A DNA stretch of 64,000 bases from Bigelowiella natans CCMP2755 (taxonomy: Eukaryota; Protista; Cercozoa). A model generated the notes under the pieces. That model ran no database searches and was not told where the DNA came from. It saw only the letters and a program-made list of their open reading frames with translations. This document shows positions 1-64,000 of this stretch, piece by piece; the first letter of the stretch is position 1, and every line of letters starts with the position of its first letter. Position numbers and translations under genes: made by a program. The stretch is from the NCBI GenBank assembly GCA_000320545.1, contig ADNK01000452.1:1-64000 (forward strand). The letters run 5' to 3'.

Positions 1-99
1 AATCGAGGCGAAGGAAGGGAAAACCATCATTTCGATAACTGCTTACATTAGGAATTCACGCATGAGAGCGCAATTCCAATTACGTCCAACCTCCCCTCC

Positions 100-148
<49 letters not shown>

Positions 149-885
149 CACTGTTGTCATCACCATCATCATTGCCATGGCCATATCATCATCAGCATTG
201 TTATCGTTACTATCAGGATCATATCAATCCATCAACGTACGTTGAAGACTTGCGTTTTCCCTCCGATGTTGGACACCACCTGATAATATGCACAGAAAAC
301 CGTTGCATTAGGAGAGTGCAGCCTTGGTGCCTTTTCGTATGCTATGGAACACTACTCCTAAGGTCAACAAGCCAGCTGCTTTACCCCCCCCCTCAAAATT
401 GCTAGATGCAGCATAAGACAGCTCTTACTTGAAAGCGTTAATTAAACGATGATGTGTGTTTACATTCATATTTTCTGTATGTGAAGATGGACAATTACCG
501 CAGATCGAGACAAGGAGCCACAAGAAGGATAGCACAGCCAAAAGCCTTTATCATCACCAACACCACCATCATCGCTAGCATTATCATCATCATCATCATC
601 ATGATCCTGGACGACAACTCAAACTGATTCCATCATTGCCGAATAATTCGACAACAGTGTCACCACTCTCCGCTTCTCTTCCCCTTATCCTCATTATCTT
701 CCTTCATTTATCTGCTCTTTCCCCTCCCCCCCCCTCCCCCCCCTCCCCTTCCGCTCTCATTCTACTTACTTCCCAGGATATTAGCGAAGCCCATCGCATA
801 AAGCTCTTGGTTCTCATAGGTGTCGTAGCTAGAGTCGAGTTGAGCGTGGGAATACAACAAATCAGACATTCACAAAAGAGAGAGG

Positions 886-925
<40 letters not shown>

Positions 926-1386
926 GCGGGGTCAAGACTGGAGTATAGCAAAGCTTTGGAGAATGATTTCTCGGAGGATAAACGGCCTTCCGTTAAGGAA
1001 ATGCTGATTGGTCCTCGTCCGCATCATCATCATCATCATCATCGTCATCATTGTTATTGTCATCGTCGTCGCCATCATCTTCACATCTCACTTGTGCTTC
1101 ATAGCAAATGTCTTCACGATCGACGCGCAAATCACGAATAGGACCACCTGCCATGCGAGAGAGAGGGGGCAGCAGCAGCAGCAACAAACAACAACAATAA
1201 CAACACATCAACCATAACACTTTCTTGTAGTGACAATTAAGTCTAAGTCTAATCATTTGGTAATTAATTACTGTGATGGTGATACACGGCACAAGAAGAC
1301 TTGACGCGAGGGATAGATCGGGGAGGCTCGGGGGGGGAAGGCCAGCTGGAATACTGCCGACTACACACACATACACACACACACAC

Positions 1387-1425
<39 letters not shown>

Positions 1426-1617
1426 CTCATACACCATGACATGTAGGGACAACAACAAGATGTAGCAGTATCGATGATGGGTCCGTGGTGTTGCGATGTC
1501 ACTGATGCACAACGTCATAAATGCATTGGTGGAAGGAGGGGGCAGGGAGGGGGAGAGCAAGCTCACCGATCGGAAGTCCGAATCTATTCTCCAGATCGGC
1601 TGTTTGATGTACACATC

Positions 1618-1653
<36 letters not shown>

Positions 1654-3139
1654 TATTTATTATGATTCCGCGCGTCTTTCTGCATGCATATTGGATTTTA
1701 AACGTGGTACAGCCAACTGCCAACCAACCTACGCCTGAGATGATGGTAGAAAGCACCACAACGATGAGCTCGATTGGGATTGGAACGGCCAAGTTTCGGC
1801 GCTACAGGATGCAAGAAGAAGAAGAAGAAGAAGAAGAAGAAGAAGAGTCAGGAGGCCTATCAGAAGCATGAGATGTCTCTCCTTCACATAATTTGGATGC
1901 TGGTATAAAGGCTGCCGATATTTGATGTACAATATTCCCCCCCCCCCCCCCCCCCCCCGTTTCCTACATCTACCCCCCTCCCTCTCTCTCTCTCTCTTTT
2001 TCTCTCTCTCAATGACATTTGTTTTCTAAGGCATAGAAATGCGTGGAGATGATGACCCTGGGAGTAGGTCTTTGCAGCCCCCAGGAGCTTCATGGATATC
2101 ACGCTAAGATTTGCATGGAAAAGAGGGAGGGAGGGAGGGTGGGGGGGGGGGGGGGGGCAAGAGAGGAAAGCTTCGTTCATTTGAGACTAATGTCTATGGA
2201 AATATGTCAAAAATGAAGATGCTATGATTTGCTAGAATTCCAACGGTAGATAGAACACCTGTCTATTTTATCACAAGATAAGAACGCTTGCACGATTTCG
2301 ATCACCACTTTTTGGGAAGGCTGCCATGTTTTTATTAATATTACTACTACCATTACTATTATTATTATCACTATCATTATCATTCTAGAGAGTGCGCGAA
2401 TAAAAGGATTGCACGAAGAAGCACGCGCTCTTCTTTTGCTGGCGGCAGCATATCCATCGATATCCATCGATATCTGCCTGTTGTTTACCTCGTGACGACG
2501 GCTGCTACGTTCGTCTTGTGGATGTTACTGCACACCAAAGCTATTGTCTCTATGAAGGTGCCTCTCTTGACCTGCAGTCCTATAAATATTTCACCATGAT
2601 AATGATGATGGTGATGATGATGGTAGTGGTGGTTATGACGATGATTTTTTATTTTGCATCCTGGGATATATTGCCCTCAATAAATCGATTTCTGTAGGCT
2701 TTTTGTGTGCCTCTCCGAATGCGAACTAGCGAGAAAGACTACAATGTCCAGAGAGGAGGAGGAGGAGGAGGAGGAGGAGGAGGAGGAGGCGTGTCAACAA
2801 TACCAAAGATATGCTTCAGTTGGCTTGAGCATATGAGAAGAGAGGCGCTCACGGTGAAACCTAGGTGGTAACAGTCACACACACACACACACACACACAC
2901 ACAAATAGTAAATAGTTAAAAACCCAGAAAAAGGAACTCGCAGTACAACTGCCGTGTGCATTATGTTATTCTGAAAGATGTAGTAGTAGGCAGCTCTACA
3001 GCACCCTCCAGCACGGGATCCGATAGGAAAGTCACCTAAAATGCATCATCATAATATTTCAATGCCTCCCCATCGTCGTAATCATCACCACCATCACTAT
3101 TCTCCTCCTCCTCCTCCTCCTTATCCTCATCGTTGCCAG

Positions 3140-3173
<34 letters not shown>

Positions 3174-3253
3174 GCAACTATTACAATGAATCCGAGACGC
3201 GCAATAGCCATTACGACCTTTTTGCAATTTAGTTGGTGAGTTATGTCCGCGTG

Positions 3254-3291
<38 letters not shown>

Positions 3292-3294
3292 AAC

Positions 3295-3336
<42 letters not shown>

Positions 3337-4580
3337 GGGGGATGGAAAGAAACGCGCAACACATGCAATGTCGAGATTTAAGGAAGATTAAGATCATCAA
3401 CATGGTAGGTAGGATGGGTGTGTTAGCAATAGCTGCTACAACTTTCTATTATATCTAAATAATAACAGCAGAAACCAGCATTATCCCGATGATGGCGGAC
3501 ATCGCTATGGCAGCTGCTACGGCCTCATCCTCGTCCTCCCTAATGAGACCATGCGTACATACGCATGCACGCACACACTCAATCACAAACTCGGCTGTAA
3601 AAGTCTAGTGCAAGAACTAAATAAGAGCCCCGCTGAGTCAGTGATGACGACGTCATTAAATCATGATAATAATAATAATAATAATGAATATTAACAGAAA
3701 CCATCAAAACCACCATCATCATTATTACCCAAATCCCATTTCCTCTATGGAATCGCCAACCATCAGCGAGACGAGCGCGAAAGGACCGATATGCATCTGC
3801 AGTACGTAGTGACACACAATCACGGCAAAGAACACCCCCCCCCCCCCCCCCCCCCCCCTCCATCGTGCTGTACGTGTGTGAAGGGAGGCATATTCGACGA
3901 CAGCGGCACGTATCAGCAAGGCAACGGCGCTATTGATGTGGCGTTGTTGGATCATAGTAGCGATGAGGCTGTACCCCTGCTCGTCTCTCCTCCAATATGA
4001 GTTATCTCATCTTAACATCATCATCATCATCATCATCATCATCGTTTTTCCAGCTGCTGCTGCTGCTGCTGCTGCTGCTGCCTGCATAAGTAGTACGTGT
4101 CTTGACGTGCCGAGAAGTGTGTAGACCAACGAAGGGGTGAGGGACGAATACAACCCGTACTGGACCGGGATCCCTGGGGATGATTAAAGAAAGCAAAGAT
4201 ACACCATCTGTTCTTCGCTTGCACACACACACACACACACATATATACGTCCGTGTACGTTCAAGGATACATGCAAACACTGAACCCTTTAAATGTATCG
4301 TAGAACATATAGCTATTTGTAGGATAATGATGATGATGATGTCGTTGTTGTTGTTGTTGTTGTGTCTCGCATTGGTTGACCTGCTAGCAGCGCGTATGCC
4401 ATGCCCTGAATATGCAAGTAAAAAGAATCTTGTCGTTGCAATTACACGTCTCCACACACACGTCTCCACACACACACACACACTCACTCACTTACTCACT
4501 CATACACATTTGTATTCCCCCCCCCCCCCCCCCTCTCTCCTTTACCCTCTGATCCATTCACTCAGTAGCATGTATGGAGA

Positions 4581-4618
<38 letters not shown>

Positions 4619-5101
4619 TGCTACTGTGAGACCTGTGGGATAACAAACACCCCTATCGTGATCCCAGCGACCAAGTCAGCTGAACATGCAAGACATCAGA
4701 CGATTCACAAGGTGAGGGAAGGGCGAGGGGCGAGCGAGGGAGAGGGGGAGGGGGAGGGCTGAGCTCCTTACACTTCATGATGCCCACACTGTAGGTTCGT
4801 AATCGTTCTGCAAACATATATAAATGAATGGACGATGGTAGGTGCTGGAAATAGATTCCTCAAATCCAACGCCATTGTGTTACTACAACTACTACTACTT
4901 GCTACGTGCGAGGATTACGAAACGCAGCGCTTACTATTACTACCGAGGATCGGAAACGACTGCACCAGCAGCTGCAAGGGCGATGTGGAGCTGATAAGAA
5001 TGGATACAGGGAATGATGATAATGATGACGAATGTTGACGATGATGATGATATCCGTTGGGGAATCAACATATGTTTGTACGTGTAAGCGGAGGAACTAG
5101 A

Positions 5102-5157
<56 letters not shown>

Positions 5158-5495
5158 GAAGCCTGGTGTGATCACCAAGTACACAGTGAAGGGAAGACAG
5201 AATTTGCGCTCGGAACTTCCTCTTCAAACTCTTGAAGGAGGTTCAACTCGGTCCGTAGTCGCAACCTGGAGAGGGGATAGGAACGGATGTGCGGGGAGGG
5301 GGAGAGGGGAAAGTAGGAGCACATGTTCCCTGGTGAAACTGAAACTTCATGCGCATGCGGATATTATATCTTCAAACCCTCGATTGTGGGCAGGCATGTA
5401 TATGTGCACGCATATATGTCTTCATTTGGGTATGTATCCTGATTAACCAATTGCGTTTCTTAGTTTCTTCTTCTTCTTCTTCTTCTTCTTCTTCT

Positions 5496-5534
<39 letters not shown>

Positions 5535-5956
5535 GCTAAATGGTAATAACATTAGACGCACATTTCTGGTGGAAAGAGTGGCTCGCGATCTCCAGAGCCG
5601 TCACGAGGAGAGCCCCGAGTTTTCTGGTCCTTCACGTCTTTCTTCGCCCCTGGTGGAGCATGCGCCAACGACCTGCAGAATTGCAATTATTCCTCAGCAA
5701 CGTACACAATCATTCAGTCACTGGGAGGCCGGCATGTATGTTCGTGAGTGGCAACTGTGCTTTTCGGAAACATTCGACCCAATCCGATGCATGCACAGTT
5801 TTGCGCATATGGCAAGCGAGCGAGCACCGACCCCATCCTTGGTGTTGACGCAGAAGATTTGAACCCAGTGGTGCTCGCCGTTTGCCTTGGCCTGAGCTCG
5901 CTGCGGTTCATGTTCGCGAGCTCGACATCCCCGCCTTCCCTCGCCGCCTCCGCCAT
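1..5956 (-). CDS. SLC26: SLC26/SulP sulfate-anion transporter, many short exons, 3' end (incl. expected STAS domain) outside window
   Basis: Spliced minus-strand exons give FPILERLRTYSVGIMKSDLVAGITIGVFVIPQ-GMAYALLAGIPVQYGLYSSLTPSLVYTLLGTSRH-MHIGPFALVSLMV (~3750-4990), PIPIELIVVVLSTIIS (~1730-1800), VGSIPAGLPPPSLPDLS (~1290-1360) and YDTYENQELYAMGFANILGS-FWLCYPSCGSLSRSA-VVSNIGGKTQ (~240-830). These are SLC26 signature motifs. ATG at 5956; GT-AG junctions keep frame where checked. Confidence 0.93.
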
Positions 5957-6257
5957 TCTGTTGATATGCGCTCTATATTTCCGAAGGAAGATTTCATCTT
6001 AAGTCGTCCCATCGAAATCACATCGTTTTTTCATTGATATCCAATTAAGTAAGTTCTCGATGCCATTTTTACCCTGCGACAACTCAATTTACCCCGAACA
6101 CTTCTCTTCCAAATCTCGAGAAATGGCCCAACCACCGACCGAATCGATGCATCAATTCCGATGAAGCGGGGCGGAGCAGTTACCCTCTTGGATGAGCTTC
6201 TCAGATCCATAACCGTCGAGCGGGGGGAGGTATTTGGTTGAGACACGAAGTGGACGA
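5957..6257. promoter_or_regulatory. probable bidirectional promoter (SLC26 / F-box-JmjC)
   Basis: Divergent ATGs ~300 bp apart; region free of microsatellites. Confidence 0.55.
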
Positions 6258-7572
6258 ATGGCTGCCCAACAAGGAAGCGGCGCTACTCTAGCAATATCAT
6301 CCAAATTGCAGAAGTCGCTGTCATCGTCGTCGGACGTATCGTTGGAGGCGGTGCTCAGCGCGCTACACAGCTATTACAACCGCCACAACAGCAAAGTTGC
6401 TGACAGTGATGAGGCTGTCGCCCGGACTCTACGCGAAGTGCTTCATCCTCTCCTCCAGAGGACGAGCCGCATCGCGCCTGAGTCCGAGCGGGAAAGATCC
6501 CACAAACAGAAGGTGCTAGGGTTGATTACCAGGGAAATAGCCAGGTATTGATTAGAGCTACTGTAACAAATACTCGATGGGAGACGATGTGCAATGTGCC
6601 GTGGTGTTTTCGCAAATTTTCATCTCGTGCTATCTAGCTATGCGTATTCACCTTCGTTATTCTCATTGACAGCCTCGAGGCTTTCCTCCTCTCATCGGGA
6701 GGAGGAAGTGTACAACGAGCCGCCACCGCTTGCAATGGCTTATCATCATTATCATCGTCGTCGTCGTCCTCCTCCTCTTCATCATCACTCAATCAAGTAA
6801 ATCGAGTTTATGGAACAAGAGAGATGGAAAGCGATGACATCAGCATCCATGCCGACAAAAAAAGGGTGCCGGCAAACCACAGGAAAAGGAGGAGGGGGCG
6901 GCGTTCTATGGAAACTAATAGTGACAGCAGCAGCAGCAGTAGTAGGCCTCGAAAATTTGAGAGAAAATCGTGGAGTATCAATGGATCGTTATCAAATCTC
7001 GTTGCTCTCTGGGGTATTGCGATGCACGGAGAGGGTGGGAGAGGAGGAGGCGGTGGGGGAGGAGTAGGAGCCCCTTGGTTCGCTCTGGAGATGCTCTTTC
7101 TTCTGCGTGCTAGAGACTTTGCTATGATGGCATCGACATGTAAGGCGATGAGAAATTACATTGACGATGGTCTCTTCTGGTACACATCCATCCACCACCT
7201 TCAATTCGTGTGATGATAAGATAGGAGAGAGAATGCGGTGTCAGAGTAACGGTAGGTGGTAGTGGTTGTGGTAGTAGTAGTAGTGATAGTAGAAGTAGTA
7301 GTGGTTTAGTAATAATGATAGCTGCAAATAAATGCATTATTACTGAAGCATACCTGGGAAAGCACATGTACCCTCTGGTATATTGACTCGCACGCGCGCA
7401 CACAAGTAGATCATCACACTCGTTGCAGGAGGACATTCGTTCTGAGAAAGGTTGCAGTTACGAGGGCAAGGTACCAACGAATGGATGCTGCAAGCACTTG
7501 ACGTACTACAAACATCAGTGTAAACACTTGTGTGTGTGTGCGTATACTTAGGGGAGAGGAGGAAAAGATGAT

Positions 7573-7617
<45 letters not shown>

Positions 7618-7973
7618 TTTTCGAGTAAAGTCAGAAATATAGAAGAATGAAATGAACGATACGATGAATACATATTATTTAATTACTTTGTTAAAAAAAA
7701 ACCAGGCATCGAAGTGAGCAGTGTCTACGGAAGAAAGGAGAAAATCGATATTCGCAGTAATGGCAGCTAGAATTACATTCATGCTCTGAATCTGTATGAT
7801 GCACTTTAACATGGAGATCACACGAGCGCACACACTCACACGTATACACAAACGTATTACAATGATACTCGTCGTATTATTAATTATTTGCCGATTAAAT
7901 GAAGGTGCGGTTGCACGGATACGCAAATCATCTTCCAAGGTTCGCATGAGTCACCAGCATGCTTGCGTTAGTG

Positions 7974-8035
<62 letters not shown>

Positions 8036-9188
8036 CCAAGCATGCAGAACGCACACGAAATCTGTAACAATATTAGAACGAACATCTCCTCGCCGTTTGG
8101 CTGCTTGATTAGGAACCTGGAAGCTCACTGCTAAAGACATCGAATTGAAGACAAATAGAGCTGGTGGTGGTAATGAGGGTGGTGGCAGTAGTAGTAGTAG
8201 TAGTAGCAGCAGCAGTATCACTCGAAGGAGAATCGCCAAGGTGAAGGATGATAATGGCAACAAGCACCGAGAGAAGAGCGGCCATCGAATCATTACTGGA
8301 GGCGGCGATGATGATGAGACTTTCCGTAGCACCGAAGAAGCGTCGGTAGGAGCAGCAGCAGCAGCAGCAGCACCCCCTCCCCAAGTAACACAAACGTCCT
8401 CAGTCTGCTCGGAGATGGACGAGGTGAAGAGACGGGCGTCCGATCTGCTGCTGAAGCTATCGGCGATTGCAGGTTATGTGTGTTTTCTTTTGGTGATGAG
8501 GAGGAGGAGGAGGTTAACACGGTAGATAGATGCTGAACAAACGAATTGCCCTCACGAGTAGTCTGTTGGCATAGGAACGGCTAGCGTGTGCCTGAAGTGG
8601 GGGGGGCGGGATGTCGTCGTGAGGCAAGTTGCCCGTGAGGAAGAGGCAGATCTCACGCCGGAGAGGTTTGAGAAGGAATACGATGTCCCTAAGGTAGCAA
8701 GTGCTCTAACCCCCCCTCCTCCTTCTCCTCCTCCTCCTCCTCCTCCTCCTCCTCCTCCTTCTCATCGCCATTGTTGACGATTTTCTCTTGATTGTCAGGT
8801 CCCTGTTATAGTGCAAAGAGCAACACGGTCATGGAGAGCAGCTGTTGCGTGGAGGAATACACGCGAGCTGGAGATGAGGTGTGATGATGATGATGATGAT
8901 GACGATGATGATGAGTGAGAAGGAGGAGGAGGAGGAAGAGAAGGAGGACAAAGGGGAAAACAGCTTGATTGGCAATAGAAATGGCCATCTTTCTGCTCCT
9001 ATGATGCCATGACCATAGTAGCAGTGAGACGACTAAGATGTTGCTTGTTAAACGGCAACAATACTAAACTTCCGCCCCCCTCCCTACGTCTATGAATTAT
9101 TAGGCTAAGATGGGCGCGGGTAGGAGGTAGCAACAGCGGATAAATGAAGAACATAAATATGAGCTATAACCTATTCGTAGTAGCAATG

Positions 9189-9219
<31 letters not shown>

Positions 9220-9462
9220 CCAGTCCACATTCTGTTCTATAGTGCCCAGCTGCTGGCGCATATCGCAAAGCTCCTTTCCCTCATCATTCCCCCCGTCCTC
9301 CTCGTGACAGGTAGCACACTGGGGGGCCCCGTTCTATTCCCGATGTTGACAAAGCACTTCCTCGAGGCGTATTGCCCGAAGTAATAAAGAAGGGCTGGTG
9401 GTGGTGGTAGTAGCCTCCATGCATGACTGTGCGCACGCGATGTGAGTGTATGAGAGAGAAAT

Positions 9463-9510
<48 letters not shown>

Positions 9511-10664
9511 ATGTGTGCGTATGTGTTTGCTAATACATGCATCCTTATTCCTTCATTCACGCATCTTCAAGGCAGCAGGATGCGACCCCTCTCTACCTCT
9601 TCGAGGAAATCCCACCCGGGGTAGAAGTGAAAACAACGATCAATGACATGATATTGATGATGAGGAGGACGAGGAGGAGGACAGTAGTGCCAGTCAGTGT
9701 GGCAGCTATAGTTGCTGCTGCTGCGGCTGATGATGATGATGATGATGATGATGATAGTTCTACTAAGTATCTACTAAGTAGAGCATGATGATCGTAAATA
9801 TCATGTCACTTCAACAACTCTCTCCAATTTTAAAGGAGAATCAATGTACGTCTTCCCTTTCTCTTCATTGCTCACAACCACAGTCAGAACTCGCTGGCGA
9901 CTATAGCGTCCCTGCGTTTCTTCCCTACGATTATCTTGAGCTTCTAGGTGCTCTTGAGAATAACAATGATTGCATGTGTGAGAGGGGGGGGGGGTCACGG
10001 CAGTTAGGTAATCGGGAGTGGGTTATTCATGGTGGACTGTATGGCGACGATGATACTCGTGAAGATGGGGAAACGATTATAGTGGTGGAGAAGGCAAGAT
10101 CAACAGAGAGAAGGGAGAAGGATCACACTGGACGGGCACCGAAATCTATCGAATCCCGCTTCTGATTCTGCTTATTTTACCTTTTGTACCTGGCTGGCAG
10201 GACCTCCGCAACGTCGACATCGTCCTCCTCCGTCTTCCCCTCCATTACCTCGTCTTCATCAGCATCTTAGGCAGCAGCAGCAGCAGCATCAGCAGCAGCA
10301 TCAGCATCATGACCTCCAGCCAGTCTACCAGTGGCTCGTAATAGGGCCGACATGCTCTGGGGCCGGTCAGAAGTCGTCGTCGTCATCATCATCACCATCG
10401 TCGTGTATTGTCGCCTGAGAGAGAACTCCGACAATCAATTTAAGCGACGATCATTTGATATGATTATGATGGTGCTGCTGATGGTGGTGGTGGTGGTGGT
10501 GATGAATGATGCTAGAAAACTCTTCCTGTGCGTCCCACGAGTTGGAACAGTCTGAATGCGAAGGAACGATGCATTCGAGCTGATCTGTTGACCGGAATTA
10601 ACCTCGAACCGCTGCTCAGCTTTCTTCTCCTTATTCCCCGACCTCGCCATCCTACTGCTGCTGC

Positions 10665-10700
<36 letters not shown>

Positions 10701-12100
10701 CAGATTTCCACGTGGATCCAATCAACACCTCCGCCTGGAACGCGCTGCTCCAGGGTGAAAAGGTAGCTGTCGCCGGCAAAGCTCATCAAATCTCGTTATC
10801 TCGTTTAGAAAAGACCCTTTTTCCCGTCCTAACGACCTCCCCCCCCCCCCCTCCCCGGGTCCTCTTCCTTCTTCCCCCTCCCTCTATCATGGCCTTCCTT
10901 CATTAAAGCTTTGGATTCTCAGCCCCCCAAGCCCCCAGAGTCCTCCTGCTGCTCTTGGAAGCTGTACTCCATCCTGCTTGTTTTTTACCATAAGTATAGT
11001 GATTTTGTTGGCCTGAAATGCAATCTGTGCATAGCAGGGAGGACGACGACGATGACGACTATGGAATTCCTGAAGCACATAATGACCCGGTTTGCGTTTA
11101 ATTGTGTGGGCAGATGTGCACGAAAACACTCACACCTATGATTCTCTCAAAAAGTTGGCAATGGTCGTGGTCACATAGCGCCGCAGCCTCTTTCGCCATC
11201 TACATATATACTCTTCCACTCATCATTGAAGAAGTATTTGTTTGGGAGTATCAACCGCGATGCTGATGTCATATTTTCTTTGATGTGGTCCAGGGATGCT
11301 AGTAGCATCGATAACGGCAGCAGGGACAGCGGGAGGGAGGAAGAGGAGGGGGAGGGGGGGGACGGAGGAGAGGGAGAAAAAGAAGGACGGGAGATGGAAA
11401 TCTTCATCTTCATCCAGAAGAAAGGTGACTTAGCAAACTCAACCCCTCGGCTATTGTGGCAGCAGAGCAGCACAACACGCAACAACGTCCATAGTTTCTC
11501 CTTTTTACGTCTGGGCTGCTTTGCCGGTCCACCAATTTCCCCCCATCTACACGTAAAATAATGTCCAGAGGGACCACAGAGCGGGAAAGGGAGCAAGGGA
11601 GAGAATCTGTGCCTTTATTTTTTATCATGCAGCATTATCCTACCATCATCATCGTCATCATCGTCACATCATCGTCCACTGCTTTGACCCTCCTAGGTGA
11701 GGTTGTCTTTGTACCCCGTGGCTGGTGGCATGCCACCGTTAACATGACTTTCACTGTTGCCGTCACTGGAAACTTCGCTAGCGGTGCGTCGATCCGGGAA
11801 GGTAATAACAACTAGCCGTGTTGTTACATAGTCGACGCTACGGTGAACGTGCTATTGTTTGAGAAAGAACTTACTGAACATTTTTCTTTGGGCTTTCCCT
11901 GCGCGCGCAGGGGATATTTGCCTCCGTTTACCTGCTGTTGTCTTTGGAGATATAACTGAGACCGATACGCATTTGTCTTAGGTACTATTGAGATGTTGAG
12001 CAACACCGCTCCGGTGGTGGCCGCAGCTCTCCATGAAGAAATTAGGCAACTGACTGGAAGAAAATCATCGCAGCAGTTATGCAATGTCTCAGCTAGTTAG
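6258..12100 (+). CDS. F-box + JmjC domain 2OG/Fe(II) oxygenase (JMJD6/plant JMJ22-like), multi-exon
   Basis: F-box-like LEMLFLLRARDFAMMASTCKAMRNYIDDGLFW (~7080-7200). JmjC pieces: LTPERFEKEYDVPK-VPVIVQRATRSW (~8660-8870), QDATPLYLFE (~9575), DYSVPAFLPYDYL (~9900), FHVDPINTSAWNALLQGEK (10704-10760), GEVVFVPRGWWHATVNMTFTVAVTGNF (~11700-11780). Fe ligands HxD...H intact. Stop TAG inferred at 12098-12100. Confidence 0.88.
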
Positions 12101-12470
12101 ATGCAAGTAGACAATGGAGGATGGCTAGATGAATCTCACTTGTTAGCTTAATTGCAACTGCATTCCTTTCATTCAGTACGTGTAGTACTAGAGTACCCCT
12201 AGTCGATCCTCCTAGCTAGTACAGTACACTAGACTATTGTAGTAGATAGCTAGATGGTCAAGATCGCACCGCCATGCACTACTAGACTAGTGCATGCGAC
12301 AATGATGTAGCTAGACATAACTTTTCCTTTGACACATCTAGACATGCATCATGTGTAGTGTTCATGAAGCGCTGCACTTTTGCTTTTTCTCGATCTGCAC
12401 ATGGTGCGCGTGGCACAATAGACAAAGTAATATCATATATACTATATACAGCTACATCAGGATGACCATT
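12090..12470. other. CTAG/CATG/TGCA-rich low-complexity block 3' of JmjC gene
   Basis: Dense gctag, ctagctag, tgcatg, actag motifs. Confidence 0.6.
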
Positions 12471-13051
12471 GAAAAAATTTAATTCTTCATTACATCCGTC
12501 TCATATACATGTGGTATTACGTGTCTATATGGCGGGTATTTTTTAGGCACTACGTACACACACTGGGAACATGATTGAGGATGTGATGACATAGCACATG
12601 CACCACATCTGACACATAGCAACATGATGTAATGTGCAATACTCAAATGAGAAATGAATAGCGTCCATCATTAGTGCTTGCGCATCTAGATCTACGGCAC
12701 GACATGCCGACAAATTAATGTAGAAATACGTTACGTTTGGTACATTCTTAAACACATCCTGCTATTACTAGAGCATATCGGCAAAATTTTATCACTGCGT
12801 CCATCGCACCCATTCAACTGCATATCTTCATAAGTTTAAAAAAACGTGATATAATAATGCACGGAGTATGTATCTACGCATGGAGGCATTATTGTGATAT
12901 AATTGGTCTGAAAAATAGGCAAAAAATTATATGGACGTTCGCCCCCTCTATATTTTACTGGATTCACGCGGCCTGCAATAATTTCCCCCCAGAAATATGT
13001 GGCCCACGCTCGTATTCTCATTCAATTATTGCTATATATGTATATCTTCCA

Positions 13052-13372
13052 AATGCTGCAACCGTCGTCGAGCGCTTCCGTGCAGGGCGGACCGACCGAC
13101 CCGGTTCAAGTAATTGAAAAGTTGACTATAGTACGGTATTAGTAGTAGTGGTAGTTGTAGTAGGGAGTTCTGATATGATACCAGATATGTGCTATGCATC
13201 AGATTGTTATGGGGTTTCCCACACCATGGACATGCGTTACCATCGACGACCTGCTTCTTGTCCGTCGTCGTCCGGATGCTATGCTTGCTTGGTGTGGTGG
13301 TTGTTGCAGGGAAGAGATGCGGAGAAGAATATTGCTGTTGCTGTTGTTGTTGTTGTTGTTTTCTCGGATTTA
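13052..13372 (+). CDS. possible small spliced orphan gene (~70 aa)
   Basis: ATG then GT-AG sites giving MLQPSSSASVQGGPTDPVQ|IVMGFPTPWTCVTIDDLLLVRRRPDAMLAW|EEMRRRILLLL...; no homology recognised and frame/3' end uncertain. Confidence 0.3.
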
Positions 13373-13484
13373 AATGGAAAAACGGAACCGATGGTATCTT
13401 TCTGCTGATCATCGATCTCTGCCCGCCTCCAGGTGAATATTGGAACGGCTAGTAGACTCGGCTAGTAGACTCTAAGAACTAAAT

Positions 13485-15282
13485 TTACTGATGATCGTGC
13501 CTCATGAAGGTGTCCAAGCTTGATAACAAGCTGTTCTTACCCAGAAGGCCCTTTTGCAAATTTGAATCAAAACCGAGCCCCGTGCTTGATAGTAAGCTAT
13601 CGCCTCCCAGCTCCGCATCGAGAGATGCGCCAAATCCACTGTGTTTCGGGAATTCAAGTTGAGGCCGATTGAGCTGCTGGTGTTTCAGCTGCATTTGTTG
13701 TCGATGACGCAGTTGTTGCTGTTGCTTTTGTTGGCGCTGTTTCTGTAATTGATGGTGCATCATAGGCTCCTTTTTCGCTCTCACTGAGCCCCTCTTTGTT
13801 CTGCTTTCACGCTTTGAAGACCTTCCATCTTTCATACTTTGGGTCTTCCAGACCGTGTCCAGCACTCCCATGCAACTGGGGTTCTGATGGACCCAGAGCA
13901 ATAGACGCGCGGTTTGTTTTGGGTGGAGAATCTTGGACGTGATTTGCTCCAGAATTCCATGGCGTTTTGTGAGGTGCTTCGAAATGTCCTTCTGGAGGGA
14001 GGCTATCTGGCCCATCAGAAAGTCCAAGTCTTTTTTGAGATCGCGAGCACGATTCTTGTGAGAATTGATCTTGTTCAATTGAGTCTTTGTCAATTTAACT
14101 TCGGAGAGCAAACTTTTCATCATATTATCATTTGAAAGCTGGCTCCCTTGTTGAAGCACCCATAGAGCAAATTTTGTGTCCACACCTGGAACCAGACTCT
14201 CTCGAAGGCTTTGTATCTGTTGAGAACAGGCGTCATCATTTTTAACAACAAATAGTTTTAGTCGAAGTAGGGTCACCTGAGACCCACTGGTCTTTTGGCG
14301 TTTTCGGGAATTCGTAGTGAATGCGGAGATACAGCTCTTCATATCTCGCGACACATCCTCACTGTTGGATTTTGCGACAAGCTTCTGAAGCTTTTCCAGG
14401 ATCTTTTGCTGTTCGTTCTTATGGTTCGCCATTCTATCGAAAGCTCCACTCTTCTGGCGCTGATTTTTACGTAATGACTTCGTTTAATATTATTCAAATT
14501 TTTAACTTCATTTCATTTTATTTCGGGAAGAATCAGATTACCTTGTTGCTGAGAGCGGATAGCTGCTCCGAGAGCGCCTTGGCTTTTTCCTCCAAAGATT
14601 GAATATAGGCTTTCTTTCGTTTCCGACACTGTCTTGCTACTTCTGCCTTTCGAGCTTTCCTCTTTTTGATTTTGTCGTTGGAATCACCACTGTCATTGTT
14701 GTCTGCTAATAAAACCACAAACGAAACATCAGCAACTTCCCGTTCGTAGATGTAATAAACCATGGTTTGTCATTTTCTTTTCGATGGTGTTCTACCTTGT
14801 AACTGTTGCAAGTCAGGGCAACTTGAAGAACTCCTTAATCCAAGAGGCTGCTGGGGAGTGGGTCCAGGCTCCCCAACGGAAGCGGCACCTTTCTTTAGTT
14901 TAAGATTTCCAATTTTGTTATCCTGAAAATGGTAGTGCCGTGTCATTTCTGCTTCGCAAACAAAAAATTCTATAAAGATGAGCACCTGTGATTCCATCGT
15001 GTATAGGTCAAAGCTCGAATCTAATTCGTTCAGTACTGCATGGGACATCGAACGCTTCAAACCGGATGTGGGAGGGTTCGAATTAAACAAGGAACGATGC
15101 GCACTCATTGTAAGTGTATCACTTGACGATGGCGGACCAGATAATCGCATATCATCATCAGCTGGTGAAAATAAGGAATTTGATCCCAGGTTATTTGAAT
15201 TGTTAACTGAAGAGTAGTTTTCGCTGGACGGCCCTAAGCCGAGGTGGCCGACGGATGGAGAGAACAGCATCGGGTCGAACAT
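13485..15282 (-). CDS. bZIP transcription factor with C-terminal helical and Gln-rich region (~4 exons)
   Basis: Basic region/zipper KIKKRKARKAEVARQCRKRKKAYIQSLEEKAKALSEQLSAL (~14560-14680). Ser-rich N-terminal exon from ATG 15282; 315-aa terminal ORF ending TAA 13485-13487. Confidence 0.88.
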
Positions 15283-16926
15283 GTTTTAAACCGAGGAAAA
15301 TCTTGAACCCTCAAGGTACAGGACAGTATAGATGATAATACGGAATGCAGGGAAAATTGAATGACAATTTGGACCCAATTGGCTTAGATTCCTTTGAGGA
15401 CTCCGAACAGATGCCAGGTAATTCTCTCTCTCACACAACTCGAATGCTTTCCTCTGCCCCTCCTCTTACGCAGTTGGACTACGATGGAAGTATTTATTGA
15501 AATGCTAGAACCCTCAGATAAAAAATAACGGGAAGGGGAGAGCTGATCTCTGTACAATGAAACGAAGAAAAGGGGGGGGCAGAAGCAGAAGGCTATTTTC
15601 TTCTTCCCTTCTGGGTTTTAAGATTTTGTGTCTTTTCGTTGGTCGTCCAAATTTCCCGAAAATGTTATTTTCTTGGTGCAAAAGTTAGTCGTAAGATATT
15701 TCCATGCTATATTTTGTTAATTCGAATTCGACCCATGCCGTTGGACGTGCATACTTTTTTGCATCAGCGCGACAAGGTACAATTTTTTTTGTTTGTTTAG
15801 ACGTTCTTCATTAAATAGGAGAACAATAATTAAGAGGAATTTGTGTAAATAGATTGCTACAATTTGCCATCAAAATAGAAAAAAACCAGAATACTATGTT
15901 GTCTCATTAATTTATTTGGAATATTTTTGTAAAACTTTCCAGCATATATATTATTTGTAGATCTCAAAATATTTATACCAAATAGACTGAGATTTGCATG
16001 AATATAGGAAATTCCCGGCATTTTCTCTTTTCTTTTCTCTATATGAGCAAAGTAAATGAATCTAGCTTTCAAGTCATTTTAACCCCTACTAAGTCCATGA
16101 AAAATGGTCTAGTTTGTACCAAGTTGATCTAACTTTAGAGTGGATCCTTCTCTCTAAGTTCTCTCGCAAAGTTAAACTAGTTTGAGATATAAATTGTGCG
16201 AGGAAAAAAGGACTCATAGAAAATTCCCCATTGATTTAGCATTAGTTTGTCACATGAAGAAGCTATCTTTTGAAAAAAACTCTATATTTATTCTTGAAAA
16301 GAGGCAATGGAATCCATGAAAATGCTTACAATCAACAGTCAAATCAAAAAGGAAGCCTAAAATAAGTAAGAGTACAACTCTGTTACCAACACTCACGCAC
16401 AACCTTAAAAGCGACTATTTTTAATGAACGCTAACATTGGATTTTTAAAAATACTATAAAACGCATAGATTATTTGATCTATTTTATTTTTGACTGTGCT
16501 GGGTTTTGCCTTTTCACAACCAGAAGAAGTGGCAGATTTCAGCAGCCATAAATTTCCTTTTCTTGTAGATAATCACAGTTACTGCCGGCATTCGGAGGAG
16601 AAAAGACGAAGAAAAGAGAGTTAATGGCATCACGGGCGGGAAGGAAAGGCTCTCTCCCGGAATCTCAGCAAAAGCGCCGACGAATAAATAAAAAATGAAT
16701 TTAATATCTCGGCTAAAATTTGAAGGCCGCAGAAAAATACAATAAGCACAGGATAAATATATCCAAACTAAATTTATCGAAAATCACCAGGAAAAAGTAA
16801 AATTGCATGACATTATTTCACTGCGTCATCGAAAATGTAAGTCGCTTAAGCTTGATCAGAATATTCTCTTGTTTTCGTTGCTCTGAATCCTACAAAATCT
16901 CAACGGCCATCAACCGATTTATCACA

Positions 16927-17666
16927 ATGGCTACTGAACAGGTGCGTCCAGAACCTTCAATCTCAGATGATATATTGACCTTTCCCTCTGCTTTCAGATG
17001 TCATACCGAGAACTCCAAGCTCTAGCTAAGGAACATGGAATTCCTGCAAATCAGAAGAAAGTGATTCTGGTTGAGAAATTAGCGGAACTGGAAAAATCCA
17101 ATAAAGAAAATAAGGAGAAGTCCTCTAACACAGCCCCAGTTAAAAGCAACAAGGTATCGAAAAGCGAGAAGGAACGTTGCGCAAAAAAACTTCCGCGTGA
17201 ATCATTGGGAAAGGAGGTGTGGAAATGGGCAAAAAACGAGGGGGAAGAAGTCCTTAAAGGTTGTGTAATGGCAACTATCAACCAGGTTGAGAAGATGAAC
17301 GAGGATAAGCCGGACATAATCTCCTTCAAAGATTGGAACCTAGAAGAAATGACTAAAAAACCTAAAGAAAACACTCACATTCGATTCGTTTACGATAAAA
17401 ACGGCGAAAAGATCATAGGAGAAGAGAAGGTTGAAGATGAGGATGTAGAGGATGCAAAATATCCTGTGGTTCAGGATGAGCCTGCCGCTGAAGATGAAGA
17501 CGACGAAGAGATCAATGAAACCGTCGAGAGAATGCCAGATCCTCCTGCAGAAACTTTCGAGCCGCGATCGCTTACAGATGCTCGATCACGCGCAAGTGGA
17601 TGTCTTCCTCCAGGATCAATCTCTGTTGAGGGTGCTCCTGGTCCAAATCATAAACGACTCGATTAA
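16927..17666 (+). CDS. small protein with N-terminal SAP-like domain and acidic C-terminal region
   Basis: MATEQ|intron|MSYRELQALAKEHGIPANQKKVILVEKLAELEK resembles a SAP helix-loop-helix; clean 222-codon second exon. Confidence 0.65.
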
Positions 17667-17689
17667 TACCGAAAGCTTATGAGACAATC

Positions 17690-18720
17690 TGCATAGTGTT
17701 TAGTGCTCTATATATATGATAGACCAATAAGGTGCCAAGCAGAGACAGCATTGGCACCTTACACTGGCTGCAGCATTTTATTTAATTAACACCTACAACC
17801 GTGATCACGGGGAGTTAATACACCAGCATTAGATACACGATGTGCTCGTCGTATGTAGCGTACAGCAAGACAATCTAAAGCTGTGCACCCTCACACCGCT
17901 AACATATGTTCGTTGAGTTATGATTCGAGATGAGCGCTACATGAGACGTGCTAGCGTGTACTAAGTATACCGTATGTTGAGGCACTCTCGTCCGCATTTA
18001 TTGATGACTAAGTAGTAGCAGCACACATTACTGCCAGAGTTACTTATGAATCCCGACGCACATGTGTAGTTATAGGTACATATGAACTACATGATGTACA
18101 CATGAAGTAGACGGCATACACGTATAGGGACATTTATGTCCATATAAGCAGTCTGGGCATACAGAGTCAACTAAGAGCGTGAATAATACAACATGTCTGA
18201 TGAGACCTACGTATACACAACAACATTGTTCTGCTAACGACAATGCTAGAATGATGCGGCGATGCGGCATGCTAGCTAGCTAGCATGGCTTGCTTGCCAA
18301 ATGAGCAAGCTATCATCTAGTCATGTTTACATTATTATCGTTGATGTCACGTCGCCAGCGGAAGTCTAGAAGTCAGCAGACTAGCAGACGCCATGCTAGC
18401 TAGCTAGCATGTAGCTAGCATGCTAAAATGCTAGTATTCTCCTGCAAGCCTGCTAGCCTGGTTGTTGTTGCATGCTAGCATGCATGTATTCGTTTAATTG
18501 CTACTGCAGCAACCAGCATCTAGGCATACATATCTAGCACTAGCTAGACTAGAGCATATTTACGTCTTAGAATATCTTAAGGACGGGTGGGAAGCAGCAA
18601 ACAAACTAGCAAAGCTAGAAAGGCCTTCCTAGCTCCGGTGTATAGCTAGATAGGTGGGGTTCATCCAGACTAGCAGAACCGATCAACAATAAACAATAAA
18701 CCTGTAGTCTAGCATGTTAA
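17690..18720. other. CTAG/CATG-rich block between convergent genes (SAP + / NHL -)
   Basis: e.g. gctagctagctagcatggc (18271), ccatgctagctagctagcatgtagctagcatgc (18391). Confidence 0.75.
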
Positions 18721-18742
18721 AAGTACAATTTTCATCATCATA

Positions 18743-19824
18743 TCATTCATAAATTTCAACTCTATTCAAGCCTGTGTTGAATTGGCGGGTTCCGGTTTTC
18801 GGTTTATCCTTAAAGAGGACTTGCCTATGACGCATCTCATCTGGTGCATCTACGTAACCAATACCCCGTTCAGCTCTCTTGCGCCTCATTTTCTTCCTAT
18901 AACGGGCCCTGCGGTAGCGTGTTCCAGACTTCAACTTTTTGTCCCTGCGCATCATCCACGCCAAATCATCCGGGCGCAGCTTAGTCGAGTCAATGGCTCC
19001 CTCAGTTGGTAGTGCGTCAACTTCTACACCGGCGGCATTGTCGTCATATTCATCATCGTCTGAGCTTGCACCCTCCTGTAGCTCCTCGTCGTGCGCTCCC
19101 TGCAGATGTTTGGAGAAAGAGCGCGAGCGCATCTTTATCTTACGTATTTTGTGGTTTCGCATGTCGCACGCATACACGATGCCGGAAGGGTGCGCTGCTA
19201 ATCCAGCAGGCATGTTGAACTTAGCGTGTTGCCCGACGCCGTCGTGCCACCCGCGGGAGAAGTTTCCGCCTAAATATACGTTCGTTCAGTCAAATCGTCA
19301 ACTTGTCCATGTACACGAAAACAACCGCTGCGCCTTACATCCATACCCCCTTCCCTTCGAGCTTACCCCCATCCTTTTATCTAATCCAATTCCCTAGGTA
19401 CCTTTCGGGGGACGGCCGGCAAGACAGTGCATAGCACCGTCAACGCCAATCTTCCAAATTGCATGACGGAGGCTATCGGAGACGATGATGTCACGAGTCC
19501 CGTTCACTACAGTTACGCCTGCTTGCCGTATCATTGCGCCGTGTCGATTCCTTTGAATCTTGTCGTGGTACGTTGTATTTAGTTCACTTTTCTGCCCAAG
19601 AATCTCCAGCTTCGTGCCCATGATCTCCTCTGTGTTGAACCCGGGCTTCACCCGTATAACCTGATCTATTGAAGCCGCAACAAGACTACTATCGTGCGGA
19701 TCAAAAGCTAAACCGTAAGGGCAATAAAAGTTGGATTTCTGTGACGTGTTCTTCTGCATCGCGAGGGCACGGAGGTCATACCTAAGTTAAAAGACAGACC
19801 GGTACCATGAGCGACAAATGTGCG

Positions 19825-19861
<37 letters not shown>

Positions 19862-21217
19862 GGGGGGGAGAGAGAGTTACGCATTCGAGAATATAACACA
19901 TGAACTTTTCCATCCTCGTCCTCCCCAAGAATCAACATAGATGACATGTCACTAGAGTGGACATTCAAAATTGCATTTGCGGTCAAAACGTACAATCGGG
20001 GTGTCGCAGGGAGCCATTGTCTCGAAGACTCCTCCAGCCTCTTCACAACTCCGTCGGTTGCATCAATAGCAAAGATGTTGCCTTGGCCGTCACTCGTGAT
20101 GCCCAGCGGAGAGATACCAGGGAATTCGTCCGAGCTCCTGACGTTGAAGAGCAAGCCACCCTCTGCGTGCCCGCCCTCCCACACGTCCTCGTCCTTCACG
20201 GGGACAGGATGTGATTCGATTTTGTACCGAATCACGCTGGTCACCATCGAAACAAAGATCTCCCCCTTGTGGTTAACCGTTAGGGAACGACACCGTCCGA
20301 GGGGGGTCGGAAGCTTGATCGTGGCTCGCGTGCGGCCGTCGTTGGAGATGCGCAGGATCTGCGTCCCGGAGCCCTTCTCGACCGAATCGAGGATGAAGAC
20401 ATCCGACGTGTTGTGGTGATCCACGGCGACATCCTGCGGGAAGCTGTCAAACTCGATGTAAGTGGCCTTCTTGGTGCTCATCGTTTTGCCGTAGTAGCCC
20501 GTGATGAGTCGCTTGCGAGTCGTCACCTTTGTGTACGTGGTGACAAAGGGGGAGACCGCTTTGGAGATGATCGCCTGCCCCTTGAGGACGGAGCTGCCGG
20601 CTCCTTCTACTTCAAATCTGCAAACAGACTCCATGGCCTCACGCAGGAACACCGGGAGTGGCACTTCACCACGAAGCTCATTGATCACACGATCGCCGCC
20701 GCCGCCCTGAATATCGTCTGCGCCATCCCGTCGTTCCATCGTCGAGGAGAGAAACAAGATCGAGAGCTCGGGGACTTGCAGTGACCAGAGCTGAGAGAAC
20801 ACAGACCTCAGGTCCAGCCGCACGTCTCCCACCACAAAAAATGAGGATGACGACGCCGCCGCCGGTGAGGAGGGATGCTGATTCTCCGCGTCGTCATGTT
20901 CGGTACGACGAGAAAGCGCCACAGTAACCGTCTTGGAGAACCCTTGATGCGTAGCCAATGTGGTCGCCGTCGGAGTGGCTTCTGTGCCTCCTCCAAGACT
21001 AATGTTGCCTGCACTGAGTTCCAACCCCACTGCGTAGCTGTGAGAGTCGCCGCCACCGCTAGGCTGACGGTGATAAAGTGCTGCTGCTGCGGTGGCTTTC
21101 TGCACATGAAATGCCACCTTTATTTGAATGGCGGTCACTCCTCGTGCTATCAGTGAGCGGAAACTCTCAAGGATGCTGCTGTGCTGCAGCGATAATGATG
21201 ATGCCTATAATATGTGC

Positions 21218-21253
<36 letters not shown>

Positions 21254-24200
21254 ATTCTGTGCCCTTATTTTCTGAAAGTGTGCAGTATGCGACCCATACG
21301 ACCACGCTGCTAATGGCTGACTGAGTTAAAATAGTTGTTTTCACGTTCTTCCATCTAGCGCCCCACCTGGCTTGATGCTGCTTCTACGGCTGAAGGAGGG
21401 TTACTGCCTAAATATCCTTGGCTCCGCATCTCTACGATAATCTTGTCATAGTCGGCGTTAGCGTCGCGCGTTTTATACAACGACAGCACATGTTCCCAGC
21501 TGAGTCCCTCACTCGCAGGGCATCCAACAATGCCGCAGAAACTTGTGTACCTATATCACAGGCACACAAGTAATATACAGCAGCAGGAAAGAAGACTGCA
21601 CTCAATCTCAAGAACGGGATACCCATAAGAAGGTGCGTGCGTGTGCGCATAGAGAAGGTAGGCGTCAGGAAACATGCCTTTTTTGTACTCTCTCTATGGT
21701 GAATGCCAGCCTGTACAAGCAGAGTGTCCCATCACCTTTCACGTGTAAGACGCATGCTTTGCATGAGCTTGAACCAGTGCGTGAGGTCTTCGAAACCCCA
21801 CTTTCCATCCTCGTCCTGATCCATGTATTCGAAGATGAGCTCCAGCACTTTGTATCTCAGTGCGGCCCCTTCGTCTCTGCTCTTGCCGTCCGCCCTCACA
21901 TGCTCTGCGACTCCGCCCTTGCTCACCTGACGAGGAGGGGGAATAGGAATAGGAGGGGGAGAGGAGGGAAGGGGGTGGTTCTATTAGAACAATAAGAATA
22001 CGACAGGGCCACAGTGGGAGGCAGCATAGGAGCTGAGAGCATTACGCAATTAATAATTGTGGAGAATGATAGTGCCATCACAACCCTCCTGATGTCTCTC
22101 TCTGCTCTTCATATCTCTCACATCAATAATAGCTCTCCTTTCATTCATTCCATCCATTAAATTAACAAGCCACGGGCAACCTCGTCGGCCGTATCCTGAG
22201 CTGTCTCCACCCCTGTCTCCCCCCCGCCCCCGCCCCCCCAGCCATCACCAGCCTTCAAACGCATGCCAGTGGCGGCGGTATCATCATTTTCGGTGGCCTG
22301 GGCGGCGTCGTCGGTCATTTGATCTGTTGGCTCATCGTACACTGGATTTCCCGTGTCTCCCACTACCCCCTGTCGCCTCTGCATGGCAAAGGGAATGCCA
22401 GCGTTGCTTACTTCATCCCCGAGCGCGGCGGGATCATCCTTTTGGTGACCCATCTTGGAGTAGTAGTGTTCTCTGAGGAGATTTTCCTGCTTCTCTCGGT
22501 CTTGGCGCCGCTGCCGTTCCTCCGCCTCGCGCTGTTTTTTTGCAGCTGCTTCTCGCTCCTTGATGAGGTCCTTATACCTAAAAATGCATGCATACGTATG
22601 CGCGATGATGATGATGATGATGATGATGAGGATGATGATGACGATGACGATTTATGGCGGTGGCGGAAACAGTCGTCCAATACACCTGTCTACAGCACCT
22701 GGAAATCCCCCCCTTCCCCCTACCATAAAGCAATGGATATTGCTACAGCTGCTTGATTTTCCTACTCACACTATCGCCGTTGCTGCTGCTACTACAGTCT
22801 ACTGCTGCACGCACGTTTTGCGCTCCGAAACGAGCTTATCGTCGTCGCGGGTCTTGGCCTCCATGTCATTCTGGTCGAAGAAAGTGACGGGGTGGTGCGT
22901 GAGATTGAGCCAGTTCATTTTCACCATCGCCTGCTTCCTCCGCATCTGCATCATTTCAGCACGCCGGCCCCGGGCGCTTTTGGCGAGGGCGAGCGCCTCT
23001 TTCTGCCTCTTCTTCTCCGACTCCTCTATTTGGGGTGCCTGTTGCTTGTACACGCGCTCGATCTCACGCTTCGCGTCCAGCTCCAGCTTCAATGTTCCCC
23101 TGCGCGTAGGGTCAGTCAGCAGCTCACGTGCCGTAAGCGAGTCGTTCTTCGCATGCCGCAACGCAAGTTGAATCAAATCCGCGTCCAAATTATCGAACTG
23201 ATGATAGATTAAAGACGGCGTTGCATTAGGCAACGGCTACATGAGGAGGGGGGAGCAAAAGGATTGACGACGAGAGGAGGAAGCGTGGAACTCTACTTTT
23301 ACCACCGCTAAACAAGCAAAGTTACCTGCTTTTCGAGGGGAAGACTTTGGCGCCTCTCCTCCTCCTCCTGCTGCTTCATAACTCTCAGCTCCATCTCGAT
23401 GTCCATGACCTCGCGCTTATCCTGCAGCTGGAAGAGCGTTTGCTGGACGTTGTTGCGATTTCGACCCAGTGCGAGCCGTATCACCTCCAGTGGAACGTTC
23501 TTCAGCTGATCCTGCAGCTTCGTGGCGATGTTGTCGTCGTGGCTGCCGTTGTCGGTGTTGTCGCCTACGTTTCCAGCGCCTCCTCGATCTGCAATTGATG
23601 GTCGATGGTTAGCGTTTCGATGATCTGGAGGTCCTTCCGTGTGAGGAGCGACACCAGCAACGCCTTCTTTTCCCTCGGCGCCCAATCCTCCACGACCGCC
23701 CCTCCCCCCTTCTTCGGCGGCTTGCGCTGCGGCGGCTTTGATGCTAGCGCTAGAAATGACGCCTCCGTGCTTGGACTTGGCCTCCTTGAGTGCGTTCAGG
23801 ATGGCCATAGCTCGGCCTGTGTGTGTGTGTGTGTGTGTGTACGTGTGTGTACGTGTGTGTTTCAGCAGGAACAACATCAGTGTGGGCATGCACATACTTT
23901 GCTGTACTTCCAATCACTTACTTTGTGGATGCTGCTGCTTCTCGCTACTAGCATCAAATTGTCGTCGGTCCGCAACAACGGTGGCCTCGGAGGTCGATGG
24001 TCCCTCTCTTGCTTGCTCTACTTTCGGCGGCGCATGAGACGAAAATGACGATGACAGCGTCTGTTCCTCCTCGTTCGTGTTTTGCTGTAGTTGTGGGCCT
24101 CTTTCATCATCATCATTAGGATCTTCTTTTTCTCTTTCCCGTTCTTCTCCACCCTCCACTGCCAGCTTTCCTTGAAGCTGAGGGGAATTCGTTTGTTGCT

Positions 24201-24881
24201 GGTTCTTCCGAAGTGAGAGTTTCTGTTTCGCTTTGGCGATTGCCTCGGCGATAATGCTGCTCCGTGGCGGCGGCTGCTGCTGCTGGTGCTTTCCAGGGGC
24301 ATGAGACCCCGACACTATTACTGCTGCTGCAGCTCCATCATCACATCGCTTCGCCTTTATAGTTGGTATCAGATGATCATGATATTCCTTAGTCATACTA
24401 TCATCATTATCTTTATCATCATCATTATCATCATCATTATCATCGTCACCATCATTTTCCTCCGCACCACCCTTCATCACAATCTTGACCGTCGTCGTCG
24501 TCGTCGTAGTCTCACGCATCAAGCGTCATACATACCGGCTCTTTCGCGGTGGGGTCCTGTTTGCTGTTTCCTCCGCTTTCCTCCTCCCTAATAGTTCGCA
24601 TTGGAGCGAAATGTCAGAGGATACACTGGGAGAAGTCAATTGAGGGGAAAACAGAGCAAGGAGGAGGGAGCGTTCGCTCTTTGCACGCATGCAGCAAACG
24701 ATTGCTCACCGTTGACGCCTTGCTTCTCGCAGCATTTGAAGATGCTTATGGAATGTATCGACATAAGATGGGGAACTGTCGCCGGCCCCTTTGCTACGAC
24801 TGCTTTTAAGGTTAGTATCAGCATCGCGTTGCCGTCCATTGCTGTACGTATTCTCTGTTTGATCTCCTGGGACAGCCTCCA

Positions 24882-24915
<34 letters not shown>

Positions 24916-26081
24916 CCCTGGATTCTTCCTCCTCTCGTCTTCTTCCTCGCTGCTTAACCCATCCTCATTCAGCAGCTTTCTCGGTGCTTGCCAGCCGTGC
25001 GTGTTCAGGTATTTACTGGCACGATCATAGGCCTGGATGACATCAAGCACACAAGTAAGGGAGGAGCGGTTAGGCAATCGGTGGGGGTGGTGGTGGTGGT
25101 GGTGGTCGTCGTTGTTGTTGTAGTCGTCGTACAACTCTCTTATTCATTCCGTTTCAAAATGATCTTCTTCTATCTAAAGAGTTGTTGTTGTTGCTGCTGC
25201 TGCTATTGCTGTTTCTGTTGGCGTCTCTCGTCGCCCTCTTCGTTTTCAGGATGCAGCGAACGACCACCGCCACCACCTTTTCGATGACGCTGCCGGCTCT
25301 CTCCATAAACAGCTGCGGCTTCGACACATGCGAGTAGTAGATTCCTAAGGGGGGTGGTAAGGGACATCGCAGCAGCACCCGGCTCGTTGAGAATGCAAGA
25401 TGGCGATCATTGGCAATATTAAGCTCGATTCGTCATTTGCGGCTTTCGCGGGGAGGGAAGCAATCAAATCAAACCACGCTCGGCGCTCCAAGCTACCTTG
25501 CGTTGTCCGTCGAATGTAGAGATGGTGGAGCACAGCAGCCACTCGCCCGCGCAAAAAGGTGTCGCCCTCCTGGGTTCAGGGTATGATTGCATGAGAACAC
25601 TCCTCAGGGTAATCGCAACGACGACTCTAGAGAAGAGGCATGCGCTGTTGCCTATTGCTGAGCGCCTGGCCAAGCATTTAGAATTGCGTTTGGTGTGCGT
25701 GCGAGCGACCTGGAAGTAGTTTTTGATGGGAACGTGTGCCTTCTCGACGATGATGTCATAGATCATTGCCGAGAGGTTTCTCATGGCGCTGTTGGGGTGC
25801 AGGCCGTGATAGCGCACGAGCAAGTTGAAACCCGCGGCCTCGACCGCCCTGATTGGTGATGGTGACGGTGATCAAGAATACGGTGAGTTTATTAGCTGAT
25901 GGCAGCAGCAGTAATGACTTTGATGTCCGCGAAAGCAGATGATGGTAAATTATTGCTATCCACAATTATACCGACCGGCGCCGATAAGTAGATAAATAAC
26001 AAGGCACTATCCCATAGGAAACACAGAGAAACTTTCGTCATCAACACTGCTGCCATTATTGATTCACAGCCTACTGTCCTC

Positions 26082-26116
<35 letters not shown>

Positions 26117-26800
26117 TATTTATGGGCGGTCGTTCTTCTCTGCGGCTATTATTACCTGTCGTTTCGCCTCTCGATCTCGGGTGCATTGTGGTCTATGCCC
26201 TCCTCCTTATCTTGATCGTACTTCGATGTGGATCTTCCCTCCATCCTCTTTTCCCTCTCCCTCTCCCTCCGTTTCTTCCTCTTCTCTTTCGATGTTATCT
26301 TCTCCGTCCTGCTCTTTTTCCGGCTGCTGCTGCTGCTGCTGCGGCCGTGTTTTGTCCTTCGGCTTTCCTTCCTCTTCCGCTCCCTCGTGCTAGTGCGCCG
26401 GGCGGCTGCAGTTCTCCCCCCCCTCTCCTTTCTCCTCCGTCGACGGTGGGTATTCTTCCTGCGGCCATCAACGCTGCTACCTTCGGTCGACGAAGAGGAA
26501 GAAGAAGATGATGATGAGGAGGAGGATGATGAGGAGGAGGAATAATAAGAAGAAGAAGAGCCTGAAGAGGAATAATAGGATGACGATGATGATGACGAGG
26601 AAGAGGAAGAGGAGGACGAGGAGGATGCCGTATCCGAAGCTGATCCTTCGGGGCTGCGGCTACTACTTCTGAGGTCGGCATATAAACATACATTCCAGGA
26701 ATAAAACCATGAGAAATAAGAACATCATCGAATAGCAAAACAAGTAGTTGTCGAGAAGATTCAAGTTCCCCGTACTTACGACTCCATAGTGCCGGTATTG

Positions 26801-26831
<31 letters not shown>

Positions 26832-28115
26832 CAGTGGTGATGGTAGTGGTGGTAGATGTTGTTGGTGATGATAATCGTGATAGTGGTGGCGGGATGGCCT
26901 TGCTTCCTCACCCGGTGCTGCTATGTAGATCGCTGTCGTCGTAGTCGTCGACCGCTACATAGCCTGATGATGAAGAAGAAGTAATAGAGGCACATCATTA
27001 CTCCCTGTACCTACAATGCTAACGAGGTCTTTCTTTCTTTTCTTTTCTTCTCTTCTCTTCTCTTCTTCTCAATTGTGCTCTGACCTTGCTGCGGCTTATT
27101 GTCCTTCTTCTTCTTGTCCTTTCTGAAGGCGTTTCTTCTCTTCGCTCTCTTTGCGCTCGTCCCCTCCTCCCTCTTTCTCTTCTTCTCCTCGCGCATTCTG
27201 GAGAGACGCGTCTCCCTTGTTTCTGTCTTGGCCACCTTTATCAAGCAGACAGAGGAGAAGGATGAGGAGGGAGGAGGGGAAGGAGACTGTTAAAATATTG
27301 TTTTCATTCTTCTCTCGTGACGAAGGCTCCCTTAGGGTAAGACTTCATATTTTAATGTTATAAATTTGAAATGTTTCGACAAGAAGGCACAACATAAGGC
27401 CGTTTCGCTTGCTGCTGCTGCTGCTGCTGCTGCTGCGCGGCGATGGTCGGTACGGGTATCTTGAATAGCACTCTAAATGGCTTTCCCACAGCTTTCAACG
27501 CCTACAGAAGCCATCATCATCAGCATTCATTATAAGAAGACATAATAATATTCAAACAGCGAAGCTACTAAGGAACACCAACTACTACTCACGGTAGCTA
27601 TGCTATGTGCGCACTGCTGTTTTCTCGCATCATCTGCTCTGCGTCCACCTCCTCCTCCTCCTCCTCCTCCTCCTCCTCTCCCCCTCCCTCCACTAGTTGT
27701 ACCATGCTTGCTAACCACTACCAAATTTATCACGACCGACCTCAAATGTGTGTGCCACATCCAAACGCTCCATGTCGGCGATGTAGGCATCATCGTCAAT
27801 GCGCACCATCGTCCAGCCCGGTCTCACGCCCAGCTTCTCGGAGAGGCTGCCTGGGGACACACTGGATATCTTTCCGTCCTCTCCATAACCGAGGCCAAGC
27901 TTGTATTGTGACACCGACGGGGGAGCAACAGCAAAGCCTTTCATGGAAGGACTGTTCCAATCGATCTCCTCCCCACCATAGCCTTCGGTGCCCTTCAACG
28001 GGATGGGGAGAGAAGAAAACGATGAAGATGAATGGTTGCAGAAAAGGCTACTTTCACCGCAACTACAGGCAGACTCGCACTGATGTTACACTTTTACCAT
28101 TACTAACTATACTAT

Positions 28116-28180
<65 letters not shown>

Positions 28181-28927
28181 CTTCTTCTTCTCCTTCTACT
28201 ATTACTACTCCTGCAGCTGCTGCCACACCACATTTACTTGTCATTTTTGCTCCTACCTTGTTTCTACCAGCAGTACCAACGTAGGACGGGTCTTTTAGAT
28301 CGAAGGTTATCTCTTTAAAGTGACTGTTGCTATGTATGTCGCCAATGGCGGCGCCGTCAGCAAACCGCATCCCGGGAAGAATGTCCAACGCAGCTGAGCG
28401 TTCTTTACGGCTGCCACCATTGTTTCCTTCTGCACCATTTTCGCCATTATAGTCGTAGTAATCCTCGTTAATCACCCCCCCCTCCCCCCCTCTCAGCTGA
28501 AGAATCTGAGCTGTTGCCCCTGCTGTCTGTGGCGCCTTCCCCACAACCCTTCTTCCATGCGGGACCAAGATGTCCGCATTAAATTTCCCTCGACTGTAAG
28601 AAGCTGATGATGCTACTGAGCTTACTGCTGGTTCCTCAAAAGGGGACATCCTGGAGAAATACAGAAGAAGGGGTCAATTTGACCCGTTCTCGATCGGGCG
28701 TGTACCAAGGCATACGCTTCCACACTAATCAAGCACACACAATCGCGCATCTACGGGCAACGGCAATGACAGGGCCACGACCTGAACGGAGACGTATCTC
28801 TGCCAGGGGGGTTATAATTTCGTCTATGAAGAAAGCATCCCTTCCCATAGTCGCCTCCAGAAGTTCCTGAGGCTCCCACAACCGCAGAGAGGGCAACCAT
28901 GAGCCCTGGTAGCCCTCCATGAAGCAT
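18743..28927 (-). CDS. large multidomain protein: PDZ - poly-Ser/basic - 2x CUE-like - EF-hand - NHL/beta-propeller (possibly two genes)
   Basis: PDZ: YKLGLGYGEDGKISSVSPGSLSEKLGVRPGWTMVRID..ALKAVGKPFRVLF (~27450-27900). CUE-like: KLQDQLKNVPLEVIRLALGRNRNNVQQTLFQL and QFDNLDADLIQLALRHAKNDSLTARELL (~23120-23530). EF loop DQDEDGKWGFED (~21810-21850). NHL: PLGITSDGQGNIFAID, PYGLAFDP, MPAGLAAHPSGIVYACDMRNHKIRKI. In-frame GT-AG intron 21184-21366 links the EF-hand part to the NHL part. Start codon and some middle exons uncertain. Confidence 0.62.
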
Positions 28928-29581
28928 TGCATATCTTGTGAACGACACTACCCAAGTGGACACGAAAGTATTAAGATATATTCCGCATAAAAAGTTATCC
29001 AATGTACGCAACAAAAGGAGCTATTGGTGTCGCACCTACGAGCTTTCCGGCTCAGCGGCTTTGGTAGTCTACGGGGTGATTTGTTGACGAAAAGACATCC
29101 AAGACCATCTCCTCGCCTTAAAAGCCGAGGAGGCCAAAAATATGTGCATGTATCTCGAGAGAATATCTGAAAGATTGATCCACCACATCTCCGGGGGACT
29201 CTCCGGAGATGACTCCACCAAAGAGCGGCGAACAAGGGCTGAAAACAAGGACAACTAGATCTAGATCTAACTCAGGTCTATGCACGTTTCATTTGCGACA
29301 AGGGATCAGTTTCGGAAGGAGGTTCAATACGGTAGAATTTACCTTAAATCTTTCACTGCGACAACACATCAGAACAATTTCTGTCAAAATGCTAGCGTCG
29401 AGATGCCGTTACGAGGCTGAGGGCTGATGATCCCTGCGCGATAGAGAGCACGCACACACGGCGTTTCGGCTCGTCCACGGTCGAACGAACGAATGAACCA
29501 CAGGCAGTCTCTGCGAGATCCCCGCTAGCTGAACGAAACCACTCAAAGCTTGTCGAGAGGGGACTGGGCCTGACACGAGCT

Positions 29582-30475
29582 ATGCCAACGCATGTGATCT
29601 ACATCAGTCAGACTCCGAGGGTTCCCAGGGTGATCTACAGCCGATATGTTAAACATTGCTTCGTCTTTCTATCTCTATGTTGTTATTTCGCGGGAAAAAC
29701 AGCTCCTCTGAGTTCCTTTTGCCCCACATTCTCGTCGGTAGGATATGAACACAGTTGTGACACCCCGTACGCAACAGTTGAAGGAGAAGAATTGGAGTAA
29801 TTTGTACCAGGTCATCATGCATCGTGCCGTTAATATATCTTCACAATTTCCTCCCCGACCGCAAAAACGGAAGAGGTGAAGATTCATCTCACACAGTTGA
29901 CATAATCTTCTTGATGTCGTTATCATCTCAGAATGACCTCCCCATGCGGGAATATCCTCGCCCAGTGAGCTCTCGCAAGTTCCTCGAGATATATAAATAT
30001 AAACCATCGTCACGGCACCGAAGAAACACTGTAATGACAAGCACCATGAAAAACATTGCAAGCACTCTGATTTTTACGCGTGTGCTTGACTGTGAGACTT
30101 ATGTATGTTTTTCCTGCCCATCCTCAATTCCCTCATCATGCTATTTCTGCCAGCTGATTCCGAAGATGGAAAGGAAAAAAGCGAAACAACATCCGCCATT
30201 TCGTCCCATAACCCCCTTCAAGCCAGTTAAACAGGATACGAGACCCCCGTGGAATAACACCGACACAAAGGTAATCAACATAATCGGCTTTCATTCATAT
30301 TCCAGAAAGCTACACACGCTCATACACTTAATCACTCACACTGGTTGTTGTATGGCCAATAGGCACATTCGAATAGAGATAGATGCTGGCAAACGAGAAT
30401 ATTTTTCGACGACCTGCCAAAGGTGGGTAACATGAATGTATCCATAAATGTTTACATGATGTATATGTTTATACG

Positions 30476-30506
<31 letters not shown>

Positions 30507-31340
30507 ATACATATAGAAACAACACAAGGTCTATCTCTACATAAATATTTTCCTTACTTTTATGTGCAAGCTTCATATGCCGCTTTCACCGCTTCTAATT
30601 TCATCATCTTCTTTCTTCTTTATTATCGTTATTTATCATCATAATCGATACCGCATACGCTTTAGATTTCTGTAACCAACTTTACACCTCGCCACCTACG
30701 CAATAGCAAAAAGGTACTACACTTTGAAATTGATCTCTAGATGATAGAGGTATATCGCAGAATTAGACAACACACTTATAAATTAATTCCAAATTGAAAT
30801 ACGCACACACACACACACTGAATATGTAAAAAGATTTAAAAAATCTCTGTTGAAGTTTCCCGATGTTTTCCTCATGCCTAATCAATGACAGGAGCTGCAG
30901 CCTCTTTTCGTAGAAGCTGGCCAAAAGAGGGAGTTATGTGGGCCATTTTCTTGTCCTGCTTTCAAGACGAAGGTTGTACGTCATGTATCAACATACAGCA
31001 CAACCCCCCCCCTCACCCCCCTCACACACACACACACACACACACACATATTTACAGTTATAGATCTACATTGTTTGCGTGTATTCTGTACATGCAATTG
31101 CAACCACTGCTATATCGACATGTGAGCCGAAAGATGTTACATGCGCAAGTATTCCACTTCTACTATATCTGATTGGTGTCTCATGCTCCCCTACTATTTT
31201 CCAGGACAAACATTTTTTTCAGAGCAGAGGAAACACCCATAGGGGCTCAGGTCGTGGTGATGTATCGGGAGACAAAAAAAGGGAGAAATATAAATCGAGA
31301 TCCTCAACTGCCCGTACCACGCACATGCTCTCCAACTAGT
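29582..31340 (+). CDS. hypothetical spliced gene, Pro/basic-rich, unknown function
   Basis: Exon-like pieces with GT/AG borders: LIPKMERKKAKQHPPFRPITPFKPVKQDTRPPWNNTDTK|gtaatc, MLANENIFRRPAK|gtggg, GAAASFRRSWPKEG. Followed by a CATG/TGCA-rich block like those after other genes. Start and full model not resolved. Confidence 0.33.
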
Positions 31341-31499
31341 AACAGCGTTAGCTTGCAATGTATTATTTGATTTGATTGGTTGTCTCATGACGATGTGAAT
31401 CGCGTTTCGACATGTAAGAGGACACAAAATGAAGGAAAAAGTGAAGAAAAATTTCTGTTTGTGTTTCGCGCTTTCATTCGTATGCGCACCAATCTCACT

Positions 31500-31960
31500 G
31501 CCACCATGAATTTTGTGCAAGCTTGTGCGCACTGCTCAAATTATGCATGAAACAATATAACAAGCAAGCTGGACATGGTGCATTTCTGCATTTGCGCATG
31601 TCCGCTGCATGCGAGTGCTGTCAGCGGTGCGTGCATGGCGACCTAGCTTGGTGCTTTGACAAATGCGTATAATGCGTATATGCGGAGCCGTGTAATGTGT
31701 GCGATGCGAACGCAGCGCGTGACGACATAATGACGCGTGGACGACATCGTTGACAAGTCATTACAATGTAATGCGAGCTGAAATGCGATCAACATCCACT
31801 GCATGGTTTGACATTGGCACGTCGTGTGCACACGTAGCTGATGACACGGATGGAATGAATTGATGAAATCTTTTCAATTGTCATCCTGATGTAGCTGTGC
31901 ACACGTAGCTTGTAGACATGTATCGCATGCTCTATCGATTGATTTCAACACGAGCTAGCC
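31500..31960. other. CATG/TGCA-rich block
   Basis: Many tgca, catg, cacgt, gctagc motifs after the 29.6-31.3 kb gene. Confidence 0.5.
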
Positions 31961-32589
31961 AGATAGAGGAAGAAATAGGTCAGATATTATAGACACAAAG
32001 TTTATACATTATATACATTATTTACATTAAATAAACCATGTCTCATATTCGCAATGAATAAAGGCGGGATTATCACTGGGGAAATCGGCGTGAAGGGAGC
32101 TTCTGATCACTGGGGATGAAGTAGGAATAAGTCGGGTCTCATGTCGGGAAGAGGGTGGGATAGAGGGATAGAGCGATCTGAGGGATTCGACATTAGAGAG
32201 GGGCCAGGTTTTTCTTTGAGAGGTCAACCGAGCGGCGACACACCACCTAATAAAATATCACTGACAGTTATCAGTGTTAACATAGGTCAATCAAAAGTTT
32301 AGTTTGAACAAAATACGAGGGCTAAATCTCATAGACATTGCACAATGAACGAGTGGGTTGGAGATGGCACACATTACATAAGAAAGATGTGTGATGGAAA
32401 AACAAATACTTCCATTCCAGTTTTTCAATTAAATTAGTTTAATACCCGTTCATTAAATTTCTATATAATCTTCTAGAACTTTAGATAAAACAACGTATAG
32501 ATTTTATTTATTTTATCAACGTCTACCCCCACTACCTCTCACAGACAAAAACAAACACATACAAAAATATTTGATTGATTTCCAGACTG

Positions 32590-32742
32590 AACAGCACAGG
32601 GGAGCAGATAGTAAGCCTTTCCCCGCTGTTAATCAGAATTTCAACCATAACGTTTGATTTACGGGCTGTAGAACGCTTAATGATGCATATGATAAACGCA
32701 TAAAGCTGCCTGATGAAACAACCCGATTTGCATACGTACGTA

Positions 32743-32773
<31 letters not shown>

Positions 32774-33300
32774 CTTATCATTTGTTACATTAGGAATACG
32801 AAGAATTTCCAGCTTGGTGTCGCATTGTTAGCTTGAGTGAGGGGTCGGATCTATCACCGGGAACGAGTGGGGAGAGAGAGAAGACGCATCGCTAGAAGAG
32901 GATTTGGATGATTCTCTTGGGACGGTGCATGAGTTGAAGGAGGGTTTATTACTACAGGGATGTGTAGTAGATAGATCTAGGGGACGCAAGGTGCGTGTGT
33001 TACGAGGCACTCCAGAGGACATTTTACAAAGCATGTCGTAGGTAAAAACTCGCATGGATTTTCTGCCTGCAAACGGCCATTTATGCAGGCGATTTGCTAG
33101 ATGATGGCGAAATGGAATGTGGTATTCCAGCGGTGTTTAGCATCAGAAAGAGAAATGGCCGAAGAAATAATATAGACCTAGATCTAGACATCGATGAGCA
33201 GGCTTCCGTTTCAAATTCAAAAAGCAAGGTATGCCCACGGGGTATTCACAGTAACATCCTGTTGTCGTTGTCTGAAAATGTCCTGGAATCCCGGTGAAAC
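32590..33300 (+). other. unresolved coding-like fragments (degenerate gene or mis-splice-able orphan)
   Basis: Open stretches (TLNDAYDKRIKLPDETTRFAY; EREDASLEEDLDDSLGTVHELKEGLLLQG; DLLDDGEMECG) with AAG|gtgcgt and AAG|gtatgc donors, but I could not join them in frame. Confidence 0.2.
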
Positions 33301-33946
33301 ATTTTCAAAAAAAAATTCGTTTCTCTCTGAGTGTTCCCTAATGCGACCGTTCCTTAATGCGCCCCAGACTCTACAGTACCTGTACTCGTAGGAAATTAGG
33401 AAAATCCTTAAGTCCGACATCTACTCAGGAAATAGGTCGTCTGTCGACGCATTTTAATCTTGCGACAAATCTTGAATTTAGATCTACACACCAGAAAAAT
33501 TATTCCCCGTTTCTACGAACGAGTAGTCTACAGAGGCGAGAAGGGCTTTTGTGTAATGTAACCGTCGGGAAACGGGTTAATCTCCCATCTATGCTGTCAA
33601 ATGATGTAAATTGGGCATGACGCAGACTCTGAATCCATCCAAAGCTTGGATCTATCCATCTAATCTTGGCCATATTGAAAATCCTATACGAGACCAAGGT
33701 AGGAAATCCTGAAATCCATCAAAATGTAATGACTTGCTGTAACATGGGCCAGATTGAGGGCATTTAAGAGCAATTGGACCATGTTCAAAAGGACTAGAAG
33801 CATTCAGTCGCCATTTTTTTGCTACGCAACCTGCTGCATCCTCCATCCTCCCTGAGACACATCCCTCTGATAAACGTCCTAAAAATGAGGGTGATACTTC
33901 CATAGGCTATTAAGCACGTAGTTGCTAGCCCAGGAGGAGTAGGTGC

Positions 33947-36900
33947 ATGAATCTCAGTATCTTCGTGCTACTTGCTCTTCTTTCTCATGTTGGAGGAAAT
34001 CGAGAAGTTATTCCTCACATTGATGAGAATACAAACCAGCAGCAAAGCGATGGCGTATTCAGTGAAGTTATAAAGTTGTTTTCTGCCCACACTCACTATC
34101 CGCATGGCCATACTCCCCACACCCATCGGCCGACATCCAAACCAAGTATGGCGCCCACCTCCACTTGCAATCCAACCACAGCGCCCTCTCACTCTCCAAC
34201 GACTCTGGCTCCAGTAAGAATGCATAGCGAGTTTCGACCTGGTTTATAATATTTCTCTACTCATTCTCACTTTTTTCTCTACTCATCCTACGACAGACGA
34301 CTCGAACCCCAACCACTCTCCATCCCACGCAGAGTCCTTCCACGCTAACTCCGACGACAGGGAACCCAACAATGACCCCTACCACCTCTTTCTCTCCAAC
34401 GACTCTGACCCCGGTAAGAATGCATAGCAAGTTTCAACTTGGTTGATAATATTTCTCTACTTATTCTCATTTTTCTCTACTTATCCCACAACAGACGACT
34501 GGAGTCCCAACCACTCTCAATCCCACTCAGAGTCCACTCACATATTCCCCATCGACTCTTGCTCCCTCCTCAACGCCAACGTCTTTGTCTCCCACCACAC
34601 TTGCTCCAAGTTGTAGTCCTACCACATCTGCCCCAAGTTGTAGCCCGTCGACCAGATCACCATCTCAGACACCCTCGACAGCTAGCCCTTCAACCGTAAC
34701 CCCAACCCAGACTCCCTCCACAGTCTCTCCTTCTCAAACACCAACGACGGCGTCCCCTGTCTCCATTGCTCCATCATGCACTCCAACCACTGGCACGCCA
34801 TCAACATCAGCTCCCTCCTCCACGCCGACGTCTCTATCTCCCACTTCACTAGCTCCGTCAACTTCCCCTACAACATCCTCGCCATCAAGTGTGCCTACGA
34901 CACAGGCGCCAACCTCACTGGCCCCGTCAACTTCCCCAAAAACGTCCTCGCCATCGAGTGTGAATCCGACACAGACGCCAACCTCACTGGCGCCGACAAA
35001 AAGCCCTGGAACTGGAGCACCAAGTTGTTCACCGACCTCCAATTCTCCTACTACCTCGCCCTCTACCACCTCGCCCTCTACCTGCGCGCCATCCTCCCTA
35101 GCTCCAACATCATGCAGCCCTTCTACCACCTCGCCCTCTACCTGCGCGCCATCCTCCCTAGCTCCAACATCATGCAGCCCTTCTACCACCTCGCCCTCTA
35201 CCTGCGCGCCATCCTCCCTAGCACCAACATCATGCAGCCCTTCATCACTCTCTCCGGTCACGCTCAGTCCAACTATTTCTCCAGTCACTCTCGCGCCAAC
35301 GACTTCACCTTCGAGCTGCAGCCCGGTTACCCGGTGTCCCACTTTCACGCGTAACCCAACTACAACGCATCCGTCTACCTCGCCCACAACGCTTTCTCCG
35401 TCGCACACATACTACAAATCTGTGGGAGGGCGTGAGTTTTACTACATATCGCACATGGCTCTCGACTTCTGGCAGGCGAATAGGTTCTGTTTCGGTGTGT
35501 ATCGGATGCAGCTGGCCAGTGTCCACAGCAACGCCGAAATGGATGCGCTAGCGGCAATTCGGGCAGGGGCACCGGACACTACAAACACCATGTAGCATCC
35601 TCACTCGTACACATACTTTCCAAAAACAGATATGCTCATGCGGCGTGCTGCTTTCCTCTCGTTCCATCCCTCCTCCCCACGCAACAGAACATATTCCTAA
35701 CGAGCTTTGTCTTTAGGCTTGGAGCGATGCGGCTGGAGTTGGTTAAACCCTGGGTGTGGTTGGATGGCTCTCGATGGGACTTCACACGATGGGAGGGGCA
35801 ACGTTTGGACAGTAGGAGTATAGTCTATACCCGCGGAAACCGAACGACCTGGACCAACGTATGAGAGTAGCAGTAACAATAACATAGTAGTAATAGTAGA
35901 TAGTAGCAGTAGTAGTAGTAGTAGTAGTAGTAGTAGATGTAGGGACGGTGATTTTATGGAGTAACGAATCGTTTACTGGAAGAACAAACAATATCTGTTG
36001 GCTGTGTCCCTGTGATCTAATACTTCCGGAGGTGTATATTCAATAGCTTTCTGTTCTTTCCCTTCCCACTTAATTTTCCGATTGAAATCTCCTCTCTCTT
36101 TCTACTTTCTGATTGGTCTGTCGTAATCGATACTCACTGTAGTCGGCGTCGAACCTCAAAGGAGGCTTCTTCTGCGCGACTCCAGCAACGCCACACCCGC
36201 GGTGTGGGACACGGTATGGTCAACAGGATAGATGAGCCAGTCACGGATCTCGGGCCGGGGGGGGGTTCGGGAGGAGGCGGGTTTAGGATTTTAATACGAC
36301 GAAAAATGGATACCTTCTTCTGATTTTTGCTAAGTAATATTTGAGAACTGTAATTTAACTTTCCTTAGCTATAAAATCTCCAGCGATGGGAGCACGTACT
36401 CAGGCAACGAAACAAGCTCGCAACTTTGCCAGTTCTCAGTTCCCGGGAACGTTGTAAGTAGATGCAACGTGCAAGCCTGGGCGTATCCATAGATACGTGA
36501 GAGCGAGAAGGAGTTGGTAGGGAAGGGGAAAGGACTTGCTCATATTGTGCAAGTAACAGTTTCAAGTCAGTCTTGATAGTAAATACCCAACATTATTTCT
36601 TGCTCGGGTTGACAAAAATCGACGAATATTTGAGTAGAAATTCTTCATAAACACTGACGTACCAAACATCCCTGAAATCTTTTTTCGTCACCCCTGCCCC
36701 AGATCGAGTTTTCTAGGCTGGAGTTGGCGCCTCAAAATAGCATTAAAGTGTACGAAGGTAATCAAAATGAGGTCTTGCTTTGCGCTTACACGTAACCAAC
36801 AAAAATACGAGGACTACACAAAATGTAACAAATTTGGAAGCTGTAGTTACTGACTCCATTCATGTTAACTACCTGTACTCCCGAAGATTTGTGTATGATC

Positions 36901-37843
36901 TAAGTTGAAATGCATGAACTCGGTGTGGTAGGCTGGGAGTTAATACTTACCATAGGAGCCACAGCTTCGCTGCCCCTCTCCTTATCCAGCAAGTAGTGTG
37001 ACTGCGTTTGTGTCGTTATCTACTCTTAATCAACCCTAGAATGGCAATGATGACGATGATGATGTTGGCGATGACGACGACGACGACGATGATGATGATG
37101 ATGATGATGATGAAGGAGAAATAAATTGGATAAGGCAAGGAAATAACATGCATGCAACGACATCGTAGGTACGGAGTTTTCACAATTATATTGCAAGGAA
37201 CAAGTAGCGGCACGGTGGAGTGGGAATTTTCGGTAAGGATGCCTGCTGCTAGAAGCGCGAAGCATATGCGTTGCACACACCGCATGGACACAGAGACCGA
37301 CGGCGCACCAAGTCATCACCACCGCGAATCATCATTGCCATATATTTGTTCGGTCAGACCCGCGAGCGTACATTCCACCCCACGCTTACGCCAGTGACGA
37401 GAACCCCTAGTACAGCCTCTCCAACCATATCTCCGAGGACAAGAAGCCCTACTATCACGCGAAACCCCACCAGATTAACACGTCGGCCAACGAAATACCC
37501 AACGAAATACCCGACCCGCTGGCCAACGAAATACCCGACGAAATACCCGACGAAATACCCGACGAAATACCCGACCCGCCAGCCAACGAAAAACCCGACG
37601 AAATACCCGACGAAATACCCGACGAAATACCCGACGCATTATCCGAGCCGCAGCCCAACATCCAAATCCCCGACCACTGCCCGTCCTTCAAAGTCACCCG
37701 CGACAGCGCATCCCGCGACAAGCGCCCCATCGCGGAGCCCGAGTAAGTATTAGCATTAGTAGTGGCTGGGTGGGAGAAGGCTGTGACAGGAGGCTAGTAG
37801 CGAGGTTCTGGTGTCGAATGTCTTTAACATCGTAAATATATTT

Positions 37844-37874
<31 letters not shown>

Positions 37875-38593
37875 GGTCAACCGAACTGTCTTCTATCTCT
37901 CCAGGCTTGTGTGTGATATGGTAGCTTTGAGCAGTACCCATATTTCTGATCATAGAGTGCATAAAATATGTTTCGCTCCCCGCTTAAGTGAGACTCACAT
38001 GCGGTCTTCCTATGATCCTGCATCCCTGACTCTATGCTATCATCGTCGTTCGATCAGGTACGTCTAGCCCGAGCTGCTCTCCCACAACATATTCGCCGAC
38101 GTCCCTCGCGCCGACGACATTGTCTCCGAGAACCACAGTCCCAACCATCACTTGCAACCCCACCACGCTAACACCAACACACTGTCCTCACGTGGACACG
38201 TCGGTGGTGGTGGTGGCCTGGGGTGATAGGAGCTACGGCGCAGCAATAGCACCGGAGACTGCAAATCGGCTCTCCCAAGGGATGGGTCCCGTGCAGATGT
38301 TCTCCGGCGCCATTGGATACGTCGCAGAACTGCAAAATGGGGATGTAGTCTCGTGGGGAGATCCTGGGCAGAGGGAAAATTGGAAGATGCCACCGTTTGC
38401 TGTGGCTGAGCTGAAAAGGACGGCTGGTGCTTCTGCCCGCGCCCTCCAAGAGGTCCATGGTAATGAACGAGGGTTCATAGGAGTCTCGCCTTCTAGAAAA
38501 GGTCGTAGTGGAAAGGCACGCTTGCTCTTGCTCATATTCACGGGAAAGTTCCACTTATTTTCTCTCTCGCTTTCATACTCCCTCTCTCTCTAA

Positions 38594-38634
<41 letters not shown>

Positions 38635-39373
38635 TATTTATTTATATCGAACGCTACCAATGCTAACTTTGTACTGTGTTTGCTCAGCCGTGTTCTGGGG
38701 TAATGCAACCGTGCTTGCTGATGTGCGCCGGGCTAATAATTTCTCTAGCGTGTTTTACAACGCCGCGACCGTGGCTGCTACTACTCGTGCATTTGTTGTG
38801 GTCACCAACACCTCGGGAACAAAAGTTTATGCCTTTGGCGACAAGGGCTTCGGCGGCGATCTTCCGAGTGCTGGCAGGGCGTTGATGGAGCGACTAGGTC
38901 AGTGCCGCGATTGTCAGCTAGCGTCTTCGAACAATAGTGCGCTCCGAGACTCCTGATGCTGCAGAGCTACCAATGTGTTTGGAGAAGCGAGCGCATACCG
39001 TTTAGAGAGAGAAGGGAAATCGAGAGAGAAAAACCTTTCTTATATGTGATCCAGCATCTCTCGGAGAAAGCATGCATGATCTGCGGGCTCATGAGTATGA
39101 TTGCATGGCCGTGGTGGCGTTTTGCTTTGCTGTGTCCTGCACACCTTTACATCCTTTTCACCTCTAGGTGTTCGCGAGATTGCAACCGTATCGCATGCGT
39201 TCGCCGCTCTTCTGAAAGACGGGACGGTCGTTTGTTGGGGCGCCAAACAACACGGAGGCGTAGTTCCCTTCGGCATCCTCACAGAACTTACGAGTGTAAC
39301 CAGTATTGTCGGCACGACAAGTGTGCTGGATGACCTGTTCGAAAGCTTCTCAGCACTTCGGAGCGACGGTGAA

Positions 39374-39433
<60 letters not shown>

Positions 39434-42400
39434 CGGTGTGTGTCGGTGTCCCTGCTACGCTTGACCTTTGCATTTTTGTTATCCCCCGATATGGCGCGCA
39501 GGCAAGGTGTATAGCTGGGGCGATTACAGTTCCGACGGTGGTGGCAACATCGGTCTAGTCTTGGAGCCATCATCACCCCTCTTTTACGCACCTTATTCAT
39601 TCGATGCTGAGACTTCCATAGAACTCGGAATTCAATTAGGAAATTCGAGCTGTACCCAAGAGTACTCACGCATCTTTTCGGTGTGGGTCTTTGTCGACGC
39701 GTCGCCTCCCCCATCATCGTATGCAGTAGTGTTACGATATGGGAGCTTCGGAATCTCCCTGAATGCTAATCGGGATCTATGTTTGTTTGACAATGGGACG
39801 TATTACGCGTTGCCTCCGCGGCGCGTACCCCTCAGTACATGGACGCATGTCGCCGTGAGTGCAAAGTAATATGCTCGTTATTCAAAAAGATATACACCAC
39901 ACAAGCGTGTGCACTCAGCAAGTATAAATACCTGAAGCCCGTCCTCGCGAGGAGGAGATGCTCATTCCCTCAGCATTCCCTCAGTCGTCGTTTTCATCCC
40001 ATTCCACTTTCGAGAGAGCAACGGCGTGGCGTGGTGTGGTGACATGATACGACTTGGTTCACCAGCATTGATCTATTTGTAACCAGTCATTTTCTTAATA
40101 TTTATTTCCTATTGGCTCAGATTCCCATGCGACAACACCTCGTCCCAAGCTGCATCGCCAATGGACGCCGTTCCCCGTCCCGACAATCATTTTTGCTTTG
40201 TCTCCTGCAACTTGTTCGACACGCATGGGAGCAGTGTTCTTACGTTGCACAACGGAGTGCGATGCGTAGAAGGTGTCGGGATGACGTTCGATGGTCAAAA
40301 CGACTACGTCTCTCTTCCTGACTCCGCATTTGGCGCTCCATTTTCAATCGCAGTGTGGGCAAAATTTGACTCATTCCGAAGATGGTCGCGTATCTTCACT
40401 TTTTTCTCCTCCGCTGCCAATAACATGATAGAGGTGGGCAATCGCGACACCACAAATCAGCTGTTCGCTAGAGTCCTAAAGGGGTCGTCACAACAATCAT
40501 ATTTCAATGTGCCTACGATCAACACCAACGTGTTCTACCACTTTGTTATGAGTTGCTCGGCATCTTCGTGCTCCTTTTATATGGACGGCACGCCCCTCAG
40601 CACTATAACTATAGCGACGCCTGCTGTCACCCGAAAAGTATGGCTGGGAAGGTCTGTAGGAGATACACAAAGCGAGAGCAGCACACACAAACACAGAGAG
40701 AGGGGAGTGGGGAGAGGCGGGGGAGGAGACAAGCAGGCAATTAGGAACACGGTAATGACCCAAACCCTCATGCAACCGTCTACCGCCAAATTATTTGTCA
40801 GGAGCGCTTATTCTCGAGACCAATACTTCAAGGGAGTGATAAAGGAGTTCACGATCTGGAAATCTGTAGCTCTGACGCAGGCACATGTCTCCGTTCTGTA
40901 CGCCCCAACGCTATCGGGGACCTGCTCCCACGCTCCCAAAACTGCGGTATACATCAACGGTGCAGGTGGAGACGTCGATGTTTTGTCGACACATGGAGGC
41001 TCGGTTCCCTCTATCACCCTCTCTTCTCCGCCTTCCATCTCTACCAGTGCAGACGCGGAGGGGAGGGGGGCAGGAGGTATACTCTTCGTTGGCGGCGGGT
41101 CATTGGTAGGCAATGTCGGATGGGCGCAGGTGTTCGCGGGCGAGCTTTCCTCCCCTTTCTTATCGTCGCTCCTTGCACAGAGAGCTGCTGCAAGTAGCGT
41201 GGCGTCAAATGTTGCTTCGATAGTAGCTGCATCAGATCTGTCTTTCGCCGGGACAACAACATCCGGGGGGCTCTTGGCGTGGGGAGTGCCCACACATGGG
41301 GGCGCAGTACCAGGGGATGTGCAGAGCAGTATAGCCGGGTCGTTGGTCAAGGAGGTGGTCGCGGGTTGGGCATCATTTGCGGTTCTCACGAATGGGGGAG
41401 CTGTCAAGGCTTGGGGGTAAGGCAAAGTGTGCAGCGAGCAAAACATGAACGCTCTATTTTTCGATCTTCATTCTTGCTTCACAGACACTGAGTGGGCGGA
41501 AGAGGGGAAGCCAGGGCGGGTTGTAGAGATGAGAGCATATTGATTGGGCGATGTACATCTAACTCTTGAAAATTGCACTATACAAACAGGTATGGTAATC
41601 CTGCATCAATCCCCCAGAATCTGAGCTCAGTCGTTGCTTCCAGCGTCCGGGAGATCGTTTCAAACGGATACGCATTTGCTGCCATCACAAACACAGGACG
41701 CGTGGTGACTTGGGGGGACGACGATCTGGGAGGCAATAGCTCGCTCGTCGCAGAGCAACTGCTTTCCGGAGTGACGAAAATAAACCCCGGGACGTTCTCC
41801 TTTTCCGCCCTCAAGGGAAACAACGGGGGAGTTGTCAGCTGGGGGAACGTGCACTGCGGCGGGTGTGTCCTCCTTCATTTCGTTTATCTCATTAGTCATA
41901 GTTTCGACGATTCCTCAATAATCTCAGTGATGATGAACACGTTATCTTCTCTCCTCTTCCCACTCCTTCCTGCTGCTGCTCACACATATCCTCATGCATT
42001 ATCCTTGGTTTCAGATACAGTAGAGACGTTCCGGTGAGTGAGGGTGTGTACTTCCTAGCTTCTGTGCGCGGTAAGAAATGTGGATCGATGGTCGCTGTGA
42101 GGTGGATATACACGACTTCCCCCACATCTTGCAGCCCGACTACCTTGTCGCCTTCGACAATATCTCCAACAACGCTTTCCCCCTCGACAGCCTCTCCCGC
42201 CACAAAGAGTCCCAGTACGATGTCTCCCTCAAGTTCATCTCCCACCACAATCTCGCCCTCCACGGAGTCTCCAACTTCGAACTCGCCTTCAACCTTATCG
42301 CCCTCGACACTCTCACCATCGACAGTTATGCCAACCACGGGTGTCCCGAGCTGCACTCCTACAACTCTTTCGCCGGTAACAAAAGCGCCGACGTACGGCC

Positions 42401-43777
42401 CGCCAGTACTTCTCAGGGTATTTCTCTCTGCGGATCTGACGACCCTGCATCTCAAATTCGAGAAGGACACAAATCAACCGCCAATATCGGGATGCCCAGA
42501 CGTTCTCGACAGTTTCTCCCTCTCGCGGGTAGGTGCGGCAGCCAGCTGCGCATGGCTTCAGGCTGACACGATCCTAGTGTTCTTGGGCTCTGGCTTCTCG
42601 TTGCTCATCGGCGACGAAATCGGAGTGCTGGGGAATATCTTAAGGGACGCGACCGGGAATTCCCCACCCAACCCCCCCTCCTCGAAGCCCACTGAGCGAC
42701 CGAGATATGGCCTGCAGAAGCCCGTCGCGATAATAGTGGGGCCAGGGATGGTGGGTGATTGTGATGTGTTCTCGATTGACGCCTCGCCCTCCAAGTATAG
42801 CTACGGAAGGGAGTTCCACTCCGTCGCATGGCAATACGAGGGCCCCGACGCGAATGTGGGCGATCTCGTGCAGGCTTCGACACTCCTTTCCAGCAGTACA
42901 TCATTACAGTTTTCGGGCCTTAATTTCACATCAGGCCGGCATGTGTTCTCGGTGTACCTGCAAAACTGGCTGGGAGACTCGGGAAACGGCACCTTCATTC
43001 TAACAAAAATCGATGGGATCATTCCTGAGGTCTTCATTCCTTCTCCAAACTTCATCACTATCAAAGCATCTCAGCTAACAGTAATCAGAGCACAGGCGTA
43101 CGCGCCATGCGGCGATCCTCGATTTAGGATGAAGGCAAAATGGTCACAGCTGGGACCTAGCTCCCCCAATCTTGAGCCACTCGCCGTTCAGTATGGCACC
43201 ATTATCAACACTGTCACGTCCTCGCCAGTGCACATCCCGAATGCTGAGAAGATTGCGTTGTTCTTACCCGCGCACACCTTAGAGAGCGGAGGCGTCTATG
43301 CGCTTGTGCTGACAATTTCGGCCTTTCTCAAAGAGGTATATATGCTGTGTAATAGTGTTGGTGAGGTCAACTGAGGACTCAAACTTCATTGTTTGACGAG
43401 GTGCTGCGAATATGCTTGTATGTTGTTTTATAAAGAGATGATGTGCTATCTGATAATGCGCGCACCTTTTTAGGAGCCCGTTGGGGTCAGCAATTCGACG
43501 ATCGTGATCAAGTGCGCTGCAGAGACTCCTCGGCCTGTCATCAAAGGCGGGATCGAACGCACAGTCTACATCCCAGACGGAGGCTTTCATTTGTTGGATG
43601 GTACAGCAAGCTTAGAGTCTGTATCACCCCATCGTCAACCGTACTTTCGATGGTCGATAAGCTTGTGTTCGGGGGAAAGAAGTTGTAACACAGAGGTCAT
43701 CGCATGGGCGAACGTGACTTCAGTCAAAATCCTCAGTGGCATCCTCATCCCTAACGAAAGGTAATAGCTAGTCAACG

Positions 43778-43860
<83 letters not shown>

Positions 43861-44518
43861 CATGCTACTACGCACGCGCACTCACGTACCGCCCGTTAAA
43901 ATATCGCGTATACTATATCTTTGTCACTGGGAAACAGGTACCGGGTGACGCTCAATCTCACCACCTGGGATGGGCTGCAGAGTGTCTCCGCACACCAATC
44001 GTTGCTGATAAGCTCCGTTCCAGTCCCGAACATCGAACTACGCCGTGTCCTCGGCGGCGACCCCAACGCATTGGTATTCGGTTCCGCGAATCCCAGAGAA
44101 AAGGTCTCTCTTTTCACCTTCGTTGCCCCTCCAGGCGACAGCAATCAAAGCGATTCAAGCGGGCTCGAGATCAGCCACTCAAGGTATTCGTGCCGTAGTA
44201 ATCCAGGCCTACTGGTAGAGTCAACGGAGAACGTGCTCTCGAAGACTGAAAACATCACTGCGTTGGTTATCGCCCCAAACGTTTTGGTTCCCGGGCGAAC
44301 TTACGAGTTCCGATTTCAAGCGTGGAACTCCAAGGGAGGAATGGCTAGCAGCACGGTCGAGGTCGTGATGAACTCTTCTCCGAGACTTGGACACTGTGGA
44401 AGTCTGCCCCAGGCTGGTCTCAGCATGAAAACGCGCTTTCGACTCTGGTGCCGTGATTGGAGCGACGCCGACGAGCCACTGATGTAATAAGTAGCGGAGC
44501 ACGATAGAATATCAATGG

Positions 44519-44554
<36 letters not shown>

Positions 44555-44731
44555 TTCTTATTTATGCTTGCGTTGCTCTGATTTTACAACGACCATTAAA
44601 GGTACAAGTTCCAAGACGTAACGGGACCCCTTGGAATGGACATGTGCGAGTCGCAGCTCCTCAACTATTTTGATACCTTATTGTAATAATTAAAACACCA
44701 CCTTTTGTTTGATTTTGTATCGATGCGTGAG

Positions 44732-44807
<76 letters not shown>

Positions 44808-47800
44808 GAGGATACAAAGAGTTAATGTAGTATACGTGTTATTTTCTCTGGCACCTGAATTTATTTCGCCTGAAAGGTTTACTTCCTCGTCGGCAAAGGA
44901 GCGAAAAGTGCGAGGAATAGTTTCCGATTCTCTGGGTGCAGCAGCGTCTTCGGAGTTCGTCGTCCAGGTGTTGCCGACGGAAATTGATTACGCAGAGGGC
45001 CAGGATGTGCTCTCACAAAAGCTGGAGAATGGGGACGTGACAGGCTACGCCCTCTATTTCCGTGCGATGGCGGTTAGTTCTAACAGCCTCCAGCTGATGC
45101 CATCATCCCCCGCTCAGAACCACGAGGAGCAAATTGATAGATTCTCCGAGATTCGTTTCAATCTTACCAAGGATATCCAGGCGCTCTTGAATGGCCTGAC
45201 TGATGTCGGGGTAGAGGAGAGCGTGAACACGCCTCTAGAGCTCCTCGCCTCTGCAACCGACTTCGACGACAGCAGCCCGGAGATCCTCAATCAAGAAACG
45301 AAGCAGCTAGCGGTTGGGATAGTGAAGAATATGTCGAAAGACATTCTCTTCACGCCAGAGGCAATGAGCGCTGCCACAAACATCTTAGGCAATGTCGCAG
45401 CATCGCTCGCCAATCAGAGCATCACTGGAGATGGCTCAGCTTGGGAGGAAGTGACTGAGATGGCCGCAGAGCTCGAAGAGACGAGTTTGAATATCACACA
45501 GCAACTAGCCGACAGTCTTCTCGAGGGAGAAGCAAACGCCGACATCGTCACCCCTCGTGCTACTCTGCTGGCCCTTCGCGTTGCCCCTGGGCAGCTTCAG
45601 GGTTCCCAGTTGACTTCCGAATCATCTGCGAGTCTGAAGGTACAGATTCTCACGGATGCGCAGGGGTTGGGCGGAGAACAGCTGACACCGCAACAATCTA
45701 TTAGCGCAAAGGTTGTATGGTTCAAGACCTCGTTGTATCGTTCAAATCAGAGCAGCGATGGCAACGAAGTTGATGGAGGGAACGAAGGTGTTATGTCTGT
45801 GAAACTCAGTCAGGCTGGGAGTGATGTCAAGGTCAACGGTAGCGAGGATGCTTTCTACATCTCGATGCCGATTCAACCGGTAACGTCCGGGTCCGCAAAT
45901 GTGAGGTGCAAATACTGGTCGCCTGAGGAAATGGAGTGGCGGCACGATGGAGTCGCATTCGCAAATTTTTCCTCATCGGCAGAAGGGACAGGAGTCAGCA
46001 ACCAAAACGATTCTGCCCGTTCCGGAGCTGTATGCAGCGCAAAGCATTTGACCGCCTTTAGCGTATCAGTTAACACGTTCTCTGCATCTGACGTTCAAGC
46101 CGACGCATTTTCCTTCGCAAATCCAGTGACTATTTTCTCTACAACGCTGCTGCTCATTGCGATCTTTGCGCTGGGCCCCGCGCTTCTTTATGACTCATGG
46201 CTGAGGGCATCGCGCGGAAATGAATCGTCAGAAGCGTTTTGGCGCAAATCAAACATGATAATGGAGGAAAGATTCACAAGGCAGCGTTCGTGGCATCGAT
46301 TTTGGCGTTCAGTCAAGTGGAGCTTCCGCCGAAAACACGTGTGGACATCGATCTTTCTACGGCATCCAGGCGACCACATGACCTCAGCGAAGAGAGTTGT
46401 TGTGCTCATTGTCCTACTGTTCAACACCATGATGTTGTGTGCGCTATTACTCGACCAGGAGCAGCAAATACTTTTCTTTTCTGCAGACACTTCTGCCGCC
46501 TTGGTGGCGATGTTCCTTGCGTTTCCAGTGCCCTATGTCCTTTTGAATCTGTACTCCCGCAAAACCCCATCTTCTTACTATGTCAAACTTGATTACGCTA
46601 TGTACTCCGGATGGGTGCAGTTGTTAATCACGTGCTTCTCGTTGTTCTCTGGTGAGCTGGCTTCATTAGAGCTGGCCGAGAATGAAGATGATGAGGAGGA
46701 TGATGATTTCGAGCTTGATGAGGGAGAAGATGAAGAAGAGAATGATGATGGAGAGGGAGATTTGGGGAGGAGAGAGGAGGAGGACGATGAGGACGGAGAT
46801 GGAGAGGTTTCACTAATCTCAAGCATTAGTCTGATCTTGTTGTGCATGATTTGATGTTGTTACTTCTCTTCGAATTGGATAGCACTCACCAGCCTTTAAT
46901 GTTATTTTTTTCAATGATATGTCAGGACAATGGAGATACCTCAAGCGACGAGGATGAGAAAAAAGTAGAGATTGTTCACAGGCCGCAACAAACTGGAACT
47001 AACGTAGCTGCCAATCAAAATGTGGATTATATTCACAGGGAAAAACTCAACAAGTCAGAATTCGACGTTGAGGAATCCAACAGGTCGAGCTACGGGACAA
47101 AAGGTGTCGTTTCTCCACACGCCATCGGTGCAGCCGCTGGTGCAATCGCAGCTGCTGAGTTGGCGGGGGATCGCAAAAAACAACAGCTAAGGCCCCATGG
47201 ATATGCTGATTTCACAACATCATCAAGTCAGACGACTCAACCGCTGCATCTCTCGGAATCGGATGCGAGTGAGAGTAACGGCTCAAAACGCACACAACAC
47301 ATACGTAGCATTCAGCTAGCTAGGACGCTGGTCTTAGGCCCGGAAGATATCAAGCTTAAGGAGAGTGGTGCAAATCTAGTGACAGACTCTCTCAAAGATG
47401 CGTCTTCTGCCAAAGACTACGACAGCCCGTCAGTATTAATCTCGGGTATTCCAGGCTCGACGATGCATCACCAAGGCATTGGGCCTCGACCAGTGCTTAG
47501 CCGGAGTATGTCTCGACCAAATCTTGGCCGGGGAAGGTCTCGACTAAGGCTCAGCCGGGGAAAGTCTCGACTAAATCTTGCCCGGGGAAAGTCTCGACTA
47601 AACCTTGCCCGGGGAAAGTCTCGACTAAACCTTGCCCGGGGAAAGTCTCGACTAAGGTTGCGGCGTATGGTGAGCTCTGCAGACATGGTGGGAACGACGA
47701 TGGGGACTATTCGTCACTTGGAGGACGATAAGGGCGGCAAGCACGACGTAGACACGCACAAATGGCGTTCAAGGGATTACGTCGCCCTGTTTTTCTCGTG

Positions 47801-49046
47801 CACAATATTGAGTGGATGCTGGTTCTTGCTTGCTGTGTATTCTTGGCGACTGCGAGACAAATTCGACGACTTCTGGAGTGCCTCGATGCTGTCATTCGCA
47901 AACGACATTTGTTTCCGCGCCTTCTCCATCTTTTACATGGATGCCTTCATCCTGTCCCCATTTTGTGCGTGGTGCTGCTTTTGCATTCGAAGCAAAATTA
48001 AGGAGGAAGAGCTCAAGGAGATGAGATCGGGTGGAGACAGCGTATACGAGGGACACATCGTCACGCTGAAGTTCAAGGCTGGTAACGACATTGGGTTCAC
48101 GTATCAGTCCTGCCGGGTGGTAGAGGTGGAAGAAAGCACACAGGCAATGCGCGCGGGTGTTCAAAAAGGCTGGAAGATCCTCAGGATGGGGGATAGTGAT
48201 GAATTAGATGGCCCTACGAGATGCCCTGATTTGAGCACAGACAAAGATATTAGAATTCGACTGTATATTTTGCATCGCACGCGAGACACGTTCTCGGTGG
48301 TATTTGAGAAGCCTATGGAGCGGAAGTTCCAAGCGCGTAGGAAGATGGAGGGAAACTTTATCTCTGAGGATTCCGATTCCAGCAGTGTGAAGCCTACGGA
48401 GCGGAAGTTGCAAGCGCGTAGGAAGATGGAGGGAAACTTTATCTCTGAGGATTCCGATTCCAGCAGCGAGTTTTCTTTTTTCTCCAATCTTACAGACAAT
48501 GATCCCAGATTGTACTTGCCTCCTCAAGATTCCCGGCCAACATCACGTCAAGCATGGGCTTCTTCGCATGTTCGAGAAGCTGTAGTTCGTGAAAGAACGA
48601 AGCCTACGGAGCGGAAGTTCCAAGCGCGTAGGAAGATGGAGGGAAACTTTATCTCTGAGGATTCCGATTCCAGCAGTGAGAAGCCTACGGAGCGGAAGTT
48701 GCAAGCGCGTAGGAAGATCGAGAGAACCTCTATTTCTGAGGATTCCGATTCCACCAGAGAGTTTTCTTTTTTCTCCAATCTTACAGACAATGATCCCAGA
48801 TTGTACTTGCCTCCTCAAGATTCCCGGCCAACATCACGTCAAGCATGGGCTTCTTCGCATGTTCGAGAAGCTGTAAAGAAGAATAATGGTGATGCAGTTG
48901 GTGAAACAAAGAAGCGAATCCAAGCACAGGCTCGCACAAATGCTCTCCGCAATTTTCTGGAACTCTCTAAGGCAGAGGTGAAGGATTTTGATGCATCTGA
49001 TCGTAGCACCTCTTCCGACACCGATGAACCTGATGATGCACTTTGA
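33947..49046 (+). CDS. polycystin-1 (PKD1/REJ)-like adhesion receptor: signal peptide, Pro/Thr/Ser mucin stalks, C-type lectin, CUB, RCC1-like repeats, LamG, REJ, GPS, ~5 TM, PDZ
   Basis: Signal MNLSIFVLLALLSHVGG. CTL: FWQANRFC..QLASVHSNAEM..PWVWLDGSRWDFTRW. CUB-like: IEFSRLELAPQNSIKVYEG. RCC1-like: VVSWGD/VVTWGDDDLGG/VVCWGAKQHGG. LamG: FDGQNDYVSLP..FSIAVWAKFD..FYMDG. REJ: LVPGRTYEFRFQA, GLSMKTRFRLWCRDWSDADEPL. GPS: CKYW...VCSAKHLTAF (HL|T at 46045-46053). PKD1-type KHVWTSIFLRHPGDHMTSAKRVVVLIVLLFNTMMLCALL. PDZ: IGFTYQSCRVVEVEESTQAMRAGVQKGWKIL (~48050-48200). Confidence 0.87.
34214..34560 (+). repeat. tandem intron+exon duplication, 200-bp period
   Basis: Introns 34214-34296 and 34414-34494 are near-identical (gtaagaatgcatagc...acag) and are followed by similar exons (TTRTPTTLHPTQSP / TTGVPTTLNPTQSP). 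Confidence 0.95.
35062..35240 (+). repeat. 60-bp coding tandem repeat x3 (STTSPSTCAPSSLAPTSCSP)
   Basis: Identical columns in consecutive 60-nt lines 35041-35240. Confidence 0.95.
37487..37636 (+). repeat. 12-bp coding tandem repeat (PTKY)n with RW/RQ/KN variants
   Basis: ccgacgaaatac-type units repeated about 12 times in ORF 37271..37753. Confidence 0.93.
43781..43858. repeat. compound intronic microsatellite (CT)16(CA)9(GA)14
   Basis: Read directly from sequence, inside intron ~43761-43937. Confidence 0.95.
47528..47657 (+). repeat. 27-bp coding tandem repeat x5 (RG[K/R]SRL[N/R]L[A/S])
   Basis: ccggggaaagtctcgactaaaccttgc-type units starting at 47528, 47555, 47582, 47609, 47636. Confidence 0.95.
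48309..48874 (+). repeat. nested coding duplication: 81-bp unit pairs within a 291-bp unit x2
   Basis: KP[M/T]ERK[F/L]QARRK(M/I)E..SEDSDS x4 and EFSFFSNLTDNDPRLYLPPQDSRPTSRQAWASSHVREAV x2; AAG anchors at 48309 and 48600. Confidence 0.95.
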
Positions 49047-49099
49047 GTTTCTTTGTGTAATGACTAGAATGAAAAAACGTACCCGTACGTATTGTGTGC

Positions 49100-49640
49100 C
49101 AGCACAGCCACCATGTTGATATATATAGTGCATGCTGCATGATCCACTGCTAGACTGACAACGAGCAAGCGCTTTTGTGGTGTTGTGCAAACCCAAATGT
49201 GCATCATCACATGTGCTGTGAAAAAGTGCACCGCAATGGCATGAAATGGAGTGCAGCCGTCTAATGCAAGCGAGACAGCCACGATACAGCATCTAGAACT
49301 TGCTAGCTTGTCAACAAGCCTAGATATGCGTACGAATTTCATTCTTGTTCTTTGTTTTGACCCAAACTGTGCTTGCAATGAAAGCTGGCAGTGTGGCACG
49401 CTAGCACGGTAGTTGATGGTGATTGTGCATTGCATGGGCCATGCAAAGATATTTGTGCAAGTAGTGCATTGATTTGGTGAAGAAGGGTACAAATGATGGA
49501 CTTCAGCGGACGGATGGACATCTGCGTGATGTGCCCATGCCAAATATGTAGGCAACATGCTACACTTATTTCAATGCCTTTCGCAAGGCAAGCTTTGCAG
49601 GTTTTTCATACACGTACAGTAACAGCTGCGAGCTGACGTG
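49100..49640. other. CATG/TGCA/CTAG-rich block between convergent PKD1-like and pLGIC genes
   Basis: tgcatgctgcatg, gctag, tgcattgcatgg, catgc motifs. Confidence 0.6.
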
Positions 49641-49669
49641 ACAATTTCACTACAGGCAATTCATAACAA

Positions 49670-51442
49670 CTACACACTGCTCAAATTTGATAATCGAACC
49701 GTCACCGCCGATGGTCTGCTGCTGGACTGCTCACCAGCCATGGCATGCTCACTATGATCACCACTATTACCACCATTCCCGCTGCATTTATCCCCTGCTA
49801 CCGTTGTTATGTCAGCAGCTTCTACGAAGTCTGCCGCCGTTTGCCGATGACCGCGAGGGCACATAGTCGCAGCAGGCCTTTCCCCTGTCAAGGATTCCGA
49901 TGGGGAGACACCAAAGGACACTTCCTTTTTGCCGCTGATATTTCCATTCGGATAATCGTGAATCTTCTTATCATCCGTGGAATGCTTGAGCTCGACGACC
50001 GGGTCACCGTCCTTCCAGATAGCGTCTGTGTTTCCTTTCACTTCCTCGTCACGGCGATGACTGGGTGATTCAAAGCGCCTGGCCGCGGCGTTGGCGAGGC
50101 TGCGGCTCTTCTTGGGTTCATGCTTATGCAATGTGACGACAGATTTGTAGTACAATTTTTCTCTGTTATTATCTGCCTCTACCTCCTCCCATGACTTAAA
50201 CGCAAAGCCAGTAGCAGCAGCGATCACATAGAGCAGGTTCAACCCCCCCCAGAACACGACGAACACTATGGCGCATAGGATGTCTAATCCCCGCGCTGCT
50301 GCGTCTGAGATGAAGAATACAAATACGGCCTCGAGCGCCACGAAGGCCATGAGGAGGTATATGCACAGGATGTACATATCCATCACCTTGGTTAATGCGA
50401 TTCGCCGCCACCGCCGCCACCAGCAAAAACAACACAGCAGCAAATGGGGAGAAGATGTATGTCGTTAAAGAGCACTAGCGTAGACACACATAAATGCGAC
50501 ACAGCTATACTCGCATCGCAATCATCAGTCAATGGAAGCCGCCTCTCCGCAGCAAAAGAAGAGCAGCGGCGGCACTGGCAGTAGGCGTCGGGGCTAGTGG
50601 GATGAGGGGGGTCAATATTATTCGCAGCATTATTACCGTCGTATAGGATATGATCGGAAGCACCGAGGATATCCACAGCTTGAACGCGACGATCGTCAGC
50701 AGCAGCCTGATGACCAGCGTCAGCCTCGCCTCGAGATTCCTCTCCGAGTCCACGTCGAACAAGAACGCCCCGGCCCCAATCATCGTGATGATGAAGGCTG
50801 GCAGCACCATATTGAGGAAGTAGAAGTTCTGGTAGCGTTGCACTCGAGCGATAAACTGTATCACGCCGCCATCCAGGTCGTAAGTCACCGTTGCTTCCTG
50901 GCTACAGTATCTGTATGCATAGGGGCAAGAATCGGCGAGACCGATGACGGAGGGAGGGGAGAAGGAGGAGGAAGAGGAGAACGGGAGCAGCTTAGAGGAG
51001 TGAGCACAACAATAATCGCACAACCCCCTTCAAATCCCTCATCAAGCACAATCAACAGGATATCATATATTTATACAAATGCATAGGAAGGGGTGTGTGC
51101 GCCTCCTCCTCCCCCCCCTCCTCATCCTCGTCGTCGTCGTCGTCGTCGTCGTTGTGCGCATCATCATCCCTATCATCATTCACTGTGCTGCACGATATAT
51201 GGTGTCGCACGGACTCCGCTCTGGCTCGCGCGGCAAGCTTGATGTGGCATTGCGACTCGTTGAGGTGCGAAGGGAGCTTCCATTTGTCCGGCGGCTTCTC
51301 ACAGAACACCCAATCGCCGGTGTCAACAAGCAGCGGGATGTGGAGCAGCTGGCGGTCAAACGGAAAGCGACCCAGCTCCATCTCCTCTTCGAGACTATCG
51401 TTAGCCCGTCCCCATTACCACGTACACATACACACAGAGAGA

Positions 51443-51479
<37 letters not shown>

Positions 51480-53490
51480 CGCACGCCACACATTCGCACA
51501 TAGTACAATAAGTTTAATGATAGCTGCTTAACTTTCATTTATTTACTGAATCTAATAGATGGATGGATGGATGGATGGGACAGCGTTTTCTCTGCCGCCG
51601 CCGCCTCCTCTCTAATCGATTTGCCACCACCCCCCCAACTCTGTACCACCACCCCACCAATTGGTAGCTCTGCTGCTGCTGGTTCCTGACCTGATGCTGA
51701 GTTTGTAGCGCCCATGAACTACACCAACTTGCGAGTAGAAATCCTCCTCCCGGTGCGTGATCACAAGCGACCGGCCTAGGCCGTTGGCAAACAACCGGTT
51801 GAACGACAACGGAAGCCGATCTTCTCCCTTCCTCGTCAGGGCGATGGGGCATCTCGGAAAGCAGCGCACGTCGGTGTCTTTGTCGTCGTCCATGATTGGA
51901 ATCGCGCGCTTTTCCGCGAAGATGTCCGGGTCCTTCCAGAAGATGTTGAGTTCGCACGCAATGGAGAACTTCTCCATCTGTAGGTTTATTTCCTGTCAAC
52001 CCATCAACCAAGGACGCTCAGCACGCAAGGCGGAAACCATCGCCACCACCGCCAACCCCACCGTGAAAGAGAAAGAGGAAGAAGGAAGGGGGGTGCTTTG
52101 CTGTGGGCGAGTGTTCGCTGAGGGGAGTGCAGTAGCATTTCTTACCGTTACTTCGATATCTAAATGCAAGAAAACTTTGGACTTGGGGATCACTTTCACG
52201 ACCAATTTTGGAGGAAAAGCAACCGAGAGACTATTTCCCCTAGTCCTCTTGTTGTTTTTCCTCGTTCCCTCCTCCTGCATAAGCCGGGTAAGACGAAGGA
52301 TGTCACTGTTCTTCTGACTCTCATCGCGGTAGGCTCCCTCTATGAAGTAGTTGTTCTTGCCGTCGCTTGCAAAATCTCTGTGCAGATCGTAAAGCAGCAA
52401 TGGCCTGCTCTTGTAGTAATCTGGAGATGAGTAATGATAGGAGGAGGAGGAGGAGGAGGAGGAGGAGGAGGAGGAGGGGGGGTGACAACAGGTTTAGACA
52501 ACATAACATATGAAGTTAGAATAAAGTGGAGAGGGCAGAAGAAATATATACATGTACAGCAGCTGCGACTATTTGTCCACCACCCCCTTTTTCTTCTTTA
52601 TCATCATCATTATCAACATCATCATCGCCATCAGCATTACCACTTCAATCTACACTATCTAGCAGCAGATTGTTCATACATTCCTGATGAGGTTGACGGC
52701 CAGACAACCTACATTCCTTCAGCTTCGACGGCTCCTTCGGCCAAACGAGAAAGAACTTCTTCCGCACTTCTCCCTCTCCCCCTTCTTTCTCCTCTTTCTC
52801 AACCTTACAAATGAGTTTCCATCCTGCTATTCGGAGATATCTGCTGTCTTTTTGAACGATGCCCTCATACTCCTTCCGTATGGACAGCTTGTTCGAGAAG
52901 TTCTGGAATCGCAGATCGAGCAAGGTGAGGATGTGGCCTAGCTTGGAGATCCCAATAGCCCTAAGATCATCCTTTTCTAGCTCCAGCATCTGGGAACCGC
53001 TGATTTCGTTCTTTCTGTAGTGAGAAGGACAGTGACCGTGGAGTACAATTATTTGGCAGATTATGGTCGTGGAATAATGTGAAAAGGGAGGCGAAGTCAG
53101 AAAGATGCGAGGAAGGGCAGGAAAAGTAGTGCGGCGGGCAAGACAAAAATCTCTTTGTTAGAAACCTGACCTGAAGATCTCCGCGTAACCAAGGCCAGGA
53201 AAAGTTTTCTCTACTACTTCTGCTAAAGCTTGGATATCAAGGTTTTCGATGGTCGAGTCGTGCTGCATCTGTCGCAATCTCTGGCTACCAAGCGACTCAC
53301 AGTCGTGGCCAACTTCTCCCGTACCCCCGGAGTTTGCAGCTGCTGCCAGAGCGGCAAGACTTTCATCGATATAACTCACAGACTTCTTTCGCCTCAACTG
53401 CATGTAAATGATTACTGTGTTTGTTCCTCAAAGGAAGTGGGGCAAATAATGTCGGATGTAATCGCTCACCATCGTGAACTTTGGGAACAT
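49670..53490 (-). CDS. Cys-less (Pro-loop) pentameric ligand-gated ion channel with N-terminal SAM domain
   Basis: SAM: LAEVVEKTFPGLGYAEIFR|KNEISGSQMLELEKDDLRAIGISKLGHILTLL. ECD: FSIACELNIFWKDP, RLFAN, MELGRFPFDRQLL (Pro-loop, no Cys pair). M1 NFYFLNMVLPAFII; M2 EARLTLVIRLLLTIVAFK; LPIISYTTVMDMY + M3; M4 LDILCAIVFVVFWGGLNLLYV. First exon MFPKFTM inferred (ATG 53490). Confidence 0.9.
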
Positions 53491-53574
53491 GTGTCTTGGA
53501 CCTTAGCGAGGAGGACAGATTCGTTTGAACAGCAGTAATACCGAGTCACAACGTACAGACTTATTTACATATTC

Positions 53575-54140
53575 AAAAAACAGAAATTAGTCAAAGCTGT
53601 CACAGACTCATCGCCAAGCCCTTCCTCTCTAGTCTACAGCCAATGGAAGGAGTGCCACAGCTTGCCCCTCGGACCTTACTGGTCTTCGGATATCCGCAGT
53701 CTACGCGGACTTAGATGTGCCCTGCAGGTAGTTCGGGTAATCATGGGGGCGACGAAATTGAATTAGACCCGAATGATGTGGGAGGTCGAAATGAAAGGTA
53801 CAAGTAGTTCGCACGACGATGGGGTGATGAGCTTCCATGAACAGCTTGTACTCTTGGAGCACCATGAAATCCCGGCAGTAACCGTGATTCAGAGCATTTC
53901 ACGCCCCTTCAGTTGGACGGTTTTAGGCCAAAACCCGTAATCACGGTGCTCAGTCGGGGGAAAACTTCGTTCGGGCCCTGGTCGTACTCGTTGTTGGGGC
54001 GATGATTACGCAGCTCGCGAACGTAATCCCTGGGTCTCTGGTTAATACCCGATATTCTCAGGGATTCGGATGAGGACGTTGGTATTGGCATTTGAATGAC
54101 TGTATCGTCACTTGTTGAGAAAATGAGAAACATTTTCTCC
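53575..54140 (-). other. unexplained high-complexity, hairpin-rich segment (candidate structured ncRNA or small/frameshifted gene)
   Basis: Local inverted repeats (see findings); AATTTCTG followed by T6 on the minus strand; a ~118-codon minus ORF ending 53909 overlaps it. No family recognised. Confidence 0.3.
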
Positions 54141-54317
54141 CGGAGACGTGTCGAAAGCCTTAGAATGTCTTCGGCTTGTAAAATATCGAGAGTTCTTTGG
54201 ATGCGACACATGAAATATGGGCTGGAAGTAGTTAAATCTCCTTTGTACGAATCGAAATATGCCATTAAAATCTGAAATCCTACGTTGTGAAAGCACAATC
54301 CAACTGCTGCGCCCGTA

Positions 54318-55593
54318 ATGCCCACCTCTGCTATTGCGAAGCCTATCCAGGACAACGATTGTGCCAAGGTCTGCATTCATAGTCATTGTTATGGAGATTA
54401 GCCTCACAGATGTTCCCTTCTCCATAGGGGCCTATCGTAGAAGCAACGTCGGACAAGAATGGCAGCAATATTATCATAGCTGTTGCTCTTCTCGTCCTTT
54501 ACTTTGGCATGAACCTTGTTTTCAATATCTACAACAAGTGGCTTTTCAACGGACCATTACCTGCGCCAGTATTTGTCACAGCAACCCATCAGGTTGACAC
54601 TGTACAGACTGCACGATGAAGCTCGAGCTAATAATTAATATATGTAAATTAGGTGTTTTGCTTCGCCGGTGCTCTCCTTGCGGCGTGCTGTGCTCCAGAC
54701 AGCTGGTACAAACGCACTCCTCTCGAAGGCAGCGGTAGTGCAGCTACCTTGTTCTCCCCTGCTATCTCAAACCTAACATTTAGTTTACTTTCTCAGCAAT
54801 GATCACGAAATTGATGATCATTCCATTCGGTTTCTGTATGAACATCGGGCTAAATAACATCTCGTTACTATTCTGCACGTTGGCTCTGAACCAGTTGATT
54901 AGATCGTTTGCCCCTGTCACTGTTGCGATCGCTTCCTACTTCATCGAGGGAAAAAGCTACTCATTCCCTAAACAAGCTACCCTGGCTTTTCTGGTCCTAG
55001 GCATTGTTCTTGGCGTGTCCTCATCACCTGACTTTGAGTTCCTTGGATTCATCATCTGTACCGCATCCGTGGTCGGATCTACCCTTCAAGTTGTTTTGAC
55101 TGGCTATTTCATGGGTGGCCAAAAAGTAACGTTGCATGTCTTCGATATCCTCCTCTACACCGCTATTCCCTGCATAGCATTCCTTATCCCCATGGCCTAC
55201 TTGGTCGGTGATCACATCAAACTTATTGAGGCCTTCGAAGCCCATGGACCCGCTCAATTCTTCGGACTTGTATTTGCGGGTGGCCTCATGGCGTTCTCGT
55301 ATAACATCATTACGATCTGCCTGATCAAATTCACCTCCTCCGTCTACTACGCGGTAGCAGGGGGCTTCAAGGTGTGCCTTGTCATTGGAATGTCTTTCGT
55401 ATTCTTTGACCAAAAGATCTCGACCTTGTCATTCATCGGAATAATCATATCGTGCATGGCATTCGTTGGAAACTCGTACCTCACTTTCAGAGAGAAACAG
55501 CAGAAGAAGGAACAAGTTCAGCGGAAGTCTCTCGAAGAGGAGAACGAAGGATTGCTCAGCGGAAAGCAGAAAGTTGTTCAGGAGAGCGTGTAG
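54318..55593 (+). CDS. triose-phosphate/nucleotide-sugar transporter family (TPT, DMT superfamily), 4 exons
   Basis: MPTSAIAKPIQDNDCAK|GPIV..LLVLYFGMNLVFNIYNKWLF..PVFVTATHQ|VFCF..|..MNIGLNNISLLFCTLALNQLIRSFAP..FSYNIITICLIKFTSSVYYAVAGGFKVCLVIGMSFVFF; typical TPT-family motifs. Confidence 0.9.
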
Positions 55594-55779
55594 GCAGCGC
55601 TTCTGGCGACTCAATTTGCTATGAATATTTCCACATTACTTGGCCCGTTCAATTAAGTCGTCATGCTAAGAAATTGAAACATTCCCCCCCAATTCCGTGT
55701 GCCTTCCCACTAATTATGAAGTTCGCTAAAATTCAAAGTTTTTTAATTAATGGAGAATGAGATGTTTATTTTGAAGGAT

Positions 55780-56420
55780 AGATCTTTGCTAGCATGCTGC
55801 ACTATACTACTAGACTAGACTAGTGTATGGGATGATCATTCCTAGATTTTGTGTGCTATATCAGCAATCTCACACAGCTTGAATTGCGTTGAGAATTGCA
55901 ACGAGCGAGTTGATGAAGAGTGCTAGAATGTTGCATGCAAATCTAGCTAGCACGCTCTAGAGCTCTAAGCCTGCCCTCTAGCTAGCGCTGGCTAAAGTCA
56001 CATAAGTGAGCTTGGACGAACATATGCATATCTGGACATGCTAGCATGATAAAAAAAAGAACACTCATCGTAATGTTTAAATTGTTGACAACGTGCACTT
56101 ATTCGCTCACTGTTTTGGTTAAAATGCTGCAAATTAGGTGCGTCGCGCTGCATTCTCACGTTCGACTAGCTAGCTAGTTCGTGTACATGTTCCAAACATG
56201 ACTGCGCGCGCTGTCTATGTAGCTGTGGTGATTGTGGACATCTAGACATGATGTAACCCCGCTGCTGTCTTGCTGTGTCCTTACACAACCTCGCGCAAAA
56301 AATGCCAAGCTCTTGCACTGATACTTGACCAATTATGTTGCACGTTTATCCAAGCTATCAAGCTGTGCACATGATGTGAATGCGCGTGCATGCTGTGGTT
56401 ACGTTAGCATGCATATAGCT
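55780..56420. other. CTAG/CATG-rich block between convergent TPT and NCBP3-like genes
   Basis: gctagcatgc, tagactagactag, ctagctagc, gactagctagctag (56165). Confidence 0.7.
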
Positions 56421-56763
56421 TTGCTCAATGTGTTTTTTAATCCTCCCCACCGCCCCACCTCATCCAGTGTCTTCTTTTGGGCTTGCACTTCCTATTAACG
56501 GCCCTAGGTACTGGAATACCTGTCGGAATCTCCACTCTGAAGGTGGACGCAGATGTGGTGGAAGCTTTCGGTCCAGCGTGGTAGTGATTCGTGCATGTGT
56601 GCCAAAGGGTGGAGAAACAGTCCATATCTATTAAGTTGCCGAAATAATGGTGGTAAAAGATAGGGAAGATTAGAGTAGCTGTTGTATGTTCCACGCTCAG
56701 CATGTGCTAAAGGGGGGGTTGAAGGCAGCATAAGGTTATGAATCGATGTCAATGTGATATCAA

Positions 56764-57771
56764 CTACACATAATCGACCTCTCCATCCTCCTCAACCTCA
56801 TTCTTCCTCTCCTTTCCAGCCCCTGACGATGGTAACGGCCTGATGATCATCCTTTGCCATGCCAAAAGGGGATAGTCATCCTCTGAGTAGGGTATGCTCT
56901 CAGCTTTTGCGTATCGCACAGAAATACGTCTTTTGGTCCTGTTCAGGTCCTCCTCGCTCGCTCGTTCCGTCAGAGCTTGGAACGCTCCCACTGCCATTTC
57001 ACGGGAAGGAAAGCAAATGTTACAGAGGTCATCGTCCAGCCACTCGACCTTATATAAATGGTGGAAAGTCATTGTTGGGGTAGCACTAGTAAGGGCAGTG
57101 TTACATAATTATTATTTGGGTATAGAAAAGGATTTCGTGTTAGTGGTAATAGGAGTAACAGCGCCAACAACAGCAACTCTTTTTTTGGGTTAAACGCTAC
57201 AAACCTTAGTCGGGTTGAAGCCACGAAAGAGCGCCAGAACATCCCGCGTCTTCATGTTTACGAACATTTCACGGGGCTGCATGACAACACGGTGACAAGA
57301 GGTTGTGATGAAATATCCTACCAATGATGAGTGATGATGGCGACTAAAACAAGAGAGGCTGATGATGATGGAGATGAAAGTTCTACTTATGAACTAAGTT
57401 TATGCACGCTGCTCAAATAGACCCCAATTCTTTCCTCTGTACTATGATATTATGGTCCTCCCCCCCCCCCTCGCTACTTTCATTGTAATAGTTCCTCGTG
57501 ATGTCTCACCGCCCAAATCGTGAGTTTGCTCCATAGGCGGGGAATCCCTACGTCAATGTCACACGGCAGCATTTCGGAGATGTAGTATTCCAACCGGCGG
57601 CTAAGAGCAATATCCTTGTTGTCCTCGTCGCCACCACCACTGCCATAATCACCACCGCTGTTACCAACACCTCCTGTATCCGTTTCGATATTCTCATCTG
57701 CAATGCTAAGACCTCCGTCGTTACCAAGGGAGGCATCGATGCTGTCAAGAATTCCCGAAAACTGTATGAAA

Positions 57772-57820
<49 letters not shown>

Positions 57821-58298
57821 TGAGGAGGAACTCGACGAGAAAAGATCGACACTCGGCGAACAAAAGCTCTGACTGTTCTTGTCAGCTAGTGGAACCTGCG
57901 TTGCCAAGCGCGTCACACGTCGTTTCTTCGCTTGGCGCTGACAATAGTATGTCACCAATACAACGTTAATTGTTCGTGCTAACCCTGTGTGAGTGTAACA
58001 AACACTAGGAGGACAATTTCAAGCTTTACCACATGTAGCATCATTCTATCCATGACTAAGTGACCTGAATCTTCCTCTGTTCCTCAGTAATATTATAATT
58101 TATCGGTGGCAAGGAAGACGACGACGATGACGGTTCGGTCAAATGTGGAGAACGCGACGACTGCCTTAGATAGCACCCTAAGCACTCCTGATAGAGTATG
58201 CAAATATTGTGTGATCGTTAAAGCGATATATCTTATTTTCCAGATGCAACGATTGCAACAACGTCCAGAAATAAAACCGTCAGCGACATGCGTTAGGA

Positions 58299-58349
<51 letters not shown>

Positions 58350-58889
58350 TTCGCGCGCGCCTTCGTACCTCATAACCAGCCTGACGAACAAGATGGCACG
58401 TGCAAGGGGGTATGCTGGTATTGTTTGCAGCAACACCATATTCACGGGAAGCTAATCCCTTGGCTGACGGTCTATAACCCATCTGCCGTAACCATCTCGC
58501 CTCCGTTACTGGTTTCTCGACCCCGCTGCTACTACTACTGCTAGCATGGCTTCCTGATGTGTATGAGCATCTATATTTCAGACTGAGATCAGCAGATTGG
58601 GAATTATGAGCCACGACGCGCGCCTGCCGCACCAGCTTGAGATGGAGGCGTTTGATCCTTCATCTCCTGCGTCCGCTTTCTCATCCACGTGCGAGCTGTG
58701 TGCTTGGGGAGGGCGGTGACGTTGGTGCCGAGCACCCGATGGCTGGGCAAGTGGGGATGTAGGTGTTAAAACAGTGATGTCGTCGTTAACGTTGTCGCAT
58801 GTGCAGAACTCCCTCCTTCCAAGAATATCAGGCGGCCAGGATTCTCTATTTCTTAAAACCCAAACTGCTTTTGCAATGGTTCGGATCAT
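56764..58889 (-). CDS. NCBP3: NCBP3/DUF2414-like RRM domain protein with unassigned N-terminal region
   Basis: Spliced NMKTRDVLALFRGFNPTK|VEWLDDDLCNICFPSREMAVGAFQALT matches the NCBP3 pattern (MSTQDVFSYF..P..IEWLDD.SCNVV). Linkage of upstream exons (57480-58889) and start codon uncertain. Confidence 0.6.
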
Positions 58890-59048
58890 AAATGCATGGC
58901 GATTTGACCGAGCGTCAAGGGCCAAAACGCAAACACCGATGGCATCTGGCCGCTGAATTCTGGAGTGACCCTACGACATACGTAACTCGTATCCCGAGGT
59001 ATCACTTTTCCAGGCTGCGTCATCACCCTCCCTCCCTCTCCCCCCTCG
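58890..59048. promoter_or_regulatory. probable very compact bidirectional promoter (NCBP3-like / SLC35A)
   Basis: Divergent starts at most ~160 bp apart. Confidence 0.45.
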
Positions 59049-60333
59049 ATGAAGATATCATGGATGGCAGCGATCGCCCTCGCGGTCCTTACGGTGCAGA
59101 ACACAACCGTTCCCATCACCATGCGCCTGGCGAGGACAACTGATGCTGCAGCCCCAGGGGAGGAGTATTGTGTGCCAGTCCTCGTGCTGATATCAGAGGT
59201 CATGAAGCTCATCAGCTCTTCCTTCCTACTAGCGTATGAAACAAATTCGGGTGTTGCCGCGATGAAAGAAGTGCAGAACAGCTTTGTGAATGACCTTCCA
59301 ACAACCCTCAAGCTCGGGGTCCCAGCAGGTCAGTAGAATAGACACATTAAGCATTTGCTCAGGCTTTGGTTTTGACTGCTGTGACCGTGCCTCTCAGGAT
59401 TATACTTCATCATGAACACCTGTTGCCAACTCGCAAACAGTTACCTTCCGGCGGCTGTTTACCAAGTAACATATCAGGGAAAGAGCCTCGTCGTAGCTCT
59501 TATGTCGGTAATATTGCTAGGAAGACGATTACAGGTCTTCCGTTGGATGGCGATCGCTGGATTGGCTATTGGTGTTGCAATGGTGAACGTATCGAAGGCC
59601 CCCGACAATGTGTCCAAATCTACTGAAGGTGCTGATAGCTTGATGATTCTCGGCCTGGGCTATTCGTTCACAGCGGCAATCTGCTCTGGATCGGCCGGGG
59701 TGTACTTCGAGATGATGATCAAGAAGCAACAGCCAAAGACGGCGAGCGGGCAGCCTGGCAAACAGCCGTCCCTCTGGCTTCGCAATATCCAGCTCGCATT
59801 TTTCTCTATTCTCATCGCAATCCCAGCTTGCATCGCCTCAACTTCCTTCGATGCCAATGACCCACTTCGGGGATTTGATATTAAAGTCTGGGCACTGGGC
59901 GTGAACAACGCACTCGGCGGCCTCATCGTAGCACTCGTTGTCAAGTAAATATCTCTCTCAGCATCCTTGCTTCATAACCTATGGCATTCCTCATTTATGA
60001 CTTGTCTTCGTGATAACCATCAGGCATGCCGATAACATCATGAAGTGTTTCTCGAATGCGACTTCGACGGTTCTTGCTACTGTCATCTGCATCCCGCTCT
60101 TTGGATTTGAACCCACCCCCCTATTCGTCCTGGGGGCATTTATAGTGTTGGCATCTGTTCTCCTTTATGGAGAGGCCATTCGGTTGGGGCCTACTTTCGA
60201 CACAATCGTGTGCGCGAAGGAGGATATAGCTGTTGCGATTCCGAAGGAAATCCAGTTAGAGTCGGGGGATGTTAATGGAAAAGAGAGTGAGATTCAAATG
60301 GGAGAAATATCCACCAAAGAGGCAAAAGATTAG
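59049..60333 (+). CDS. SLC35A: SLC35A-family nucleotide-sugar (UDP-Gal/CMP-Sia-type) transporter, 3 exons
   Basis: LAVLTVQNT..MRLART, VLISEVMKL, LKLGVPA, LPAAVYQVTYQGKSLVVALMSVILLGRRL..RW, SGSAGVYFEMMIK, SLWLRNIQL, GGLIVALVVK-HADNIMKCF. Confidence 0.93.
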
Positions 60334-60399
60334 TTTCACTAAACATTTAATAAGTCCTAAACATACGTCTGCTTTTCGTGCATATGTTCGTACGTTTGG

Positions 60400-61080
60400 C
60401 AATGAGTAGCGTCACGACTAACAGGAGCATCTTATTCGTGTGTCTGCAAGATTGATGAGCATGACAACTCTACGCTAGACAACAAGACAATGCATACAAA
60501 AGAAATTTTGCGCAAGCGCGCGCGCACGCTCAGCAGGTCAAATGAAGGCATGTACATGCGTTCTTAATTTGACATTCATCTAGACAGACATTGCGCGTGG
60601 CAGCAAGCGCACGATTGAGTGCTATAATTTTTATTGTAACGTCTGTAGTTGTCTGTGTGGACGTGCAAATCATCGCAACCTTGCAGCTGCCATGCAAGCT
60701 TGTCCGTAGTCGCATCACACATATAATATAATAACACACAAAAGTGCATATAGTATAGCAGACAAGTAGGCTGTTCATTCAATGCAAGTATGATTTGACG
60801 CGCTGCAGCCACCGTTTTGCATAGCTACACTAGGATGATAATTGAAAAGATTTAATCACATCATTACATCTGTCATAGCACAGCTGCGCCTCCGATAAGA
60901 CGGCGGTGTAGCTAGCGAATGACTTGAACAACTGTGGCCTACCAAGCTTAGAAAACTTCATTGCATAGACGCACGTATATTGTGGCAAGTCAGCATGCAT
61001 GAACGCCGCATGATCATCAATTCTGCTTGAATCGTTGCCAGCATTACTCATCTGAATTTGGCTACGCTGCGCTTGTCCTT
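60400..61080. other. CATG/TGCA-rich block between convergent SLC35A and PfkB genes
   Basis: gcatg, tgca, tagctagc, cagcatgcatg motifs. Confidence 0.55.
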
Positions 61081-61206
61081 ATATTTTCTCCACATGAAAG
61101 ATGCCTGGAACCTACGCAGGCCATTCAAGAAAGAAAAAGCGAAAGTATAAACGACTAAGGCACGGATTCACACCCTCGAAAGTATATTCACCCCCCTCGC
61201 TCTCAA

Positions 61207-61303
61207 TCAGCACACCTCAGCGATAGCTTCACTCCTCCAGGGAGTTCCTTCTCGTGCACCCAGCCTTGTCAACTTTTTCGCCGCAACATAAGACCCTTTT
61301 TGA

Positions 61304-61370
<67 letters not shown>

Positions 61371-61395
61371 CGGTGCGACCCGTGCGGTAAATATA

Positions 61396-61447
<52 letters not shown>

Positions 61448-61851
61448 TAACATATAATATTTTATATGTCACAGAATCATGATTTCCCACACAGATACTA
61501 CTCTTTCACTCTCCTACCATTCGCCAACTGTCTGTATATATGCTGCCCTCGCAATTAAACACGACCTAATTTCATTCCAGATTCAAGACTTTGCTTCCGA
61601 ACCAAAGCGTGAATAACCCCTGATTGTAACAAATAGTTCTCATCGACGTGAGCATCAACTATCTTCCTTCCTGAACGCCTGATCGACTAACATGAGCAGC
61701 AGCATAGAATCTGCAACGCGACGACCCAAAATTTAGCAATCATACACTTACGCACCAGCAATGTACGCGTCACCAGCGCCAGTTGTGTCCACGATATCCT
61801 TCGCATCAATTTGCCAGGCTTGACATCTGCATTGCAAATATATACATATTA

Positions 61852-61918
<67 letters not shown>

Positions 61919-62285
61919 ATGTAGAGTCTCAAGACTACCTGAACGTAAGGAAGCGGTTGTCTTTCCCTTTCCCTTCTTCTTCTTCTTCCTCTCCATTGTT
62001 CTCTCTTACGACCGCGATCGACCCATCAGCCTGGTGTAGAAAAGGGGCAAATCTTTCTGCTGTTCTCTCAACGACACATATGACGACACGATAACCACCG
62101 CTAAAAGGGTCACACCGAACACCATTGTGTGAAATAGCGATGATGGTGGTGGTGATGATGATGATGATGATGATGATTGCGATGGTGATGGTGATGATGA
62201 TGATGATGATGATGATGATAGTAATGATGGTGATGGTGATGATGATGATGACGATACGTCTCTCTGGATAAATCCGGTCTACACA

Positions 62286-62319
<34 letters not shown>

Positions 62320-62448
62320 CCACTTACACACCCCCATTGTGCTGACGACAAACTGGAGACGAGGCAGCTGGAGCAATATGGTCTTCATATTCGCCTCGAT
62401 GTCCTTGCTGTCTACATTTGAGATTCGGCAGATACACACAACACACAC

Positions 62449-62480
<32 letters not shown>

Positions 62481-62606
62481 ATGATAGATTAGAGCTATCA
62501 CTAACGCCACCTTTAACGACATTGCAATCATCATTTCCACCACCATCACACTACACCTACACGCCTCCCTAGTAGTAGGAAAGGTAGCCGTCGTCGTCGT
62601 TGCTGC

Positions 62607-62642
<36 letters not shown>

Positions 62643-62834
62643 CATGAGCAGCAGTACCATCTCCATGCTTCTCGGCAAATATATGAGGGTACTTTGAATT
62701 GGTGAACAGCATGTTCGCCTGTAGAGGATGACGATCCAGGGAAAAAAATGAGCAATAATGATGATAATGATTATGAATAACACTAAGAAGAAGATTAAGA
62801 AGAAGGCGACGGCTTTAGTGTTATTTGGTGGATT

Positions 62835-62871
<37 letters not shown>

Positions 62872-63928
62872 CTGTCTTGATGCCTTTGGAAGAAAAAATC
62901 GTCGCTTGAGCTGCTGCTAGATGACATCATCGTCCCTAGGATCACCGGACGGGATATGCCCTCCCAACAATAGCACAAGGAGTAGTAGTGGAAGTAGCAG
63001 AGGAGGGGTGGCGAGAAACCTTGGTCAATAGTTTTGCCAAGCCGGGTCGATCTTTCTCGACATCAAGGGATACCAGAACTCCTAACACACGCCATATTTT
63101 ATTTTCGTAAAAACGCGCGGCCTCTAAGCTGTAGCTTGGGGGGGGTGGGGGGAATGATGACGCTGAGGATCAAGGCATTAATATTGCGATGAGAACGCCT
63201 ACGACGACGACGGTTAGGAAGATCGGGTTGGTGATGGGTTGTGGTGGTGCTATTGCTACTGCTCTGAAGATATTGATGATGATGATGATGATGATGATGA
63301 AGATGATGATGATCGAGAGAATCCCTGACAAATTGGCTCACCTTTCGAATTCGCTAATTCACCCAGTTTTGTTGCCTACGGTACGTTTGAAATTGACGAA
63401 TGGATATCGTGCTGGCACAATGAAGCCGTCTATTGGAATCTTCGTGGTATTAGTGTGCTACCGCAGGCGTGTGCCTCCCGTCCAGATGAACCCAAGAGCA
63501 GTTGTCCAGCATTTCCCCTGATATTTCTTGGAGGTGGGGGGAGGAGGAGGAGGTAGATCATCACACACGGTGGTAGGGCGATCGCTGATACGCAAAAAGA
63601 GAATCTTCGATGTGTACTAACCGTCCGGCGAGAGCTCTTCTGTTGCGGGCGTATGAATGCACGTGCGTGTCGAGCTGGAGATTTGAATAACAGCAACAAC
63701 AGGTGGGGGAGGGGAATCGCGCGGCATTACGAGCACGCGGTGGGTATGAAAATAGATGTTATTTAAGATGCCTCCCCGTATCTGGGTTCTGCCATAAACT
63801 ACGAGGCACGAAACAACAGGTCTCATGCTGCCTGCGGCCAACCTCTTTTTGTCCACGATTACGTAGGTGAAGGGGGACGGGGTCCTATGGAAGCCATTAC
63901 AATAAACGCCGTTAGATCGCTCTCCCCT

Positions 63929-63959
<31 letters not shown>

Positions 63960-64000
63960 ACTCTCTCTTGTCACAGTTTTTGCTTCGTCAGCTAGAAAAG
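61207..64000 (-). CDS. PfkB-family carbohydrate kinase, ketohexokinase-like; 5' end outside window
   Basis: SPFTYVIVDKK|STRTCIHTP, WVHLDGRH, GVLVSLDVEKDRPGLAKLL, FVVSTMG, PfkB signature IVDTTGAGDAYIAG (~61750-61800), LGSYVAAKKLTRLGAREG; stop TGA 61207-61209. Confidence 0.92.

What the first reader, a model, noticed from the sequence alone, without database searches (positions are those of the whole stretch)
49670..53490. SAM domain fused to a Cys-less pentameric ligand-gated channel with no signal peptide: possibly inverted or intracellular pLGIC
The N-terminus (MFPKFTMLRRKKSVSYIDESL...) is basic, not a signal peptide. A SAM domain, normally a cytosolic oligomerisation module, precedes the ligand-binding domain with no hydrophobic segment visible between them (seen). 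Canonical pLGICs export this domain (established). So the ligand-binding domain may face the cytosol, sensing intracellular ligands, with SAM clustering the pentamers (inference). A protist channel class of this kind could be undescribed.
Basis: partly seen in the sequence, partly recalled or inferred. Interest (0 to 1): 0.72.

Follow-up and report, generated by a model that had tools for sequence, protein, structure and literature searches.

The report
SAM-fused pentameric channel lacking signal peptide
The alga Bigelowiella natans and its relatives have ion channels of the neurotransmitter-receptor type that carry a SAM docking domain and no export signal, so their ligand-sensing half probably sits inside the cell, which no described channel of this superfamily does.

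Summary
Window 53490-49670 (minus strand) is an 8-exon gene of Bigelowiella natans (JGI Bigna1 model 86014, which is a poor model). My model gives 776 aa: a basic N-terminus, a SAM domain, a ~100-aa beta module, a Cys-less (FPFDRQ) pLGIC ligand-binding domain, four TM helices with a 5-9 aa M3-M4 loop, and a 175-aa hydrophilic C-tail.

- Upstream exon: transcript contigs start at the same ATG, with in-frame stops just upstream, in two species. The genomic locus of a third also has an in-frame stop.
- Hidden TM: nothing before M1 is hydrophobic enough (KD19 at most 1.05).
- Separate transcripts: SAM and channel lie on one transcript in two orthologues and in one intronless ORF in two B. natans paralogues.

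The fusion defines a single clade (99/99) of six genes from three chlorarachniophytes.

A cytosolic ligand-binding domain (N-in, C-in) is the most economical reading (about 0.6) but remains inference. No RNA reads could be laid. This gene's intron 6 is retained in both transcript contigs. SAM self-association was not shown.

Most of the nearest relatives (Chlamydomonas, Prymnesium, Hydractinia) also lack a signal peptide and have long C-tails. I found no paper describing this.

The parts
53470..53490 (-). Exon 1 (start codon at 53490; 7 codons)
   Evidence: Spliced to exon 2 in transcript contig L001. In-frame TAA four codons upstream.
53491..53842 (-). 5' leader as seen in transcript contig L001, colinear with the genome; contains small uORFs
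   Evidence: blastn of L001 on the window; sequence.
53171..53397 (-). Exon 2: basic, disordered N-terminus and first half of the SAM domain
   Evidence: L001 splice map.
52680..53014 (-). Exon 3: second half of SAM and first strands of the beta module
   Evidence: Pfam SAM_1 27.4 bits and SAM_2 24.3 bits on this exon. The donor after 52680 comes from L001/P0087.
52897..53250 (-). SAM domain (aa 57-122; spans intron 2)
   Evidence: SAM_1 1.4e-08, 35.4 bits on P0087. The equivalent helices have pLDDT above 90 in the orthologue model. Coordinates.
52320..52878 (-). Conserved ~100-aa beta module between SAM and the channel (aa 129-228; spans intron 3)
   Evidence: Conserved in all six family members (alignment A3). 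pLDDT about 90 in context and 80.6 alone. Only weak PH-like/SANTA resemblance, Z at most 5.5.
52146..52420 (-). Exon 4: end of the beta module, helix alpha1, beta1 of the ligand-binding domain
   Evidence: L001 splice map; homology to P0084 and P0085.
51691..51992 (-). Exon 5: beta1-beta2 turn to beta6 of the ligand-binding domain
   Evidence: The acceptor at 51992 comes from L001 and from homology. The genome search exon hit 7e-33.
51215..51394 (-). Exon 6: Pro-loop (FPFDRQ, no flanking cysteines; 51331-51390) to beta8. The weak donor GA|GTCCGT is placed by homology only.
   Evidence: Gap-free alignment with three homologues across the junction. Exon hit 1.2e-14.
50911..51214 (-). Intron 6, retained in both available transcript contigs. 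Read through, it adds an acidic run and a stop, giving the 500-aa product P0087.
   Evidence: L001 runs 51396-51043 and L003 runs 51103-50632 without a break; P0087 sequence.
50637..50910 (-). Exon 7: beta9-beta10, M1 (50751-50825), M2 (50655-50732), M2-M3 loop
   Evidence: 197 PDB pLGIC sequences matched at the same position. 80% identical to Amorphochlora P0002.
49670..50386 (-). Exon 8: M3 (50306-50386), 5-aa M3-M4 loop, M4 (50198-50290), 175-aa hydrophilic C-tail (49673-50197), stop codon
   Evidence: The exon 7/8 junction and the unspliced tail are in transcript contig L003 = P0001. Coordinates.

Best explanation
[quoted passage not shown] The order is: a short basic tail, a SAM domain, a flexible linker, a conserved small beta module, the usual beta-sandwich ligand-binding domain, and four TM helices. 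The M3-M4 loop is prokaryote-like and very short. A long hydrophilic C-tail follows M4.

Shown here: the architecture, its conservation, and the absence of any signal peptide or TM segment before M1.

Inferred: nothing can drive the roughly 475-aa N-terminal region across the membrane, so M1 inserts as an N-in signal anchor. SAM, the beta module, the ligand-binding domain, the M2-M3 loop and the C-tail would then all lie in the cytosol. Only the two shortest loops (M1-M2 and M3-M4) would face the outside or an organelle lumen. The channel would be gated by a cytosolic small molecule or ion. SAM and the C-tail would act as cytosolic docking or regulatory parts, taking the role that the long M3-M4 loop has in animal receptors.

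The ligand, the ion selectivity and the host membrane are unknown. M2 has Ala at -1', Arg at 0', Leu at 9' and an unusual Arg at 6', which hints at anion preference; that is speculation.
For: Gene structure: transcript contigs L001 and L003 confirm six of the seven introns.

Identity: SAM and pLGIC assignments rest.

N-terminus is complete:
- In-frame stops lie 2-4 codons upstream of the ATG in two transcripts (L001, L002) and in the Amorphochlora genomic locus.
- The three orthologues start within a few residues of each other with the same basic motif.
- The two intronless B. natans paralogue ORFs have a stop 1-4 codons before their ATG.

Hydropathy: none of the six family members has a segment reaching KD19 1.5 before M1 (maxima 0.77-1.05). 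None has a signal-peptide-like h-region. The same crude score does detect signal peptides in canonical relatives (2.3-3.25).

Structure: the AF2 model shows only the SAM helices, a disordered linker and beta strands before M1.

M1 flanks: 2-4 K/R on the N side and an acidic or neutral M1-M2 loop. This fits N-in insertion.

Hydrophilic mass: all of it (N-region 351-481 aa, C-tail 51-183 aa) lies on one side, while M3-M4 is 2-9 aa.

Wider pattern: among the nearest non-family relatives, 30 of 42 lack a signal-peptide-like segment and have a median post-M4 tail of 52 aa. The 8 with a signal peptide have a median tail of 3.5 aa (Fisher p = 0.005).

Single origin: the SAM fusion forms one clade, support 99/99.
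Against: - Topology was not predicted with a dedicated tool or measured. The hydropathy criterion is crude.
- A K+R count over the loops does not separate canonical from signal-peptide-less members.
- SAM can be luminal (STIM1 EF-SAM). Long N-terminal ectodomains can cross without a signal peptide (neuregulin-1). Both points are from my own knowledge.
- For this gene itself, the exon 6-7 junction rests on homology alone. Both transcript contigs retain intron 6, which would truncate the protein before the pore.
- RNA reads could not be obtained.
- The JGI model adds a 96-aa N-terminal extension from an upstream ORF. That ORF begins with a hydrophobic stretch, which the JGI model does not include.
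- SAM self-association got no answer.
Confidence: 0.6

Rival explanations
1. Canonical orientation after all. The ligand-binding domain and SAM are exported. Either M1 acts as a reverse (type III) signal anchor that translocates the long N-terminal region, as in neuregulin-1, or a 5' exon is still missing. SAM would then be luminal or extracellular, as in STIM1.
For: Every pLGIC characterised so far has an external ligand-binding domain (established knowledge; PDB hits). The upstream minus-strand ORF 53909-54376 starts with a 22-aa hydrophobic stretch, and the JGI model joins part of that ORF to this gene. L001 does not reach that ORF, so a retained first intron cannot be strictly excluded.
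Against: The start position and basic motif are conserved in three species, with stops just upstream. The upstream ORF has no Pfam hit, no exact product on record and no counterpart upstream of the Amorphochlora gene. Two intronless paralogues also lack any signal. A folded SAM plus beta module and 350-480 aa is far beyond typical N-tail translocation. The M1 flanks, positive on the N side and acidic on the C side, disfavour N-out.
Confidence: 0.2
2. Organelle channel. The short basic N-terminus is a targeting signal for the mitochondrion or the plastid complex, and the ligand-binding domain faces an organelle interior rather than the cytosol.
For: The first 12-13 residues are rich in K/R in the three orthologues, and that part is disordered in the model.
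Against: Acidic residues follow within 14-19 residues. Paralogue C1524 starts its SAM-like region by about residue 13, and the JGI model of paralogue C2141 (P0088, whose 5' end may be incomplete) begins directly at SAM, leaving little room for a presequence. There is no signal peptide of the bipartite kind that chlorarachniophyte plastid proteins use (own knowledge; hydropathy).
Confidence: 0.08
3. This particular copy is not made as a channel. Intron 6 is normally retained, so the main product is a soluble 500-aa SAM plus incomplete ligand-binding domain, or the mRNA is degraded.
For: Two transcript contigs from different samples both retain intron 6. Its donor, GTCCGT, is the weakest in the gene.
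Against: Exons 7-8 are intact and strongly conserved: 80% identity to Amorphochlora over M1-M2, and 63% and 57% in the own-genome exon hits with P0085. The junction placed by homology is gap-free against three homologues. Orthologue transcripts are continuous across it. De novo assemblies often break at partly retained introns (own knowledge).
Confidence: 0.07

Closest known systems
Eukaryotic Cys-less 'Pro-loop' pLGICs of protists and some invertebrates (Jaiteh, Taly and Henin 2016, PMC4795631)
   Same: FPFD Pro-loop without the two cysteines, the pLGIC ligand-binding domain and four TM helices. The nearest sequence relatives are uncharacterised proteins of Chlamydomonas, Prymnesium and Hydractinia.
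   Different: That paper's text has no occurrence of 'signal peptide', 'N-terminal', 'fusion', 'Bigelowiella' or 'Rhizaria', and none of its nine 'sam' matches concerns a SAM domain. Here a SAM domain and a beta module are fused in front. SAM occurs in 5 of the 46 aligned sequences, all of them chlorarachniophyte.
Prokaryotic pLGICs sTeLIC, GLIC and ELIC
   Same: Best sequence-profile match is sTeLIC 6fl9 at 1.9e-15. Similar size, Cys-less, very short M3-M4 loop, TMt 0.70-0.76.
   Different: As far as I recall, the bacterial channels have an export signal and a periplasmic ligand-binding domain; that was not checked here. In the solved chains M4 ends within about 20 residues of the chain end, and they have no SAM. 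This family has no signal and a 51-183 aa tail.
DeCLIC (PDB 6v4s), a pLGIC with an additional N-terminal domain
   Same: A pLGIC core preceded by an extra N-terminal module; it is the top Foldseek hit at 7.9e-18.
   Different: Only the core aligns (349 columns). As far as I know, DeCLIC's extra lobes are periplasmic beta domains. Here the additions are a SAM domain and a small module with weak PH-like resemblance.
Animal Cys-loop receptors (nAChR, GABA-A, GlyR, GluCl)
   Same: Same fold, 9' Leu in M2, conserved pre-M1 Arg and the LPxxSY M2-M3 motif.
   Different: Animal receptors have a signal peptide, the Cys-loop disulfide and a long cytosolic M3-M4 loop that docks scaffolds. Here these are replaced by no signal, no disulfide, a 5-9 aa loop, and docking-type parts at both termini.
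STIM1/2 EF-SAM (own knowledge)
   Same: A SAM domain placed N-terminal to a membrane span in a channel-related protein.
   Different: STIM has a cleavable signal peptide, so its SAM is luminal. This family has none.

Membership tests
pLGIC / Pro-loop receptor superfamily | Beta-sandwich ligand-binding domain followed by four TM helices, in the pLGIC fold | tested here: met
   AF2 model of orthologue P0085 (pLDDT 86, pTM 0.72). At least 500 Foldseek PDB hits, all 50 listed being pLGICs, E about 1e-17 and TMt up to 0.76. Family profile against PDB: 291 pLGIC sequences.
pLGIC / Pro-loop receptor superfamily | Pro-loop motif (F/Y)P(F)D in the beta6-beta7 loop | tested here: met
   FPFDRQ at 51331-51390, in 5 of the 6 family members (FPYDRQ in paralogue C1524). 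F, P and D are nearly invariant across 46 relatives.
pLGIC / Pro-loop receptor superfamily | M2 with 9' Leu, pre-M1 Arg, LPxxSYxT..D M2-M3/M3 motif | tested here: met
   HMMER alignments to nAChR beta2 and GluCl. Nearly invariant columns R415, L461, A465, P475, T481, D484.
pLGIC / Pro-loop receptor superfamily | Pfam Neur_chan_memb / Neur_chan_LBD above gathering score | tested here: inconclusive
   Neur_chan_memb: 31.6 bits (cut-off 28.1) for orthologue P0002, but 24.2 for this gene's P0001 and 14.2 for exon 7 alone. Neur_chan_LBD: no hit for any family member. The joined model was not scanned.
pLGIC / Pro-loop receptor superfamily | N-terminal signal peptide and external ligand-binding domain | tested here: not met
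   No signal-peptide-like or TM segment before M1 in six family members. N-termini are bounded by in-frame stops. The side of the membrane itself was not testable.
pLGIC / Pro-loop receptor superfamily | Assembly as a pentamer and ligand-gated conductance | not testable with these tools
   The size limit of complex prediction excludes a pentamer. No electrophysiology.
Cys-loop receptors sensu stricto | Two cysteines 13 residues apart flanking the FPFD motif | tested here: not met
   Both positions are non-Cys (E and L) in this gene and are not Cys in the aligned family.
SAM domain (Pfam PF00536 / PF07647) | Profile match above gathering score and a five-helix bundle | tested here: met
   SAM_1 35.4 bits against 23 and SAM_2 33.4 against 20.5 on P0087. 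Helices 41-95 of the orthologue model have pLDDT above 90. Paralogue C1524 has no Pfam SAM hit at E 0.01 or below.
SAM domain (Pfam PF00536 / PF07647) | Self-association or polymerisation | tested here: inconclusive
   Complex prediction on two copies of residues 50-125 scored 0.01, verdict 'no answer'.
PH-like superfold (for the beta module) | Seven-stranded beta sandwich capped by a C-terminal helix, with a clear structural match | tested here: inconclusive
   Foldseek found nothing at E 0.001 or below. VIA-align's best hit is a SANTA domain at Z 5.5, followed by RFTS, PH, EVH1 and Ran-binding domains at Z 3-4.6, all under the tool's own caution line of 8.

The most novel reading that the evidence does not exclude
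The inversion is not limited to this gene or to chlorarachniophytes. A whole eukaryotic clade of Cys-less pLGICs would be inserted N-in/C-in and work as channels gated from the cytosol. It includes uncharacterised genes of Chlamydomonas reinhardtii (CHLRE_17g706200v5), Prymnesium parvum and the cnidarian Hydractinia, all without a signal peptide and with long post-M4 tails. The SAM fusion would be one lineage's way of docking such a channel. That would add a second membrane orientation, and an intracellular-receptor role, to one of the best-studied channel superfamilies.
Probability: 0.35. Interest if true: 0.9.

Novelty: new variant of a known kind. Interest (0 to 1): 0.78.

Why it matters
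Every pLGIC described so far, from bacterial GLIC to human GABA-A receptors, senses ligands outside the cell. A family whose sensing domain is left in the cytosol would show that the fold can assemble and gate in the opposite orientation and without the oxidising ER lumen, which fits its lack of the Cys-loop disulfide. It would also point to an unknown intracellular messenger that opens a pLGIC pore.

The hypothesis is directly testable: tag accessibility, glycosylation scanning and inside-out patches. It can be tested in tractable organisms, because signal-peptide-less relatives exist in Chlamydomonas. As far as I recall, Amorphochlora can also be transformed.

The work also repairs a faulty reference gene model, which skips the Pro-loop exon and M3.

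Tried and rejected
No other route to reads was tried.
- Searches used single exons by reference and the database proteins P0087 (aa 1-447 of the gene) and P0001 (aa 455-776). The joined model was built only inside scripts from /data/window.fa, for hydropathy, coordinates and the tree.
- First exon models: A and B were each partly wrong. The final model takes the exon 3 donor from L001, the exon 5 acceptor from A and the exon 6-7 junction from B.
- JGI model P0086: rejected. It skips exon 6, mis-splices the last intron so that M3 is lost, and adds an unconserved N-terminal extension.
- Positive-inside count over loops: it does not discriminate. Canonical members show the same skew.
- SAM homodimer by complex prediction: no support and no evidence against.
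- Spliced exon 6-7 junction: a search in metagenome contigs found nothing. A control 20-mer returned only five contigs, none of them the known transcript L001, and they were not inspected. The collection evidently does not serve these transcripts and the test is void.
- ESM Atlas feature search with the N-terminal 215 aa: no usable hit.
- Exact look-up of the upstream ORF product: not on record.
Pfam finds no PDZ in that gene's last ORF at E 1 or below, and the orthologues do not end in such a motif. Dropped.
Full report
**What is there**

The region is a eukaryotic, intron-containing gene on the minus strand. The window is contig C3285 of a 91.4-Mb genome. The database protein P0086, named jgi/Bigna1/86014, is this gene's reference model, so the organism is the chlorarachniophyte alga Bigelowiella natans.

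Two transcript contigs from IMG samples match the window at 99-100% identity. L001 (1864 nt) covers the 5' part and L003 (1199 nt) the 3' part. With three homologous proteins they fix the exons as follows:
- 53490-53470
- 53397-53171
- 53014-52680
- 52420-52146
- 51992-51691
- 51394-51215
- 50910-50637
- 50386-49670

All introns are GT-AG and 72-304 nt long, and the product is 776 aa. Six of the seven introns are seen spliced in the contigs.

Intron 6 (51214-50911, weak donor GTCCGT) is retained in both contigs, so I placed it by homology. With this junction the protein aligns without a gap to three homologues.

The JGI model is wrong in three places. It skips exon 6, which holds the Pro-loop. 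It uses a false acceptor in the last intron and so loses M3. It also borrows 96 aa from an upstream ORF.

**Domains**

- SAM, aa 57-122. SAM_1 scores 35.4 bits against a cut-off of 23 on P0087, the transcript-derived N-terminal part of this gene. Exon 3 alone already passes.
- Beta module, aa 129-228. It is conserved in all family members. It is confidently predicted (pLDDT about 90 in context, 80.6 alone) but has no clear structural relative. Foldseek finds nothing significant. VIA-align gives a SANTA domain at Z 5.5 and a run of PH-like domains at Z 3-4.6, all below the tool's caution line.
- The rest is a pLGIC:
  - Exon 7 alone hits 197 distinct PDB pLGIC sequences at the beta10-M1-M2 position.
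  - A five-sequence family profile hits 291, the best being sTeLIC at 1.9e-15, with coverage from beta1 through M4.
  - The AF2 model of orthologue P0085 (pLDDT 86, pTM 0.72) gives at least 500 pLGIC matches at about 1e-17, TMt 0.70-0.76.
- The Pro-loop reads FPFDRQ with no flanking cysteines.
- The M3-M4 loop is 5 aa here and 2-9 aa in the family.
- After M4 comes a 175-aa hydrophilic tail.

(a) Upstream exon.
- L001 carries 352 nt upstream of the ATG, colinear with the genome, and has a TAA four codons before the ATG.
- The orthologue transcript L002 has a TAG two codons before its ATG.
- The Amorphochlora genomic locus has a TGA three codons before its ATG. Nothing in the 6 kb upstream resembles the B. 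natans upstream ORF.
- The three orthologues begin within a few residues of one another with the same basic motif.
- The two intronless paralogue ORFs have a stop 1-4 codons upstream of their ATG.
- The upstream ORF 53909-54376 has a hydrophobic start but no Pfam hit, no record and no conservation. L001 does not reach it, so a retained first intron is not strictly excluded.

(b) Hidden TM. In six family members the highest 19-residue hydropathy before M1 is 0.77-1.05, against 1.7-2.6 for the TM helices. No N-terminal 10-mer exceeds 1.41. The same score gives 2.3-3.25 for relatives that have signal peptides. The AF2 model shows only SAM helices, a disordered linker and beta strands there.

(c) Separate transcripts. 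Orthologue transcripts L002 and L013 encode SAM and channel in one ORF. Paralogues C1524 and C3532 do so in single exons. For this gene, L001 and L003 overlap inside the retained intron 6, so at least the primary transcript is continuous.

**Distribution**

B. natans has four such genes: this one, C2141 (= P0088), C1524 and C3532. Orthologues exist in Amorphochlora amoebiformis (P0084/P0002, annotated only as a hypothetical or SAM domain-containing protein) and in a third transcriptome, IMG 3300017015 (P0085).

In a maximum-likelihood tree the six SAM-bearing sequences form one group with 99/99 support. SAM columns were excluded by the trimming. Among 46 aligned relatives only the chlorarachniophyte sequences carry SAM. 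An HMMER scan of 1.84 billion representatives with exon 7 found only two proteins below 1e-10, both from this family.

**Topology reasoning**

Shown: no export signal, and all the large hydrophilic parts (N-region, M2-M3 loop, C-tail) on the same side of a 4-TM bundle.

Inferred: that side is the cytosol. The reasons are:
- a 350-480-aa N-terminal region containing folded domains is not expected to cross without a signal;
- the M1 flanks, with 2-4 K/R before M1 and an acidic or neutral loop after it, suit N-in insertion;
- the long K/R/S-rich C-tails look like cytosolic regulatory tails;
- the absence of the Cys-loop disulfide suits a reducing compartment.

Caveats:
- the loop K+R count is not discriminating;
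- SAM is luminal in STIM, and neuregulin-1 exports a long N-terminal domain without a signal peptide (both from my own knowledge);
- no topology predictor was available.

I put the cytosolic ligand-binding domain at about 0.6.

**A wider pattern**

I looked at the 42 nearest non-family relatives that start with Met and have a full ligand-binding domain. Thirty have no signal-peptide-like segment, and their median post-M4 tail is 52 aa. The eight with a clear signal peptide have a median tail of 3.5 aa (Fisher p = 0.005).

Named examples without a signal come from Chlamydomonas reinhardtii, Prymnesium parvum and Hydractinia. In two relatives, one of them the Prymnesium protein, the Pfam LBD match begins at residue 4-10. 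Some of these are short-contig predictions and could be truncated, so this is a lead, not a result.

**Literature**

Cys-less protist pLGICs are known (PMC4795631; diatoms in PMC11085791). Neither paper's text contains 'SAM domain' or 'signal peptide'. In PMC4795631 the terms 'N-terminal', 'fusion', 'Bigelowiella' and 'Rhizaria' are also absent. Searches for B. natans with ligand-gated channels and for inverted pLGIC topology returned nothing relevant. The library is incomplete, so absence is not proof.

**What could not be done**

- RNA reads were not available.
- The SAM dimer prediction gave no answer.
- The junction search was void, because the collection did not return the known transcript.

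**Verdict**

This is a real, conserved and apparently undescribed architecture within a known superfamily. It carries a specific and testable prediction of reversed membrane orientation.

Noticed in passing
window 50911-51214 (-); L001, L003: Intron 6 is retained in two transcript contigs from different samples. Read through, it encodes a D/E-rich run and then a stop, giving a 500-aa SAM plus partial ligand-binding-domain product (P0087). This could be regulated retention or just an assembly break.
   Followed up: partly
window 53909-54376 (-): A 155-aa ORF upstream on the same strand has a 22-aa hydrophobic start, and the JGI model fuses part of it to this gene. It has no Pfam hit, no exact record and no counterpart upstream of the Amorphochlora orthologue. 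Its status is unknown.
   Followed up: partly
proteins P0011, P0035, P0093, P0059, P0021 and others: Most of the nearest Cys-less eukaryotic pLGICs (Chlamydomonas, Prymnesium, Hydractinia, unnamed assemblies) also lack a signal peptide and have post-M4 tails of 30-270 aa. Relatives with a signal peptide mostly end within a few residues of M4.
   Followed up: partly
window 50655-50732 (-), M2: By alignment to GluCl and nAChR, the pore helix has Arg at 6' as well as Ala at -1', Arg at 0' and Leu at 9'. The 6' Arg is kept in the three orthologues but not in paralogues C2141 and C1524.
   Followed up: no
L012 (Amorphochlora locus) against the window, L005 and L008: Intron load differs greatly between related genes. 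The Amorphochlora orthologue is split into about 30-35 tiny exons over 30 kb, this gene has 8 exons in 3.8 kb, and two B. natans paralogues are intronless.
   Followed up: no
window 54799-55593 (+): The divergent neighbour encodes a triose-phosphate/nucleotide-sugar transporter family protein (Pfam TPT, 4.8e-21). Its first exons probably lie upstream of 54799, in the intergenic stretch towards this gene.
   Followed up: no
window 46842-49046 (+): The last ORF of the convergent neighbour (noted earlier as polycystin-like with a PDZ) holds several near-identical copies of a ~25-aa serine/acid-rich unit and an Arg-rich 'GKSRLNLAR' repeat. Pfam finds no PDZ there at E 1 or below.
   Followed up: partly
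window 49673-49690 (-): The protein ends in -LSSV, a class-I PDZ-ligand-like C-terminus. It is not conserved in the orthologues.
   Followed up: partly
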